Part shown: one piece after another, positions 1-64,000 of the stretch
Numbering within the stretch: the stretch's first letter is position 1
How the letters are laid out: each line of letters opens with the position of its first letter
Assembly (NCBI GenBank): GCA_963598855.1
Contig: CAVBVT010000002.1
Coordinates: 12,580-76,579, forward strand
Source of the DNA: Eggerthellaceae bacterium
GTDB taxonomy: Bacteria; Bacillota; Clostridia; Lachnospirales; Lachnospiraceae
DNA length: 64,000 nt
Direction of reading: 5' to 3'
Position numbers and translations under genes: made by a program
The notes under the pieces: model-generated
Seen by the model: only the letters and a program-made list of their open reading frames with translations
Told to the model about the DNA's origin: nothing
The model's database searches: none

Positions 1-2
1 CG

Positions 3-506
3 CTTCTCCGTCACGCAGACCGTGTAAAGATTGCCTGCATGGCGCAGCTTGTAAATGTTATCGCGCCGATCATGACTTCTGATACAGGTGCATGGCGCCA
101 GACGATCTTTTATCCATATATGCTGACCAGCGTTTATGGAAGAGGAACCGTGCTGAATACCCAGGTATTGACTCCTGTATACGAGAGCAAAACTTATGGC
201 GAGGCTCCGTATCTGGATTCTGTTTGTGTCTGGGATGAGGAAAAAGAGGCGTTGACTATTTTTGCAGTGAACAAGAGCCTGGATGAGGATATAGAAGTTT
301 CCTGCGATTTAAGACAGTTTGAGGGGTATAAGATTGTGGAGCATATCGTGCTGGACAATGATGACCTTCAGGCAGTCAACACAGAGGCACGGCCGGAGAA
401 TGTGGTTCCTGTAAAAGCGAAAGCTGAGTGCTCGAAGCTGGATGGTGGAAAGCTGGAGGCAGTTTTTGCGAAGCACAGCTGGAATATGATCCGTCTTGCG
501 AAATAA
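3..506 (+). CDS. abfA: Alpha-L-arabinofuranosidase (GH51), C-terminal part; 5' end lies outside the window
   Basis: Frame is open from base 3 and reads LLRHADRVKIACMAQLVNVIAPIMT...RQTIFYPY, the GH51 C-terminal motif. Confidence 0.88.
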   Translation, partial: LLRHADRVKIACMAQLVNVIAPIMTSDTGAWRQTIFYPYMLTSVYGRGTVLNTQVLTPVYESKTYGEAPYLDSVCVWDEEKEALTIFAVNKSLDEDIEVSCDLRQFEGYKIVEHIVLDNDDLQAVNTEARPENVVPVKAKAECSKLDGGKLEAVFAKHSWNMIRLAK

Positions 507-609
507 AGGTCGGCAAAGTATAATAAAAGTGGTTGCAGAAAATGCAGATTAAGTGGCAGATATGTGAAAAGTCATATAGTTATTTGTGACATTATGGGAG
601 GGTTTTTAT

Positions 610-1605
610 ATGTATACACCTGCGAAGGAACGTTACGAAACCATGGAGTACAACCGCTGCGGTGAAAGCGGTCTGATGCTCCCGAAGGTATCTCTTGGAT
701 TATGGCATAATTTCGGAGACACTTCTGATTATGAAAATATGAAACAGCTTTGTTTCACAGCTTTTGACAATGGCATCACACAGTTTGACCTTGCCAACAA
801 TTACGGCCCTGCATACGGAAGTGCAGAGCGGAATTTCGGCAAGATCCTGAAAGAAGAACTGATGCCGTACCGTGACGAGCTGATCATTACAACAAAAGCC
901 GGTTATGATATGTGGGAGGGCCCTTACGGAAACTGGGGCAGCCGCAAATATCTTCTGGCCAGCCTTGACCAGAGCCTGAAACGCATGGGCCTGGAATACG
1001 TGGATATTTTTTACCATCACAGAATGGATCCGGAGACTCCTCTTGAGGAGACCATGGGTGCGCTTGCAACTGCAGTTCAGCAGGGCAAGGCTCTTTATGT
1101 GGGACTTTCCAATTATGATGGAAAAACTTTGAGCCAGGCAGCAGCGATCCTGAAGGAGCTGAGATGCCCGTTTGTCATTAACCAGAACCGTTATTCTATT
1201 TTTGACAGGACTGTGGAAGAGAACGGCCTGAAAAGAACTGCCGGTATCCTGAAAAAAGGTCTTATTACTTTCAGTCCTCTTGCACAGGGACAGCTGACAG
1301 ACCGCTACCTGAACGGAATCCCGGAGGACAGCCGTATCCGCAGGGACGGAAGATTCCTGAAAGAGAGCGCACTGACACCGGAGCGTCTGGATCAGATCCG
1401 AAGGCTTAACGATCTGGCTGCACAGCGTGGTGAGAAGCTTGCAGATATGGCACTTGGCTGGCTGCTCCAGCAGAAAGAAGTTACCAGTGTGCTGATCGGA
1501 GCATCCAAGGCGCAGCAGATCCTTGATAATGTGAAAGCAATCCATTGTGCACCGTTTAGTGCGGAAGAGCTGCGGTTGATCGATGAGATCTCGCTTCAGA
1601 AATAG
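610..1605 (+). CDS. Aldo/keto reductase (YghZ/MgrA-like L-glyceraldehyde-3-phosphate reductase)
   Basis: SLGLWHNFG, FDLANNYGP, TKAGY, YVDIFYHHR and FSPLAQG motifs; ATG at 610 follows GGGAGG. Confidence 0.9.
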   Translation: MYTPAKERYETMEYNRCGESGLMLPKVSLGLWHNFGDTSDYENMKQLCFTAFDNGITQFDLANNYGPAYGSAERNFGKILKEELMPYRDELIITTKAGYDMWEGPYGNWGSRKYLLASLDQSLKRMGLEYVDIFYHHRMDPETPLEETMGALATAVQQGKALYVGLSNYDGKTLSQAAAILKELRCPFVINQNRYSIFDRTVEENGLKRTAGILKKGLITFSPLAQGQLTDRYLNGIPEDSRIRRDGRFLKESALTPERLDQIRRLNDLAAQRGEKLADMALGWLLQQKEVTSVLIGASKAQQILDNVKAIHCAPFSAEELRLIDEISLQK

Positions 1606-1686
1606 TATTTTGGGTGGCAGAAAAGAATATGATTCCGTCAGACAAGTCAATATAGCGTTTACTTAATATTCGCTGTACTAGGTCGT

Positions 1687-1715
1687 TTGACAACAGAATA
1701 CTGGTGTGATATATT
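1687..1715 (+). promoter_or_regulatory. Sigma-A promoter of the thi operon
   Basis: TTGACA-17 nt-TATATT with extended -10 TG. Confidence 0.65.
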
Positions 1716-1727
1716 TTGACATAGCAG

Positions 1728-1755
1728 AGCGGATTGCGAATATCTGCTTTACAAA
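1728..1755. repeat. Dispersed palindromic repeat family B, copy 1 (GCGA-loop hairpin)
   Basis: AGCGGATTGCGAATATCTGCTTTACAAA; 26/28 identical to 16632-16659. Confidence 0.7.
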
Positions 1756-1764
1756 GAAAAAAGA

Positions 1765-1850
1765 GCCAGCGGGAGCTTGTGTGACAGGCTGAGAGGAAGA
1801 TAGATCTTCGACCGTACCTGATTTGGGTAATGCCAACGGAGGGAATGTGA
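1765..1850 (+). ncRNA. TPP riboswitch aptamer
   Basis: GCGGGAGC...GCTGAGAG...GACCGTACCTGATTTGGGTAATGCCAACGGAGGGAA matches the TPP consensus and lies upstream of thiamine genes. Confidence 0.93.
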
Positions 1851-1854
1851 TTTG

Positions 1855-1896
1855 AGAGCGTGTCTCCGTGGATTTTGCCGGGGATGCGCTCTTTTT
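1855..1896 (+). terminator. Intrinsic terminator (TPP expression platform)
   Basis: GAGCGTGTCTCCG / CGGGGATGCGCTC 13-bp stem followed by TTTTT. Confidence 0.8.
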
Positions 1897-2189
1897 GCAT
1901 GCAGGCTGGAATGATCTGACAATGTGCGGATGTGAAAGTGCCAGAGGCTGCATGTGGAGCTTCTGCGGTGAGCGGGCAGGAAGGGGAGCGCCTTAATGTC
2001 TGGCAGGAGGGTGATACTTTGGAGATTTTTTCCGGAAGGTCATATCAGCGATGGGAATCCGTGTTTTCGGAGTGAGAGGAAGTAAGGGAACTTCGACCGC
2101 CAAAATCTATGGGCAGACTGCAGCAGCCGGGAAATTTTTTGCCCGGGATCTGACAGAAATCTGTCTGATATTTCAGGGAGGAAAACACT

Positions 2190-2744
2190 ATGGAAAAACA
2201 AAGGATGCACACGCTTCGTATGGTAATGCTGGCAATGATGGTTGCGATCGGGGTTGTAATTTCACCGATCCTTAGAATTGAGGGAATGTGCCCGACGGCG
2301 CATCTTGTCAATATCGTATGTTCGGTTCTGATGGGACCGTGGTACTCATTTCTCTGTGCAACTATGATCGGCGTGATCCGTATGATGTTCATGGGAATTC
2401 CGCCGCTTGCACTGACAGGTGCAGTATTTGGCGCATTCCTTTCAGGTGTGTTCTACAGACTTTCCAAAGGCAAGATCATCTGCGCGGTGATCGGCGAGAT
2501 CTTTGGAACAGGTATCATCGGATCCATGGTTTCTTATCCGGTGATGGCATTCCTGATGGGAAGAGGCGGACTGACAGCGTTTTATTATACGCCGATGTTC
2601 CTTGCAGCAACCACAATGGGAGGATGTGTTGCCTACATTTTCCTGAAGGCACTGAGCAAAGCAGGCCTTCTGGTGAAATTCCAGGCAGCTATGGGAGCAA
2701 AAACATATGAGACAAAAACTTTTAAAACTGCGAAAGCAAATTAA
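2190..2744 (+). CDS. thiW: Energy-coupling factor S component ThiW (thiazole transporter)
   Basis: Hydrophobic 184 aa with P.AHLVN...GPWY and GE..GTGIIG motifs; downstream of TPP riboswitch. Confidence 0.9.
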   Translation: MEKQRMHTLRMVMLAMMVAIGVVISPILRIEGMCPTAHLVNIVCSVLMGPWYSFLCATMIGVIRMMFMGIPPLALTGAVFGAFLSGVFYRLSKGKIICAVIGEIFGTGIIGSMVSYPVMAFLMGRGGLTAFYYTPMFLAATTMGGCVAYIFLKALSKAGLLVKFQAAMGAKTYETKTFKTAKAN

Positions 2745-3531
2745 AGAGGAAAAGCCGCTGATCCACTGCATCACGAATCCGATCTCCATCCATGACTGTG
2801 CAAATGTGATCCTTGCAGTGGGAGCACGGCCGATCATGGCAGAGCATCCGGCAGAGGTGGCAGATATCACAGAATCCGCCGGTGCTCTGATGCTGAATCT
2901 TGGCAACATCACAGACGCAAGAATTCAGTCAATGAAGCGTTCCATGAGAACAGCCGTGGAAAAAAATATTCCGGTTCTTCTGGATCTTGTAGGGGTTGCC
3001 TGCAGTGATCTCCGGCTGGATCTGGCAAGAGAGCTTTTAAGCATTGGCCATACGGCTGTACTGAAAGGAAATATGTCAGAGCTTCTGGCTGTTTCCGGGC
3101 TGCCTTCTCATGCGATCGGGATTGATGCAGGAGGACAGGACGCATTGACAGCAGAAAATATAGAAGCCATCAGTGATGTGCTGAGGGCTTTTTCCAGAAA
3201 TAATCAGGCGGTGGTGTTGGCTACCGGAAAGCAGGATTTTGTGACGGATGGAGAGCAGATTGTTCTGATCGGAAATGGAACTCCGGCATTGTCCGGGATC
3301 ACAGGAACTGGCTGTATGGTCGGTGCGCTGACAGCAGCATTTTTGCCGGGACGTGAATATCTGGCAGCTGCAGTTCTTGGAACAGCACTGATGGGAATCG
3401 CCGGTGAGGAAGCAGAGAAGATCTCCCGCGGGCCGGGAAGTTTTCAGGCGAATCTGCTGGATGAGATTTATGGGATCACGGATGAAGAGCTGGTGGAGAA
3501 ATTGAAGGTGCAGGGATGTTTGGATAGATAA
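2707..3531 (+). CDS. thiM: Hydroxyethylthiazole kinase
   Basis: PLIHCITN, LAVGARPIMA, KGNMSE, ITGTGCMVG. Confidence 0.95.
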   Translation: MRQKLLKLRKQIKEEKPLIHCITNPISIHDCANVILAVGARPIMAEHPAEVADITESAGALMLNLGNITDARIQSMKRSMRTAVEKNIPVLLDLVGVACSDLRLDLARELLSIGHTAVLKGNMSELLAVSGLPSHAIGIDAGGQDALTAENIEAISDVLRAFSRNNQAVVLATGKQDFVTDGEQIVLIGNGTPALSGITGTGCMVGALTAAFLPGREYLAAAVLGTALMGIAGEEAEKISRGPGSFQANLLDEIYGITDEELVEKLKVQGCLDR

Positions 3532-3664
3532 ATGCTTTTGGGACTTCCTTGATTCGGTTAAATTATGAAATTGTAATGCAAATTAGAGATGAATGAGGAT
3601 TTGTTATTTGGAACGCGAATATCCGCGATCCTGAATGACAGATCAGAGAAATGAGGGTATCAAC

Positions 3665-4306
3665 ATGGATAGAAAAGATTTGGACACAACGCTGTATCTG
3701 GTGACAGACAGCACATATCATACAGAGGAGTCACTGCTCCATACAGTGGAAGAAGCGTGCAAAGGCGGTGTGACACTGGTTCAGCTCCGCGAGAAGAACA
3801 CAGGCGGCCGGGAATACCTGGACAAGGCTTTTAAGGTAAAAGAGATCACAGACCATTATAATGTGCCGCTGATCATTGATGATCGTGTAGATGTTGCACT
3901 GGCTTGCGATGCTGCCGGCGTTCACGTAGGATCCTCCGACATCCCGGTTGCAGTGGCCAGAAAGCTTATGGGTCCGGACAAGATCGTGGGAGCCACGGCC
4001 AAGACTGTAGAAGCAGCACAGAAAGCATATGAGGACGGCGCAGATTATCTGGGCGTAGGAGCAATCTATCCTACAACAACCAAAGTTGTAACTATCCTCA
4101 CAAAAGTCTCCACACTGAAAGACATCTGCAAGGCAGTCCCGATCCCGGCAGTAGCCATCGGAGGCCTCAATGCCGGAAATATGGACGTTCTGGAGGGGGC
4201 AGGAATGAGCGGAATGGCAGTAGTCTCCGCCATCATGAAAGCCGAAGACCCGCAGAAAAACGCCCGTGAGCTGAAAGAGAAGATTATTGCGTTGATGGAG
4301 AAATAG
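3665..4306 (+). CDS. thiE: Thiamine-phosphate synthase
   Basis: LYLVTD, VQLREK, IIDDRVDVALA, GVHVG, PTTTK, VAIGG; start placed at ATG 3665 after GAGGG. Confidence 0.95.
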   Translation: MDRKDLDTTLYLVTDSTYHTEESLLHTVEEACKGGVTLVQLREKNTGGREYLDKAFKVKEITDHYNVPLIIDDRVDVALACDAAGVHVGSSDIPVAVARKLMGPDKIVGATAKTVEAAQKAYEDGADYLGVGAIYPTTTKVVTILTKVSTLKDICKAVPIPAVAIGGLNAGNMDVLEGAGMSGMAVVSAIMKAEDPQKNARELKEKIIALMEK

Positions 4307-4753
4307 TTATTCCACCGGCAGATCCCGATGCTCCACACTGGTGGAGAAGACGATCAGCGTCTTCGTGCGGCCAAACTGCTGGAGTTCATTGATGAAGTGA
4401 TCCAGTTCCATAGTGGAACGGAATGCGACTTCAATAAGCATGGCATAGTCACCGGTAACGCAGTTGCATTCGATGACGTTGGGGATTGCCTGAATGAAAG
4501 GGTAGAAATCTTTTTTCTGATAAGGCTCTACCTCAAGGTTGATAAAAGCTTTAATATGATAACCAAGAAATACCGGGTTGACCTGGGCGTGATAGCCTGT
4601 GATCAGCCCGCTTTTTTCAAGATGCTCGATCCTGGCAGAGACTGCAGGGGAAGAAAGAAAAACTTCCTTTGCGATCTCCTTCACTGGGGTACGGGCATTT
4701 TTTTGAAGCATTTCAATGATCTTCCTGTCGATGTTATCAAGTTTATGTTCCAT
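4307..4753 (-). CDS. Lrp/AsnC family transcriptional regulator
   Basis: LDNIDRKII..LQKNAR...LSSPAV..RI..LE..G.I.GY HTH plus VTGDY RAM domain; divergent from aspA. Confidence 0.92.
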   Translation of the reverse strand: MEHKLDNIDRKIIEMLQKNARTPVKEIAKEVFLSSPAVSARIEHLEKSGLITGYHAQVNPVFLGYHIKAFINLEVEPYQKKDFYPFIQAIPNVIECNCVTGDYAMLIEVAFRSTMELDHFINELQQFGRTKTLIVFSTSVEHRDLPVE

Positions 4754-5064
4754 ATGAAGCTCCTTTCTGAGGAAAAATAATCAGCAATTTATATATTGAG
4801 TATACTGCATCTCCAGTTACAACACAAGAAACGACTTAATAAAAATAAGAATAACACATAAAATTCTTAAAAAAATTAATCTGCAATACCGAAAAACGCG
4901 AATAATCACGGTTTTATCTTAAAAGTATTTACAACTCCAAAAGAAAGTGCTAATTTCTTAGGCATCAGGAAAACAGCTGCTGATCAAATGAAACAGAAAA
5001 AAGATAATTTTATTCAGAAGAAACAAACGTGCACAGGATCAAAAGAAAGAAGAGGGATGACAAA

Positions 5065-6495
5065 ATGATGACAGAAACAAGACTGGAAGCAGATTCAATC
5101 GGAACTATGGAAGTGCCTGCAGAGGCATATTACGGAGTACAGGCATTAAGAGCAAAACAGAACTTTCCGATCACAGGAACAAAACTTCATCCGGTATTTA
5201 TCAAAAACCTGGCACAGGTAAAAAAAGCAGCAGCCATCACAAATAATAACGCAGGATTTCTCCCAGAGGAAAAAGCAGATGCCATTATCAAAGCCTGTGA
5301 TGAGGTGATCGACGGCAGATGGGCAGAAGAATTTATCGTAGATGCAATTCAGGGCGGAGCCGGAACCAGCGCAAACATGAACATGAATGAGGTGATCGCC
5401 AACAGAGCAGGAGAGCTCCTTGGCAGTCCAAAAGGAAGCTACAGCCTGATTCACCCTAACGATCATGTAAACATGGCACAGTCCACAAACGACGTAATTC
5501 CTACAGCCGGTAAACTTACAGTACTGGATCTGCTGGCACCGCTGGAAAAATCCCTGGCAAGACTTGAGAAGGAGCTTTCCGGAAAGGCAGAAGAATTTGA
5601 CGATGTGATCACAATGGGACGTACACAGCTTCAGGATGCAGTACCTGTACGACTTGGACAGGTGTTCCACGGCTACGCGTCCATGGTAGCCAGAGACCGC
5701 AGACGTATTGAAAAAGCCCACAAAGAAATGTATACAGTAAACCTTGGCGGAACAGCAGTAGGAACAGCAATCAATGTTTCTGATTCTTATTTTTACAGGA
5801 TCGTGCCGAATCTGGCAGACCTCACAGGATATCCGCTGAGACAGGCAGAAGATCTTTTTGACGCAACAGAAAACCTGGACGGTTTCGTTGCAGTGTCCGG
5901 TGTGGTAAAAACCTGTGCGGTGGATCTTTCCAAGATGTGCAACGACCTGCGGCTGATGTCTTCCGGTCCGAAAACCGGTTTTGGTGAGATCAACCTTCCG
6001 GCCAAACAGAACGGTTCCTCCATCATGCCAGGCAAGGTGAACCCGGTAATCCCGGAGGTAGTAAGCCAGGTTGCTTTTCACATTGTGGGACATGATACAA
6101 CCATTACCATGGCAGCAGAAGCCGGACAGCTGGAGCTGAACGCTTTTGAGCCTGTAGTATTCTGCAATCTTTTTGAGTCCATCACAACTCTGGAAAAAGC
6201 GGTAGATACACTGATTGAGAACTGCATCACGGGAATCACGGCAAACCGCAGACGCTGCAAAGACCTGATGGAAAGCAGCGCAGGAATCGCAACAGCACTT
6301 TGCCCGCACATTGGATATAAAGCTTCTGCAACTATTGCAAAAACTGCAGTAAAAACCGGAAAATCCGTCCGTGAGCTTGTTCTGGAACAGGGGCTGATGA
6401 CAGAGGAAGAACTGGAAACTGTGCTGGATCCGTATCTTATGACAGAAGTTGGAGAAGAGCGGAAAGAAGATGAAATACGAAGAAAAGCCTGCTGA
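5065..6495 (+). CDS. aspA: Aspartate ammonia-lyase
   Basis: QGGAGTS.NMNMNEV, HPNDHVN.AQSTND and GSSIMPGKVNPVIPE fumarate-lyase signature. Confidence 0.93.
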   Translation: MMTETRLEADSIGTMEVPAEAYYGVQALRAKQNFPITGTKLHPVFIKNLAQVKKAAAITNNNAGFLPEEKADAIIKACDEVIDGRWAEEFIVDAIQGGAGTSANMNMNEVIANRAGELLGSPKGSYSLIHPNDHVNMAQSTNDVIPTAGKLTVLDLLAPLEKSLARLEKELSGKAEEFDDVITMGRTQLQDAVPVRLGQVFHGYASMVARDRRRIEKAHKEMYTVNLGGTAVGTAINVSDSYFYRIVPNLADLTGYPLRQAEDLFDATENLDGFVAVSGVVKTCAVDLSKMCNDLRLMSSGPKTGFGEINLPAKQNGSSIMPGKVNPVIPEVVSQVAFHIVGHDTTITMAAEAGQLELNAFEPVVFCNLFESITTLEKAVDTLIENCITGITANRRRCKDLMESSAGIATALCPHIGYKASATIAKTAVKTGKSVRELVLEQGLMTEEELETVLDPYLMTEVGEERKEDEIRRKAC

Positions 6496-6535
6496 CGGGA
6501 AATTGTACATGGTGAGTAGGTGCATCGTGAAGCGT

Positions 6536-6562
6536 GCTGCTGGTCACAGAGTGAACAGTAAC
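6536..6562. repeat. Dispersed palindromic repeat family A, copy 1
   Basis: GCTGCTGGTCACAGAGTGAACAGTAAC; matches 47823-47849 and 41845-41871. Confidence 0.7.
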
Positions 6563-6591
6563 CTGATTTTTGGATAAAGAGTACATAATAT

Positions 6592-6626
6592 AAAAAGGAG
6601 ACTTGCGATAAAGCAGGCCTCCTTTT
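6592..6626 (+). terminator. Intrinsic terminator after aspA
   Basis: AAAAGGAGACTTGC-GATAAA-GCAGGCCTCCTTTT hairpin. Confidence 0.65.
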
Positions 6627-6672
6627 ATAATGGAAGAAAAAAGAAATGCGCTATAGAAGAAGGGAAAGACAC

Positions 6673-9600
6673 ATGTTAAAAAGAACAGCTATCCGGGCAC
6701 TTTGCAACACAACTGCATATCAGAGAGGTCTTGATATTTACCGCACCGGCAAAAAGATCCTGTCTCTGGAAATTCAGCCGAAAGGTGCTGTGGACAAGGT
6801 TTCCGCCACAGTGAAAGGCAGCGGAAGAAATGTATACAATACAGGATTCCAGTATAATGAAAGTGTAGAACGGGTGAGTGAAGTGTACTGTGACTGTCCG
6901 GCTTTTCGCAGTTATTCCGGGATCTGCAAGCATTGTGTGGCCGTGCTTCTGGAGTACGGGGACCGCAAGTCCTATGAGCGTGTGGAGACCCGAAAACAGC
7001 AGGATGAGGAACAGAAGCAGGCAGAATTGTTTGGCCAAACAGCGTTTCCGGCTGCCGTATCCGGAGCAGGTCAGCCTGCAACGAAGACTACCATTGAACT
7101 GAAAAGTCTTCTCAACCGTCAGATATACAGCCATATGATCCCGTTTTCCGGGGATCCGTATTTTGGCAGGGTGGAGCTGGAAACCTGCCTGAAATTCAAT
7201 TCTGTGGGAAATTGTTTTACTGTGGAATTCCGTATTGGCTGTGAAAAAAAATATATCCTGAAGGATGTGCTGGCCTTTGTGTGGAACCTGGATCATAATG
7301 AGAGAGTTTCTTATGGAAAAAATCTCGAATTTATCCATTCGGAGGAGGCTTTTTCCAGGGAATCCAGAGGCGTGCTGGCGTTTATCCGTGAATGGGTCGA
7401 GAATCATCACGGTACTTACATGGCCAGATATGAACAGTTGCAGAATATAGCTGTGGAAAAGGTAAGGGATCTTACCGTTGATAGGAAGGAACTGGAGGAT
7501 CTGCTTCTCATACTTGGCGAAAACGGTTTCAAGTTCAAAATGAACAATGATCCGGAGACAACATGGCATGCTGTCAGGGAAATTCCGGACAGAACGCTGA
7601 CGATCCGAAAGAAAGATCAGGGGCTGTCCATGGAGATCGCGCCTGTATACAGTGTGACAGGCATACGGTACCATATGTATTTTGACAGCGCGAAGGTGTA
7701 TCTGGTTTCCAGGCAGGAGCTTGGAGCAGTGGAGGAATTTGTCACCTGTCTGGAGCGGCTTCCGGCAGGCAGAGGTTTTATTGATGAACCGGACGTGCCT
7801 GCGTTTGTGAGGGAACTGCTCCCTTCCCTGGAAAAATTTTTCCACTGTGATCTCAGGGATTTTCGAGGAGGAACAGGTCTTGAATGCTATAAAGCTGCCT
7901 ACGAGATTTATCTGGATGCACCGGAGCGGGACTGGATCACCTGTAAGGCATTTTCCGTTTACGGAGAAGATAAATTCTCGGTTTTTGACAGAAGTGTATC
8001 TGCACGAACCCGGGATATTCCTGGGGAGATGGGTGTGTTTGCGATGCTGTCGAAGTATTTTAATGGTTATGATGCACAGCGAATGGAGCTTGCACTGGAC
8101 TGCCGCGCCGGGGAATATGGAAGTCTGAACGGTGAAGATGTGGACAATTCTGAGGAAAAACTCTACCAGCTTCTCAACGAGGGCATCCCTGCCATGCGGA
8201 AGCTCGGAACGGTTTACATTTCCCAGGCGATCAAGCAGATGCGCGTAACGAAAATGCCAAGAATCCGCCTTGGTGTGTCTCTGTCAGCCGGACTTCTGAA
8301 TCTGGATATGGATGTGGAAGGTATGGATCAGGTGCAGCTTTTTGACATTCTTTCCAGATATGACCGCAGGAAAAAATATTTTCGCCTGAAAGACGGCAGT
8401 TTTCTGGACGTTTCCGATGGTCAGCTTCGGGAACTTTCTGCCCTAAAAGAGGGGCTGCAGATCAGTGACAGCGAACTGAAAAAAGGAAAGACTCAGGTTC
8501 CGGCCTATCGTGCCATGTACCTGGACAGTCAGCTGAAAGGCGGAGATCTGATCAAAGTGGAGAAGGATAATGCTTTCCGTGCGCTGATCCGGAACATGCA
8601 GACAATGGAAGAACATAAATTTCAGATTCCGCAGATGCAGGAAAAAATCCTCCGCGGCTATCAGAAAGAGGGCTTTTACTGGATCAAGACTCTGAAACAT
8701 AATCAGTTTGGCGGTATCCTGGCGGATGATATGGGGCTTGGAAAAACCCTCCAGGTGATCACATTTCTCTGGTCAGAATTCCAGGAATCTGCGCCAGGAG
8801 AAAACCGACGTGCACTTGTGGTAACGCCTGCTTCACTGGTGTTTAACTGGATGAGTGAGATTGAACGCTTTGCACCGGGACTTCCGGCTACGGTTGTTAC
8901 AGGTGATGTGAAGGAGAGGAAGGCTCTGATCAAAAATGCAGGAGAACGGGAAGTTCTGATCACTTCCTATGACCTTCTGAAACGGGATCTTAAGGCGTAC
9001 CAGAAGCTGGATTTTGCTGTGCAGATTATTGATGAGGCGCAGTATATCAAAAACCACGGGACACAGGCTGCGAAGGCTGTGAAGGAGATCCGGTCGGAAT
9101 TTAGGCTGGCATTGACTGGTACGCCGGTGGAGAACCGTCTTAGTGAGCTGTGGAGTATTTTTGACTTCCTGATGCCTGGATTTCTTTATTCCTACGAAAA
9201 GTTTCGTAAGGAAATTGAGCTTCCGGCTGTACAGCGAAGTAATTCCGATGCAATGGAACGTCTGCAGAAGATGATCCTGCCTTTTGTGCTGAGGAGACTG
9301 AAACGTGATGTGCTGAAAGACCTTCCGGATAAGCTGGAAAAAGATATGTTTTCCCCGCTGGAAAGTGAGCAGAAAGAGCTTTATGAGGCTCATACAGAGC
9401 GCCTGCGTCTGATGCTGGGCATGCAGTCTGATTCGGAGTTTCGAAATTCCAAATTGCAGATCCTGGCGGAGATCACGAGGCTGCGGCAGATCTGCTGTTA
9501 TCCGGGGCTGATATATGAGGGGTATAAAGGAAATTCCTCAAAACTTGAGATGTGCATGGAGCTGGTGCGCAATGCAGTGAACGGCGGGCATAAGATCCTG

Positions 9601-10056
9601 CTTTTTTCCCAGTTTACAACGATGCTGGATGTGCTGACGGAACGTCTGAAGAAGGAAAAGATTTCTTTTTATATGCTGACGGGCGCTACCTCCAAGGAAA
9701 AGCGTGCCAGGCTGGTGAAGGCTTTTAATGAGGATGATACTTCGGTTTTCTGCATTTCCCTGAAAGCCGGAGGAACAGGACTGAACCTTACTGCGGCGGA
9801 TATCGTGATACATTATGATCCCTGGTGGAATCTTGCCGTACAGAACCAGGCCACAGACCGCGCCCATCGTATCGGACAGCAGAATGTTGTCAGTGTCTAC
9901 CGGCTTTTTATGAAGGATACCATAGAAGAACGCATCCGCGCCCTTCAGGAAATGAAACGGGAACTGGCTGACGAGATCTTAAGCGGAGAAGGAATCGGCC
10001 AGGCCCTGATCAGCAGGGAGGAAGTGCTGGAGCTGCTGGGAAGGCAAACTTCTTGA
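6673..10056 (+). CDS. SWIM zinc finger-SNF2 family helicase/ATPase
   Basis: CDC...CKHC SWIM motif; GGILADDMGLGKT, DEAQ, ALTGTPVEN, QATDRAHRIGQ. Confidence 0.93.
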   Translation: MLKRTAIRALCNTTAYQRGLDIYRTGKKILSLEIQPKGAVDKVSATVKGSGRNVYNTGFQYNESVERVSEVYCDCPAFRSYSGICKHCVAVLLEYGDRKSYERVETRKQQDEEQKQAELFGQTAFPAAVSGAGQPATKTTIELKSLLNRQIYSHMIPFSGDPYFGRVELETCLKFNSVGNCFTVEFRIGCEKKYILKDVLAFVWNLDHNERVSYGKNLEFIHSEEAFSRESRGVLAFIREWVENHHGTYMARYEQLQNIAVEKVRDLTVDRKELEDLLLILGENGFKFKMNNDPETTWHAVREIPDRTLTIRKKDQGLSMEIAPVYSVTGIRYHMYFDSAKVYLVSRQELGAVEEFVTCLERLPAGRGFIDEPDVPAFVRELLPSLEKFFHCDLRDFRGGTGLECYKAAYEIYLDAPERDWITCKAFSVYGEDKFSVFDRSVSARTRDIPGEMGVFAMLSKYFNGYDAQRMELALDCRAGEYGSLNGEDVDNSEEKLYQLLNEGIPAMRKLGTVYISQAIKQMRVTKMPRIRLGVSLSAGLLNLDMDVEGMDQVQLFDILSRYDRRKKYFRLKDGSFLDVSDGQLRELSALKEGLQISDSELKKGKTQVPAYRAMYLDSQLKGGDLIKVEKDNAFRALIRNMQTMEEHKFQIPQMQEKILRGYQKEGFYWIKTLKHNQFGGILADDMGLGKTLQVITFLWSEFQESAPGENRRALVVTPASLVFNWMSEIERFAPGLPATVVTGDVKERKALIKNAGEREVLITSYDLLKRDLKAYQKLDFAVQIIDEAQYIKNHGTQAAKAVKEIRSEFRLALTGTPVENRLSELWSIFDFLMPGFLYSYEKFRKEIELPAVQRSNSDAMERLQKMILPFVLRRLKRDVLKDLPDKLEKDMFSPLESEQKELYEAHTERLRLMLGMQSDSEFRNSKLQILAEITRLRQICCYPGLIYEGYKGNSSKLEMCMELVRNAVNGGHKILLFSQFTTMLDVLTERLKKEKISFYMLTGATSKEKRARLVKAFNEDDTSVFCISLKAGGTGLNLTAADIVIHYDPWWNLAVQNQATDRAHRIGQQNVVSVYRLFMKDTIEERIRALQEMKRELADEILSGEGIGQALISREEVLELLGRQTS

Positions 10057-10063
10057 TTAATAA

Positions 10064-10126
10064 AAACGCCCCTGATGGAAATCGCCTGTGAAAATCACAT
10101 ACGATATCTGTCAGGGGTATTTTATT
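10064..10126. terminator. Bidirectional terminator between convergent genes
   Basis: CCCCTGAT...GTCAGGGG extended stem flanked by A and T tracts. Confidence 0.6.
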
Positions 10127-10138
10127 TAAAGTTTTATT

Positions 10139-11512
10139 TTATGCAAAAAACTTGTCATACAGACCAAAGAAGAAGATAAACAGAATGATAAGCGGCAGTA
10201 TATATGTAATGTATCCGCGCATCCATTTCTGGATCTTCAGGCCTTTTCCGGTGTTGGCTTCTTTTGTGAAGTTTTCCCAGCCCCAGCCGCGTTTGGAAAC
10301 GCAGAAAAGCAGGTACACAAGAGAACCAAGCGGAAGAAGAAGGTTGCTTACCAGGAAATCCTCGAAGTCGAGAACTGCGCCGCCGAATACTTCGAATCCG
10401 CTCCAGCTCCATACATTGTATCCAAGTACGCATGGCAGAGACAGAAGGATGATGGCGATGGCATTCACAAGACTGGATTTTTTTCGGCTCCAGTCGGTAA
10501 GCTCCATACCGCAGGAAATAATATTTTCAAATACAGCCAGGATAGTAGAGAAAGCTGCAAATGACATAAAGATAAAGAACAGGCTTCCCCACAGTCTTCC
10601 AAGCGGAATGTGGTTGAAAATATTTGGCAGTGTGATGAAGATCAGGCTCGGTCCGGAAGTCTGGTCAACATTAAATGTGAAACATGCCGGGAAAATGATC
10701 AGTCCTGATGTGATCGCAACAAAAGTATCCAGAACAGCAATGTTCACAGACTCGCCAAGCAGGGCATGATCTTTGCCAATGTAGCTTCCGAAAATAGCCA
10801 TAGCACCGATACCAAGGCTAAGAGTAAAGAAAGCCTGGTTCATAGCACCGGTGATAGTAGAAATAATACCGATCTCTTTCATACGCTCGAAATCCGGGAT
10901 CAGGTAAAATTTCAGACCTTCTTTTGCACCTTCCATGGTAAAACTGTTGATCGCCAGAACAACCATGATCACCAGAAGGGAGATCATCATAATCTTGGTA
11001 ACTTTTTCAAGGCCGTTCTGAAGACCGCGGGAGCAGATAAAAACACCTGCGATAACAACAACGATCATCCAGAATCCCATAGTAACAGGCTGGCCAAGCA
11101 TGTTGGTAAACTGTCCTGCAACACCATCGGAATCAAGTCCCTGGAATTTACCGGTAGCTGTCATATAGAAGTAGTTCAGCATCCAGCCGGTAACAGTGGT
11201 GTAAAACATCATCAGAAGATAGCATCCGATCAGGGTGATATATCCGTGGATATGCCATTTCTGGCCTGGTTTTTCCAGTGCGTAGTATGCTTTGACAGGA
11301 CTCTTCTGGCTGGCACGTCCAACCGAAAACTCCATGGTCATAACAGGAAGTCCAAGAAGAGCCAGGAAGATCAGGTAAAACAGTACGAATGCACCGCCGC
11401 CGCCCTGTCCGGCCATGTAAGGGAACTTCCAGACATTTCCGATTCCGATGGCACAGCCTGCGGAAATCAGAATGAATCCCAGACGGGATCCGAGTTTCTC
11501 TCTCTCTTTCAT
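10139..11512 (-). CDS. Sodium-dependent transporter (NSS/SNF family)
   Basis: SRLGFILISAGCAIGIGNVWKFPY, QAFFTLSLG, GPSLIFITLP. Confidence 0.93.
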   Translation of the reverse strand: MKEREKLGSRLGFILISAGCAIGIGNVWKFPYMAGQGGGGAFVLFYLIFLALLGLPVMTMEFSVGRASQKSPVKAYYALEKPGQKWHIHGYITLIGCYLLMMFYTTVTGWMLNYFYMTATGKFQGLDSDGVAGQFTNMLGQPVTMGFWMIVVVIAGVFICSRGLQNGLEKVTKIMMISLLVIMVVLAINSFTMEGAKEGLKFYLIPDFERMKEIGIISTITGAMNQAFFTLSLGIGAMAIFGSYIGKDHALLGESVNIAVLDTFVAITSGLIIFPACFTFNVDQTSGPSLIFITLPNIFNHIPLGRLWGSLFFIFMSFAAFSTILAVFENIISCGMELTDWSRKKSSLVNAIAIILLSLPCVLGYNVWSWSGFEVFGGAVLDFEDFLVSNLLLPLGSLVYLLFCVSKRGWGWENFTKEANTGKGLKIQKWMRGYITYILPLIILFIFFFGLYDKFFA

Positions 11513-11712
11513 AATTCACCTCATATAAATATGTATGGATCTGCAGTCGGTAATTTCAAGGAGTCCGACATGCCGGTTTGTGCCGGCAAAATATTGTTTC
11601 ATGGCAGCAGGGATACCGATTTGCTCCTCCCATAGCTGTCGCTTGGTTTCTTTCAAGTAATATGCTAAAGCCACGAAGCTAATTTTATCATATTTCGGAA
11701 TATTGCACAATA

Positions 11713-11949
11713 AAAAGAACTTATGAGATCGCTTATAAAGTAGGCTTCAGAGCTGTTCGGATCGGTGTGAGCCGTTATACAGACGAGCTGGAAGTAACTG
11801 CTTTTGAGAAAGACGGCCAGGTGACGGTTGTGATCCTGAACCGCACCGGAAAGAGGATTCCGGCATATCTTCGCGTAGGCGATCAGTGTGCAGAACTTTC
11901 TGTGAAAACGGAATCGGTCAGCACAGCTGTTATGGAGAGTGGGGAGTAA
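11713..11949 (+). pseudogene. Chimeric remnant: AraC-type HTH fragment fused in frame to the C-terminal domain of a GH30 glycosidase
   Basis: Reads KRTYEIAYKVGF|RAVRIGVSRYTDELEVTAFEKDGQVTVVILNRT...; no catalytic domain and no convincing RBS. Confidence 0.6.
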
Positions 11950-11968
11950 AAACGGGGTGCTGGCTTCC

Positions 11969-11997
11969 TTGTGGAAAAAACTTCTTCGTGGTATACT
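11969..11997 (+). promoter_or_regulatory. Sigma-A promoter candidate
   Basis: TTGTGG-17 nt-TATACT with extended TG. Confidence 0.5.
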
Positions 11998-12015
11998 GGA
12001 CGCAGATGGTCACGC

Positions 12016-12043
12016 GCAGAGCGGAATACGAAAGTCTGTTTTG
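12016..12043. repeat. Repeat family B, diverged copy
   Basis: GCAGAGCGGAATACGAAAGTCTGTTTTG resembles 1724-1751. Confidence 0.45.
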
Positions 12044-12115
12044 TGCCTGATATAAGCGGAACAGCATATCTGCCAGAAAATATGCGGAGGATTTTTACGG
12101 AAAGGATCGTGGATC

Positions 12116-12367
12116 ATGCGGTTAGAGAAAGTACAGGATGCCCTGAATAAGAAAAATATCAAATTCGAATACACAGAGGAGGACGGCTGCGGAAGCCTGG
12201 ATTTCATGTTCCGTGGACTGAAATTCCATGTGTGGGAATATGAGGACAATGGATGGGGCGCTGAGACCAATATTTATGCGGCTGGAAGAAGTGAGGATAT
12301 TGATGGAGATTATGAAGAGGAGATTTCCAAGGAGATCCTTTCCTGGCCGGATATGATCAATAACTGA
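12116..12367 (+). CDS. Small acidic hypothetical protein
   Basis: 83-aa ORF with AAAGGA RBS, genome-like codon usage, an upstream promoter and a downstream terminator. Confidence 0.8.
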   Translation: MRLEKVQDALNKKNIKFEYTEEDGCGSLDFMFRGLKFHVWEYEDNGWGAETNIYAAGRSEDIDGDYEEEISKEILSWPDMINN

Positions 12368-12418
12368 GAAACTCCTGAACAGACAAGATAAAGAATGTTC
12401 TGTTCAGGAGTTTTTTTA
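12368..12418. terminator. Bidirectional terminator
   Basis: AAACTCCTGAACAGA / TCTGTTCAGGAGTTT perfect inverted repeat plus T tract. Confidence 0.8.
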
Positions 12419-12420
12419 TC

Positions 12421-13509
12421 TTATTCGACTTTGGTGACTTTGATCTCATCCTGAAATCCGTCCGTATAATGCAGTTCATAATCCTCTGTGATAAACACAG
12501 CCTGCACTCCTTTTTTCTCCGCAAATTTCAGCCCGTCCTCAAGGCCAAGGGCGAAACAGGTGGTGCTTAAGGCATCGCCGTCCACAGACTGGTCGGAGAT
12601 GATCGTCACAGAGATCAGGCCATTATCATATGGATAACCTGTTTTCGGATTCAGGATATGATGGTATAATTTTCCGTCCTGTTTAAAGCATCGTTCGTAG
12701 ATCCCGGAAGATACAACGGATTTTCCGGTGATATCCATAACAGCCTCAGTTTCGTTACGGTCTGCAAAGGGCTTCTGGATGCCTACTTTGAAAGATGTGC
12801 CGTCAGGTTTTGAGCCGATGCAGAGGACGTTCCCGCCAAGGTTGATGATGGCACTGTTTACGCCTTTTTTTACAAGAAAATCTTTCAGGCGGTCTGCGAT
12901 ATAGCCCTTGGCAATGGCGCCTACATCGAACTGGATGTCATCAGAAGGAAGTGTGATATCCTGACCATCAATGGTGATGCCATCGGAGCTGCACTGCGGG
13001 AGGGCGTTTTGGATATCTGTATCATCTGGCACTTTCGGGTTCTCTGCCGTGAAATCCCAGAGAGAGGTTAAAGGAGCAATGGCAATGTCAAAAGTGCCGT
13101 TAGATTCCTTGGTAATAGAAAGGCCTTTGGAAAGCAGGGCGGCAAGGTCTTCGGATATGTGCCAGGTGTTGGTTGTATTGCTGACAGGTGTACCCTCGCG
13201 GTGATTTAATTTATAAAGTTCACTCTCCTCATTAGTCCGGCTGAAGATCAGCTCATACTTATCGCACAGTGCCAGACAGTCATCCAGGAGGGATTTATCC
13301 TGGGAATCGTAAATGGTGATCTGTACTGTTGTATTCAATTTGATACTGCTGATGCTGATAGGCTCCTTCCCGGTGGAAGTACTGGTGTCAGTGGTATTCT
13401 GGCAGCCTGTGAGAAGGAGTATGGGACAGACGAGAGCTGTGCACAATATTAAATAGAAGAAACGCAGTTGAAAACGATGTTTTTTTAAATACAGATATAT
13501 AGTTGACAT
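12421..13509 (-). CDS. apbE: FAD:protein FMN transferase lipoprotein
   Basis: Lipobox LLTGC; DVGAIAKGY, INLGGNV, VVSSGIYER, YHHILNPKTGYP, DALST; exact start uncertain. Confidence 0.92.
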   Translation of the reverse strand: MSTIYLYLKKHRFQLRFFYLILCTALVCPILLLTGCQNTTDTSTSTGKEPISISSIKLNTTVQITIYDSQDKSLLDDCLALCDKYELIFSRTNEESELYKLNHREGTPVSNTTNTWHISEDLAALLSKGLSITKESNGTFDIAIAPLTSLWDFTAENPKVPDDTDIQNALPQCSSDGITIDGQDITLPSDDIQFDVGAIAKGYIADRLKDFLVKKGVNSAIINLGGNVLCIGSKPDGTSFKVGIQKPFADRNETEAVMDITGKSVVSSGIYERCFKQDGKLYHHILNPKTGYPYDNGLISVTIISDQSVDGDALSTTCFALGLEDGLKFAEKKGVQAVFITEDYELHYTDGFQDEIKVTKVE

Positions 13510-13712
13510 AATGTTACTCCTAAAATAAATGATAATGGATCAGATGCTTTATTATACCACGCATTCCGGAAACCAGAAAGGCTGTGATGATGCGCGCAAA
13601 AATCATTGTATTTTGCAATAATATAAGATATAATTTCTCCGAAAAAAGAACATATTCGATATGGATCAAAATGACTGACTATAATTTTTACAGATAAAAA
13701 GGAGATTTTTTT

Positions 13713-14591
13713 ATGATAAAAGTAATTGCCAGTGATATGGACGGTACACTTCTTGGAGATGATCACAGAATTGCATCGGAGACACTTGCAGCAGTGAAAC
13801 GGGCCTGTGACGCAGGGATCCGTTTTATGGTGGCAACAGGACGAAACTTTCCGGGAGCAATGGAAGAGCTGAGGGGAACAGACCTGACCTGTGATTATGT
13901 GGTAAGCAGCGGCGCAGAAGTCCGCAATCCGCAGCAGGAAGTTGTAAAGAGCACGCCGATCAACATAGATCTGTGTGAAGAAGTTTATAATACAGCAAAA
14001 GAATATCCGGTATCTGTAGCTTTTTTTACAGATCGTTACGATTACCGCCTTGGAACGAAAAAAGAGATCGAGGATGGAATCATCCAGCAGATCCGGCTTT
14101 TCAGTATGGATAAAAACAGCAGTGAGGAAACCGTAAGAAAATCTCCGCAGTACCGCAGGCTTGCGGGAAACACAAAAGCGATAACCGATATCCGCTCTCT
14201 AGAAAGCAGCGGAGCACCGGTATATAAGATCTTTGTTTTTGCGGAAGATGTAAATGCACTGAATGAGCTTAGTGACGAATTAAGAAAAAATCCGGCTCTT
14301 GCAGTCGCATCGTCATTTATCTATAATCAGGAGATCACAGCAGTAGAAGCACAGAAAGGCCCGGTGCTGAAAGAATATATCGAGTCTCTGGGCTATACTA
14401 TGGATGAAGTGATGGTACTTGGCGACAGCCTTAATGATTATTCCATGATCTCCATGGATTTCGGTGCAACCGTTGCAATGGGAAACGCAGTTCCGGAGAT
14501 CAAAGAAGCAGCGAAATATATCACAAAATCCAATAATGATTTCGGCGTGGCCTATGCAATCGATGAACTTCTGAAAAAACAGGGAAAATAA
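13713..14591 (+). CDS. Cof-type HAD-IIB hydrolase
   Basis: IASDMDGTLL, ATGR, GDSLNDYSM, AMGNA. Confidence 0.92.
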   Translation: MIKVIASDMDGTLLGDDHRIASETLAAVKRACDAGIRFMVATGRNFPGAMEELRGTDLTCDYVVSSGAEVRNPQQEVVKSTPINIDLCEEVYNTAKEYPVSVAFFTDRYDYRLGTKKEIEDGIIQQIRLFSMDKNSSEETVRKSPQYRRLAGNTKAITDIRSLESSGAPVYKIFVFAEDVNALNELSDELRKNPALAVASSFIYNQEITAVEAQKGPVLKEYIESLGYTMDEVMVLGDSLNDYSMISMDFGATVAMGNAVPEIKEAAKYITKSNNDFGVAYAIDELLKKQGK

Positions 14592-14668
14592 AGTTTTTCC
14601 CCTTTTGGAAAAGCAGTATATATATTATAATGGAACAAGAAAAACACAGATAAAGAGAGGAAATCACG

Positions 14669-15307
14669 ATGGAAAAAATGGAAAACGTTTATATTATGGA
14701 TCACCCGCTGATCAAACACAAAATTTCAATGCTCCGCGATAAAAATACAGGAACAAACGAGTTCCGTAAACTGGTAGAGGAGATCGGTATCCTGATGGGA
14801 TATGAGGCACTTCGCGATCTTCCTACAGAGGAAGTAGAAGTTGAGACACCGATCGAGACATGCAAGACACCGATGATCGCAGGTAAGAAGCTGGCAATCA
14901 TCCCTGTTCTCCGTGCAGGCCTTGGAATGGTAAACAGTATCCTGACACTGGTACCATCTGCTAAAGTTGGACATGTAGGACTGTACCGTGATCCTGTAAC
15001 ACATGAGCCGCACGAGTACTACTGTAAACTTCCGGAGTCCATCGATGAGCGTATTGCCGTGATCGTTGACCCGATGCTTGCAACAGGTGGTTCCGGCGAG
15101 GCTGCCATCGATTTCGTTAAGAAACAGGGCGGAAAGAACATCAAATTCATGTGCATCATTGCAGCACCGGAAGGACTGAAACGTCTTCACGAGGCACATC
15201 CGGATGTACAGATCTACTGTGGTTCTCTCGACAGAGAACTCAACGAGAACGCATACATCTGCCCGGGACTTGGCGATGCAGGAGATCGTATTTTCGGTAC
15301 AAAATAA
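14669..15307 (+). CDS. upp: Uracil phosphoribosyltransferase
   Basis: [39 protein letters not shown]. Confidence 0.97.
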
Positions 15308-15356
15308 AATGATACCGGGAACAATCCGTAATATTTGGAAAAACTTCAAAAAATAC

Positions 15357-15386
15357 TTGACACACCCGGCACTGTTATGGTATTGT
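15357..15386 (+). promoter_or_regulatory. Sigma-A promoter of rplJ-rplL
   Basis: TTGACA...TGGTATTGT immediately upstream of the L10 leader. Confidence 0.6.
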
Positions 15387-15394
15387 ACCTAAGA

Positions 15395-15511
15395 ACGCTG
15401 CCGAAGACAGTAGGTGCCGTAAGGCATAAGGATTAAAACGCCTACCGAGGTCCAAGTATTCTGAGTTAAGATTACACAAGGCCTTATTGCGAAGCAGTAA
15501 GGTCTTTTTTT
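15395..15511 (+). ncRNA. Ribosomal protein L10 leader (attenuator)
   Basis: CCGAAGACAGTAGGTG...CCTACCGAGGT kink-turn motif, then terminator GGCCTTATTGC-GAA-GCAGTAAGGTC-TTTTTTT upstream of rplJ. Confidence 0.9.
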
Positions 15512-15570
15512 AAACAGATTGACTTATTGCGACGGCGGTATACAAAATCTATAAGGAGGTGTACCATTTC

Positions 15571-16080
15571 ATGGCAAAAGTAGAACTGAAACAACCAATC
15601 GTAGAAGAGATCTCCAACAGTGTTAAGGACGCTGCTTCTGTTGTACTTGTAAACTACAGCGGTCTTACAGTTGAGCAGGATACAATTCTTCGTAAAGAGT
15701 TAAGAGAAGCTGGTGTTCAGTACAAGGTATACAAAAATACCATGATGCGTCGTGCATTCGAAGGTACAGCATTTGAGAGCCTCAGTGAGCATTTACATGG
15801 CACAAATGCGATTGCTATCTCCGAGACAGACGCAACTGCTCCGGCAAGAATCCTTGCAAAATATGCAAAACAGTTCCCGGCACTGGAGCTGATCGCAGGT
15901 GTAGTTGAGGGTAACTACAATGATCAGGCCGGAATTCAGGCACTGTCCACAATTCCTTCAAGAGAGGAACTTCTTGGAAAACTGCTTGGAAGCATCCAGT
16001 CTCCGATCACCAACTTCGCTCGTGTGCTTAATCAGATCGCAGAGCAGAACGGTGGAGCTGATGCAGCAGCTGCTGAGTAA
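15571..16080 (+). CDS. rplJ: 50S ribosomal protein L10
   Basis: YSGLTVEQ...LRKELRE..VQYKVYKNT, PSREELL; AGGAGGT RBS. Confidence 0.97.
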   Translation: MAKVELKQPIVEEISNSVKDAASVVLVNYSGLTVEQDTILRKELREAGVQYKVYKNTMMRRAFEGTAFESLSEHLHGTNAIAISETDATAPARILAKYAKQFPALELIAGVVEGNYNDQAGIQALSTIPSREELLGKLLGSIQSPITNFARVLNQIAEQNGGADAAAAE

Positions 16081-16156
16081 TCCCAGCAACGTGCAATTGG
16101 CGGCATAATGACCGCGTGATTATTAATTTAAAATTTTTAAATGGAGGGAAATTAAA

Positions 16157-16531
16157 ATGGCAAAATTAACAACAGAAGAATTTATTGCAGCAATCAAAGA
16201 ATTATCTGTATTAGAGTTAAATGACCTTGTAAAAGCTTGTGAGGAAGAGTTCGGTGTTTCCGCAGCAGCAGGTGTTGTTGTAGCAGCAGCAGGTGCAGCA
16301 GGCGAGGCAGCTGAGGAGAAAGATGAGTTTGACGTAGAGCTTACAGAGGTTGGCGCTAACAAAGTTAAAGTTATCAAAGTTGTTCGTGAGGTTACAGGTC
16401 TTGGACTTAAAGAGGCTAAAGCTATCGTTGATGGTGCTCCGAAGGTTGTTAAAGAGGGCGCATCCAAAGCTGAGGCTGAGGACATCAAAACTAAACTTGA
16501 GGCTGAGGGAGCTAAGGTTACACTTAAATAA
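16157..16531 (+). CDS. rplL: 50S ribosomal protein L7/L12
   Basis: EEFGVSAAA hinge, [18 protein letters not shown]. Confidence 0.98.
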
Positions 16532-16554
16532 TCCAATCAGAATAAGAGTTTTTG

Positions 16555-16601
16555 AGGCTGTTGTGCCTGCCGGTTTACCGGTGGCACAGCAGCCTTTTTT
16601 T
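16555..16601 (+). terminator. Intrinsic terminator after rplL
   Basis: AGGCTGTTGTGCC...GGCACAGCAGCCT-TTTTTT. Confidence 0.85.
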
Positions 16602-16631
16602 GTCCCTTGATTTTTTGGATGCAGGTCGCGA

Positions 16632-16659
16632 AGCGGATTGCGAATGTCCGCTTTACAAA
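16632..16659. repeat. Repeat family B, copy 2
   Basis: AGCGGATTGCGAATGTCCGCTTTACAAA. Confidence 0.7.
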
Positions 16660-16683
16660 ATGTAAAAAAATCAAAAAAAGTGC

Positions 16684-16712
16684 TTGACACGCTTTTTTTC
16701 TTATGTTAAAGT
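16684..16712 (+). promoter_or_regulatory. Sigma-A promoter of rpoBC
   Basis: TTGACA-17 nt-TAAAGT with extended TG. Confidence 0.65.
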
Positions 16713-16804
16713 GGAGGATGCTATATTATGGCTAGATATGCCTGCCCAATAGCCAGGCAGGATCATGTTGTAATAAATAATAAAAAAACAGGGGTGAAAC
16801 GTCA

Positions 16805-19800
16805 ATGGAAAAAAACAGAATTCGTTCTGTAAAAACTGGAAAAAGCATGCGTATGAGCTACCAGAGGCAAAAAGAAGTCCTGGAAATGCCAAACCTGATC
16901 GAAGTTCAGAAAGATTCCTACCAGTGGTTTCTTGACGAAGGTTTAAAAGAAGTATTTGATGATATTTCTCCGATCGCAGATTACGGCGGAAAGCTCAGTC
17001 TGGAATTCATCGATTTCACATATGATGAAAAAGATGCGAAATATTCCATCGAGCAGTGTAAAGAACGTGACGTGACTTATGCCGCACCTTTGAAGGTTCG
17101 AGTAAGGCTGATCAATAAGGAAACAGAAGAGATCAACGAACACGAGATTTTCATGGGAGATTTACCGCTGATGACTGCAACAGGTACCTTTGTTATCAAT
17201 GGTGCTGAGCGTGTTATTGTCAGTCAGTTAGTACGTTCCCCTGGAATCTACTATGCGATCGCTCATGATAAACTTGGTAAGAGACTGTTTTCCAGTACCG
17301 TAATTCCGAACAGAGGTGCATGGCTGGAGTACGAGACAGATTCAAATGATGTATTTTATGTACGTGTAGACAGAACAAGAAAAGTTCCGATCACTGTTCT
17401 GATCCGTGCACTGGGCATTGGAACCAATGCTGAGATCATTGATCTGTTTGGTGAAGAGCCGAAGATCCTTGCCAGCTTCACAAAGGATACTTCCACAAAC
17501 TATCAGGAAGGTCTCCTTGAGTTGTATAAAAAGATCCGTCCGGGTGAGCCGCTTGCAGTAGAGAGCGCAGAGAGCCTTATCATGGCAATGTTCTTCGATC
17601 CGAGAAGATACGACCTTGCCAAAGTAGGACGTTATAAATTTAATAAGAAGCTTCATTTCAACAAACGTATCGTAGGCCACAAGCTTTCCCAGGATGTTGT
17701 AGACACAACAACAGGTGAGATCCTTGCAGAGGCTGATACACTTATTACAAAAGAGCTTGCTGATACTTTACAGAATTCCGCAGTTCCGTATGTGTGGATC
17801 CAGGGTGAGGAGAGAGAGATCAAAGTCCTTTCCAGCCTTATGGTTGATATCCGTCACTATCTGCCGGAACTTGAGGATCCGAAGTCCCTGGGTGTTACAG
17901 AATTAGTATACTACCCGGTACTCGAAAAAATTCTGGAAGAAAATGACACATTTGAGGACAGATGTGATGCGATCAAACGTGATATCCACGACCTGATACC
18001 GAAACACATCACCAAGGAAGATATCCTTGCGTCCATCAACTACAATATGCATCTGGAGTATGGCCTTGGTAACGATGATGATATCGACCACCTGGGCAAC
18101 CGTCGCATCCGTGCTGTCGGTGAGCTGCTTCAGAACCAGTACCGCATCGGTCTTTCCAGACTTGAGCGTGTGGTACGTGAGAGAATGACAACACAGGACA
18201 CAGAGAGCATTTCTCCGCAGTCCCTGATCAATATCAAACCTGTAACTGCAGCAGTGAAAGAGTTCTTCGGATCTTCCCAGCTGTCACAGTTCATGGATCA
18301 GAACAACCCTCTTGGTGAGCTGACTCACAAGAGACGTCTGTCCGCACTGGGACCTGGTGGTCTGTCACGAGACAGAGCCGGATTCGAGGTTCGAGACGTA
18401 CATTATTCCCATTACGGAAGAATGTGCCCGATCGAGACTCCTGAGGGACCGAACATCGGTCTTATCAACTCCCTTGCATCCTATGCAAGAATCAATCAGT
18501 ACGGTTTCGTAGAGGCTCCGTACAGAAAGATCGACAAGAGCGATCCTTCCAACCCGCGTGTAACAGATGAAGTTGTATACATGACAGCGGACGAGGAAGA
18601 TAATTATCATGTAGCACAGGCGAATGAGCCGCTGGACGAAGAGGGACATTTCCTTCATAAGAACGTTTCCGGTCGTTACCGCGAGGAGACACAGGAGTAC
18701 GAGCAGCACATGTTCGATTACATGGACGTATCTCCGCGAATGGTATTCTCCGTTGCTACAGCCCTGATTCCGTTCCTGCAGAACGATGATGCGAACCGTG
18801 CGCTGATGGGATCCAACATGCAGCGTCAGGCCGTTCCGCTTCTTACAACAGAGGCTCCGGTTGTTGGTACTGGTATGGAGACCAAGACAGCCGTTGACTC
18901 CGGTGTATGCGTTGTTGCAAGAAAAGCAGGTACAGTACTTCGTTCTACATCTACAGATATCTCTATCAAGAATGATGACGGAACTAAGGATGATTACCAT
19001 CTGACTAAATTCATGCGAAGCAACCAGAGCAACTGCTACAACCAGAGACCGATCGTGTTCCAGGGTGAGCATGTTGAGGCTGGACAGGTTATCGCTGATG
19101 GTCCGTCTACATCCAATGGTGAGCTTGCACTTGGTAAGAACCCGCTGATCGGATTTATGACCTGGGAAGGTTATAACTACGAGGATGCTGTTCTTCTTAG
19201 TGAGAGACTTGTACAGAACGATGTTTATACATCTGTCCATATCGAGGAATATGAGGCAGAATCCCGTGATACCAAGCTGGGACCGGAAGAGATCACACGT
19301 GACGTTCCGGGTGTCGGCGATGACGCTCTGAAAGATCTGGATGAGCGCGGTATCATCCGTATCGGTGCTGAGGTACGTGCCGGTGATATCCTTGTTGGTA
19401 AGGTTACTCCTAAGGGAGAGACAGAGCTTACTGCTGAGGAGCGTCTCCTTCGTGCCATTTTCGGTGAGAAGGCAAGAGAGGTACGTGATACTTCCCTTAA
19501 AGTACCGCACGGTGAGTATGGTATTATCGTAGATGCCAAAGTATTTACAAGAGAGAACGGCGATGAGCTGAGTCCTGGAGTAAATCAGGCAGTACGTATT
19601 TATATTGCACAGAAGAGAAAGATCTCCGTTGGTGATAAGATGGCTGGTCGTCATGGTAACAAGGGTGTCGTTTCCCGTGTACTTCCAGTTGAGGATATGC
19701 CATTCCTTCCGAACGGACGTCCGCTCGATATCGTGCTGAACCCTCTGGGTGTACCTTCCCGAATGAACATCGGACAGGTCCTGGAGATTCACTTAAGCCT

Positions 19801-20659
19801 TGCTGCCAAAGCACTTGGCTTCAATATCGCAACACCGGTATTCGATGGCGCAAACGAGGTTGATATCCAGGATACTCTGGAGCTTGCCAACGATTACGTT
19901 AATACGGAAGACTTTGAGGAATTCCGTGAGAAATATAAAGACATCCTTGCACCGGATGTTATGCAGTACCTTGATGAGAACAAAGCTCACAGAGCACTCT
20001 GGAAGGGCGTTCCTATTTCCAGAGACGGTAAGGTAAGACTTCGTGACGGACGTACAGGAGAGTACTTCGACAGCCCTGTAACCATTGGTCACATGCACTA
20101 CTTGAAACTGCATCATCTGGTAGACGATAAGATCCACGCACGTTCCACAGGTCCATACTCCCTGGTAACACAGCAGCCTCTGGGTGGTAAAGCTCAGTTC
20201 GGCGGCCAGCGTTTTGGAGAGATGGAGGTTTGGGCACTGGAGGCATATGGTGCTTCCTATACACTGCAGGAGATCCTGACAGTGAAGTCTGATGATGTGA
20301 TCGGACGTGTTAAGACCTATGAAGCAATCATCAAAGGTGACAACATTCCTGAGCCAGGTATTCCTGAGTCCTTTAAGGTTCTTCTTAAAGAGCTTCAGTC
20401 CCTTGGTCTGGATGTACGTGTGCTCAGCGAGGACGGATCAGAGGTACACATTATGGAGACTTCTGATTACGGAGATACAGATCTTCGTCATGTCATCGAG
20501 GGCGATTCCAGAGGACGCAGAGATGAGGAGTCCTTCGGTAAACACGGCTATACCAAGCAGGAGTTCAGCGGAGAAGAACTTGTCAATGTAGAAGAAGATG
20601 AGGACATGGAAGACGAGGATGACATGATCGAGTTTGAAGAGTCCTTTGATGAGGAATAA
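16805..20659 (+). CDS. rpoB: DNA-directed RNA polymerase subunit beta
   Basis: [45 protein letters not shown]. Confidence 0.99.
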
Positions 20660-20676
20660 GAAAGGGGAAAGAATAC

Positions 20677-23600
20677 ATGGCAGAAACAACGAACGCCAAT
20701 GAAACATATCAGCCAATGACTTTCGATGCCATCAAGATTGGACTGGCGTCCCCTGAGAAGATCAGAGAGTGGTCACACGGTGAGGTTTTAAAACCTGAAA
20801 CAATCAACTACAGAACCTTGAAACCTGAGAAGGACGGTCTTTTCTGCGAAAGAATTTTCGGACCGAGCAAGGACTGGGAGTGCCACTGTGGAAAGTATAA
20901 AAAAATTCGCTATAAAGGCGTTGTCTGCGACAGATGTGGTGTTGAAGTAACCAAATCTGCCGTTCGTAGAGAGCGTATGGGACACATCGAGCTTGCAGCT
21001 CCGGTGTCTCATATCTGGTACTTCAAAGGAATTCCGTCCCGTATGGGTCTGATCCTTGACATTTCTCCGAGAACACTGGAGAAAGTGCTTTACTTTGCCA
21101 ACTATATCGTTCTGGATCCTGCTGATTCCGGACTTATGTACAAACAGGTACTCACCGAGCGTGAGTATCAGGAAGCACGTGAGTCTTACGGCGAGGGATT
21201 CCGTGTAGGTATGGGTGCTGAGTCCATCATGGAGCTTCTGCAGGCGATCGATCTTGAGAAAGATTCCGAAGAGCTGAAAGCAGAACTTGTAGATGCAACT
21301 GGCCAGAAACGTGCAAGAATCATCAAACGTCTTGAAGTTGTGGAGTCCTTCCGTGAGTCCGGCAACCGTCCTGAGTGGATGATCATGACCGTTATTCCGG
21401 TTATCCCGCCAGATCTCCGTCCTATGGTACAGCTGGACGGAGGACGTTTTGCAACATCTGACCTGAATGATCTTTACAGAAGGATCATCAACAGAAACAA
21501 CCGTCTGAAAAGACTTCTGGAGCTTGGTGCTCCGGATATCATTGTCCGCAACGAGAAGCGTATGCTGCAGGAGGCTGTAGATGCCCTGATCGATAACGGA
21601 CGCCGCGGACGTCCTGTAACGGGTCCTGGAAACAGAGCTCTGAAATCCCTTTCCGATATGCTGAAAGGTAAATCCGGACGTTTCCGTCAGAACCTTCTTG
21701 GTAAACGAGTTGACTACTCCGGACGTTCTGTAATCGTCGTAGGACCTGAGCTGAAGATCTATCAGTGCGGTCTTCCGAAAGAGATGGCTATCGAGCTGTT
21801 CAAACCATTCGTTATGAAAGAGCTTGTTGCCAACGGAACTTCCCACAACATCAAGAATGCCAAGAAAATGGTAGAGAAACTTGAACCTGCAGTCTGGGAT
21901 GTCCTCGAGGACGTCATTAAGGAGCATCCGGTTATGCTGAACCGTGCACCTACACTGCATCGTCTGGGTATCCAGGCGTTCGAGCCGATCCTTGTAGAAG
22001 GTAAGGCGATCAAGCTTCATCCGCTTGTTTGTACAGCGTTCAACGCTGACTTTGATGGTGACCAGATGGCCGTACATCTTCCGCTTTCTCAGGAAGCGCA
22101 GGCAGAGTGCCGTTTCCTTCTGTTATCACCGAACAACCTTCTGAAACCGTCAGATGGTGGTCCTGTAGCCGTTCCTTCACAGGATATGGTTCTTGGTATC
22201 TACTACCTGACTCAGGAGAGACCTGGAAACAAGGGTGAGGGCAAATTCTTCAAGAGTGTCAACGAGGCAATCCTTGCATACGAGAATAAGGTCATCACAC
22301 TCCAGACCAAGATCATTGTACGCTGCCATAAGACAATGCCGGATGGCACTGTGTTAAGCGGCAATGTTCATTCCACACTTGGACGTTTCCTGTTCAACGA
22401 GATCCTTCCGCAGGATCTTGGATTCGTAGACAGAAGCGTACCTGGAAACGAACTGCTTCTTGAGGTTGATTTCCTTGTAGGTAAGAAACAGCTGAAGCAG
22501 ATCCTTGAAAAGGTTATCAATACTCACGGTGCAACAAGAACAGCTGAGGTACTTGACTCTGTTAAGGCTATGGGTTACAAATACTCCACACGTGCAGCCA
22601 TGACCGTATCCATTTCCGATATGACCGTGCCGCCGCAGAAGCCGGAGATGATCAAGCAGGCTCAGGATACTGTTGACCGTATTACAAAGAACTACAAACG
22701 TGGTCTTATTACAGAGGAAGAGCGTTACAAAGAGGTTGTTGATACCTGGAAGAAGACTGATGATGAGCTTACAAAAGCACTTCTTACCGGTCTTGATAAG
22801 TACAACAACATCTTCATGATGGCTGACTCCGGAGCCCGTGGTTCCGATAAGCAGATCAAACAGCTTGCCGGAATGCGAGGCCTGATGGCTGATACAACCG
22901 GTCATACCATCGAGCTCCCGATCAAGTCAAACTTCCGTGAAGGTCTTGATGTACTGGAGTACTTTATGTCCGCGCATGGTGCCCGTAAAGGTCTTTCCGA
23001 TACCGCTCTTCGTACAGCCGATTCCGGATACCTGACAAGACGACTTGTTGACGTATCCCAGGATCTTATCGTCCGTGAGGCAGACTGCTGTGAGAATAGA
23101 GCAGAAATCTCAGGTATGGAAGTCCGTGAATTCATGGATGGAAAAGAAGAGATCGAGAGCCTTCAGGAGCGTATCACAGGACGTTTCTCCTGTGAGACAG
23201 TTAAGAATAAAGACGGAGAAATCCTTGTTAAAGCGAACCACATGATCACACCGAAGCGTGCTGCCCGTATCATGAAAGAGGGCGTAAGCAACGTGACAGG
23301 CGGAGCGATCGACAGACTGAAGATCCGTACCATCCTTTCCTGTAAGTGCAAGGTTGGTGTCTGCGCGAAATGTTATGGTGCGAACATGGCAACAGGTGAG
23401 CCTGTACAGGTTGGTGAGTCCGTTGGTATCATCGCAGCACAGTCTATCGGTGAGCCAGGTACACAGCTGACTATGCGTACATTCCATACCGGTGGTGTTG
23501 CCGGTGGAGATATCACACAGGGTCTTCCTCGTGTCGAGGAGCTTTTTGAGGCAAGAAAGCCGAAGGGTCTTGCGATCATCACAGAGATCCCAGGTGTTGC

Positions 23601-24375
23601 CACAATCAACGACACTAAGAAGAAACGTGAGATCATCGTAAATGATCCGGAGACAGGTGATTCCAAGACTTACCTGATCCCATACGGTTCCCGTATCAAA
23701 GTCCTTGACGGACAGGTTCTTGAGGCCGGTGACGAGCTGACAGAAGGTAGTGTAAATCCGCATGATATCCTGAGAATCAAGGGTGTCCGTGCAGTTCAGG
23801 ATTACATGATCCGCGAGGTTCAGCGTGTATACCGTCTGCAGGGTGTTGAGATCAATGATAAGCATATCGAGGTTATCGTGCATCAGATGCTGAAGAAGAT
23901 CCGTATCGAGGATAACGGAGATACAGAGTTCCTGCCAGGAACACTTGTTGATGTCCTTGATGTTGAGGAAGCTAACGAGAAGCTTGAGGCAGAGGGTAAA
24001 CAGCCGGCAGAGGGCAAACAGGTTATGCTTGGTATTACAAAAGCATCTCTTGCAACCAACTCCTTCCTGTCAGCAGCATCCTTCCAGGAGACAACAAAAG
24101 TCCTGACAGAGGCTGCTATCAAGGGTAAGGTCGATCCGCTGATCGGTCTGAAAGAGAACGTTATCATTGGTAAGCTGATTCCTGCAGGTACAGGTATGAA
24201 GCGTTACAGTGAGATCAGTCTCGATACAGGAATGCCGGAAGTAAAAACTGCTTCCGAGGAGCCAGAGGATATTGAGGAAATTTCCGTAGAGGAAGATGCG
24301 GCTGAGACTGCTCCGGAAGAAGAGTCCGTTGCTGTTGAAGAGGCAGCAGAGGAAACTGCACCGGTAGAAGAATAA
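20677..24375 (+). CDS. rpoC: DNA-directed RNA polymerase subunit beta'
   Basis: Zinc-binding [16 protein letters not shown] catalytic motif, [15 protein letters not shown]. Confidence 0.99.
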
Positions 24376-24401
24376 GTCGAATACCTTGCTAATATAAATA
24401 T

Positions 24402-24432
24402 AATCTCCCCCCGGAATTCCGGAGGGAGATTT
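24402..24432 (+). terminator. Terminator hairpin after rpoC
   Basis: AATCTCCCCCCGGAATTCCGGAGGGAGATT hairpin, short T tail. Confidence 0.65.
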
Positions 24433-24477
24433 CTGTATATAGGGAGCATTCAACATTCTGAGAGAGGAGGGATTGCG

Positions 24478-26586
24478 ATGGACAAGGAACTGCCAATTTC
24501 CCCGTGGCCTGAATGGAAGATCATAAGCAAGATCGGGGAAGGATCTTTTGGAAGAGTATACAAAGCTCAGAGAACAGAGAAGGGACGTTCTTTTTACTCG
24601 GCAATTAAGATAATCACAATCCCCGCCAGTAAAGGGGAACTGGACAGTGTGCGCTCAGAATCCGGAGATGAGAAATCCGTCCGGGATTATTTCGAAAATC
24701 TGGTGGAAGAGTGCATTCAGGAAGTAAGTACCATGGAGTATTTCAGAGGGAATTCCCACATTGTATCCGTTGAAGATTACAAGGTGATGGAATACCTGGA
24801 TGAGATCGGGTGGGATATTTTTATCCGCATGGAACATCTCACAAGCTTCATGGAATATTATGCGGGAAAAAATCTCACAGAAAAAGAAGTGATGAAGCTT
24901 GGCATAGACCTTTGCAAAGCACTGGAATACTGCGGACAGCTTCACATTATCCACAGAGATATCAAACCTGAGAATATTTTTGTATCCAGGTTCGGGGATT
25001 TCAAACTGGGTGACTTTGGAATTGCCCGTGAACTGGAAAAAACAATGAGTACCCTTTCCAAGAAAGGTACTTATTCTTATATGGCACCGGAGATGTACAG
25101 GGGAGAAAAGTACGATAACAGAGTGGACATCTACGCACTTGGACTGGTGCTCTATAAGCTGATGAACCATAACAGACTGCCGTTTCTCAATCTGGAGAAA
25201 CAGCTGATCACATACCGGGATAAGGAGAACGCCCTGACCAGAAGAATGTCCGGGGAAAAACCGCCGGCACCTGCAGAGGCGGGAGAAGCCTTTGGCGAGG
25301 TCATCCTGAAGGCCTGTGCCTATGATTCAGAAGAACGTTATCAGACGCCTGGGGAGTTCCGGGAAGCATTGGAAGCAATCCAGTATGGAACAAGAGTACA
25401 GAAGCAATCTGGAAAAACAGCGAAGCCGGTTCAGAAAGAAGCGGAAGAACGATACGTTCCTGAATCAATGCCAAAGTTCCTTCAGGAGGGAGCGGTAAAT
25501 CAGCTGGCAAGGACAAGCCAGATAAATACAGAAGCTGTCTGTGAGGCCAGGCGAAATTATGTACAGAAATCCAAAGCAGCCAGGACTGGTCAGTATAGCC
25601 AGCAGGATAATCCATCAGTAGGAATGTCAGGCCACAACAGGGTTTATAATACTGCACAGGATTCTGAACGGAAGCAGATTAATGGATCAGGACAAAATGC
25701 GGCCCAGGGATCGGCACAGACTACAGCGCGGAGTTCAGTGCAGAATGGGGCTGCGGGCTCAGCACAGACTACAGCCCGGAATTCGTCCCGGAGTTCATCT
25801 GCAAATTCACAGAAACCTGTTTCCGGAAGGACAACGCCGGGAAATGAAAGCAGATTTGTTTCACAGCCAAAACGTCAGGGACAGCAGAAGTCCGGCATAA
25901 GACGAACAGGAGCTGTGCAGCCAAAAGTTACTACAATAGAAGAGTTGGAAAATAGTCGAGACCAGGATCTGCGAGAATGGAAAGATCCGGTGTCTGACAG
26001 AATTGAAAATAAACCAGAGAGAAAGAATCGGAAAGGTTTTTTCAGGATGATCATAACTGCAGTTGTGGTTATAACATTGATCGGCGGAATCCTTGTGGCA
26101 CGAAATGTTCTGGAAACTGCAGATGGCAGAAACCAGGCTTCTGCGGAGGCTGATGATTCTGATGCACTGAATAGTGGAAATTTTGGAACAACAGACAGTA
26201 CTGACAAGAGTTTTACCCAGGCAATGGAAACCATACGCGAGCATGCAACAACCATAGAAGAGGCTCTGGACAGTTATAATCGCGAAGGCACAGAGGGGGA
26301 ACGCCTGCGCTTCTATAATCCGTCAGGAGAGATTGCCAAAGTGCTTGTTTACCCGGATCAGTCCTCAGATGGTGTTTATGAGGAATATTTTTACTGGGGA
26401 GAGCAGATGTTTTATACTTATGTATGGAACGGTGATGAGAAACAGTATTTCTATTATCAGGACGGTCTTCTGATACGTTGGATCGATAAAGATGGAAAAG
26501 TCCACGATAAAGAAAGTGACAATGACAAATATGTAGAACTGGGAGACAAATACTGGAGCAATTCCGTTGTGGAGCTGCAGCAGTAA
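24478..26586 (+). CDS. Hanks-type Ser/Thr protein kinase with low-complexity linker, one TM helix and an unassigned extracellular domain
   Basis: IGEGSFGRVY, AIK, HRDIKPENI, DFG, YMAPE, DIYALG; TM IITAVVVITLIGGILVA; no PASTA repeats recognised. Confidence 0.93.
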   Translation: MDKELPISPWPEWKIISKIGEGSFGRVYKAQRTEKGRSFYSAIKIITIPASKGELDSVRSESGDEKSVRDYFENLVEECIQEVSTMEYFRGNSHIVSVEDYKVMEYLDEIGWDIFIRMEHLTSFMEYYAGKNLTEKEVMKLGIDLCKALEYCGQLHIIHRDIKPENIFVSRFGDFKLGDFGIARELEKTMSTLSKKGTYSYMAPEMYRGEKYDNRVDIYALGLVLYKLMNHNRLPFLNLEKQLITYRDKENALTRRMSGEKPPAPAEAGEAFGEVILKACAYDSEERYQTPGEFREALEAIQYGTRVQKQSGKTAKPVQKEAEERYVPESMPKFLQEGAVNQLARTSQINTEAVCEARRNYVQKSKAARTGQYSQQDNPSVGMSGHNRVYNTAQDSERKQINGSGQNAAQGSAQTTARSSVQNGAAGSAQTTARNSSRSSSANSQKPVSGRTTPGNESRFVSQPKRQGQQKSGIRRTGAVQPKVTTIEELENSRDQDLREWKDPVSDRIENKPERKNRKGFFRMIITAVVVITLIGGILVARNVLETADGRNQASAEADDSDALNSGNFGTTDSTDKSFTQAMETIREHATTIEEALDSYNREGTEGERLRFYNPSGEIAKVLVYPDQSSDGVYEEYFYWGEQMFYTYVWNGDEKQYFYYQDGLLIRWIDKDGKVHDKESDNDKYVELGDKYWSNSVVELQQ

Positions 26587-26618
26587 TTGTTGAAAGGGTT
26601 TTTACGAAAGGAAAAAGA

Positions 26619-27434
26619 ATGGCCTATCAGATTGATTATGCGTATACATGCCACACCGGGAAGATGAGGGCTAATAATGAGGATAATTTCTGGTGCTGCG
26701 GTGTGCGTCTGCCGGTGCACAACCAGGGAGTTGATGGCATCCTGGCAGGTCATACACAGCACTGGCAGCTTCCTGTGCTTGCTGTTTTTGACGGTATGGG
26801 AGGAGAGAGCTGCGGCGAGATGGCAGCCTCTGCAGCCGTGGAAGCACTGGGCGGATTTTATGAGGAGAACCGAAAGAGTCTCCGAAGGGAACCTGTGGAT
26901 TTTCTCACAGGGGCCTGCGAAAATATGAATGAAGCTGTATGTCGCTACAGCAGGGATAATCGCATCAACAGTATGGGAACCACAATGGCACTTTTGTCTT
27001 TCAGTGAAAAGGCAATCTATGCCTGCAACCTGGGTGACAGTCGTATTTATCGCCATTTTCAGGGAAAACTCCAGCAGATTTCCACAGATCATGTGATCGG
27101 CGGGAAGATGCTGGGAAAAGCACCTCTCACACAATACCTGGGATTCCAGGAAGAGAATGTGGCACTGGAGCCGTCCATTGTGGAGATCGGTTATCAGGAT
27201 GGAAGCAGCTATCTCATCTGTTCAGATGGAGTGACAGATATGCTTTCTGATGAGGAGATCCAGGCAGTTCTGGCTAAAAATTCCACGGCAGAAGCGAAAG
27301 TGGAAGAACTTCTTGGAGCAGCTCTGGAAAAAGGTGGTCGGGATAATGTGACAATGGTTCTGGCTCAGATCAGCGGCTACGAAGAAAAAAATCCTCTCAA
27401 AAGATGGGCAGAGCGGCATAGCACCGGGCGGTAA
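26619..27434 (+). CDS. PP2C-family Ser/Thr protein phosphatase
   Basis: R.NNED, VFDGMGG, MGTT, NLGDSRIY, CSDGVTD, GGRDNVT. Confidence 0.94.
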   Translation: MAYQIDYAYTCHTGKMRANNEDNFWCCGVRLPVHNQGVDGILAGHTQHWQLPVLAVFDGMGGESCGEMAASAAVEALGGFYEENRKSLRREPVDFLTGACENMNEAVCRYSRDNRINSMGTTMALLSFSEKAIYACNLGDSRIYRHFQGKLQQISTDHVIGGKMLGKAPLTQYLGFQEENVALEPSIVEIGYQDGSSYLICSDGVTDMLSDEEIQAVLAKNSTAEAKVEELLGAALEKGGRDNVTMVLAQISGYEEKNPLKRWAERHSTGR

Positions 27435-27492
27435 AAGTTACCGGCCAGGAAGTTCTGCCGGGGAGTAATAAAAGGGATAAGGAGAATCTACG

Positions 27493-28719
27493 ATGAGAAA
27501 TCGAATGCAGGATCTTGATTTTGAACAGACAGTTGCCTTCGATTCTGTGAAGGACTTTGAGTTTACAAGAAAGGCGGCGCAGAAATTCCGCCAGGTTGTC
27601 AGTCTGGATTCCTTTGAGGATGAGGATGCTGACGTTATTTTTCATTATCTTTACAAAGAAATGGAGCTTGTATCTTTCGGTGATTATCTGAAGAGATATG
27701 TTTATGAGAGGGCAGAACTTGAGGAGCCTTTTTCCCAGGTGCCCCAGGAGGTCTATAAGGAGATCGTGGTGGAATCTTTCAAGGAAACTTACACACCGAA
27801 ATCCATGTCCCCCACATCAGCCAAATTAAGTTCACTGGTGAATAACTGGCTGACACAGGCTTCTGTGAAACGTGAGACTGTTTTTCTGCTGGGATTCGGT
27901 CTTCGTATGAGTACAGAGGATGTGTCTGACTTCCTCACAAGAGTACTCCGTGAGCAGGATTTTGATTTCCATAATCCGGAGGAAGTGATCTACTGGTACT
28001 GTTATCAAAATCATCTGGGCTATTATAAAGCAGAGGAATACAGAGAAACCTACAAGAACCTTGCCCCTGTGGAAAAAAAGACAGGTGAAGTTGTTTACGG
28101 TACAGGTCTTTGCCTGGATAGCGAGGAAAAACTTCTGGAATATCTGGCATTTTTAAAAAGCAGATGTGATGATCCGAAATCAGAAAAGAGCCAGGCGTTC
28201 CAGGAATTCATGGTTCTTCTGGAGCGGGCAAAGAAGATCATTGCTGCTATGTACCAGAAGGACGAAGAGGAGAATGGCGGTAAAAAGATCTGGAAGCCTG
28301 AGAATATCAATGCTTCTGATCTTGAGAAAGTTATCTGCAGCGGAATCCCGATCAACAAGATGGGCAATCTTAAGAAGATGTCAGCGTCTATTCTGGCAAA
28401 ACATTTCAGCCAGAAGCGTTTCAGCCGCCAGAGGATCAACAATATCCTGAATCATAAATTTCCGGTAGAACGTTTTGATCTGATCACTCTGGAGTTTTTT
28501 GTGATCTCACAGGAAATGGAAGATGATGATCCATATACTAGATACCGTCAGTTCCTTGAGGAGATCCAAGAGATCCTGGCCCGCTGTGGAATGGGCGAAA
28601 TTTACATAGTAAATCCATATGAATGTTTTATTCTCATGTGTCTGCTTACGGACTGCCCGCTGGCAGTATTCTCTGAAATCTGGGAGATGTCCTACGAAGA
28701 AGGGGAAGAGAAGAATTAA
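27493..28719 (+). CDS. Hypothetical protein with two internally related XRE-like helical modules (putative DNA-binding)
   Basis: 408-aa ORF with AAGGAG RBS; VNNWL...KRETVFLLGFGL...NPEEVIYWYC and INNIL...VERFDLITL...NPYECFILMC. Confidence 0.75.
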   Translation: MRNRMQDLDFEQTVAFDSVKDFEFTRKAAQKFRQVVSLDSFEDEDADVIFHYLYKEMELVSFGDYLKRYVYERAELEEPFSQVPQEVYKEIVVESFKETYTPKSMSPTSAKLSSLVNNWLTQASVKRETVFLLGFGLRMSTEDVSDFLTRVLREQDFDFHNPEEVIYWYCYQNHLGYYKAEEYRETYKNLAPVEKKTGEVVYGTGLCLDSEEKLLEYLAFLKSRCDDPKSEKSQAFQEFMVLLERAKKIIAAMYQKDEEENGGKKIWKPENINASDLEKVICSGIPINKMGNLKKMSASILAKHFSQKRFSRQRINNILNHKFPVERFDLITLEFFVISQEMEDDDPYTRYRQFLEEIQEILARCGMGEIYIVNPYECFILMCLLTDCPLAVFSEIWEMSYEEGEEKN

Positions 28720-28758
28720 AAAAAGGATGATGCGTTGTGTGGCGCATCATCCTTTTTT
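28719..28758. terminator. Bidirectional terminator
   Basis: AAAAAAGGATGATGCG / CGCATCATCCTTTTTT. Confidence 0.85.
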
Positions 28759-28766
28759 GGTATAAA

Positions 28767-31499
28767 TTATTTTGCTTTTCCGGTTTTTACTGCACTTGCG
28801 GGGCCGGTTTTGACCTTTTTGTTTACTGTGCGGTAAGGTACTATTTTATAACGGTAGGTAACGTTTTTTGAAGTTTTGATAGTGTAGCTGGTGCTTTTGG
28901 ATGAAACGGTTTTTATTTTTTTGAATGAACCGCTGCCTTTTTTCTGGTAGATGATATAGCCGTTTGCTCCAGAAACTTTTTTCCAGGAAAGTGTTTGTTT
29001 TCCGTGGGAAGTTTTGAGCGTAAGTGTTGGACGGCTGAGATTAGGCTGGACGGTTGCTGTTTTTCCATATGCACTGTAAATGTAGCCGGATGAAGCCTTG
29101 CGGCTGGCCCGAACCATATAGGAATATTTATTTCCGATGGAAATCTTTGTGTCCTTGTATGAGGTTGTGCCGGCCTTTAATGTTTTTAGTTTTGTATATT
29201 TTCCAGAGTTCGTCTTTTTGTAAAGAATGTAGTTTTGGGCATTCTTTACCTGATTCCAGCGAAGCGTGCAGCTATTCCAGGTTACAGAAACCTTTACTGT
29301 CGGTTTGGATAATTTCGGAGCAGCGGTAGGTTTCGGGGTAGCAGTCGGCTTCGGAGTAGCAGTCGGCTTCGGAGTAGCAGTCGGCTTCGGAGTAGCGGTA
29401 GGTTTCGGGGTGGCGGTAGGTTTCGGAGTGGCGGTAGGTTTCGGGGTGGCGGTAGGTTTCGGGGTGGCGGTAGGTTTCGGAGTGGCAGTCGGCTTTGGAG
29501 TAGCAGTCGGAGCCGGATTTACAATTTTAAATGAAATTGTTTTGCTTGAAAAATAATTATTTATTCCAGTGACAGTTACGGAAGCAGTACCAACTTTTGA
29601 ATTATTTTTCCATGAAAGCTTATAATCAGTACCTTCCCGAAGTGTGGTGGAACCATATTTTATAACAGGTTTCGGTGTAAGAGCTTTCCCCTTGTAAGTC
29701 TGATCTGCAATGTTGGAAAAATTACACAGTTTCAAAGAGTTAAGCTGCCGCTGTCCGGAATAATTCTGAGTATAGGAAAGAGTAAACTGCAGAATCTCAT
29801 TGTCATAAGAATAACTAGCTGAGGTAATCTGATAACAATCAGAGGACACTTTATTTCCCTTGTAAGTAATGTTCAGGTTATTCTGGAAAAAGTAGTACAG
29901 ACTTTCGTTTCCAAGGTTTGTTTTGGAAAGCTGAATAGTTTCTCCGGAAATTTTAAGTGGATTGATATTAAAATATTTGGAAAAACCACCTCTGTAAATT
30001 CCAATACCGGTTATATTTACACGAGGTCTGTTATATCTGGAGTTTGCATTAAAATTGTCCGAGTAGGAAAGCGTATAGTCAACATCTTTCTTTAAGGTAA
30101 CACCATTTAAAGTAAGAGTTGGTTCCGGTTTGAATTCTTTTCCAGGAGCATATACATAATCAGGAATATCGCTGACTTCTGCATTGCTGATAGGTGTTGT
30201 GTCAATATAGAAGCCTTTATTCCTTTCGCCGGAGAAATTTCCCTTGCCGGAAACTGTAACGTAAGCGTTTCCCTGCTGGTCATTTTCATGCCAGGAAAGA
30301 GTATAATCCTGACCTTCCTTCAGAGTTGTACCATTCCAGGTAACAGTTGGTTTTGGAGTCAGTGGTTTTCCTGTGTAGATATAGGATGACTGTGGAAAAG
30401 TAATTTCTGTATCAGAAATACTGATCTGTCTTATAAAAAAATTCTTTGCCAGTGTTCCGGAATAGAGTCCAAGACCTGTAATTGTGAAACTTCCTAATCC
30501 CGAATTTGTATTATTGGAAAAAGAAAGGGTGTAATCTTTTCCTTCGGTCAGTGTCTGTCCGTGAAATTTAAGTACAGGGGAAAATGTTATCGGCTTTCCT
30601 GCATAGTACCAGTTGCCTGTGTAAGAAAGGGAAGTCTCAGCAGAATCTTCCAGATCATAGTAGGCATTGACATCCGCAGTCAGTGTCTTCTCCGGACAGG
30701 ATTTCAAGGTTGCGGCAACAGTGGTGGTTCCGGCCTTTTTTATCTGGATGACGCCGTTCTGGTTTACAGCAGCGACAGAAGGATCACCAGTTGACCATGT
30801 AAAAGCAGTTGGATCAAGGCTGGAACTTACATAGCTAAAACCAACGCATGTTGCATAAATAGTAACTGCCTGCTGTTCTTCTGTAAATTTTATAGGGGAA
30901 GATACATTAAAACGGATTTTTATCAGATCTGGAAGTACAGAAATGACAGGAGATACATTACGGTTGGATGGCTGTGCGCAGGTTTCTGCTGCATGAGAAG
31001 AAAAGCACTGGATCCAGTAAAGATGGCCATTCTGTGAATAGCATCCGATTCCGGCAGAAACATTCTGGGAATTCATAATGTTGGCATAATGTCCGGAAGA
31101 GTTGATCCATGAATCCATAACGTTGTCAGGTGTAGCCTGGTTAATGGCAAGATTTTCACTTACACCAGCGAAATAAGGAAATGCGGAAAAACAACTGTAT
31201 CCATTAGGACGGGTATGACTGGCGTAAACAGTCAGTTCTTCAGCTCTTGTCATGGCACATTCCAGAAGATTTTTATCCATGGTAACAGGGGACAGATTTT
31301 TTTCTGCACGTGTTTTATTAACCAGATCAAGAACCTGATAAGCGTAATCATAACGACGGATTCCTTCAGAAAGTTTCAATTCTACAGGATCCTGGCCGGA
31401 TGCTGCGTGGACATTGGTAATATGTCCTGGAATCAGCAGAAAAAGCAGAAGTAATAATGCCGGCCAAAATAAGTGTTTTTCTTTTCTCTTTTGTTTCAT
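28767..31499 (-). CDS. Secreted surface protein: CAP/SCP domain, Ig-like and MBG-type repeats, PTATPK linker, C-terminal FN3-like domains
   Basis: Signal peptide ending VHA; VLDLVNKTR..SHTRP..ENLA..WINSSGHYANIM CAP motif; repeated EGxDYxLSxxNN; Lys-rich C-terminus. Confidence 0.85.
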   Translation of the reverse strand: MKQKRKEKHLFWPALLLLLFLLIPGHITNVHAASGQDPVELKLSEGIRRYDYAYQVLDLVNKTRAEKNLSPVTMDKNLLECAMTRAEELTVYASHTRPNGYSCFSAFPYFAGVSENLAINQATPDNVMDSWINSSGHYANIMNSQNVSAGIGCYSQNGHLYWIQCFSSHAAETCAQPSNRNVSPVISVLPDLIKIRFNVSSPIKFTEEQQAVTIYATCVGFSYVSSSLDPTAFTWSTGDPSVAAVNQNGVIQIKKAGTTTVAATLKSCPEKTLTADVNAYYDLEDSAETSLSYTGNWYYAGKPITFSPVLKFHGQTLTEGKDYTLSFSNNTNSGLGSFTITGLGLYSGTLAKNFFIRQISISDTEITFPQSSYIYTGKPLTPKPTVTWNGTTLKEGQDYTLSWHENDQQGNAYVTVSGKGNFSGERNKGFYIDTTPISNAEVSDIPDYVYAPGKEFKPEPTLTLNGVTLKKDVDYTLSYSDNFNANSRYNRPRVNITGIGIYRGGFSKYFNINPLKISGETIQLSKTNLGNESLYYFFQNNLNITYKGNKVSSDCYQITSASYSYDNEILQFTLSYTQNYSGQRQLNSLKLCNFSNIADQTYKGKALTPKPVIKYGSTTLREGTDYKLSWKNNSKVGTASVTVTGINNYFSSKTISFKIVNPAPTATPKPTATPKPTATPKPTATPKPTATPKPTATPKPTATPKPTATPKPTATPKPTATPKPTAAPKLSKPTVKVSVTWNSCTLRWNQVKNAQNYILYKKTNSGKYTKLKTLKAGTTSYKDTKISIGNKYSYMVRASRKASSGYIYSAYGKTATVQPNLSRPTLTLKTSHGKQTLSWKKVSGANGYIIYQKKGSGSFKKIKTVSSKSTSYTIKTSKNVTYRYKIVPYRTVNKKVKTGPASAVKTGKAK
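29313..29510 (-). repeat. In-frame 18-bp tandem repeat, 11 units (PTATPK x10, PTAAPK x1)
   Basis: Directly visible YTTCGGRGTRGCRGTMGG-type units. Confidence 0.95.
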
Positions 31500-31532
31500 A
31501 ATTTTTTCCTTCCCGATAGAAAAATGCAGCTT

Positions 31533-32702
31533 TTATTCGTTATAGTAACCGTAGATCGCACGGCTATCCTGTGCAATCGTGCTTTGTGCAGCAGAGGTAT
31601 CTTTTACATCCTGTGACATAAAGCAGATAACCAGATCAATTCCTTTGGCTGTATCATAGATGATTCCGGCATCGTTCTCTACAGTGGAAAGCTCGCCGGT
31701 CTTGTTGGCAACTTTTACGCCATCCGGCATCTGTGCAGGGATCTTATTCTGTCTTGTCTGCATTTTGAGAAGGTGGTACATATATTCTGCACCTGCAAGT
31801 GTGTCCTCTGTGGAAGTTCCTTTATCCTGCTGATAAATGGTCTTGAGGAATGTTCCGCAGTCTTTGACAGAAGTGTAATTATCGCCGTTGGAGTTGTCTG
31901 CAAGAAGGAGACGGCCCATGGACGTATTGGTATATCCGTGATCCTGACAGAATTTATTGACACGGGCCATTCCGGCAGAATCATCGCCGCTTCCCAGATA
32001 ATTTACAAGGGTATTTGCTGCATCGTTGTCACTGACTGTGATCATGGAATTCAGATTATCATCCAGTTTATCTTTGCCGTATGCAGTGGAAAGCTTGTCG
32101 TAGTCTTCGTATACAGCACCCATGATATAGAGCTTGATCAGGCTGGCTGCCTGCATCTGCTGATCATTGATAGCACCTTCGGTATTTTTTGCAAGGTTGC
32201 ATACATATACGGACCAGGTGCCGTTGTCTGTTGGAAGAAGAGACTGCACCTGATTCAGCACATTGTCCATGCTGGAATCAGAATTATCTGTAAAAGTATT
32301 GCTTCCGCTGGAAGGAGAAAGTGTACCTTCTTCCTGAGTGGAAGATGAGCTGTCTTTACTGTCAGCGGATTCCTGTTCCGTGGAATCAGAATCAGCAGAA
32401 TCCTGTGAATCGGAATCTGTGGAATCCTGTGCGGCAGAATCGGAAGCATCAGAGGAAGCCTGGGCATTTGCAGCAGCACTTGCAACAGTAGGGTCATCCG
32501 GATAAAGTGCATCCAGCTGATCCGCCTTACTGCTTAATTCAGCGGCAGAATCAGAGACTTCCTGAACATTTTCCTGCAGTTCATTTACTTTTGTCTGGAG
32601 AGATGCAAGCTTGTCCAGGGAACGGACATTCAGTGCACCGAGACCTACCAGTGCAATTACCAGCACTGCGATCACAATATACAGAAATGTATTTTTTTTC
32701 AT
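31533..32702 (-). CDS. Membrane-anchored serine hydrolase with class A beta-lactamase-like fold
   Basis: N-terminal TM, coiled coil and Ser/Asp-rich linker; SxxK (ASLIK), SDN, KTG motifs. Confidence 0.85.
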   Translation of the reverse strand: MKKNTFLYIVIAVLVIALVGLGALNVRSLDKLASLQTKVNELQENVQEVSDSAAELSSKADQLDALYPDDPTVASAAANAQASSDASDSAAQDSTDSDSQDSADSDSTEQESADSKDSSSSTQEEGTLSPSSGSNTFTDNSDSSMDNVLNQVQSLLPTDNGTWSVYVCNLAKNTEGAINDQQMQAASLIKLYIMGAVYEDYDKLSTAYGKDKLDDNLNSMITVSDNDAANTLVNYLGSGDDSAGMARVNKFCQDHGYTNTSMGRLLLADNSNGDNYTSVKDCGTFLKTIYQQDKGTSTEDTLAGAEYMYHLLKMQTRQNKIPAQMPDGVKVANKTGELSTVENDAGIIYDTAKGIDLVICFMSQDVKDTSAAQSTIAQDSRAIYGYYNE

Positions 32703-32720
32703 AAATAAGTAAACTCCTTT

Positions 32721-33728
32721 TTATTGAAAATAAGCATCAATTCCATTGGCAATTCCTTCAGCCATTGTCTGCTGGAAAGAGGAATCAGCCATTTTAAGAT
32801 CATCGTCCTGATTGGTCATGAATCCCATTTCCACGATCGTAACCGGTATGGTACTCCAGTTGATTCCTGTCATGGTATCTGTATAGATAATGCCGCGGTT
32901 CTGGAAACCGGTAGCTGCACAGTAGGAATCAAGGATGCATTTGGAAAGCCGGTTGGAACTGTCGTAAAGATTGGAAACATAAGGATTCTGCTGAGACGGG
33001 CACATGGTCAGTGCACCGGAAACACTGGAAGAGTCATCACCGTTGGCATGAACACGCACGCAGATCTCTGCGCCCTTGGATGCCACCAGTTCTGCACGTT
33101 CTTTATTACTGATCGCAGTATCGTTATCTGTTCTTGTCATGACAACCTGATAGCCGCGCTGTTCCAGGATATCCCTGAGAAGAAGGGAAACGTCAAGGTT
33201 CAGCTGATATTCAGGAAGGCCGCTGAAGGAACCGCTGGTTCCTGTGGAAGCTTTTGTTTTCATAGTAGAGGAGCCGGGGCCATTAGGCTCTTTGGCACTC
33301 ATATCAATATTGGAACCCTGGTGTCCTGGGTCAATGCCTACGATATGGCCGTTGGCAGCAGATGTGGTATTGGCATCTTCGCCGTCAACCTGACTGAAAA
33401 CAGAAGATTTGACAGTGTCTTGCGTATTCTCTGCTTCCGGTGCACGTTCATGTTCTCCGGTATTGCTTTTGACAGCTTTCTCTGTCTGAGATCTCTGCTG
33501 CAGGTATTTGTCGGTTGCCTGTTTCTTCTCGATCTTTGCTGTATAAAGTTCAATGTCTTCTTTTAGGGCTTTCTGCTTTTGCTTAACAGGATCGATCACA
33601 GATGCCATTTTCTGGTCAACGGCATCGATCTTCTGGTAAGTTTTATAGCTGAGGCCGAAAAGCAGTCCAATACAGATAAGACCCGTCAAAAACAGGACGA
33701 TCGCCATCAGATGGGGCTTTTTTTCCAT
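32721..33728 (-). CDS. N-acetylmuramoyl-L-alanine amidase (Amidase_3), membrane-anchored
   Basis: IDPGHQG, E..LNL, VVMTRT, VHAN, IVEMGFMTN; start placed at ATG 33728 after AAAGGA. Confidence 0.9.
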   Translation of the reverse strand: MEKKPHLMAIVLFLTGLICIGLLFGLSYKTYQKIDAVDQKMASVIDPVKQKQKALKEDIELYTAKIEKKQATDKYLQQRSQTEKAVKSNTGEHERAPEAENTQDTVKSSVFSQVDGEDANTTSAANGHIVGIDPGHQGSNIDMSAKEPNGPGSSTMKTKASTGTSGSFSGLPEYQLNLDVSLLLRDILEQRGYQVVMTRTDNDTAISNKERAELVASKGAEICVRVHANGDDSSSVSGALTMCPSQQNPYVSNLYDSSNRLSKCILDSYCAATGFQNRGIIYTDTMTGINWSTIPVTIVEMGFMTNQDDDLKMADSSFQQTMAEGIANGIDAYFQ

Positions 33729-33910
33729 AAGATCATGTCCTTTCTGGGTGGGTATTTTGTATTTGTAAATATTATAAAGAAGGAGTCTGGAAAAAGCAAT
33801 TGCGAAATCATGCAAAGCAGGATTTCTACGTATCGCGAAGCGTGTTTCCGGGCATGGAATGAACCGAAACTTTTTGAGAAAAATTCCTTCGTTTTTTTAC
33901 CCGAAATGTA

Positions 33911-33938
33911 TTGACAAATTCATGTACTATGATATAAT
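33911..33938 (+). promoter_or_regulatory. Sigma-A promoter of cysK
   Basis: TTGACA-16 nt-TATAAT with extended TG. Confidence 0.7.
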
Positions 33939-34014
33939 TCAATCAAATCACAGAAAACATATATAGTTACTAGGAAATAAGGAAATAGAGATAAGGATCA
34001 AGGAGGATATCATC

Positions 34015-34947
34015 ATGGGTAAAATTTACGGAAGCGCACTGGAACTGATCGGAAATACACCAATCGTAGAGGTTAAGAACGTAGAGCAGTCTGAAGGACT
34101 TGAGGCTACAGTACTTGTTAAGCTCGAGTATTTTAACCCGGCAGGAAGCGTTAAGGACAGAATCGGTAAGGCAATGATCGAGGATGCAGAGCAGAGAGGC
34201 GTTCTGAAACCAGGTGCAACTATCATCGAGCCAACATCCGGAAACACAGGAATCGGACTTGCAGCAATCGCAGCTGCCAAGGGATATAAGACAATCCTTA
34301 CTATGCCGGAGACCATGAGTGTTGAGAGAAGAAATATCCTGAAAGCATATGGAGCAGAAGTAGTTCTTACAGACGGAGCGAAGGGAATGAAGGGAGCCAT
34401 TGCCAAGGCAGAAGAACTTGCAAAAGAGATCCCGGGAAGCTTTATCCCAGGACAGTTCGAGAACCCGGCTAACCCGAAGGCACATGCAGCAACAACTGGC
34501 CCGGAGATCTGGAATGACACAGACGGTAAGGTAGATATCTTCGTAGCTGGTGTTGGTACAGGCGGAACTATCACAGGAACAGGTGAGTACCTGAAGAGCC
34601 AGAACCCGAACGTGAAGGTCGTTGCAGTTGAGCCGGCTACATCTCCGGTACTTTCCGAAGGAAAAGCAGGCTCGCATAAGATCCAGGGTATCGGCGCAGG
34701 TTTCGTTCCGGAAACACTTGATACAAAAGTTTACGATGAGATCATCCCGGTAGAGAATGAGGACGCATTCGAGACATCCAAACTCCTTACCAAGAAAGAG
34801 GGTATCCTTACAGGTATTTCTTCCGGTGCAGCTCTCTATGCAGCAATCCAGCTTGCTAAACGCCCGGAGAACAAGGGTAAAGTGATCGTAGCTCTTCTCC
34901 CGGACAGCGGAGACCGTTACTACTCTACACCACTGTTTACTAAATAA
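34015..34947 (+). CDS. cysK: Cysteine synthase A
   Basis: [14 protein letters not shown] (PLP Lys), [25 protein letters not shown]. Confidence 0.97.
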
Positions 34948-35297
34948 TGATTATTGTTGTTTACAGCAATAAATAAAGAAATCTGGCACATCGCAGATGT
35001 GGTGTGCCAGTCTGCGGAATATGTGTTTTCTTTTGCCCCCGAATCAGAATTCCGCAGGTAATCTGTGAGGCGCTCCTGAATGCCTGTCCAAGCAGGCTGT
35101 CGGAGCGTCATTTTAGTTATGGATAACAAGTTTGTTTTCGTTGTATGTCAGACTTTTTTAGGGTATAATGAATATAACGTATAAAACCTACTGACAATAG
35201 GGAGAATATGTAGAGTAAATGTTGTTTTTGTGCAATATACAGAAATACGAAATAAACCAGAATAATCAGTTATGAAAATATTGGAGGTAAATTTTAC

Positions 35298-35732
35298 ATG
35301 AGGATTTCTACAAGAGGAAGATACGCGGTCAGGCTGATGCTGGATCTTGCTACGAATTATACTGGCAAGCCGATCCGCCTGAAGGATGTGGCCAAACGCC
35401 AGGAGATTTCAGATAAATATCTGGAGCAGATCATTTCCATTCTGAACAAGGCCGGTTTCGTCCGCAGCGTCCGCGGACCACAGGGCGGCTACGCACTGCA
35501 GCAGACACCGGATAAATATACAATCGGAATGATCTTACGTCTCACAGAAGGAAGCCTTGCTCCAGTGGAATGCCTGGACGACAACGGAGCCATCTGTGAC
35601 CGGGAGGAGAACTGTGTAACACAGATCCTCTGGAAAAAACTGGACGATGCCATTAAAGATGTTGTGGATAATATCACGCTGGAAGACCTGATGAACTGGC
35701 AGGCCGTGAAGGCGGATGAATACATTATTTAA
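35298..35732 (+). CDS. Rrf2 family regulator (IscR/CymR-like, three C-terminal Cys)
   Basis: MRISTRGRYA, YLEQI, SVRGPQGGY, C-x7-C-x5-C. Confidence 0.93.
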   Translation: MRISTRGRYAVRLMLDLATNYTGKPIRLKDVAKRQEISDKYLEQIISILNKAGFVRSVRGPQGGYALQQTPDKYTIGMILRLTEGSLAPVECLDDNGAICDREENCVTQILWKKLDDAIKDVVDNITLEDLMNWQAVKADEYII

Positions 35733-35759
35733 AAAAAGCTGCGCGAGCAGCTTTTTTTA
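35733..35759 (+). terminator. Intrinsic terminator
   Basis: AAAAAGCTGC-GCGA-GCAGCTTTTTT. Confidence 0.8.
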
Positions 35760-35760
35760 T

Positions 35761-35816
35761 TTTACTAAGATTTTACAAAACCGCGATTTTATATTTTACC
35801 TTCCATTTCTATAATA
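35761..35816 (+). promoter_or_regulatory. Pho-box-like direct repeats and -10 of the pst operon
   Basis: TTTACT (35761) and TTTACA (35772) at 11-bp spacing, TTTACC (35795), TATAAT (35811). Confidence 0.6.
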
Positions 35817-35878
35817 ACACCTGTACTTAAGCAGTAAGCAAACAAAAAAATGATCATAGAAAATGAGGAGAAAAAGAC

Positions 35879-36742
35879 ATGAAAAAAAGAATCGCAGGTA
35901 TCTTAACAGCAGCACTTATCGGAACTACAGTAATGGGCACAGTTGTAATGGCAGCACCATCCGGAGCAATCGACGTAATCTCCCGTGAGGACGGATCTGG
36001 AACAAGAGGCGCATTCGTAGAACTGTTCGGAATCGAAGAAGAAAAAGACGGCGAGAAAGTAGATATGACAACACAGGAAGCAAGCATCACAAACAACACA
36101 GATGTAATGCTTACCACAGTAGCTGGCGATGAGAACTCCATCGGATACGTATCCTTAGGTTCCCTCAACGACACAGTAAAAGCTGTAAAGATCGACGGCG
36201 CAGAAGCAACAGCAGAGAACGTTGCAGATGATACATACAAAGTAGCACGTCCGTTTAACATTGTAACAGGCGACAAATTAAGTGATGCAGCACAGGATTT
36301 CATCAACTACATCATGAGTTCTGACGGACAGGACATCATCGAAAAAGAAGGATACATCAAAGTAGATGACAAAGCAGAGGCATACAAAGCAGGCGATGCA
36401 AAAGGTAAAGTCGTAGTTATGGGATCTTCTTCCGTAGGCCCTGTAATGGAGAAACTTGCAGAAGCATATCAGAAAACAAACAAAGACATCACAGTAGAGG
36501 TTCAGGTCAGCGATTCCACAACAGGAATCAACAGCGCAACAGAGGGTGTATGCGATATCGGAATGGCATCCCGTGATCTGAAAGACGAAGAGACAGCAAA
36601 AGGTGTTAAGTCTGAAGCAATCGCAAGAGATGGTATCGCAGTGATCGTAAACAATGGAAATGATCTTGAAGAGCTCTCAAGTGATCAGGTAAAATCCATC
36701 TTCACAGGCGACATCACAGACTGGGAAGACGTTACAAAATAA
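35879..36742 (+). CDS. pstS: Phosphate ABC transporter substrate-binding protein
   Basis: SREDGSGTRGAF, IGYVS, GSSSV, DIGMASR; first gene of the pst operon. Confidence 0.9.
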   Translation: MKKRIAGILTAALIGTTVMGTVVMAAPSGAIDVISREDGSGTRGAFVELFGIEEEKDGEKVDMTTQEASITNNTDVMLTTVAGDENSIGYVSLGSLNDTVKAVKIDGAEATAENVADDTYKVARPFNIVTGDKLSDAAQDFINYIMSSDGQDIIEKEGYIKVDDKAEAYKAGDAKGKVVVMGSSSVGPVMEKLAEAYQKTNKDITVEVQVSDSTTGINSATEGVCDIGMASRDLKDEETAKGVKSEAIARDGIAVIVNNGNDLEELSSDQVKSIFTGDITDWEDVTK

Positions 36743-36858
36743 ACCGTCAGTAAACCGTTTCTGAATCTGAAAAAAAGAAAGTACACAAAAGAGCGGCGAT
36801 CGTGACCAGATAGCCGCTCTCATTAGAAATTAACAGGAATCAAAAGGAAAGGTGTTTT

Positions 36859-37716
36859 ATGAATCATTTAGGAGAAAAGGCCATGAAGATCGTATTCCTC
36901 ATTGCAGCCTGCGCATCAGTGCTCGCAGTATTTCTTATCTGCGTGTTCCTTTTTGCAAACGGCCTTCCGGCAATGGGAAAGATCGGTCCACTGAAATTCC
37001 TTCTTGGAACAGAATGGCGGCCAACAAACGATAAATTCGGAATCCTGCCAATGATCGTGGCAAGTATTTATGTAACAGCAGGAGCCATCCTCATCGGAGT
37101 GCCGATCGCGCTTTTTACATCCGTGTTCATGGCAAGATATTGCCCGAAAAAAATCTACAAACCGCTGAAATCAGGAATTGAGCTGATGGCAGGTGTTCCA
37201 TCCATCGTATATGGCTATTTTGGCCTGGTTCTCCTTGTACCGCTGATCCGTCAGCTGTTCGGAGGAACCGGAAGCAGTATGCTCGCAGCATGTATCCTCC
37301 TTGGGATCATGATCCTTCCAACCATTATCGGAGTCACCGAATCCGCAGTAAGAAGTGTCCCTGAGAGCTACTATGAAGGTTCTCTTGCACTTGGCGCAAC
37401 AAAAGAGCGCAGCATTTTCTTTGTTATGCTTCCGGCAGCAAAATCCGGAATCCTGGCAGGAATCGTTCTTGGAATCGGCCGCGCTATCGGTGAGACCATG
37501 GCAGTTATCATGGTAGCCGGAAACCAGCCGCGAATGCCAAAAGGACTTCTCCAGGGTGTCCGTACCATGACAGCAAACATTGTAACAGAGATGGGATATG
37601 CATCAGGTCTTCACAGAGAAGCACTGATCGCAACAGGAGTTGTACTCTTTGTATTTATCCTTATCATCAACTTAAGTCTTTCACTGCTGAACAGGAGGGC
37701 GGAACATGCAAACTAA
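36859..37716 (+). CDS. pstC: Phosphate ABC transporter permease
   Basis: AGVPSIVYG, GRAIGETMAVIMVAGN. Confidence 0.95.
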   Translation: MNHLGEKAMKIVFLIAACASVLAVFLICVFLFANGLPAMGKIGPLKFLLGTEWRPTNDKFGILPMIVASIYVTAGAILIGVPIALFTSVFMARYCPKKIYKPLKSGIELMAGVPSIVYGYFGLVLLVPLIRQLFGGTGSSMLAACILLGIMILPTIIGVTESAVRSVPESYYEGSLALGATKERSIFFVMLPAAKSGILAGIVLGIGRAIGETMAVIMVAGNQPRMPKGLLQGVRTMTANIVTEMGYASGLHREALIATGVVLFVFILIINLSLSLLNRRAEHAN

Positions 37717-38620
37717 CGTATCTGTAGCCGCAGATCCTGCGGCAGAAACAACTATGAAAAAAAGAAATACACTTACCCTGAAAGATCAGCTGAAATCCTA
37801 CATCAGCCACCCGGGCGCAGGAATCCTGGCATTCCTCACATTGCTCGGTGCGCTGCTCACTTTTTCCCTGCTGTTCTTCCTCATCGGCTATGTGCTGGTA
37901 AAAGGTATCCCCTATCTTAACGCCAGCCTGTTCAGCCTGACCTACACATCAGAGAATGTTTCCCTGCTTCCGTCACTGATCAATACCCTGATCATGACAG
38001 TGGTAGCTCTGGCAATTGCCGCTCCGGTAGGAATTTTTGCAGCGATCTTTCTTGTAGAATATGCAAAAAAAGGCAGCCGCTTTGTAAAACTGATCCGTAT
38101 CACAGCAGAAACGCTTTCCGGTATTCCCTCTATTGTTTACGGTCTGTTCGGTATGCTGTTCTTTGTAACTGCGCTGCATTGGGGAATGTCCCTTCTCTCC
38201 GGTGCGCTGACTATGGTTATCATGGTACTTCCGCTGATCATGCGTACTTCTGAGGAAGCACTGAAATCCGTTCCAGATTCTTACCGCGAGGCAAGCTTCG
38301 GACTTGGTGCGGGCAAGCTTCGTACTATTTTTACCATCGTACTTCCTTCCGCTGTCCCGGGAATCCTGGCAGGTGTGATCTTGGCCATTGGCCGTGTTGT
38401 TGGTGAGACAGCAGCACTTCTTTATACATCCGGTACGGTTGCGGCAGTTCCAAACAGCCTGATGGGTTCCGGACGAACACTGGCCCTTCATATGTATGTG
38501 CTCTCCAGTGAAGGACTCCACGTAAACCAGGCATCTGCAACAGCAGTAGTTATTCTGGCATTTGTACTTGTAATTAACGGCCTGTCCGGAATGGTAGCCA
38601 GAAAAATCGCGAAAGGATAA
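37706..38620 (+). CDS. pstA: Phosphate ABC transporter permease
   Basis: [23 protein letters not shown]. Confidence 0.95.
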
Positions 38621-38625
38621 GGATC

Positions 38626-39384
38626 ATGAGTGAAAATACAAAAATTCTGATAGACAATATGAATCTCCATTACGGAAATTTCCATGCGCTGAAAGGCATC
38701 AACATGGAAATCCCGGAAAAAGAGATCACAGCATTTATCGGGCCCAGCGGCTGCGGTAAATCCACACTTCTGAAATCATTAAACCGTATGAACGACCTTG
38801 TAGAAGGTTGTACCATCACTGGAAAAGTAGAGCTTGACGGCGAAGATATTTACGGGGATATGGATGTGAACGTTTTGCGTAAGCGCGTAGGAATGGTATT
38901 CCAGAAGCCAAATCCGTTCCCGATGAGCATTTACGACAACATTGCATACGGACCAAGAACACACGGCATCCGTTCCAAGTCGAAGCTGGATGAGATCGTA
39001 GAAAAATCTCTCCGTGATGCAGCTATCTGGGACGAAGTTAAGGATCGCCTGAAAAAAAGTGCGCTCGGCATGTCCGGCGGCCAGCAGCAGAGACTCTGTA
39101 TCGCCCGTGCCCTGGCCGTTCAGCCGGAAGTACTTCTGATGGATGAGCCAACATCTGCACTTGATCCGATTTCCACTTCTAAAATCGAGGATTTAGCGGT
39201 AGAATTAAAAAAAGATTATACCATTGTCATGGTAACACATAACATGCAGCAGGCAACCCGTATTTCGGATAAGACCGCTTTCTTCCTGCTTGGTGAAGTA
39301 GTGGAATTTGCAGACACAGACAAGCTGTTCTCCATGCCGGCAGACAAGCGTACCGAGGATTATATTACAGGAAGGTTTGGTTGA
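38626..39384 (+). CDS. pstB: Phosphate ABC transporter ATPase
   Basis: [44 protein letters not shown]. Confidence 0.97.
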
Positions 39385-39388
39385 TATT

Positions 39389-40075
39389 ATGTCAGAACGT
39401 TTTGTAAGACAGCTGGAAGAGCTGCATGTAGAGCTGATCACAATGGGAAGTCTCTGCGAGAAAGCGATTTCGCTTTCTTCCAGGGCGATCCAGGGTGAAG
39501 GAGGAATCACACTTATCGGAAAGATCTTTGACACAGAGAAGGAGATTGATACCCAGGAAAGAGAGATCGAGAATCTCTGCATGAAGCTTCTTCTTCATGA
39601 GCATCCGGTTGCAGGTGACTTAAGATCCATTTCCGCAGCACTGAAGATGATCTCGGATATGGAACGTATTGGAGACCAGGCAGCGGATATTGCGGATCTT
39701 TCCAAGCATATCGAGACACAGGCTGTAAGCGGTGATGTGATCAACATCCGGAAGATGGCGGAGGATACTGTCCGTATGGTAACAGAGAGCATAGATGCCT
39801 TTGTAAAAGGAGATCTGGAACTCTGCAGACAGGTGATCGCAGACGATGACAAGGTAGATAAGGCATTTAATGAGATCAAGGAAAAGCTTGCCGAAGTTTT
39901 AAGCACCGGAAATCCCAATGCCAGAGTTGGCCTGGATATCCTTATGGCTGCGAAATATTTCGAGCGTATCGGTGATCATGCAGTAAACATTGCAGAGTGG
40001 GTGGAATATTCCATCACAGGAACCCACAGAAGCACTGCCAGTCACACAGACAATTATCTTATCGGGGAAGAATAA
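39389..40075 (+). CDS. phoU: Phosphate signalling protein PhoU
   Basis: Two PhoU repeats: DMERIGDQAADIA and YFERIGDHAVNIAE. Confidence 0.95.
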   Translation: MSERFVRQLEELHVELITMGSLCEKAISLSSRAIQGEGGITLIGKIFDTEKEIDTQEREIENLCMKLLLHEHPVAGDLRSISAALKMISDMERIGDQAADIADLSKHIETQAVSGDVINIRKMAEDTVRMVTESIDAFVKGDLELCRQVIADDDKVDKAFNEIKEKLAEVLSTGNPNARVGLDILMAAKYFERIGDHAVNIAEWVEYSITGTHRSTASHTDNYLIGEE

Positions 40076-40077
40076 TT

Positions 40078-41763
40078 TTGGGAAAAAAAATCTTCAAATA
40101 TATTATGCTGGTCTCAACTGTGGTTACAGTACTGGGACTGGCATTTGTTATTGGAATTTTATATCACTCTTTTCAGAAGCAGCTGCTTGGTGAACTGAAA
40201 AATGAAGCTGTATATATTGCAAAAGGTGTGGAAAATTCGGGAACAGATTATCTGGAAGACCTCAATAACCTGGATTCCAGGATCACCTATGTGGATAAAA
40301 GTGGAAAAGTCATCTATGATAACGAGGCTGCTGTGGAAACCATGGAGAATCATAACCACAGGAAAGAAATTCGCGAGGCAGAGATCAACGGAGAAGGCGA
40401 AGACACGAGAATGTCGTCTACGCTTTCCGAAAAGACAATATATTATGCCCTGCGTCTTGACAACGGAAATGTGATCCGTATTTCCAGCACACAGGAATCA
40501 GCTTTATATCTTCTGGGACAGCTGGTGCCGCCTTTGCTGGGGGTACTGTTTCTTATGCTTATCCTGTCAGCAGTGTTTGCGTCCAGGCTCGCCGGGAAGG
40601 TGATAGAACCTCTTAATAATCTTGATCTGGATCATCCGGAGAAGAATCGTGTATACGAAGAAGTGGAACCTCTTCTCAGCAGGATCTACCGTCAGAACCG
40701 TCAGATCCGCCTGCAGCTGGAAGCAGCCAGAAGACAGCAGAAGGAATTTTCCATTATCACAGAGAATATGCAGGAAGGCCTTCTGGTGATCGACCGCTAC
40801 ACAATGGTTCTTTCCTGCAACACCAGTGTGGGAAAACTCCTCAAGGTAAACGATGTGAAAACTGGTGAGAGTGTATATTCCCTGAACCGTTCCGGTGAAT
40901 TCCGGGAGGTTGTAGGACAGGTTCTGGAAGGCAATCATGTGGATAAAGTCCTTCGTCTGGATGGAAGAGATATCCAGGTGATCGCAAATCCTGTCACAAG
41001 GGAAAACAATACAGAAGGTGCAGTGCTCCTCCTGGTTGATGTGACCGAAAAAGTAGAACGGGAACAGCTTCGAAGAGAATTTTCCGCAAATGTTTCCCAC
41101 GAACTGAAAACGCCTCTTACTTCCATTTCCGGTTTTGCTGAGATCATGCAGAGCGGATTTGTAAAGGAAGAGGACATAAAAGTTTTTGCAGGGCGGATCT
41201 ACAGAGAAGCCCAGCGTCTGATTCGTCTGGTAGGAGATGTGATCCGTATTTCCCGTCTGGATGAAGGCGGCCTTCCTTACCAGTGGGAAAAACTGGATCT
41301 GTACAGTCTGGTTCACGATATTTTTTCCACGCTTCATGACGCAGCCGAGAAGCAGGAAGTCCATATGTATATGGAAGGCGGAAGTATGACTCTGGATACA
41401 GTACCTACAGTCATGGAAGAAGTGATCTATAATGTCTGTGACAATGCCATTAAATACAATCACCGCGGCGGCGAAGTGTCTGTCCGGCTGAAGGACGGCG
41501 GGGATGTTGTCCGTGTGATTGTAAAAGATACAGGAATCGGTATTCCGAAAGAAGATCAGGAACGTATTTTTGAACGCTTCTACAGAGTGGACAAAAGCCA
41601 TTCCAAGGAAATCGGAGGAACCGGACTGGGGCTTTCTATTGTAAAACATGGAGTAAGTACTCTTGACGGCAGGCTGTGGCTTACAAGCGAGCCGGGGCAG
41701 GGAACGGAGATCACCATGGAATTTCCGAAACATCATACAGAGAAAGAAGCAGCAGCGGAATAA
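40078..41763 (+). CDS. phoR: PAS-domain sensor histidine kinase (PhoR-like)
   Basis: Two TM helices; EFSANVSHELKTPLTSI, DNAIKYN, DTGIGI, FYRVDKS, GGTGLGL; probable TTG start. Confidence 0.85.
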   Translation: MGKKIFKYIMLVSTVVTVLGLAFVIGILYHSFQKQLLGELKNEAVYIAKGVENSGTDYLEDLNNLDSRITYVDKSGKVIYDNEAAVETMENHNHRKEIREAEINGEGEDTRMSSTLSEKTIYYALRLDNGNVIRISSTQESALYLLGQLVPPLLGVLFLMLILSAVFASRLAGKVIEPLNNLDLDHPEKNRVYEEVEPLLSRIYRQNRQIRLQLEAARRQQKEFSIITENMQEGLLVIDRYTMVLSCNTSVGKLLKVNDVKTGESVYSLNRSGEFREVVGQVLEGNHVDKVLRLDGRDIQVIANPVTRENNTEGAVLLLVDVTEKVEREQLRREFSANVSHELKTPLTSISGFAEIMQSGFVKEEDIKVFAGRIYREAQRLIRLVGDVIRISRLDEGGLPYQWEKLDLYSLVHDIFSTLHDAAEKQEVHMYMEGGSMTLDTVPTVMEEVIYNVCDNAIKYNHRGGEVSVRLKDGGDVVRVIVKDTGIGIPKEDQERIFERFYRVDKSHSKEIGGTGLGLSIVKHGVSTLDGRLWLTSEPGQGTEITMEFPKHHTEKEAAAE

Positions 41764-41844
41764 ACAAAACGCCGCTGCTTCTTTTCTATTCACTGTACTG
41801 GTTTGACAGAGGGAAACAAGTGTGCTATCTTAAGTGATAATCTG

Positions 41845-41871
41845 GTTGCTGTGAACGGAGTGAGCAGTAAC
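41845..41871. repeat. Repeat family A, copy 2
   Basis: GTTGCTGTGAACGGAGTGAGCAGTAAC. Confidence 0.65.
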
Positions 41872-41931
41872 ATAATCTGAGAGTTCAGAAGCCTTACTGA
41901 GGTGTTGGGTTAAATTGAGGGGAATAAAATT

Positions 41932-43263
41932 ATGATGCAGGCAATTATTTTACTGGTGTTCCTAATCTTTGTGAATTCTGTTTTTGCAGGTGCGGAGATT
42001 GCGGTTCTGTCCATGAATGAACCGAAGATACGAGAACTGGCAGAGACCGGGGATCACCGTGCACAGATATTGATGAGAATTACGGAACAGCCGGCGCACT
42101 TTATGACAGCCATCCGTGTGACCGTTACTGTAGCCGGATTTCTGCAGAGTGCTTTTGCGGCGGAATATTTTGCACAGCCTCTGGCAGAAGTTATTTTGAA
42201 AGCAGACGCAGATATACCACAAAATGTTCTGAAAATAGTCTGTATGATTATCGTGACCATTCTTCTTTCCTACGTAAGCCTTCTGTTCGGGGAGCTGGTG
42301 CCGAGACGGCTGGGAATGAAGAATGCAGATGATTTGTCCTTACGGCTTGCCGGGCTTCTTCGAATCGTACTTATCGTAATGTGGCCGATGACGGCACTTC
42401 TTACTGCAACAGCCGGTGGCATTCTTCACCTTATGGGGATCAAACCGGAGGAAAAAGAGGAGCAGGAGACAGAGGAAGAGATCCGTCTGCTGCTTACGGA
42501 GGGAAATGAGCAGGGCAGCATCCAACTGGAGGAGAGCGAGATGATCCAGAATGTTTTTGACCTGGATGATACCACGGCGGATGAGATCTGTACACACAGG
42601 CGGGATGTGGTTGTTCTCTATATGGAGGATTCCGATGAGAAATGGGAGAAGGTGATCCGGGAGAACCGTCACACCTTCTATCCTGTATGTGGAGAAGATG
42701 AGGATGACATTGTATACATTCTGGATACCAGGGATTATTTCCGGATGGATACAAGAAACAGGGAGTCTGTTCTTTTAGACGCCTGTTATCCGCCGTTTTT
42801 TGTACCGGAATCCATGCGTGCGAATCTGATTTTCAGGGAAATGCGCGAGAAACGAGATTATTTTGCAGCAGTTCTGGATGAGTATGGATGCTTTGTCGGG
42901 ATTGTTACCCTGCATGACCTAGTGGAAGCTCTGGTAGGTGATATTGATGACAGAACAGACTTGCCGAAGCCGGATGACATTGAGAAGATCGGTGAGCATA
43001 TCTGGAGGGTGCAGGGCGGTGCTATTCTGGATGATGTGGCAGACGCCATGGACATTGAGCTTCCGGTGGAGAAATATGACACCTTCAGCGGCTTCGTTTG
43101 TGGTGTCCTAGAACGTGTGCCGGAGGACGGCGAGCAGTTCCGATGCCACTGGAAAAATCTGGAGATCGTAGTGAACCAGGTCAGGAACCACATCGTTATA
43201 GAGGGAACCATTCATGTTCAGCCGCCAAGAACCGATGAGGAAGATATGGACAGGAAAGTTTGA
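41932..43263 (+). CDS. HlyC/CorC (CNNM) family membrane protein with CBS domains
   Basis: FAGAEIA, FGELVP, DEYG..VGIVTL.DL.E..VG, C-terminal CorC domain. Confidence 0.9.
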   Translation: MMQAIILLVFLIFVNSVFAGAEIAVLSMNEPKIRELAETGDHRAQILMRITEQPAHFMTAIRVTVTVAGFLQSAFAAEYFAQPLAEVILKADADIPQNVLKIVCMIIVTILLSYVSLLFGELVPRRLGMKNADDLSLRLAGLLRIVLIVMWPMTALLTATAGGILHLMGIKPEEKEEQETEEEIRLLLTEGNEQGSIQLEESEMIQNVFDLDDTTADEICTHRRDVVVLYMEDSDEKWEKVIRENRHTFYPVCGEDEDDIVYILDTRDYFRMDTRNRESVLLDACYPPFFVPESMRANLIFREMREKRDYFAAVLDEYGCFVGIVTLHDLVEALVGDIDDRTDLPKPDDIEKIGEHIWRVQGGAILDDVADAMDIELPVEKYDTFSGFVCGVLERVPEDGEQFRCHWKNLEIVVNQVRNHIVIEGTIHVQPPRTDEEDMDRKV

Positions 43264-43329
43264 AAATGCCAAAATCCCGAGACATAATAAGAAAACAGCC
43301 TGAGAAACGCTTTAACAGGGGGAGAGGAA

Positions 43330-43902
43330 ATGCCAGGTTTTACAAGAAAGGTCATACTGCAGACATTGACACAGCTTATGGATGAGAAGCCATTGTCAAA
43401 GATCACTGTGAAGGATATCGTAGAAAGATGTGGTGTGAACAGGAATACGTTTTATTATCATTTCAGGGATATCCCGGATGCAGTTGAGGCAGTTGTTCAG
43501 GATGAGCTTGATGATATCATAAAGAACCATAAGGAACCGGAATCCATCAGCGACTGTATGGAAATTCTGGTCAATGCAGTACAGAAGAACCAGAGGGCAA
43601 TGCTGCATCTTTACGGTTCCATCCAGAGAGATGTTTTTGCGGATTACTTAAACTGTGCCGCAGAGCACATTGTAGGGGAGCTGATTGATAAGGTCTGGGA
43701 AGATGCAGAAGGAGATCAGGAGGACAAACGTCTGGTGATCCGATATTATAAATGTGTATTTGTGGGTGTGATCCTGGATTGGTTGAGACATGATATGGAT
43801 TATGATATTCTGGAGGACATGCATAAGCTGGAAAAGATCTACCAGAAGAATCTGATGATTCAGTACCAACAGCTTCAGGGCAGATTGCGGTCTGCGAAAT
43901 AA
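43330..43902 (+). CDS. TetR/AcrR family regulator (TetR_C_8-like)
   Basis: KITVKDIVERCGVNRNTFYYHFRD. Confidence 0.92.
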   Translation: MPGFTRKVILQTLTQLMDEKPLSKITVKDIVERCGVNRNTFYYHFRDIPDAVEAVVQDELDDIIKNHKEPESISDCMEILVNAVQKNQRAMLHLYGSIQRDVFADYLNCAAEHIVGELIDKVWEDAEGDQEDKRLVIRYYKCVFVGVILDWLRHDMDYDILEDMHKLEKIYQKNLMIQYQQLQGRLRSAK

Positions 43903-43937
43903 ATAAAGAACATCCATCCAGTGAGATGGTTAAATCA

Positions 43938-43975
43938 GGGTCAGTGTCTGAAATTTGGGCACTGGCTCTTTTTTG
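43938..43975 (+). terminator. Intrinsic terminator after TetR gene
   Basis: GGGTCAGTGTCT / GGGCACTGGCTC-TTTTTT. Confidence 0.65.
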
Positions 43976-44048
43976 TCTGTTTTTTTTTCGGATTTTCAGA
44001 GTTATAATTCATTACAGTAATTGAGAAAAAATTATCAAGGAGGGTCGT

Positions 44049-44603
44049 ATGGATGGTCTGAGACAGCTGAAAATCGTAAAAAATATCTATATTATTATGT
44101 CACTGCTGTTTTGTTTGCTTGGCATTTTTCTGATAGCAAAGCCAGAAAGCTCCATAAGAATGCTGTGTATCATGATGGGAATCATGCTGATCTTGTATGG
44201 TGCCATCAAGATTACCGGATATTTCACAAGAGATGCCTTCTGTCTGGCGTTTCAGTTTGACCTGGCCTTCGGGATACTTCTGATCGCAGTAGGAGTGATC
44301 ATGATCGCCAGAAGAAATTTTGCAGTAGATCTTATTTTTTCCGTGTTCGGAATCCTGATCCTGGCAGATGCCCTGTTTAAGATCCAGATGTCCATCGATG
44401 CAAAAAAATTCGGTCTTGTTCTGTGGTGGCAGATCCTGGTAGTGGCACTGGCAACAGGAGTGATCGGAATCCTGGTCTTTATAAGGCCGTTTGAAGCAGC
44501 AGCTGTAATGATGATGCTGGTAGGCTTTTCCATTTTGCTGGAGGGGATTCTGAATCTGTGTGTGGCGGTTCTGACGATCAAGATCATCAAGGACAGACTG
44601 TAG
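44049..44603 (+). CDS. HdeD/DUF308 family membrane protein
   Basis: Six hydrophobic segments in two repeats with G...LI.KP and G..ILLEGI patterns. Confidence 0.8.
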   Translation: MDGLRQLKIVKNIYIIMSLLFCLLGIFLIAKPESSIRMLCIMMGIMLILYGAIKITGYFTRDAFCLAFQFDLAFGILLIAVGVIMIARRNFAVDLIFSVFGILILADALFKIQMSIDAKKFGLVLWWQILVVALATGVIGILVFIRPFEAAAVMMMLVGFSILLEGILNLCVAVLTIKIIKDRL

Positions 44604-44662
44604 ATATGAAACAGAGAATAATCATTTTACTTTAGGATGACAATATAAGGAGGAAACAAAGT

Positions 44663-46039
44663 ATGGGAATCGTAGACAAAGCAAAACAGGCAGCAATCAC
44701 AGCTACTGTATCAAAAGCACTGGATTATCTTGAGAAGGATCCGGAGACAAATATACCGAAGATCATGGAGATGGTAGATAAGGTGACACCGGATGACTGG
44801 TATGCAGGTCAGAGAGCTGCGATCCGTCATTCCATCGAGGCAAAGGATAACTGGTATCAGCTGATCCTTCGTATGTATCAGCTGGATGCAGGCGTACGTC
44901 AGACTTTCTTCCGCAACTTTATCGTAAATGCTAGTCTGAAAGGAAGTGCAACACAGCAGAAAGTTTCAGCAGAAAACGACTGCAATGTACCGTGGGCGAT
45001 CCTTCTTGACCCGACAAGTGCATGTAACCTTCACTGCACAGGATGCTGGGCAGCAGAGTACGGCCACAAACTGAACCTTGATCTTGAGACGATTGACTCT
45101 ATCGTAAAACAGGGTAAAGAACTTGGAACGTACATGTACATCTACACAGGCGGTGAGCCTCTTGTACGAAAAAAAGACCTCATCAAGATCTGTGAGATGA
45201 ATCCGGACTGCGAGTTCCTTTCCTTCACAAACGGAACTCTGATCGATGAGGAGTTCTGCCAGGAAATGCTTCGTGTGAAGAACTTTGTTCCGGCGATCAG
45301 CCTTGAGGGAACAGAAGCAACAACAGATGGCCGTCGTGGTGATGGTGTATATCAGAAGGTTATGCATGCAATGGAGCTTCTGAAGAGCCACGGACTTCCG
45401 TTTGGTATCTCCACATGCTACACTTCCGCAAACGTTGAGGCTGTAAGCAGCGAGGAGTACTTTGACCATCTGATCGAGTGCGGAGCTTATTTTGCATGGT
45501 TCTTCCATTATATGCCGGTTGGAAATGACGCAGCAGCTGATCTTCTTCCGACACCTGAGCAGAGAATCAAAATGTATGACAGCGTCCGTAAATTCCGTGC
45601 AACAAAATCGCTCTTCACAATGGACTTCCAGAATGATGCAGAGTATGTAGGCGGATGTATTGCAGGCGGCCGCCGTTATCTTCATATCAATGCAAACGGT
45701 GATGTGGATCCTTGTGTATTTATCCATTTCTCCAATGCCAACATTAAAGAGAATACTCTTCTTGAGGCACTGAAGAGCCCGATCTTTATGGAGTATCACA
45801 AAGGACAGCCGTTCAACGACAACATGCTTCGTCCTTGCCCGATGCTTGAGAATCCGGAACTTCTCCGCAAGATGGTTGACCGTTCCGGAGCAAAATCCAC
45901 AGATCTCCAGTCTCCGGAGACTGCTGAGCATCTTTGTGCGAAATGCGATCACTACGCAGAGGTATGGAAAAAACAGGCGGATGAGCTCTGGGGCGAGAGC
46001 CAGGCAAAAAAAGCAGCAAAAAAAGAGACAACCTGCTAA
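44663..46039 (+). CDS. Radical SAM protein with SPASM/twitch-type C-terminus, function unknown
   Basis: CNLHCTGC, TGGEPL, FTNGTL, GCIAGG...DVDPCVF, RPCPM. Confidence 0.9.
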   Translation: MGIVDKAKQAAITATVSKALDYLEKDPETNIPKIMEMVDKVTPDDWYAGQRAAIRHSIEAKDNWYQLILRMYQLDAGVRQTFFRNFIVNASLKGSATQQKVSAENDCNVPWAILLDPTSACNLHCTGCWAAEYGHKLNLDLETIDSIVKQGKELGTYMYIYTGGEPLVRKKDLIKICEMNPDCEFLSFTNGTLIDEEFCQEMLRVKNFVPAISLEGTEATTDGRRGDGVYQKVMHAMELLKSHGLPFGISTCYTSANVEAVSSEEYFDHLIECGAYFAWFFHYMPVGNDAAADLLPTPEQRIKMYDSVRKFRATKSLFTMDFQNDAEYVGGCIAGGRRYLHINANGDVDPCVFIHFSNANIKENTLLEALKSPIFMEYHKGQPFNDNMLRPCPMLENPELLRKMVDRSGAKSTDLQSPETAEHLCAKCDHYAEVWKKQADELWGESQAKKAAKKETTC

Positions 46040-46047
46040 TTATTACT

Positions 46048-46075
46048 TGATATAGATGTCGGGATAATGTATAAT
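46048..46075 (+). promoter_or_regulatory. Sigma-A promoter of the NCS2 permease
   Basis: TTGATA...TGTATAAT. Confidence 0.6.
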
Positions 46076-46161
46076 GAACCCGTTTTTCAGGAGTCTGAAT
46101 AACAGTTCAGATAAGAATGTCCGAATGATTATGGACATGATACGTGTGCTGACAGATAACA

Positions 46162-46199
46162 GGGTGGTTATATTCAGCAATGGATATAGCTACCTTTTT
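46162..46199 (+). terminator. Leader terminator (attenuator) upstream of the purine permease
   Basis: GGTGGTTATATTCA-GCAA-TGGATATAGCTACC 14-bp stem plus TTTTT, between promoter and start codon. Confidence 0.75.
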
Positions 46200-46294
46200 A
46201 TGTCATGGGAAATTACTCCGTAATGTTCCAAAAGAGTGGGAACTATGGTCTCAGGTTATCGTCAGGACATAGGGAAAGAAAGGATGGATTCATT

Positions 46295-47743
46295 ATGGAA
46301 AAACACGAAACAAACACAGCCAGCCCTTATGAGCTGGACGGCCGCCCGCCTCTTAAGGTGGCTATTCCTCTTGGTCTGCAGCATGTACTTGCCATGTTCG
46401 TGGGTAATCTTACCCCTCTTCTGATCATCACGGCAGCCTGCGGAATCGAAGCAGGAGGGGAACTTCAGGTTGCATTACTTCAGAATGCAATGCTGATCGC
46501 AGGAATTGTCACGCTTGTACAGGTTTTTACGATCGGACCGGTTGGTGGCAAGCTTCCTATCGTTATGGGAACCAGTTCTGGTTTCATCGGTGTATGTCAG
46601 AGCGTTGCCGGAGTCATGGGCAATGGAATCGCAGCCTATGGCGCGATCATGGCAGCCAGCTTTCTCGGAGGACTTTTTGAGACTGTTCTGGGAGGCTTTC
46701 TGAAGCCCTTACGAAGATTTTTCCCATCGGTTGTAACCGGTACAGTTGTACTTTCAATTGGTCTTTCACTGATCAGTGTAGGAATTAGCTCTTTCGGAGG
46801 CGGAAGCTCAGCCAAGGATTACGGCTCCGTTGAAAACCTTTTCGTAGGCTTAGTGGTTCTGGTCGTGATCATTGCACTGAAGCATGGTACAAAAGGTTTC
46901 ACAAGCTTTTCCTCGATTCTCATTGGTATTATCGTGGGATATATCCTGGTAAGTATCATGGCTGTGGTACTTCCGACAACATTTACATATGTAGATGACA
47001 CAGGTGCTACTGTGGAGGCTACCAAAGCCTGGGTTCTGAACTGGGACAAGGTCGCTCAGGCGAAATGGTTCGCAGTACCGGCACTGATGCCTGTAAAATG
47101 GGTGTTTGATGCCCGTGCGATCGTTCCGATTATGATTATGTTTATTGTAACTGCAGTTGAGACAGTTGGAGACATCTCCGGAATCACAGAGGGTGGTCTT
47201 GGAAGAGAGGCTACGGATAAAGAGCTTTCCGGTGGAGTTATGTGTGACGGTCTTGGGTCTTCCTTTGCCGCACTGTTCGGTGTGCTGCCGAATACCTCAT
47301 TCAGCCAGAATGTTGGTCTGGTTGCCATGAATAAGGTTGTAAACCGTTTTTGTATCGCGACTGGCGGAATCTTCCTGATCGCCTGCGGCCTGTTCCCGAA
47401 GCTTGCTGCGCTGATCTCCATCATGCCGCAGAGTGTTCTGGGCGGTGCTGCTGTTATGATGTTCTCATCTATCGTTGTCAGCGGTATCCAGCTGATCACC
47501 AAGTGGCCGGTTGGACCAAGAAATGTAACTATCGTTTCTGTTGCACTTGGTCTTGGTTATGGCCTTGGTTCTAATACAGCAATTCTCGCACATCTGCCAG
47601 AGGCCATCAGCCTGATCTTCGGTGGCTCCGGTATCGTTCCCGCAGCGGTAATTGCTATCCTGCTTAATATCATTCTGCCGAAGGATGAGAAGAGCGAGGT
47701 CGAGAGAGCTGAGGAGATGTTAGAGAAAGTTAAGAATAAATAG
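46295..47743 (+). CDS. Xanthine/uric acid-type nucleobase:cation symporter (NCS2)
   Basis: GLQHVLAMF, ETVGD, NAT motif SFSQNVGLV, SVLGGA. Confidence 0.92.
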   Translation: MEKHETNTASPYELDGRPPLKVAIPLGLQHVLAMFVGNLTPLLIITAACGIEAGGELQVALLQNAMLIAGIVTLVQVFTIGPVGGKLPIVMGTSSGFIGVCQSVAGVMGNGIAAYGAIMAASFLGGLFETVLGGFLKPLRRFFPSVVTGTVVLSIGLSLISVGISSFGGGSSAKDYGSVENLFVGLVVLVVIIALKHGTKGFTSFSSILIGIIVGYILVSIMAVVLPTTFTYVDDTGATVEATKAWVLNWDKVAQAKWFAVPALMPVKWVFDARAIVPIMIMFIVTAVETVGDISGITEGGLGREATDKELSGGVMCDGLGSSFAALFGVLPNTSFSQNVGLVAMNKVVNRFCIATGGIFLIACGLFPKLAALISIMPQSVLGGAAVMMFSSIVVSGIQLITKWPVGPRNVTIVSVALGLGYGLGSNTAILAHLPEAISLIFGGSGIVPAAVIAILLNIILPKDEKSEVERAEEMLEKVKNK

Positions 47744-47822
47744 TAAAAAAAGTTCTTTTTTGGAGACTGTTGGACTTTATTGGTCTGACGGTCTCTTTTT
47801 TATTAAAATGAAGAGCCTGTTC

Positions 47823-47849
47823 GTTACTGGTCACGGAGTGAACAGTAAC
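47823..47849. repeat. Repeat family A, copy 3 (best palindrome)
   Basis: GTTACTG-G-TCAC-GGA-GTGA-A-CAGTAAC. Confidence 0.75.
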
Positions 47850-48093
47850 AGCCTGTTTTCTGGGGTGGATTTTGTCGAAATGTTTTAGTTGCGTTTTCGC
47901 CCGTTTTGTGCTAAGTTTAAGAAAAAGCATTTCATTTCTGTTGTTCTGTACGGATTGGTATCCGTATCTTAAATTCACAGCCGTTCGGCTTATTACAAAG
48001 AAATCTCAATGCTTGAACTATATGATTATGCAGGAGATTTCTGAAAGACTTTTTTCTTGGGATTCTCCTGATGGTTTATAAGGAGGATATTAC

Positions 48094-48987
48094 ATGGAAG
48101 AAAACAGGACAGATGTATTAATTGCTAATCGGATGTATAAGTCTCGTATTTTTGCAATGTTATTCACTGACAGGAATGAATTGCTGGAACTTTATAATGC
48201 AATTAATGGAACAAATTATGATGATCCGCATTTGCTTCAGATCAATACCCTGGAGAATGCGATTTATATGTCTATGCAGAACGATGTTTCATTTATTATT
48301 GAAATGTGGCTGAATTTGTATGAGCATCAGTCTACGTACAGTCCGAATTTGCCTGTACGGTATCTGTTGTATGTGGCAGATGTATATTCGGATTATACGA
48401 AGGATATGAATCTCTATGGAACCAGAGCAGTGAAGCTGCCAACACCGAAATTTGTGATCTTCTATAATGGGCAGGAAGAGCAGCCAAACCGGAAGGAATT
48501 GAAACTATCAGAGCTTTTTGCAATTCCAGATAGCGAACCATCATTAGAGCTGACTGCTGTTATGTTGAATATCAATAAAGGTCATAATAAGGAACTGATG
48601 GAAACCTGCAGGACGCTTCATGATTACGCAGAGTATACGGCACGTGTGAGAGAATATGCGGCAGTGATGAATCTGGATGAAGCGGTGGAGCGCGCGATCA
48701 CAGAGTGCATTAATGAAGGAATATTGGCAGATTTTTTAAAGAAAAATCGAGCGGAGGCGAAGAAAGTGAGTATATATGAATACGATGAAGAACGCCATAT
48801 GAGACAGACCCGGGAAGAGGGCGTTGAGGAAGGCTATACTGCTGGAGCGAAAAAAGAAAGAGAACAAATTGCACTTAAATTGCTGGACGTGGGAATTCTT
48901 ACAAAAGAGCAAATATCAGCTGCGACAGGTCTGAGTCAGACGCAGCTGGAAGAATTAATGAATATAAATAAGGATATTGGAAAATAA
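48094..48987 (+). CDS. Rpn-like PD-(D/E)XK nuclease / putative transposase family protein
   Basis: LYNAING, NDVSF...LYEHQST..PNLPVR, P.FVIFYNG, EEG-repeat tail ending I..ATGLS. Confidence 0.82.
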   Translation: MEENRTDVLIANRMYKSRIFAMLFTDRNELLELYNAINGTNYDDPHLLQINTLENAIYMSMQNDVSFIIEMWLNLYEHQSTYSPNLPVRYLLYVADVYSDYTKDMNLYGTRAVKLPTPKFVIFYNGQEEQPNRKELKLSELFAIPDSEPSLELTAVMLNINKGHNKELMETCRTLHDYAEYTARVREYAAVMNLDEAVERAITECINEGILADFLKKNRAEAKKVSIYEYDEERHMRQTREEGVEEGYTAGAKKEREQIALKLLDVGILTKEQISAATGLSQTQLEELMNINKDIGK

Positions 48988-49018
48988 CGTGGAAATTCAG
49001 AATAATAAGGAAATTTTG

Positions 49019-49237
49019 ATGAGCGAACAGAAGAAAAAAATTGATTATGTTGTTGCATGTGTAAATGAATTTTCCAGGAGATATGATCTGAGTATTAAAG
49101 AGGCATTTCAGTATCTTTTTCGTTATGAAGGAATAGCCTTTATTAAAGAAAACTATGATATTGAGCATACACTGGATTTTGAAACAATATTAGAAGATTT
49201 AGAGATTTTGTGCAGAAAAAATGGAGGTACATTATAA
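49019..49237 (+). CDS. DUF3791 family small protein
   Basis: YVVACVNEFS.RY.LS.KEAF.YL..Y.GI.FI.ENYDIEHTL pattern. Confidence 0.8.
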   Translation: MSEQKKKIDYVVACVNEFSRRYDLSIKEAFQYLFRYEGIAFIKENYDIEHTLDFETILEDLEILCRKNGGTL

Positions 49238-49346
49238 GATTATATTGATTGAAAAAAGAACCTGCAAAAAAGTGAATTATGCAACACTTTTTCACAAGTC
49301 CTTTTTAGAGTTAATTTCAGAAGGCATCATAAACTAAACTATAAGA

Positions 49347-49598
49347 TCAGTAATTATAAGCCCCCTCATAAGCATTGCACCGTTCCTTCCGATGTCCCTG
49401 CTCCACACAGGAGCTGCACCGGTCGCAGAATTCCTGTTCATAACAGGTAGAACAGACACATCCCTTACAGGCATCGCGGTTATAAGCCGGTGTGCAGGTA
49501 AAGGGAAGGGTATCTTTCGTAGTTTCCGTACTCAAAACAGTGAAATATAAATGACAATATATTTTTATCACGTAAAATGAGATGCCAATACCGTCCAC
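49347..49598 (-). CDS. Small Cys-rich hypothetical protein (start uncertain)
   Basis: CKGCVCSTC...CDRCSSC...C pattern; no clear RBS. Confidence 0.45.
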   Translation of the reverse strand: MDGIGISFYVIKIYCHLYFTVLSTETTKDTLPFTCTPAYNRDACKGCVCSTCYEQEFCDRCSSCVEQGHRKERCNAYEGAYNY

Positions 49599-49640
49599 TA
49601 TGCAGGTGCCACCCCATCAGGATAGCACAACATCCCGGTC

Positions 49641-50504
49641 CTACCGTGCAGAACTCCATCTACCAGACGCGCCGCAAGGCAGCACCAGCCCACTCTCTGT
49701 AACAGGAAGCCCAATCTCCTGAGACTCCACATTACCCTTCCAGGGTTTTAATTCCGTAGCCAGCATATAAGTCAGCACCGCCGGAGCAAGACCCGTAGTA
49801 TAAGAATTCACAAGGAAAAACAGCGGATCATCGCTGAGGATCTTAGTACAAAGCTTGATCAGCGGATGGATCGCATCCTCGATCTTCCAGATCTCGCCCT
49901 TAGGTCCACGGCCATAAGAAGGCGGGTCCATAATGATCGCATCATAATGATTTCCCCTGCGGATCTCACGCTCTACGAATTTCACGCAGTCATCCACAAG
50001 CCAGCGGATCGGCGCACCGGAAAGTCCGGAAGCAGCAGCATTCTCTTTTGCCCAGTTCACCATACCCTTGGAAGCATCCACATGAGTAACAGACGCACCA
50101 GCCGCAGCCGCAGCCAGAGTAGCACCGCCAGTATAGGCAAAAAGATTCAGCACCTTGATCGGGCGGCCGGCATTGCGGATCTTCTCACCGAACCAGTCCC
50201 AGTTCACAGCCTGCTCCGGGAAAAGTCCTGTATGCTTGAAGCTGAAAGGCTTCAGATTAAAGGTAAGATCCTTATAATTAATTTCCCACTGATGAGGCAG
50301 GTCAAAGAACTCCCACTCACCGCCGCCGCGGCTGCTTCTGTGATAATGGCCGTTCATATGCTTCCAGCCACGGTTCTTACGCGGAGTATCCCAGATAACC
50401 TGCGGATCCGGACGGACCAGGAGATAATCTCCCCAGCGCTCCAGCTTCTCACCTTTAGATGTATCAATAACTTCATAATCTTTCCAACCATCTGCAATCC
50501 ACAT
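49641..50504 (-). CDS. Class I SAM-dependent methyltransferase (RlmI/RlmK-like)
   Basis: HTGLFPEQ, VLNLFAYTGGAT, HVDASK, IMDPPSYG. Confidence 0.9.
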   Translation of the reverse strand: MWIADGWKDYEVIDTSKGEKLERWGDYLLVRPDPQVIWDTPRKNRGWKHMNGHYHRSSRGGGEWEFFDLPHQWEINYKDLTFNLKPFSFKHTGLFPEQAVNWDWFGEKIRNAGRPIKVLNLFAYTGGATLAAAAAGASVTHVDASKGMVNWAKENAAASGLSGAPIRWLVDDCVKFVEREIRRGNHYDAIIMDPPSYGRGPKGEIWKIEDAIHPLIKLCTKILSDDPLFFLVNSYTTGLAPAVLTYMLATELKPWKGNVESQEIGLPVTESGLVLPCGASGRWSSAR

Positions 50505-50693
50505 GATGTTTAATACCTCGTTTCTTTCATATTCATATCAGATTTCAGCACCTGTCTGCAGTATTTCCATAAAGCACCGGAGTTACCTTAAGTAAACTGA
50601 GTAAAAAGCATTCGATGCGTTAATATCATTTTTATCAGTATAGAGGAAAAACACCCCCCGTGCAAGAGAAGTGCAGGATTTTCCACGAAAGAT

Positions 50694-50722
50694 TTGACAA
50701 CAGCGCTTTTCCATACTAAAAT
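50694..50722 (+). promoter_or_regulatory. Sigma-A promoter upstream of the aminotransferase
   Basis: TTGACA-17 nt-TAAAAT. Confidence 0.6.
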
Positions 50723-50948
50723 GTACGCAGAGATTTTCTGCCAGGACAGATAAGCCTGCTTCTGCGAAACTGTGGTAGTTTTTGCAGAAGAAATTTTTGC
50801 AGACATTTCTTGAGGAAAAACAGAAGGCGTGAACACAGCAACCGCAGATTATAGCGATTCCGGGAATTAATACCCTGCACAGCTGAACTTGATGCAGTAA
50901 TTTCTGGGAGTGCTATAAACTGTGCGCAAAAAGAGGAGAAGCAAACAT

Positions 50949-52232
50949 ATGAAAAAATATTGTGAGATGAGCAGGGAAGAGTTACTCGACTTAAAGAAAG
51001 AACTCGACCGTGAGTTTGATGAGATCAAAGCGCAGGGTCTGGCACTGGATATGTCCCGTGGTAAACCGGCACCAGATCAGCTTGACCTTTCCATGAAAAT
51101 GATGGAAGTACTTGCGGGCGATGCAGATCTGAAATGTGAGACCGGAGTAGACTGCCGAAACTACGGTGTGATCGATGGTATCCCAGAAGCTAAGAGACTT
51201 CTTGGAGAGATGTCCGAAGTTGAGCCTGAGAACATCATTATCTATGGTAACTCCAGCCTGAACGTAATGTTCGACACTATCGCACGTTCCTATTCCCACG
51301 GAGTTATGGGAAATACACCATGGTGCAAGCTTGACAAGGTGAAATTCCTCTGTCCAGTACCAGGATATGACCGTCATTTTAGAATCACAGAATTTTTCGG
51401 AATTGAGATGATCAATATTCCAATGTCTCCGGAAGGCCCGGATATGGACATGGTTGAGAAATATGTAAATGAAGACCCGGCAGTAAAAGGAATCTGGTGT
51501 GTTCCGAAATACTCCAATCCGCAGGGCTACACATATTCCGAAGAGACAGTTAAGCGTTTTGCGCATCTGAAACCGGCAGCATCGGATTTCAGAATCTACT
51601 GGGATAACGCTTACAGCATCCATCATCTTTATGATGACAACCAGGACTTCCTTCTTGAGATTCTTGACGAGTGTGCGAAAGCAGGAAATCCGGACATTGT
51701 TTACAAATTTACTTCTACCTCAAAAGTAAGTTTCCCAGGTTCCGGTATTGCAGCAGTTGCAGCATCCAAGGCCAACCTGGATGACTTCCGCAAATACATG
51801 ACAGTACAGACCATCGGACACGACAAGCTGAACCAGCTCCGCCACGTTCGTTTCTTCAAGGACATCAACGGACTTCATGAACACATGAGAAAACATGCAG
51901 ACATCCTTCGTCCGAAATTCGAGATGGTTCTCGCTACACTGGACAAAGAACTTAACGGACTTGGAATCGGTGAGTGGACCAAACCGCACGGCGGATATTT
52001 CATCTCCTTTGATTCTATGGAAGGCTGCGCAAAAGCAATCGTTGCCAAAGCAAAAGAGGCAGGTGTTGTTATGACAGGTGCCGGCGCAACTTATCCATAT
52101 GGAAAGGATCCGAAAGACAGCAACATCCGTATCGCACCAAGTTTCCCAAGCATTGAGGAACTTGGCAAAGCAGCAGAGGTATTTGTTCTCTGTGTGAAAC
52201 TTGTGAGCGTGGAAAAACTTCTCGAGAAATAA
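50949..52232 (+). CDS. PLP-dependent aminotransferase, fold type I (putative aspartate aminotransferase, Rv3722c-like)
   Basis: LDMSRGKP, PVPGYDRHF, VPKYSNPQG, WDNAY, STSK, IRIAPS. Confidence 0.88.
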   Translation: MKKYCEMSREELLDLKKELDREFDEIKAQGLALDMSRGKPAPDQLDLSMKMMEVLAGDADLKCETGVDCRNYGVIDGIPEAKRLLGEMSEVEPENIIIYGNSSLNVMFDTIARSYSHGVMGNTPWCKLDKVKFLCPVPGYDRHFRITEFFGIEMINIPMSPEGPDMDMVEKYVNEDPAVKGIWCVPKYSNPQGYTYSEETVKRFAHLKPAASDFRIYWDNAYSIHHLYDDNQDFLLEILDECAKAGNPDIVYKFTSTSKVSFPGSGIAAVAASKANLDDFRKYMTVQTIGHDKLNQLRHVRFFKDINGLHEHMRKHADILRPKFEMVLATLDKELNGLGIGEWTKPHGGYFISFDSMEGCAKAIVAKAKEAGVVMTGAGATYPYGKDPKDSNIRIAPSFPSIEELGKAAEVFVLCVKLVSVEKLLEK

Positions 52233-52324
52233 TCAGTAACCAAGAAAAAGATAACATCAGACTGCCCGGTATTTCTATATATGTAATACCGGGCAGTCAT
52301 AAACTATCGGAGAGAATTGATCTT

Positions 52325-53725
52325 ATGGGTGAGGAAAAAGAAAAAATGAAAACTGGCAAAAAAGTGGTCATTGCACTGATCATTATCCTGCTGGTCCTTA
52401 CAGCAGCAGCTTACGGATATGGCGTGCACTATTTTACAGATCATTTTCTGCCAGGATCACAGGTGAACGGTTTTAACTGCTCTTACAAAACAGCAGATGA
52501 GACAGAAGAACTCCTTGCAAAAGAAGTTCAGGCCTATGTTCTTACAGTAGAGACAAGAAACAATGGGAAAGAAAGCATCACTGCAAAAGAAGCAGGCCTT
52601 GTATACAAGCCGGATAACGGCGCAGCTAAACTGATCCGGAAACAGGACCGCTATAAATGGTTCCTGGCTTTCAATCAGAAGAAAAAATATAAGCTGAACA
52701 CAGTCACAGAATATGAGGATGACAAGAAACTTACCAAAGCTGTAAAAAGTCTGAAATGTATGCAGAAGGACAACATGGAGAAACCTGAAGATGCCTGCAT
52801 CAAAGACAATGGTGAGACATACGAGATCCAGCCGGAAAAAGAAGGAACAACACTTGACACTAAGAAAGTACAGAAAGTGATCCGCGCAGCAGTTTCCGCA
52901 GGAGATACCACAGTCAATCTTGAGAAAAAAGACTGCTACAAGAAACCTTCTGTATACAAAGATGATAAAACCCTTAAGAAAGACTGCGATCAGATGAATA
53001 AGCTTACCAGCTGCGTGATCACCTATGATTTCTCTGACCGCTCCGAGCAGCTTGACCGAAATACCATCAAAGACTGGCTTACAAAAGACGAAGAAGGTAA
53101 TTATACAGTCGATAAAAACCAGGTAGCAGCCTATGTAAATAATCTTGGATACAAATATGATACTTTTGGCTGCACAAGAACTTTCACGACATACGATGGC
53201 CGTCAGAAGACAATTCAGGGCGGTGATTACGGCTGGGCTATCGACCAGACAACAGAGACAGACTGGCTTTATAATGCGATCCTTGCAGGAACTACAGAAG
53301 TAAGACAGCCCGCTTATGCTTACAGCGGACTCTGCCGTGATACCAATGATATAGGAAATACATATGTAGAGGTTGACCTGACCAACCAGAGAATGGTATT
53401 TTATAAAGATGGACAGCTTCTGGTAGACACACCAGTAGTAACCGGCTGCATTAAAAAAGGCCATGGAACACCGTCAGGCTGTTTTGCCCTGGACGCCATG
53501 CGTTCCCCGGCAGTTCTGAAAGGACCAGGATATACAGCACCCGTTACATACTGGATGCCTTTCTCCGGAGGTGTTGGAATCCACGATGCAACATGGAGAT
53601 CCAAGTTTGGAGGCCAGATCTACATCACAAACGGTTCACACGGCTGTGTAAATACACCGAAGGACCAGGCAGCAATCATTTACAATAATATTAGCGTAGG
53701 AGTACCGATAGTAGTATATGAATAA
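52325..53725 (+). CDS. L,D-transpeptidase (YkuD domain) with PG_binding_4-type stalk
   Basis: N-terminal TM; YVEVDLTNQ, VVTG, GIHDATW...GSHGCVN catalytic motif. Confidence 0.93.
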   Translation: MGEEKEKMKTGKKVVIALIIILLVLTAAAYGYGVHYFTDHFLPGSQVNGFNCSYKTADETEELLAKEVQAYVLTVETRNNGKESITAKEAGLVYKPDNGAAKLIRKQDRYKWFLAFNQKKKYKLNTVTEYEDDKKLTKAVKSLKCMQKDNMEKPEDACIKDNGETYEIQPEKEGTTLDTKKVQKVIRAAVSAGDTTVNLEKKDCYKKPSVYKDDKTLKKDCDQMNKLTSCVITYDFSDRSEQLDRNTIKDWLTKDEEGNYTVDKNQVAAYVNNLGYKYDTFGCTRTFTTYDGRQKTIQGGDYGWAIDQTTETDWLYNAILAGTTEVRQPAYAYSGLCRDTNDIGNTYVEVDLTNQRMVFYKDGQLLVDTPVVTGCIKKGHGTPSGCFALDAMRSPAVLKGPGYTAPVTYWMPFSGGVGIHDATWRSKFGGQIYITNGSHGCVNTPKDQAAIIYNNISVGVPIVVYE

Positions 53726-53792
53726 GAGATTAAAAGAAATATTAAAAGAATACGAAGAAAGAAAACATAAAATTTTCAAGGGAGATGAAAAA

Positions 53793-54833
53793 ATGAATAT
53801 CGTTGTATTGGCAGGCGGAACCAGTACAGAGAGAGAGATCTCCATCGTGACAGGAACCGGTGTCTGCAAAGCACTTCGCCAGAAAGGCCACAATGCGATC
53901 CTGGTAGATATTTTCTGCGGACTGGAGCCTGTAGACTGGGATGAGCCGTTCGGAAATAAAGATTATGAAGTAGATTCTGCAGCAGAATATATGAGAAGCT
54001 TTGACGATGATATCGAGAACATCAAGCGCACAAGAAGAAGCTTTTTCGGACCGAATGTACTGGAGCTTTGCCAGGCTGCTGATATTGTATTCATGGGACT
54101 TCACGGTTCCAACGGAGAAGATGGAAAAGTTCAGGCAACTTTTGACCTTCTTGGAATCCGCTACACAGGAACCGGCTACTTAAGCAGTGCACTTGCCATG
54201 GATAAAGGTCTAACCAAGAAGATATTCCTTATGGATGAGGTACCTACACCGAAGGGTGTTTCCATGCTGAAAGAGAACTGCACAAGAGACATCCATGATC
54301 TTGGAATGGAGTTCCCTGTTGTTGTAAAAACATGCTGCGGCGGTTCCAGCGTAGGCGTTTATATCGTAAACGACCAGAAAGAATATGAGGATGCCATTGA
54401 TGGTGCCTATTCTTATGAGGATGAAGTAGTAGTTGAGGAATATATTAAAGGCCGTGAGTTTTCCGTTGCAGTTGTAGACGGCAAAGCTTATCCGATCATC
54501 GAGATCGCACCGAAGCAGGGATTCTATGACTACAAGAATAAATATCAGGCAGGTTCCACAGTAGAGACCTGTCCTGCTGAGATTTCACCGGAACTTACTG
54601 AGAAGATGCAGCACTATGCAGAAGCTGGCGCAAAAGCTCTCTGCATCGAAGGCTACGCACGTTTTGACTTCATGATGAAGGAGAACGGCGACATGTACTG
54701 TCTGGAGGCCAATACACTTCCGGGAATGACACCAACCAGCCTGATCCCGCAGGAAGCAAAAGTCCTGGGAATCGACTATCCGGATCTCTGCGAAGAACTG
54801 ATCCGCATTTCTCTCAAGAAATATAATAAATAA
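53793..54833 (+). CDS. ddl: D-alanine--D-alanine ligase
   Basis: LAGGTSTEREIS, HGSNGEDG, GSSVG, FYDYKNKY, LEANTLPGMT. Confidence 0.95.
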   Translation: MNIVVLAGGTSTEREISIVTGTGVCKALRQKGHNAILVDIFCGLEPVDWDEPFGNKDYEVDSAAEYMRSFDDDIENIKRTRRSFFGPNVLELCQAADIVFMGLHGSNGEDGKVQATFDLLGIRYTGTGYLSSALAMDKGLTKKIFLMDEVPTPKGVSMLKENCTRDIHDLGMEFPVVVKTCCGGSSVGVYIVNDQKEYEDAIDGAYSYEDEVVVEEYIKGREFSVAVVDGKAYPIIEIAPKQGFYDYKNKYQAGSTVETCPAEISPELTEKMQHYAEAGAKALCIEGYARFDFMMKENGDMYCLEANTLPGMTPTSLIPQEAKVLGIDYPDLCEELIRISLKKYNK

Positions 54834-54839
54834 GAACTG

Positions 54840-55006
54840 ACAGACTCCTCCCACAGACTTATATCATTTCAGAAAATTATTACAAAAGACAAAGATAATC
54901 TCTGTTCAGAGAAAATATTCCCGAGATGCTTTTTGCGGGCAAAGGTCACAGAGTAAACAGCACCACAGATTTTCAGAAATGAGCCAGATCAGCGGGAGGA
55001 GTTTGT
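54840..55006. repeat. Nested long inverted repeat between ddl and murF containing a degenerate family-A repeat
   Basis: ACAGACTCCTCCC/GGGAGGAGTTTGT and TCATTTCAGAAAAT/ATTTTCAGAAATGA. Confidence 0.6.
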
Positions 55007-55027
55007 GGTAAAGAAAGGATTTTATCT

Positions 55028-56413
55028 ATGAAAAATCTTACATTGGAGAATATCACAAAAGTCTGCGGCGGCACTTACCACGGACCACAGGACAAACTTC
55101 AGGAAGAAGTGACAGCGATCACAACAGACAGCCGCAAAGTAGAAAAAGGCGGTCTTTTTGTGCCGGTTGTAGGAGAGCGCGTGGATGCACATCGTTTTAT
55201 CCCGCAGGTAATGGAAGCAGGCGCACTTGCAACGTTATCCGAGCGTGTTCTTGAGGGAGCAGATCATCCGTATATTCAGGTGGAATCTTCCCTCCAGGCA
55301 GTGAAAGATATTGCAGAATTTTATCTGGAGCAGCTGAACATCCCGGTAGTAGGAATCACAGGAAGCGTTGGAAAAACCAGCACAAAAGAAGTGATCGCTT
55401 CCGTATTGAAAGAGAAATACCGCACTCTCAAAACTCAGGGCAATTTCAACAATGAGCTGGGACTTCCGCTGACTGTATTCCGTCTTCGCGATGAAGATGA
55501 GATCGCGGTTCTGGAAATGGGAATCAGCGACTTCGGTGAGATGACCCGCCTTGCAAAGATCGCCAAACCGGATATCTGCGTGATCACAAACATCGGAACC
55601 TGCCATCTGGAGAATCTGGGAAACAGAGACGGTGTTCTCAAGGCTAAGACCGAGATCTTCCAGTATGTGAAAAAGAATATCGTACTTAATGGCGACGACG
55701 ATAAACTCTCCACTGTAAAAGATTACAACGGAATCAAACCTGTATTTTTCGGAACAGGAGACAACTGTGCTGTTACCTGTGAAAACGTAGAGAGCTGCGG
55801 TCTGAAAGGAATGAGCTGTGATATCTGCATCAGAGGCGAGCTGGCAGAAGGCGGAGAAGAGCGTTTCCATGTGGACATTCCGATGCCTGGCCGCCATATG
55901 GTATCCAATGCACTGGCAGCTGCAGCCATTGGTAAACTTTATGGTCTTACAGCCCAAGAGATCAAACAGGGAATCGAGAGCCTGGAGCCGGTAAGCGGCC
56001 GTTTCAACATGATCGAGACAGAGAAATTTATGATCGTAGATGACTGCTACAATGCAAACCCGATGTCCATGAAAGCATCTCTTGATGTTCTTCAGGATGG
56101 ACTTGGCAGAAGAGTAGCGATCCTGGGAGATATGGGTGAACTTGGAGCAGATGAAGTTGCACTTCATGAAGGCGTAGGCGTTCACGCCGGACATTGCAAG
56201 ATTGATGCCTGCATCTGCGTAGGCCCGCTTGCAGCCCATATTGCAGAAAAAGCTGGCCAGACCAATCCGGACTTAACTGTGATCCAGGAGAAAGACCTGG
56301 AAAGCCTTCTTTCCAACTTAAACACCTATGTAAAACAGGGAGACACCATCCTTGTAAAAGCATCTCATTTCATGAAATTTGAAAATGTAGTCAAAGCACT
56401 GCAGGAAATGTAA
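55028..56413 (+). CDS. murF: UDP-N-acetylmuramoyl-tripeptide--D-Ala-D-Ala ligase
   Basis: GITGSVGKTSTKE, NFNNELGLP, DCYNANPMSM, LGDMGELG, LVKASH. Confidence 0.96.
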   Translation: MKNLTLENITKVCGGTYHGPQDKLQEEVTAITTDSRKVEKGGLFVPVVGERVDAHRFIPQVMEAGALATLSERVLEGADHPYIQVESSLQAVKDIAEFYLEQLNIPVVGITGSVGKTSTKEVIASVLKEKYRTLKTQGNFNNELGLPLTVFRLRDEDEIAVLEMGISDFGEMTRLAKIAKPDICVITNIGTCHLENLGNRDGVLKAKTEIFQYVKKNIVLNGDDDKLSTVKDYNGIKPVFFGTGDNCAVTCENVESCGLKGMSCDICIRGELAEGGEERFHVDIPMPGRHMVSNALAAAAIGKLYGLTAQEIKQGIESLEPVSGRFNMIETEKFMIVDDCYNANPMSMKASLDVLQDGLGRRVAILGDMGELGADEVALHEGVGVHAGHCKIDACICVGPLAAHIAEKAGQTNPDLTVIQEKDLESLLSNLNTYVKQGDTILVKASHFMKFENVVKALQEM

Positions 56414-56601
56414 AAAGACAGGGAACAGGGCGAGGATTTGACGAACGAAAATTGTTTCCAGTTAAGCGATATAGAAGTATAATATTCCTAAACAATGAGC
56501 AGTGTGAATGAGCAGTCATGGAGTGGATGCCTGGAATGGCATAGAACAAACAGAATGACACTTAAGCACTGTGGAGCAGTATATGGAAACGGGAGGGTAT
56601 T

Positions 56602-57201
56602 ATGCTGGAGACGATCATGCGGTTGGATATCCCGCTTTACGTCATGACATCCATGGGGTGCATCGGCGGAATTGGGATGCTGGCAACGAACCTTACCTAC
56701 AGAAGAATGATCCGAAATACGCAGAGATTACAGAACCTGAAAGAAAAATGGCTGAACATGTGGAAATCAAGAGACCGGCTTCTTCACAGAATGAACCGTT
56801 TTGTGTGGTATCCGTCCCTGGTCAGCACCTTCCTTCTGGTTCTGTCTGTTTTTCTGAACAACAGACTTGGACATGCAGAGGGATTGCCCATGCTTTATCT
56901 TTACATTGGCGCAGCTGTGCCATCAGTTCTCCTGCTTCTGAGACAGGCACTGGATTTTTCCTACAAAGAAGAGCTGGTGATGGCATCCCTGGCAGACTAT
57001 GTGGAACAGGTCCGCACCTGGGTAGAAGAAGTACCGGTCCCGCAGAAGAATGATCCTGTTTTGCAGGAAGAGATTGTGGATAAGATCACAAGGAGCATCC
57101 GTCAGACAGCAGCAACAGGAAGCCACTTCAGCAAGATGCTTTCACCTGAGGAGGAAGAGATCATGCGGGAGATCATACGGGAATTTATGAACGCGGAGTG
57201 A
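56602..57201 (+). CDS. Hypothetical membrane protein
   Basis: GGGAGG RBS, about three hydrophobic segments, downstream terminator. Confidence 0.75.
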   Translation: MLETIMRLDIPLYVMTSMGCIGGIGMLATNLTYRRMIRNTQRLQNLKEKWLNMWKSRDRLLHRMNRFVWYPSLVSTFLLVLSVFLNNRLGHAEGLPMLYLYIGAAVPSVLLLLRQALDFSYKEELVMASLADYVEQVRTWVEEVPVPQKNDPVLQEEIVDKITRSIRQTAATGSHFSKMLSPEEEEIMREIIREFMNAE

Positions 57202-57205
57202 GCAT

Positions 57206-57255
57206 AAAAAACTCTCCGGCAGATACAATTCTTTGTATTCCACCGGAGAGTTTTT
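57206..57255. terminator. Bidirectional terminator
   Basis: AAAAACTCTCCGG / CCGGAGAGTTTTT. Confidence 0.8.
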
Positions 57256-57307
57256 AGTGTATATAATTGTGTAAGATAAGGAATTTATCAATTTATCAGT
57301 TACACCA

Positions 57308-58576
57308 TCAACCCATGGAGATCGGGCCGCCGCGAAGTTTTCCGGCAGTGGTGATCCTCTTGATCGCAACCATATAAGCTGCCATACGAAGAGTAACATT
57401 TTTCTCCTGGCTCAGTGCGTAAACTTCATTAAATGCAGTAAGCATGATCTTCTGAAGCATCTTGTTTACTTCATCAAGATCCCAGGTAAGGTTCTGGATA
57501 TTCTGAACCCACTCAAAGTAGGAAACAACAACACCGCCAGCATTGGAAAGGATATCCGGGCACACGATGATTCCTCGGGAATTCAGGATCTCGTCAGCTT
57601 CAACAGAAGTCGGTCCGTTGGCAGCTTCGATGATCAGCTTCGCCTGGATGCGTCCGGCGTTATCTTCTGTGATCTGATTCTCAAGGGCAGCCGGGATCAG
57701 GACATCACATTTGCAGGTGATAAGGCCGTCATTGGTAACGTGCTGGACGCCGTCCTGCTCATATTTATCGAGAGTATTTCCCTCAGAAATAAACTTGCGG
57801 ATAGCCGGAATATCAAGTCCGTCTTCACAGTAAAGTCCGCCCGTGTAATCGCTGACAGCAACCACTTTCTGACCATTCTTATAAAAGATCTCAGCAGCAG
57901 TTCCGCCAACATTTCCCATACCCTGAACAGCAATAGCAGCATGTGCAGGATCGATATTATTCTTTTCCATACACTGATAAGCGATGATGGTAACTCCGCG
58001 TCCGGTAGCCTCTACACGGCCGACAGAACCACCGATCTCGATCGGTTTACCGGTAACAACACCTGGAACAGTATGGCCTGTGAACATGCTGTAAGTATCC
58101 ATGATCCATGCCATAACCTCACCGTTTGTATTAACATCCGGAGCAGGGATATCTTTATCCGGTCCGATGATCGGAAGGATACGGGTAGTATAACGACGGG
58201 TCAGGCGGATCAGCTCAGCTCTGGAAAGCTTGGACGGATCGACCTTGATGCCTCCTTTGGCACCGCCGTAAGGAATATTTACAACTGCACATTTAAAGGA
58301 CATCCATGCAGCAAGAGCCTTAACCTCGTCCATATCGGAATTCTGATGGTAACGGATACCGCCTTTGCACGGTCCGCGTGCGCTGGAATGCTGAACGCGA
58401 TATCCCTCGAATACCTTGATGGAACCGTCGTCCATACGGATCGGGATAGAAACTTTAAGCTCACGTTCCGGGTAGCAAAGTGTTGCGTAATCTTCATAAC
58501 TGAGACCAAGTGCCTCTGCAGACTGTTTCAGTACAGAGAGCATATTGTCATATGGATTATACTTTTTTTCTGCCAT
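57308..58576 (-). CDS. gdh: Glutamate dehydrogenase (Glu/Leu/Phe/Val family, GudB/GluD-like)
   Basis: RGPCKGGIRYH, PYGGAKGG, DIPAPDVNT, QGMGNVG, NAGGVVVSYFEWVQN. Confidence 0.93.
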   Translation of the reverse strand: MAEKKYNPYDNMLSVLKQSAEALGLSYEDYATLCYPERELKVSIPIRMDDGSIKVFEGYRVQHSSARGPCKGGIRYHQNSDMDEVKALAAWMSFKCAVVNIPYGGAKGGIKVDPSKLSRAELIRLTRRYTTRILPIIGPDKDIPAPDVNTNGEVMAWIMDTYSMFTGHTVPGVVTGKPIEIGGSVGRVEATGRGVTIIAYQCMEKNNIDPAHAAIAVQGMGNVGGTAAEIFYKNGQKVVAVSDYTGGLYCEDGLDIPAIRKFISEGNTLDKYEQDGVQHVTNDGLITCKCDVLIPAALENQITEDNAGRIQAKLIIEAANGPTSVEADEILNSRGIIVCPDILSNAGGVVVSYFEWVQNIQNLTWDLDEVNKMLQKIMLTAFNEVYALSQEKNVTLRMAAYMVAIKRITTAGKLRGGPISMG

Positions 58577-58804
58577 TGTTACCGCTCCTTTGAAAACAAA
58601 TATTTTTTATTGATTGAGTAAGAATAATATTATTCATCTGATGGACTGAGTATAACACAATGGATATGAATAGTAAATAATTTTATTCACTAAAACATAT
58701 ACAAAAATATTTATATCTTTTTGGGCGTTTTTACATAACCATATGTTAAAATAAAAACAGTGTGTAACAGAACGAAACAAAGTATGAGATCAGGAGGATA
58801 TTTC

Positions 58805-59668
58805 ATGGAGAATCAGTTACAGAAGCTGATCATTTCAGCACAGCTGACACCAAAGGAAAAAGAAGTTGCAGACTACGTTCTTGAAAATCTGCAGAAATGC
58901 TGTTTTATGACATCAACAGAACTGGCAGGGGCGCTGAATGTAAGTTATTCCTCTGTGATCCGGCTTACCAAAACTCTTGGCTTTACCGGATATCCGGATT
59001 TTCAGAATTTTCTGCGGGAAATTTATGCAGAGCAGTCCAGAGATGTGGATACAGGGATCCTCATCCCGGCAGAACGAATCGAAGCCATTAAGAAGAAAGA
59101 GCATAAAGCGACCGTACAGGATACCGTGTGCGCCTATACCCTGAGCAATATCAGAAGTACCATTGCAAGCAATACAGAAGAACAGTACAAGAGGGCAAGC
59201 AGTATCCTGATCAACAGTGATGTGAAATATATTTTTTCCTCAAGGGGATCTACCTGTGTGGGAGAATTTCTGAATACGATCCTCAGACAGACCCTTCCTC
59301 ATGTGTACAATTACGGAAGCCACGGTCAGAACATGTTCGATTTTGCAAGCGACCTGAAGAAAGGAGATGCAGCAGTTTTTATCACGTATTCCAGATATTC
59401 AAGACTGATGTATCTCACTGCGGAGATGGTACATAAACAGGGAGCTTCCATTATCCTTCTGACAGATAAACCTACCTGCGAGGCCGCCAAGTTCGCTGAT
59501 GTAGTCCTGACCGCCAGAGGCGACAGCAGTGAATTCTATAATTCCTATGTAGCAGGAATGTTCGCAGCGGAGATGCTTTGCGCATATATCTGCAGAGAAA
59601 CAAACTACTCCAACCAGGAACTGTTGGAAAGAATCGATGAATATACTTCCCAGATTGGGAACTTCTGA
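58805..59668 (+). CDS. MurR/RpiR family transcriptional regulator
   Basis: LTPKEKEVADYV...VSYSSVIRL.K.LGF.GY HTH plus SIS domain (ITYSRYS, LLTD). Confidence 0.92.
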   Translation: MENQLQKLIISAQLTPKEKEVADYVLENLQKCCFMTSTELAGALNVSYSSVIRLTKTLGFTGYPDFQNFLREIYAEQSRDVDTGILIPAERIEAIKKKEHKATVQDTVCAYTLSNIRSTIASNTEEQYKRASSILINSDVKYIFSSRGSTCVGEFLNTILRQTLPHVYNYGSHGQNMFDFASDLKKGDAAVFITYSRYSRLMYLTAEMVHKQGASIILLTDKPTCEAAKFADVVLTARGDSSEFYNSYVAGMFAAEMLCAYICRETNYSNQELLERIDEYTSQIGNF

Positions 59669-59739
59669 TTTATTTCCATAAGAAAAACAGGGAGAGCTGA
59701 TGCAATATATATCAGCTCTCCCCGTCAATTTCCGGTATC

Positions 59740-60006
59740 CTAATCCTCCTCGATCACCTGGATCTCCAGATAATCAAACTCGATCTGTTCAATAAAATTA
59801 TCCTGATAAAAACGTGCCTTATCATGCTTCTTAAAGTCCTTCACAGTAGAATCCAGCCAGATCGGATTCCCCAGATCCATCTGATAACAGATCTCCTCAA
59901 GCCCATGAAAAATTTTATGCGTCCTTGTATCATCACTGTCATCGCAGACTACCGTATCCTGAAGCATATGATTATCTTTCCATATTTTTCCCCATAAACG
60001 AAACAT
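59740..60006 (-). CDS. Small hypothetical protein
   Basis: 88-aa ORF with GGAGG RBS, ending FDYLEIQVIEED. Confidence 0.8.
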   Translation of the reverse strand: MFRLWGKIWKDNHMLQDTVVCDDSDDTRTHKIFHGLEEICYQMDLGNPIWLDSTVKDFKKHDKARFYQDNFIEQIEFDYLEIQVIEED

Positions 60007-60229
60007 AAGTAATGACCTCCATATCTGAACCGACGCAGCATTTCATGCCCGTCTGACTTTTCTGAATTGCTGTAAGTGAACTTCAGTATAGCGGATTTTG
60101 GAACGAAAGTAAAGTTGTACACAAAACAGTGCACCGTCCCGTCCCACTTTTATTGACTAATGTGTAAAAATCCTCTATAATAAACGAAATTGTGAAAAAA
60201 AGAATCATTAGTAGATTGGAGGAACTGAA

Positions 60230-62488
60230 ATGAAACTTTACGATACCGGTGTTTATCTTCAGAACGGCCAGGATATCATTCCTGAGAACCAGGCGAACCT
60301 GCCTGCAGCAAAGGAAGAGGCTGCCAAGAATACCATCGCATATTCAATTCTCAAGGCTCACAATAAATCTGATAACATGGAGAAACTTCAGATCAAATTC
60401 GATAAACTGACTTCCCATGACATCACATTTGTAGGAATCATCCAGACAGCAAGAGCTTCAGGACTTGAGAAATTCCCGGTACCATACGTACTGACCAACT
60501 GCCACAATTCCCTCTGTGCAGTAGGCGGAACCATCAACGAAGATGACCACATGTTTGGTCTCACCTGTGCGAAGAAATATGGTGGTGTTTACGTACCGCC
60601 TCATCAGGCAGTTATCCACCAGTTCGCAAGAGAGATGCTTGCAGGCGGCGGAAAAATGATCCTCGGTTCCGACAGTCATACAAGATACGGTGCACTTGGA
60701 ACCATGGCTATGGGCGAGGGTGGCCCGGAGCTCGTGAAACAGCTTCTCTGTCAGACATACGACATCAACATGCCAGGCGTAGTTGCCATCTATCTGAAAG
60801 GCACTCCGCGCCCGGGCGTAGGACCGCAGGACGTTGCACTGGCCATCATTGGAGAAGTTTTTGCCAACGGCTATGTAAAGAACAAAGTTATGGAGTTCGT
60901 TGGACCAGGTGTTGCCAACTTAAGCGCAGATTTCCGTATCGGAATCGATGTTATGACAACAGAGACCACCTGTCTTTCCTCCATCTGGCAGACAGACGCC
61001 AAGATCGAGGAGTTCTATGCGATCCATGGAAGACCGGAAGATTATAAAGAACTGAAACCAGGCAATGTTGCATACTATGACGGATGCGTTGAGATTGACT
61101 TGAGCGAGATCAAACCAATGATCGCAATGCCGTTCCATCCAAGCAATACCTACACCATCGACGAGCTGAAAGCAAACCTGGACGACATCCTTGCAGATGT
61201 TGAGAAGAGAGCACAGGTAAGCCTCGATGGAAAAATTCCGTTCACATTAAGAGATAAGGTAATCGACGGCAAGCTTTATGTTGAGCAGGGAATCATTGCC
61301 GGATGTGCAGGCGGCGGATTCGAGAATATCTGTGCAGCAGCAGACATCCTCAAGGGCAAAAACATCGGCCACGATGCCTTTACATTAAGCGTATATCCGG
61401 CAAGTACACCGATCTATATGGAACTGGCTAAGAACGGTGTTCTTGCAGATCTCATCGGAACAGGCGCAGTTGTGAAAACTGCATTCTGCGGACCGTGCTT
61501 CGGTGCCGGAGATACACCAGCCAACAATGCGTTCAGTATCCGACACACAACCAGAAACTTCCCGAACCGTGAAGGCTCCAAGATCCAGAATGGACAGATC
61601 TCTTCCGTTGCACTTATGGATGCACGTTCCATTGCTGCAACAGCTGCAAACAAGGGATTCCTTACATCAGCAGAAGAGTTTGACGGAAGCTATTCCGAGC
61701 ATAAATATTACTTTGATAAATCCATCTACGAGAACCGTGTATTTGACAGCAAGGGCGTAGCAGATCCAAGCGTAGAGATCCAGTTTGGTCCGAACATCAA
61801 AGACTGGCCGGAGATGGCTGCACTTGCAGACAATCTGATCCTGAAAGTCGTTTCCGAGATCCACGATCCGGTTACTACAACAGATGAGCTGATCCCATCC
61901 GGTGAGACGTCCTCTTACCGTTCCAACCCGCTTGGACTTGCAGAGTTCACACTCTCCAGAAAAGATCCGGCTTACGTAGGCCGTGCAAAAGAGATCCAGG
62001 CAGCACAGAAGGCAATCCAGGCAGGCCAGTGTCCGGCTGAGGCAGTTCCGGAACTGAAACCGGTTATGGAGACCATCCATAAATCTTACCCGGATGTTGA
62101 CAAGACCAACCTTGGTGTAGGAAGCACCATCTTTGCAGTGAAGCCTGGCGACGGTTCCGCAAGAGAGCAGGCTGCATCCTGCCAGAAAGTACTTGGCGGC
62201 TGGGCAAACGTTGCCAACGAGTATGCAACCAAGCGTTATCGTTCCAACCTGATCAACTGGGGTATGCTTCCATTCCTCATCCCGGCTGGCGACCTTCCGT
62301 TCAAGAACGGTGACTACTTGTTCTTCCCGGGAATCCGCAAAGCTGTCGAGGAAAAAGCAGACGTGATCAAAGGCTACACAGTAGACGGCGACTCCCTGAA
62401 AGAGTTCGAAGTTACACTTGGTGAGCTGACAGACGATGAGAGAGAGATCATTCTCAAAGGCTGCCTGATCAACTACAACCGTAAATAA
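60230..62488 (+). CDS. ybhJ: Aconitase-family hydratase (YbhJ-like)
   Basis: [53 protein letters not shown]. Confidence 0.88.
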
Positions 62489-62508
62489 AATACAGAATAT
62501 ATTCTGAC

Positions 62509-62541
62509 AGACCGGCGAGATAAAAATCGCCGGTCTTTTTT
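62509..62541 (+). terminator. Intrinsic terminator after the hydratase
   Basis: AGACCGGCGA / TCGCCGGTCT-TTTTT. Confidence 0.85.
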
Positions 62542-62729
62542 CGGGAAAGTTCAACAAAAAATGTAACAAAAAATTAAAAAACTGCGCAAGGGAGAAAACC
62601 GTATTAATATACTCTATAACCGCCTGGATAGGGATGGCCGAAAAGAACAGGTTGAAGCCAATTGCTGCACATGCTATCCTATAGACAAACCATCGGTAAA
62701 TATTCTTAAAACAGGAAAAACATAATAAG

Positions 62730-62892
62730 GGTAGGAGCGGAATAAAAAGAATTTTCAGCAGTGCAAAAGAATATGGTCTTCCCGAACCGAAAATCCAGGA
62801 AACTGAAAGAATATGGAATGCTCGTCCGGCATGGTTCTCCTAAAAATGGCTACTGGGAAGTCATAAACAGAGAAAAGCCTTCAGTGGGATAA
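62730..62892 (+). pseudogene. Remnant of an AlbA/HATPase_c_4 (RecG C-terminal-like)-winged-helix gene
   Basis: Frame 1 SGIKRIFSSAKEYGLPEPKIQE; shifted frame KLKEYGMLVRHGSPKNGYWEVINREKPSVG*. Confidence 0.65.
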
Positions 62893-63024
62893 TTAAAATT
62901 AACAGAAAATAATGAAAAATACAAACAAATAATAAAATATAAACACATAAAACAAATAATAAACAAAAATATTGCAATAAAAATACAGAAATGTATTGAC
63001 AAAACAATACAACAGTGTTATTAT
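62893..63024 (+). promoter_or_regulatory. Strong sigma-A promoter with a long A-tract UP region
   Basis: TTGACA (62996)-17 nt-TATTAT (63019) with extended TG, preceded by about 100 bp of A-tracts. Confidence 0.75.
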
Positions 63025-63029
63025 AAGAC

Positions 63030-64000
63030 CATCAAAAAGAACAAGAGAAAAAACAAATCAAAAAGAATTAGAAATTCATTCAATTCATAGCATAGATGCA
63101 CATGAAAGGATGAAGAGAAGAAAGGACAAGGTGATTCCAGTGGGAACATAACAAACAATTTCATCAATATGAGAGTGACAGGAACCGGATTTCCTGCAAG
63201 AAAGACCTGATACATATCACATAATGATATCCCTTAAGACACAATAGTTTCTCTCATAAGATATAAATAAGAACCTCTTAAATCTTACTTATATTTTAAC
63301 AGTAGTTAAAATGAGAGAAATCAGAAACATAAGGAATCCAGTATTCTAGGTATTATAGACTCGGTAACTCATATTGAACAACTGTCACACACCTGATACA
63401 GAGATTTCAGGAAATATGTAAAGAAATATTTCCCGAAAGAGTAAAACCCTCAGCTCACTGGTTCGTTGGAAAGAAGAGATTCCAGGAACAGACGTGAAGA
63501 TGAGAACGATACTTTGAAAGGCATATCAGCAACTTCAGAATATGGCTTGAAGCTTTGCATCAGAAGAATATCTGATAGGATATTATAATAGAAGTAATCG
63601 GGAAGGAACTTTTTTTTCAGGATACTTTATCAGAACTGCAGAGGAGAAAATCCCAATAGGTCGATTTGAATCAGCAGATCATAAAGTTCAGAGATGACAA
63701 ATGGTTTTGAATTTAAGAAGTTAAGTCCAAAATTATTTAGGAAACAGAAAAAAGTATAACCACCGCAATTCTTCAAAAAATAAAAAGGAAATCTGACCTC
63801 GTAGAAATGGATTTCCAAATCTATAGAACTTTCTAAATAATCGAAGATATGTCCATATATCAATCGTTTATGAGCAGGAAATAATACGAAGGAATTGAAA
63901 AAGAAAAGATCAGGAAAACTTAATACAGAGAATCGGAATTATTTTATTAAGTATATAAAACCAAAGGTTTCGATTGATAAATAAGAAGTATAACCAATAA
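63030..64000 (+). ncRNA. Candidate large structured non-coding RNA or very long leader, truncated by the window end
   Basis: No + strand ORF of 60 aa or more downstream of the promoter; many local and long-range stems separated by A-rich linkers. Confidence 0.5.

What the first reader, a model, noticed from the sequence alone, without database searches (positions are those of the whole stretch)
62996..64000. Strong promoter driving about 1 kb of ORF-free, densely structured sequence: candidate undescribed large ncRNA
Seen: a near-consensus promoter (TTGACA-17-TATTAT, extended -10, A-tract UP region of the kind used by stable-RNA genes) is followed by about 970 nt with no + strand ORF of 60 aa or more and visibly lower GC than the flanking genes. 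Exact long-range complements: TCAATATGAG 63164-73 / CTCATATTGA 63368-77; GTGACAG 63175-81 / CTGTCAC 63382-88 (these two cross, giving a pseudoknot-like topology); TTTCTCTCAT 63248-57 / ATGAGAGAAA 63311-20, enclosing two hairpins; TTCCCGA 63430-36 / TCGGGAA 63598-604, enclosing a multibranch domain with a long irregular hairpin at 63449-63504; ACTTTAT 63624-30 / ATAAAGT 63681-87; TATCAATCG 63858-66 / CGATTGATA 63971-79. Local hairpins include CAGGAA/TTCCTG, ATATCA/TGATAT, CCTGA/TCAGG, ATCAGA/TCTGAT and GGAAATCT/GGATTTCC, joined by A-rich linkers. AAGTATAACCA occurs twice about 234 nt apart, possibly marking domain or unit boundaries. I do not recognise rRNA, tRNA, tmRNA, RNase P or CRISPR. Inference: a large structured RNA, or the RNA component or leader of a system (e.g. 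a reverse transcriptase or nuclease locus) whose protein genes lie beyond base 64000.
Basis: partly seen in the sequence, partly recalled or inferred. Interest (0 to 1): 0.82.

Follow-up and report, generated by a model that had tools for sequence, protein, structure and literature searches.

The report
New large structured RNA in Blautia
This stretch is a gene for a roughly 1,080-base, highly folded, non-coding RNA that matches no described RNA family, is shared by Blautia gut bacteria and a few related genera, and almost always sits just before a pseudouridine synthase gene.

Summary
The finding holds. Window 62996-64000, continuing about 110 nt past the window end, is a conserved transcription unit. 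It has a promoter invariant in 72 of 72 homologues, about 1.08 kb without a conserved ORF, and a long terminator hairpin. Homologues occur in 33 of 36 same-genus genomes (relatives are titled Blautia) and in 6 of 28 loci examined from other genera of the family.

On a structure-blind alignment of 72 sequences, 166 proposed pairs are 94.7% paired, against 39-46% for slid controls. 93 pairs carry compensatory changes.

Rfam 15 gives no match. Contigs from four metatranscriptomes of four studies tile the element at word depths up to thousands.

The RNA ends with a ribosome-binding site and a conserved six-codon mini-ORF (M-N-x-E-E/D-x). Its stop codon lies in the foot of the terminator. An RluA-family pseudouridine synthase gene follows in 67 of 72 loci.

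Best reading: a new, abundant large ncRNA functionally tied to that enzyme. Main rival: a giant cis-acting attenuator leader. Function is unproven.

The parts
62896..62995 (+). Conserved A/T-rich region upstream of the promoter. It includes a CodY-box-like 15-mer at 62897-62911.
   Evidence: Conservation starts sharply at 62896 in the 15-species alignment. A match with <=3 mismatches to a recalled CodY consensus sits 97-99 nt before the -35 in 58 of 72 homologues. The window-wide count is not above chance (6 against 4.87 expected).
62996..63024 (+). Sigma-70-type promoter: TTGACA, a 17-nt spacer with extended -10 TG, then TATTAT.
   Evidence: Sequence read. The -35, the TG and most of the -10 are invariant in 72 of 72.
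63031..64000 (+). Body of the RNA inside the window. The start near 63031 is inferred from the -10. The RNA runs on beyond the window to about window-equivalent 64110 (contig C2 coordinate = window + 12579). Three parts lie past the window end and cannot be listed as separate rows. They are a Shine-Dalgarno AAGAGGA at 64018-24, a six-codon mini-ORF TTG AAT AAC GAA GAG TGT TGA at 64032-52, and an 18-bp terminator-like hairpin at 64051-68/64087-64104 whose foot overlaps the stop codon.
   Evidence: Conserved blocks are seen in 33 of 36 same-genus genomes. RNA-library contigs tile L002 1682-2663, which is window 63076-64057. There is no conserved ORF. For the parts beyond the window: the sequence was read. 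The mini-ORF M-N-x-E-(E/D)-x-stop is present in 67 of 72 homologues, with stops TAA 36, TGA 27 and TAG 6, and in 6 loci of other genera. The terminator is helix 27: 97% paired, 9 of 18 pairs compensatory.
63164..63377 (+). Helix a (63164-73 with 63368-77) closes domain I. Helix c (63183-88 with 63361-66) is nested inside it.
   Evidence: Helix 5 is 100% paired, with 5 of 10 pairs compensatory. Helix 7 is 95% paired, with 6 of 6 pairs compensatory.
63175..63388 (+). Crossing helix b (63175-81 with 63382-88). It is either a pseudoknot or an intermolecular contact.
   Evidence: helix 6: 99.4% paired, 4 of 7 pairs compensatory (for example CG 44, UA 23). The rival partner 63131-35 shows no double change.
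63190..63214 (+). Most conserved block, TTTCCTGCAAGAAAGACCTGATACA.
   Evidence: Nearly all of its columns are invariant in 72 sequences. It was used as the scan pattern (88 matching stretches, 80 fetched as loci).
63215..63340 (+). Variable insertion inside domain I. Its length and sequence are lineage-specific.
   Evidence: Low conservation and large indels between lineages.
63393..63563 (+). Domain II, a multibranch junction. The closing helix is 63393-63403 with 63553-63563. Inside are a hairpin at 63406-63437 with an invariant GUAAAGAA loop (63418-25), a long irregular arm at 63438-63515, and a hairpin at 63518-63548.
   Evidence: helices 11-19: pairs with compensatory change number 7 of 10, 10 of 11, 4 of 6, 5 of 6, 3 of 4, 4 of 4, 2 of 2, 4 of 8 and 1 of 1. 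The layout comes from RNAalifold run block by block.
63567..63584 (+). Hairpin.
   Evidence: helix 20: 6 of 7 pairs compensatory, 88% paired.
63702..63735 (+). Hairpin.
   Evidence: helix 21: 8 of 13 pairs compensatory, 92% paired.
63789..63814 (+). Hairpin.
   Evidence: helix 22: 10 of 10 pairs compensatory, 93% paired.
63826..63881 (+). Two near-invariant blocks, AACTTTCTAAATAA and TTTATGAGCAGGAAAT. They may pair with each other.
   Evidence: Invariant columns. Helix 23 is 99% paired but has only 1 of 9 pairs with a change on both sides, so the pairing is not established.

Best explanation
This is the gene of a new family of large, highly structured non-coding RNA. It is about 1,080 nt here and 752-1,170 nt in relatives.

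Shown:
- An invariant sigma-70-type promoter and a covarying 18-bp terminator hairpin bound a unit with no conserved ORF.
- The unit contains at least two conserved multi-helix domains. Domain I has nested long-range helices plus a crossing helix. Domain II is a multibranch junction with an invariant GUAAAGAA loop.
- Several covarying hairpins follow, joined by variable A-rich linkers.
- RNA-library contigs cover the unit.

Inferred:
- Transcription starts near 63031.
- The RNA accumulates as an abundant stable RNA and acts as a folded RNA, either as a scaffold or RNP or as a self-associating assembly.
- Its function is tied to the RluA-family pseudouridine synthase gene that follows it on the same strand. 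The enzyme could be a modifier or partner of the RNA, or both could serve one pathway.
- The 3' module is a ribosome-binding site plus a six-codon mini-ORF whose stop codon lies in the foot of the terminator. A ribosome on the mini-ORF would melt the terminator stem. This would couple 3'-end formation, read-through towards the synthase gene, or RNA stability to translation.

I put about 0.93 on 'real, transcribed, structured RNA of an undescribed family'. I put about 0.55 on 'acts mainly as a stable RNA in its own right rather than only as a leader'. The confidence given for this explanation is for the second, stronger claim.
For: Conservation:
- Matches occur in 33 of 36 same-genus genomes, in the same blocks.
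- The exact-pattern scan found 88 stretches in genome contigs. 80 were fetched, and 61 of those are titled Blautia.
- Non-coding blocks are 67-77% identical where the adjacent synthase protein is only 56-61% identical.

Structure, on the MAFFT alignment A1 of 72 sequences made without structural information:
- 166 pairs are 94.7% paired, against 38.7-45.8% when partners are slid by 1-3 columns.
- 93 pairs have changes on both sides, against 37-55 slid and a mean of 48.6 in shuffles. 0 of 500 shuffles reach the observed value.
- 694 double-change cells are seen, against 94-168 slid.
- Frequent G-U pairs fit the + strand.
- The MFE z-score is -3.70 on the + strand and -2.11 on the - strand.

Not a known RNA:
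- No Rfam 15 family matches at E<=1 in the window region. In 6 homologous loci only four sub-threshold microRNA-model hits appear.
- RNase P, tmRNA and 6S are found elsewhere in the genome.

Expression. Contigs of 4 RNA-library runs from 4 studies were laid, out of 13 runs listed. They cover L002 about 1668-2663 with summed word depths of hundreds to thousands. One example is X9 record 31: 490 nt, depth 3420, 29 differences.

Own unit:
- A promoter-like TTGCCA-17-TATACT lies between the terminator and the synthase start in many relatives. A regex finds it in 19 of 70 loci.
- The gap to the synthase gene varies from 6 to 334 nt.

Linkage:
- The synthase gene lies downstream on the same strand in 67 of 72 loci.
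- The upstream neighbour can differ. It is a hybrid histidine kinase in G010 and G036.
- In 28 loci of other genera, the RNA core and the mini-ORF co-occur in 6, and neither is present in the other 22.
Against: - No transcript ends were mapped. The RNA evidence is assembled contigs, whose depths cannot strictly rank genes. The contigs may mix several Blautia species, and RNA libraries can contain DNA (caveats printed).
- The RNA is A-rich (41% A, GC 0.34). About a third of it is variable linker.
- The four 5' helices (1-4) show little or no compensatory change.
- The tight, deep linkage to the synthase gene, together with a ribosome-binding site, mini-ORF and terminator directly before it, is what a cis-acting attenuator looks like.
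- In one other genus (G098, locus L127) only about 37 nt separate the terminator from the synthase ATG. That leaves little room for a separate promoter.
- No partner protein, target or phenotype is known.
Confidence: 0.55

Rival explanations
1. Giant cis-regulatory leader. The whole 1-kb RNA is the 5' leader of the pseudouridine synthase gene. Translation or stalling of a ribosome on the six-codon mini-ORF prevents the terminator hairpin from forming and lets RNA polymerase read into the synthase gene. The upstream structured domains would sense a signal and set access to the mini-ORF start. The abundant RNA seen would be the terminated leader.
For: - The ribosome-binding site, the TTG mini-ORF of 6 codons and a stop codon inside the terminator foot are present in 67 of 72 homologues. 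All three stop codons are used.
- The peptide pattern is kept in other genera (LNKEEH, LNNEEF, LNIEEI) while the terminator stem sequence has changed.
- The synthase gene lies downstream in 67 of 72 loci.
- In L127 the ATG follows the terminator by about 37 nt.
- The RNA core and the mini-ORF always co-occur: 6 of 6 loci have both and 22 of 22 have neither.
Against: - Known leader-peptide attenuators are 100-300 nt long, not 750-1,170 nt (recalled, not tested).
- No alternative anti-terminator pairing was found.
- Many Blautia loci carry a promoter-like TTGCCA-17-TATACT after the terminator (19 of 70 by regex).
- 39 of 70 loci have a second hairpin, GGAG..T5+..ATG, at the synthase start. This would block read-through transcripts.
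- Insertions are tolerated between the terminator and the gene. A repeat sits there in this genome, the gap reaches 334 nt, and 2 loci have no synthase gene nearby.
Confidence: 0.3
2. Several separate small RNAs or cis elements that happen to be adjacent, rather than one long RNA.
For: - Conserved blocks are separated by variable linkers.
- Some lineages lack whole parts. Domain II is shortened to about 124 nt in 7 sequences.
Against: - Only one conserved promoter and one conserved terminator are seen.
- Helices a, b and c pair sequences 200 nt apart, and helix 11 pairs sequences 160 nt apart.
- Overlapping RNA contigs tile L002 1682-2663 in one run, X3.
Confidence: 0.05
3. A decayed or unusual protein-coding gene.
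For: Short ORFs exist: 51 aa on the + strand and 77 aa on the - strand.
Against: - No ORF is conserved. The + strand maximum is 72 aa and the median 39.5 aa in 72 homologues.
- Indels in conserved blocks are not multiples of three.
- No Pfam hit at E<=1.
- Variation is compensatory in helices.
Confidence: 0.01
4. A DNA-level element, such as a regulatory region or a binding-site array, with no RNA function.
For: - The region is AT-rich.
- The 100 nt upstream of the promoter are conserved too.
Against: - Compensatory base-pair changes, including G-U pairs that fit only one strand.
- RNA-library contigs cover the unit.
Confidence: 0.02

Closest known systems
OLE, ROOL, GOLLD and raiA RNAs (large 'ornate' bacterial ncRNAs of unknown or partly known function)
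   Same: - Large size and many conserved helices and junctions.
- Invariant loop nucleotides.
- Own promoter and terminator.
- Apparent high abundance.
- Found in Firmicutes and in gut or rumen settings.
- A crossing helix here could be an intermolecular contact. ROOL, GOLLD and OLE are reported to form homo-oligomers (PMC12286853, abstract seen in the listing).
   Different: - No match to any of their Rfam models.
- About 1.08 kb here, which is longer than these families as I recall them.
- A-rich, with long variable linkers.
- Carries a ribosome-binding site and a six-codon mini-ORF overlapping its terminator.
- Linked to an RluA-family synthase gene rather than to oap genes or prophage and tRNA contexts (those contexts are recalled).
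Leader-peptide transcription attenuators (ermC type; the hexapeptide leader of msr(D)). Recalled, not read here.
   Same: A short ORF with its own ribosome-binding site lies immediately before or overlapping an intrinsic terminator, upstream of a gene for an RNA-modifying enzyme. The leader is six codons long, as recalled for MsrDL.
   Different: - The ORF sits at the 3' end of a conserved structured RNA of about 1 kb.
- No anti-terminator alternative was found.
- The downstream gene often has its own promoter-like site.
- No inducing signal is known.
ssrS (6S RNA)-ygfA and ssrA-smpB arrangements (recalled)
   Same: An abundant stable RNA gene is kept next to one particular protein gene across many genomes.
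   Different: The RNA is unrelated (6S and tmRNA are found elsewhere in this genome) and the protein is different.
Dual-function RNAs such as RNAIII and SR1 (recalled)
   Same: A structured regulatory RNA that also carries a small ORF.
   Different: The ORF here is only six codons and overlaps the terminator. No base-pairing target is known.

Membership tests
Any Rfam 15 family (including OLE RF01071, ROOL RF03087, GOLLD, HEARO, raiA RF03072, group I/II introns, RNase P, tmRNA, 6S) | Match to the family covariance model at or near its gathering score. | tested here: not met
   cmscan at E<=1 gave 0 hits in window 60000-64000. In 6 homologous loci it gave only 4 microRNA-model hits far below gathering score. 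OLE, raiA and ROOL were not found anywhere in the genome, which is 94.5% complete. The control genomes were also silent, so that absence is weak evidence.
Housekeeping RNAs (RNase P, tmRNA, 6S) | The locus would have to be the genome's copy. | tested here: not met
   All three are found elsewhere above their cut-offs: C100 (295.8 bits), C27 (150.7 bits) and C101 (60.4 bits).
Structured non-coding RNA (generic) | Base pairs kept through compensatory changes, above controls that preserve relatedness. | tested here: met
   94.7% paired against 38.7-45.8% slid, 93 against 37-55 pairs with changes on both sides, and a covariation score of 0.216 against 0.048-0.079.
Structured non-coding RNA (generic) | Transcribed. 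| tested here: inconclusive
   Contigs from 4 RNA-library runs of 4 studies cover it at high word depth. These are assembled contigs, so strand and ends are not shown, and DNA carry-over is possible.
Sigma-70 promoter | -35 and -10 hexamers at 17-nt spacing, conserved in position. | tested here: met
   TTGACA-17-TATTAT with TG. Invariant columns in 72 of 72.
Intrinsic terminator | A stable stem followed by a U-tract. | tested here: inconclusive
   The 18-bp stem covaries (helix 27). The tail is GTTGTGTGTTTG in this genome and more T-rich in many relatives. Termination itself was not measured.
H-type pseudoknot | Two crossing helices that are both real. | tested here: met
   Helices 5 and 6 cross, and both covary.
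H-type pseudoknot | Both helices form within one molecule. | not testable with these tools
   The linker after helix a is only 4 nt for a 10-bp helix. An intermolecular pairing is not excluded.
Leader-peptide transcription attenuator | A short ORF with a ribosome-binding site, overlapping or next to a terminator, upstream of the regulated gene. | tested here: met
   Present in 67 of 72 homologues. The synthase gene is downstream in 67 of 72.
Leader-peptide transcription attenuator | An alternative anti-terminator structure, and a downstream gene that depends on read-through. | tested here: inconclusive
   No anti-terminator was identified. A promoter-like site lies after the terminator in 19 of 70 loci by regex, and a second hairpin lies at the gene start in 39 of 70. 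In L127 there is no room for a separate promoter.
Protein-coding gene | A conserved open reading frame. | tested here: not met
RluA-family pseudouridine synthase (the downstream gene) | Match to PF00849 and to the TIGR00005 subfamily model. | tested here: inconclusive
   PF00849 matches at E 4.8e-32, above its cut-off. TIGR00005 scores 143 bits, below its cut-off of 192.7, and all equivalog models (RluD, RluC, TruC, RluA) score far below theirs. The protein has no S4 domain. Its target is unknown.

The most novel reading that the evidence does not exclude
A previously unrecognised class of giant ornate RNA. It would be one of the most abundant transcripts of Blautia, a dominant human gut genus. 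It would work as an RNA machine or assembly together with a dedicated RluA-type pseudouridine synthase, either as an RNP or as an RNA that needs pseudouridylation. The covarying crossing helix would be an intermolecular contact that builds a homo-oligomer, as in ROOL, GOLLD and OLE. The terminal mini-ORF would let ribosomes read out or control the RNA's 3' end.
Probability: 0.3. Interest if true: 0.92.

Novelty: categorically new. Interest (0 to 1): 0.82.

Why it matters
Bacterial non-coding RNAs longer than about 350 nt with elaborate conserved structure are very few. Each one found so far (RNase P, tmRNA, group I and II introns, OLE, GOLLD, ROOL, raiA) has revealed new biochemistry or architecture.

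This RNA is about 1 kb long and well supported by covariation. It appears to be very abundant in gut, wastewater and sludge metatranscriptomes, and it occurs in a cultivable, health-associated gut genus.

Its fixed partnership with a pseudouridine synthase of unknown target, and its ribosome-binding site and mini-ORF embedded in the terminator, give concrete experimental handles. Even if it proves to be 'only' a leader, it would be by far the largest and most structured leader-peptide attenuator that I know of.

Tried and rejected
- Rfam searches gave nothing usable.
- Pfam on 5 local ORFs gave nothing.
- Covariance model R1 covers domain II only and was built from 55 of the 72 sequences. The other 17 were left out because their domain II is shorter than 170 nt or longer than 235 nt. 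Against one genome from each of 149 other genera, under strict filters, it found only G181 at E 5e-4. Profile-HMM scanning of synthase loci was more sensitive.
- My first helix-finding screen, which used the fraction paired plus the count of pair types, was swamped by A/U-rich chance stacks. I replaced it with an APC-corrected G-test.
- The local hairpin CAGGAA/TTCCTG (63179-84/63192-97) and the pairing of 63131-35 with 63384-88 were rejected. They break where helices b and c covary.
- The pairing 63079-89/63541-51 was rejected because it conflicts with the covarying hairpin 63518-48.
- A possible 5'-3' pairing, ATTCAATT (63078-85) with AATTGAAT (64030-37, the mini-ORF start), is 96% paired but never varies. 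It stays undecided.
- Apparent covariation between 63136 or 63612 and the ribosome-binding site looked like alignment register noise.
- RNA contigs give no cover for L002 1189-1485 or 2674-2772 in any of the 4 runs.
- A GGA (CsrA-type) motif excess was considered. My hand count of about 19-20 is close to the roughly 15 expected from composition, so I dropped it.
- An RluA-type UUNNAAA target motif (recalled) occurs in the invariant block UUCUAAA (63831-37). About 4 such sites are expected by chance in 1 kb and it is not in a hairpin loop, so it remains only a lead.
- Literature searches found no description of this RNA.
- In Fremin and Bhatt 2021 (PMC8040213) I searched the main text for terms and searched supplementary Table S1. 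'Blautia' does not occur in the main text. Rows with an aconitase context hold only 30-61 bp motifs. One row, HMP2_9852 (46 bp, 'Ruminococcus sp. AM22-14LB' and others), could overlap part of this locus. I could not check this because the table gives no sequences. Two supplementary files of that paper were not searched.
Parts beyond base 64000 cannot be listed as rows, and a confidence value was missing. Those parts are now described inside the row for 63031-64000.
Full report
**Where the window lies.** The window is G000:C2:12580-76579. Contig C2 ends 343 nt after the window end. Upstream of the finding lies an aconitase gene (60230-62488, PF00330 at E 6.7e-92) with its own terminator.

**Observation.** TTGACA lies at 62996-63001, a 17-nt spacer containing TG follows, and TATTAT lies at 63019-24. 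The longest + strand ORF is 51 aa. GC is 0.27-0.37, against 0.45-0.55 in the neighbouring gene. The 970 nt from 63031 fold with z = -3.70 on the + strand and z = -2.11 on the - strand (20 shuffles each).

**Conservation.**
- A DNA search of 60 relatives found the region in 33 of 36 genomes of the same genus. Matches are full length in four (93, 90, 86 and 70% identity) and cover the same blocks in the rest. The three same-genus genomes without a match are 81-84% complete.
- In a 15-species alignment of the whole intergenic region, conservation begins abruptly at 62896 and ends near 64116, about 110 nt beyond the window.
- An exact-pattern scan of one genome per species (genome contigs) with the most conserved block found 88 stretches, of which 80 were fetched. 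61 are titled Blautia. 16 are titled Lachnospiraceae, Clostridiales, Eubacteriales or 'Ruminococcus sp.'. 3 carry other names (Defluviimonas, Holdemanella, Prevotella bins), which I take to be bin contamination but did not check.
- The element is single-copy in this genome.

**The alignment set.** I started from G000 plus the 80 loci, 81 sequences in all. 72 had both the promoter and the 3' block and were all different from each other, with lengths of 752-1,170 nt. Nine were dropped because nhmmer found no 3' block: L041, L045, L051, L058, L067, L076, L083, L102 and L103. Several of these are cut by contig ends, and I did not examine the others. Identity to the window's copy ranges from 54 to 93%.

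**Structure.**
- An APC-corrected covariation screen of all column pairs put known-looking helices at the top, with canonical fractions near 1.0.
- I then aligned the 72 sequences with the tool's MAFFT, which uses no structural information (A1). The structure came from RNAalifold run block by block, plus helices a and c and the crossing helix b, which I added by hand.
- On A1, 166 pairs in 27 helices are 94.7% paired. With the 3' partners slid by 1-3 columns the figure is 38.7-45.8%.
- 93 pairs have changes on both sides, against 37-55 slid and a shuffle mean of 48.6. 0 of 500 shuffles reach the observed value.
- 694 cells carry double changes, against 94-168 slid. The covariation score is 0.216, against 0.048-0.079 slid.
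- One caveat applies. The structure was partly derived from this alignment, which favours it over the slid versions on 'cells paired'. The compensatory counts are less affected.

**Architecture (window coordinates).**
- A variable A-rich 5' stretch comes first, followed by an invariant UCAUUCAAUUCAUAG and a GGUGAUUCC..UGGGA block. Helices 1-4 here show little or no compensatory change.
- Domain I has helix a (63164-73/63368-77; 100% paired, 5 of 10 pairs compensatory) and helix c (63183-88/63361-66; 6 of 6 compensatory). It also holds the near-invariant block 63190-63214 and a lineage-specific insertion (63215-63340).
- Helix b (63175-81/63382-88; 99.4% paired, 4 of 7 compensatory) crosses helix a. 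The alternative partner 63131-35 shows no double change and breaks where b' varies. The topology is that of an H-type pseudoknot, with a 1-nt loop and a 4-nt loop around a 10-bp stem. A 4-nt loop is short for that stem, so an intermolecular pairing is not excluded.
- Domain II (63393-63563) is a multibranch junction closed by helix 11 (7 of 10 compensatory).
- Next come hairpins at 63567-84, 63702-35 and 63789-814 (6 of 7, 8 of 13 and 10 of 10 pairs compensatory), and two near-invariant blocks at 63826-81.
- Beyond the window lie a Shine-Dalgarno sequence (64018-24), a six-codon ORF (64032-52) and an 18-bp hairpin (64051-68/64087-104; 9 of 18 compensatory).

**Not coding, not a known RNA.**
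- No ORF is conserved and no Pfam match was found.
- Rfam 15 gave nothing at E<=1 in the window. In six homologous loci it gave only four weak microRNA-model hits.
- RNase P, tmRNA and 6S are present elsewhere in the genome.
- OLE, raiA and ROOL were not found in it. The control genomes were silent too, so that absence is weak evidence.

**Expression.**
- Of 13 RNA-type runs listed for the stretch, I laid four from four studies: two gut, one activated sludge and one wastewater. All were Logan contigs, laid at >=85% likeness on L002:1-2949 (window = L002 + 61394).
- Contigs cover the element from about L002 1668 to 2663. Summed word depths across L002 1684-2574 are 208-6,420 (X1), 200-6,980 (X9), 3-69 (X11) and 25-109 (X3).
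- The aconitase part shows depths of 0-42 in X1 and X9 and none in X11 and X3. In X3, overlapping contigs tile 1682-2663.
- The tool warns that contig depths cannot rank genes, that holders were chosen by this stretch, that organisms are mixed and that DNA may be present. I therefore read this as good evidence that the RNA exists in RNA libraries and as a strong hint, not proof, of high abundance. Strand and ends are not shown.

**Neighbourhood.**
- In relatives the element is followed on the same strand by a 232-aa protein with PF00849 (E 4.8e-32). This is an RluA-family pseudouridine synthase without an S4 domain. It scores below every NCBIfam equivalog cut-off and is nearest to RluD, RluC and RluA among solved structures.
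- The gene lies downstream in 67 of 72 loci, with a median gap of 57 nt and a range of 6-334 nt. Three loci are contig-limited and two (L034, L077) have none within 869-1,681 nt.
- In this genome the gene lies at the start of contig C1. A repeat present in at least five other places in the genome ends contig C2.
- The upstream gene is aconitase in 63 of 72 loci, but a hybrid histidine kinase in G010 and G036. The stable linkage is therefore to the synthase.

**Beyond the genus.**
- The synthase has homologues in 86 of 150 genera of the family at E<=1e-40.
- I scanned the 28 best loci from other genera with a profile of A1. Six have the RNA core upstream of the synthase (E from 9.2e-31 to 7e-4). 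The same six have the mini-ORF motif, and the other 22 have neither.
- In three of these loci that I read, the peptide is kept (MNNEEF, MNKEEH) while the terminator stem has a different sequence.

**The 3' module.**
- The six-codon ORF M-N-(N/S/I/K/T)-E-(E/D)-(C/F/H/V) with a preceding AAGAGGA is present in 67 of 72 homologues. The stop codon is always in the same place but is TAA in 36, TGA in 27 and TAG in 6.
- The last two letters of the stop codon pair in the terminator foot and covary with it (helix 27).
- A ribosome on this ORF would cover the 5' arm of the hairpin. This is an inference from ribosome footprint size.
- The arrangement is the hallmark of translation-coupled control of termination or of 3'-end stability.
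- The invariance of the TTG start, and its complementarity to the invariant 63078-85 (96% paired, never varying), suggest an RNA-level role as well.

**Leader or independent RNA?**
- For a leader: the module just described, the deep linkage to the synthase gene, and locus L127, where the ATG follows the terminator by about 37 nt.
- For an independent RNA: the size and elaborate conserved structure; the apparent abundance; and a promoter-like TTGCCA-17-TATACT after the terminator in many Blautia loci (19 of 70 by regex).
- Also for an independent RNA: 39 of 70 loci have a second hairpin whose 3' arm is the synthase ribosome-binding site, followed by T5+ and ATG. In 24 of 70 a -10-like hexamer abuts its 5' arm. 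This hairpin would stop read-through transcripts yet be bypassed by transcripts that start inside it.
- Finally, insertions are tolerated between the RNA and the gene.
- I put about 0.55 on a stable RNA with its own function, about 0.30 on a purely cis-acting giant leader, and the rest on mixtures or other readings. The two are not exclusive.

**Upstream region.** The 100 nt before the promoter are conserved. They carry a 15-mer with <=3 mismatches to the CodY box as I recall it, placed 97-99 nt before the -35 in 58 of 72 homologues. A CodY gene is present in the genome. In the window as a whole such matches are not above chance (6 against 4.87 expected), so only the fixed position is suggestive.

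**Literature.** Eight full-text searches found no description of a large RNA in Blautia or of a leader peptide before a pseudouridine synthase gene. For Fremin and Bhatt 2021 (PMC8040213) I saw passages of the main text and rows of Table S1. The table lists only short motifs near aconitase genes, and one of them (HMP2_9852, 46 bp) might overlap this locus. Statements about the sizes and contexts of OLE, ROOL and GOLLD, about erm and msr(D) leaders, the 6S-ygfA arrangement, the RluA target motif and the CodY consensus are recalled, not read here. The exception is the homo-oligomer statement, which is in the abstract of PMC12286853 (listing).

**Verdict.** This is a real feature: a new family of large structured RNA, probably abundant, with an unusual ribosome-engaging 3' end and a fixed pseudouridine synthase neighbour. 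Its function is unknown.

Noticed in passing
Beyond the window: G000:C2:76819-76922 (L002 2846-2949): The last ~104 nt of the contig are a repeat. Copies 96-98% identical lie at C90, C171, C60 and twice on C4. Each is followed by a partial inverted copy, and relatives carry copies too. The repeat breaks the assembly between the RNA gene and the synthase gene on C1. No Rfam hit was found.
   Followed up: partly
Relatives, just before the synthase start (for example L039, L050, L070): A hairpin CUCUCC..GGAGAG, followed by a run of T and the ATG, would sequester the synthase ribosome-binding site and looks like a second terminator. GGAG..T5+..ATG occurs in 39 of 70 loci. In 24 of 70 a -10-like TATAMT abuts the 5' arm, so transcripts started there would skip the hairpin.
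   Followed up: partly
window 62897-62911: A CodY-box-like 15-mer (consensus recalled) sits at a fixed distance of 97-99 nt before the -35 in 58 of 72 homologues. A CodY gene is present, split over contig ends C52 and C147.
   Followed up: partly
window 62530-62895: About 370 nt lie between the aconitase terminator and the conserved element. They are not conserved in relatives. They include a 43-aa ORF (62761-62892) with no Pfam match. Their origin is unknown.
   Followed up: partly
L022 1712-4006 (G010) and L023 250-2544 (G036): In the closest relatives the gene upstream of the RNA is a 764-aa ORF instead of aconitase. In G010 it is a hybrid histidine kinase/response regulator by Pfam. The G036 ORF has the same length but was not scanned. 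So this side of the locus has been rearranged.
   Followed up: partly
A1 columns ~300-600 and ~720-1000 (for example L030, L097, L033, L036, L056, L070): Large lineage-specific insertions of about 100-250 nt sit inside domain I and inside the long arm of domain II. In 7 sequences domain II is cut down to about 124 nt. The core tolerates modular gain and loss.
   Followed up: no
Beyond the window: window-equivalent 64116-64148 (L002 2722-2754): A second perfect 10-bp inverted repeat, GGCTGATCAA/TTGATCAGCC, lies right after the terminator in this genome.
   Followed up: no
window 63118-63139: The conserved block AGAAAGG..AAGGUGAUUCC resembles an extended Shine-Dalgarno sequence, that is, a complement of the 16S rRNA 3' end as I recall it. 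It has no ORF behind it. Whether it binds ribosomes is unknown.
   Followed up: no
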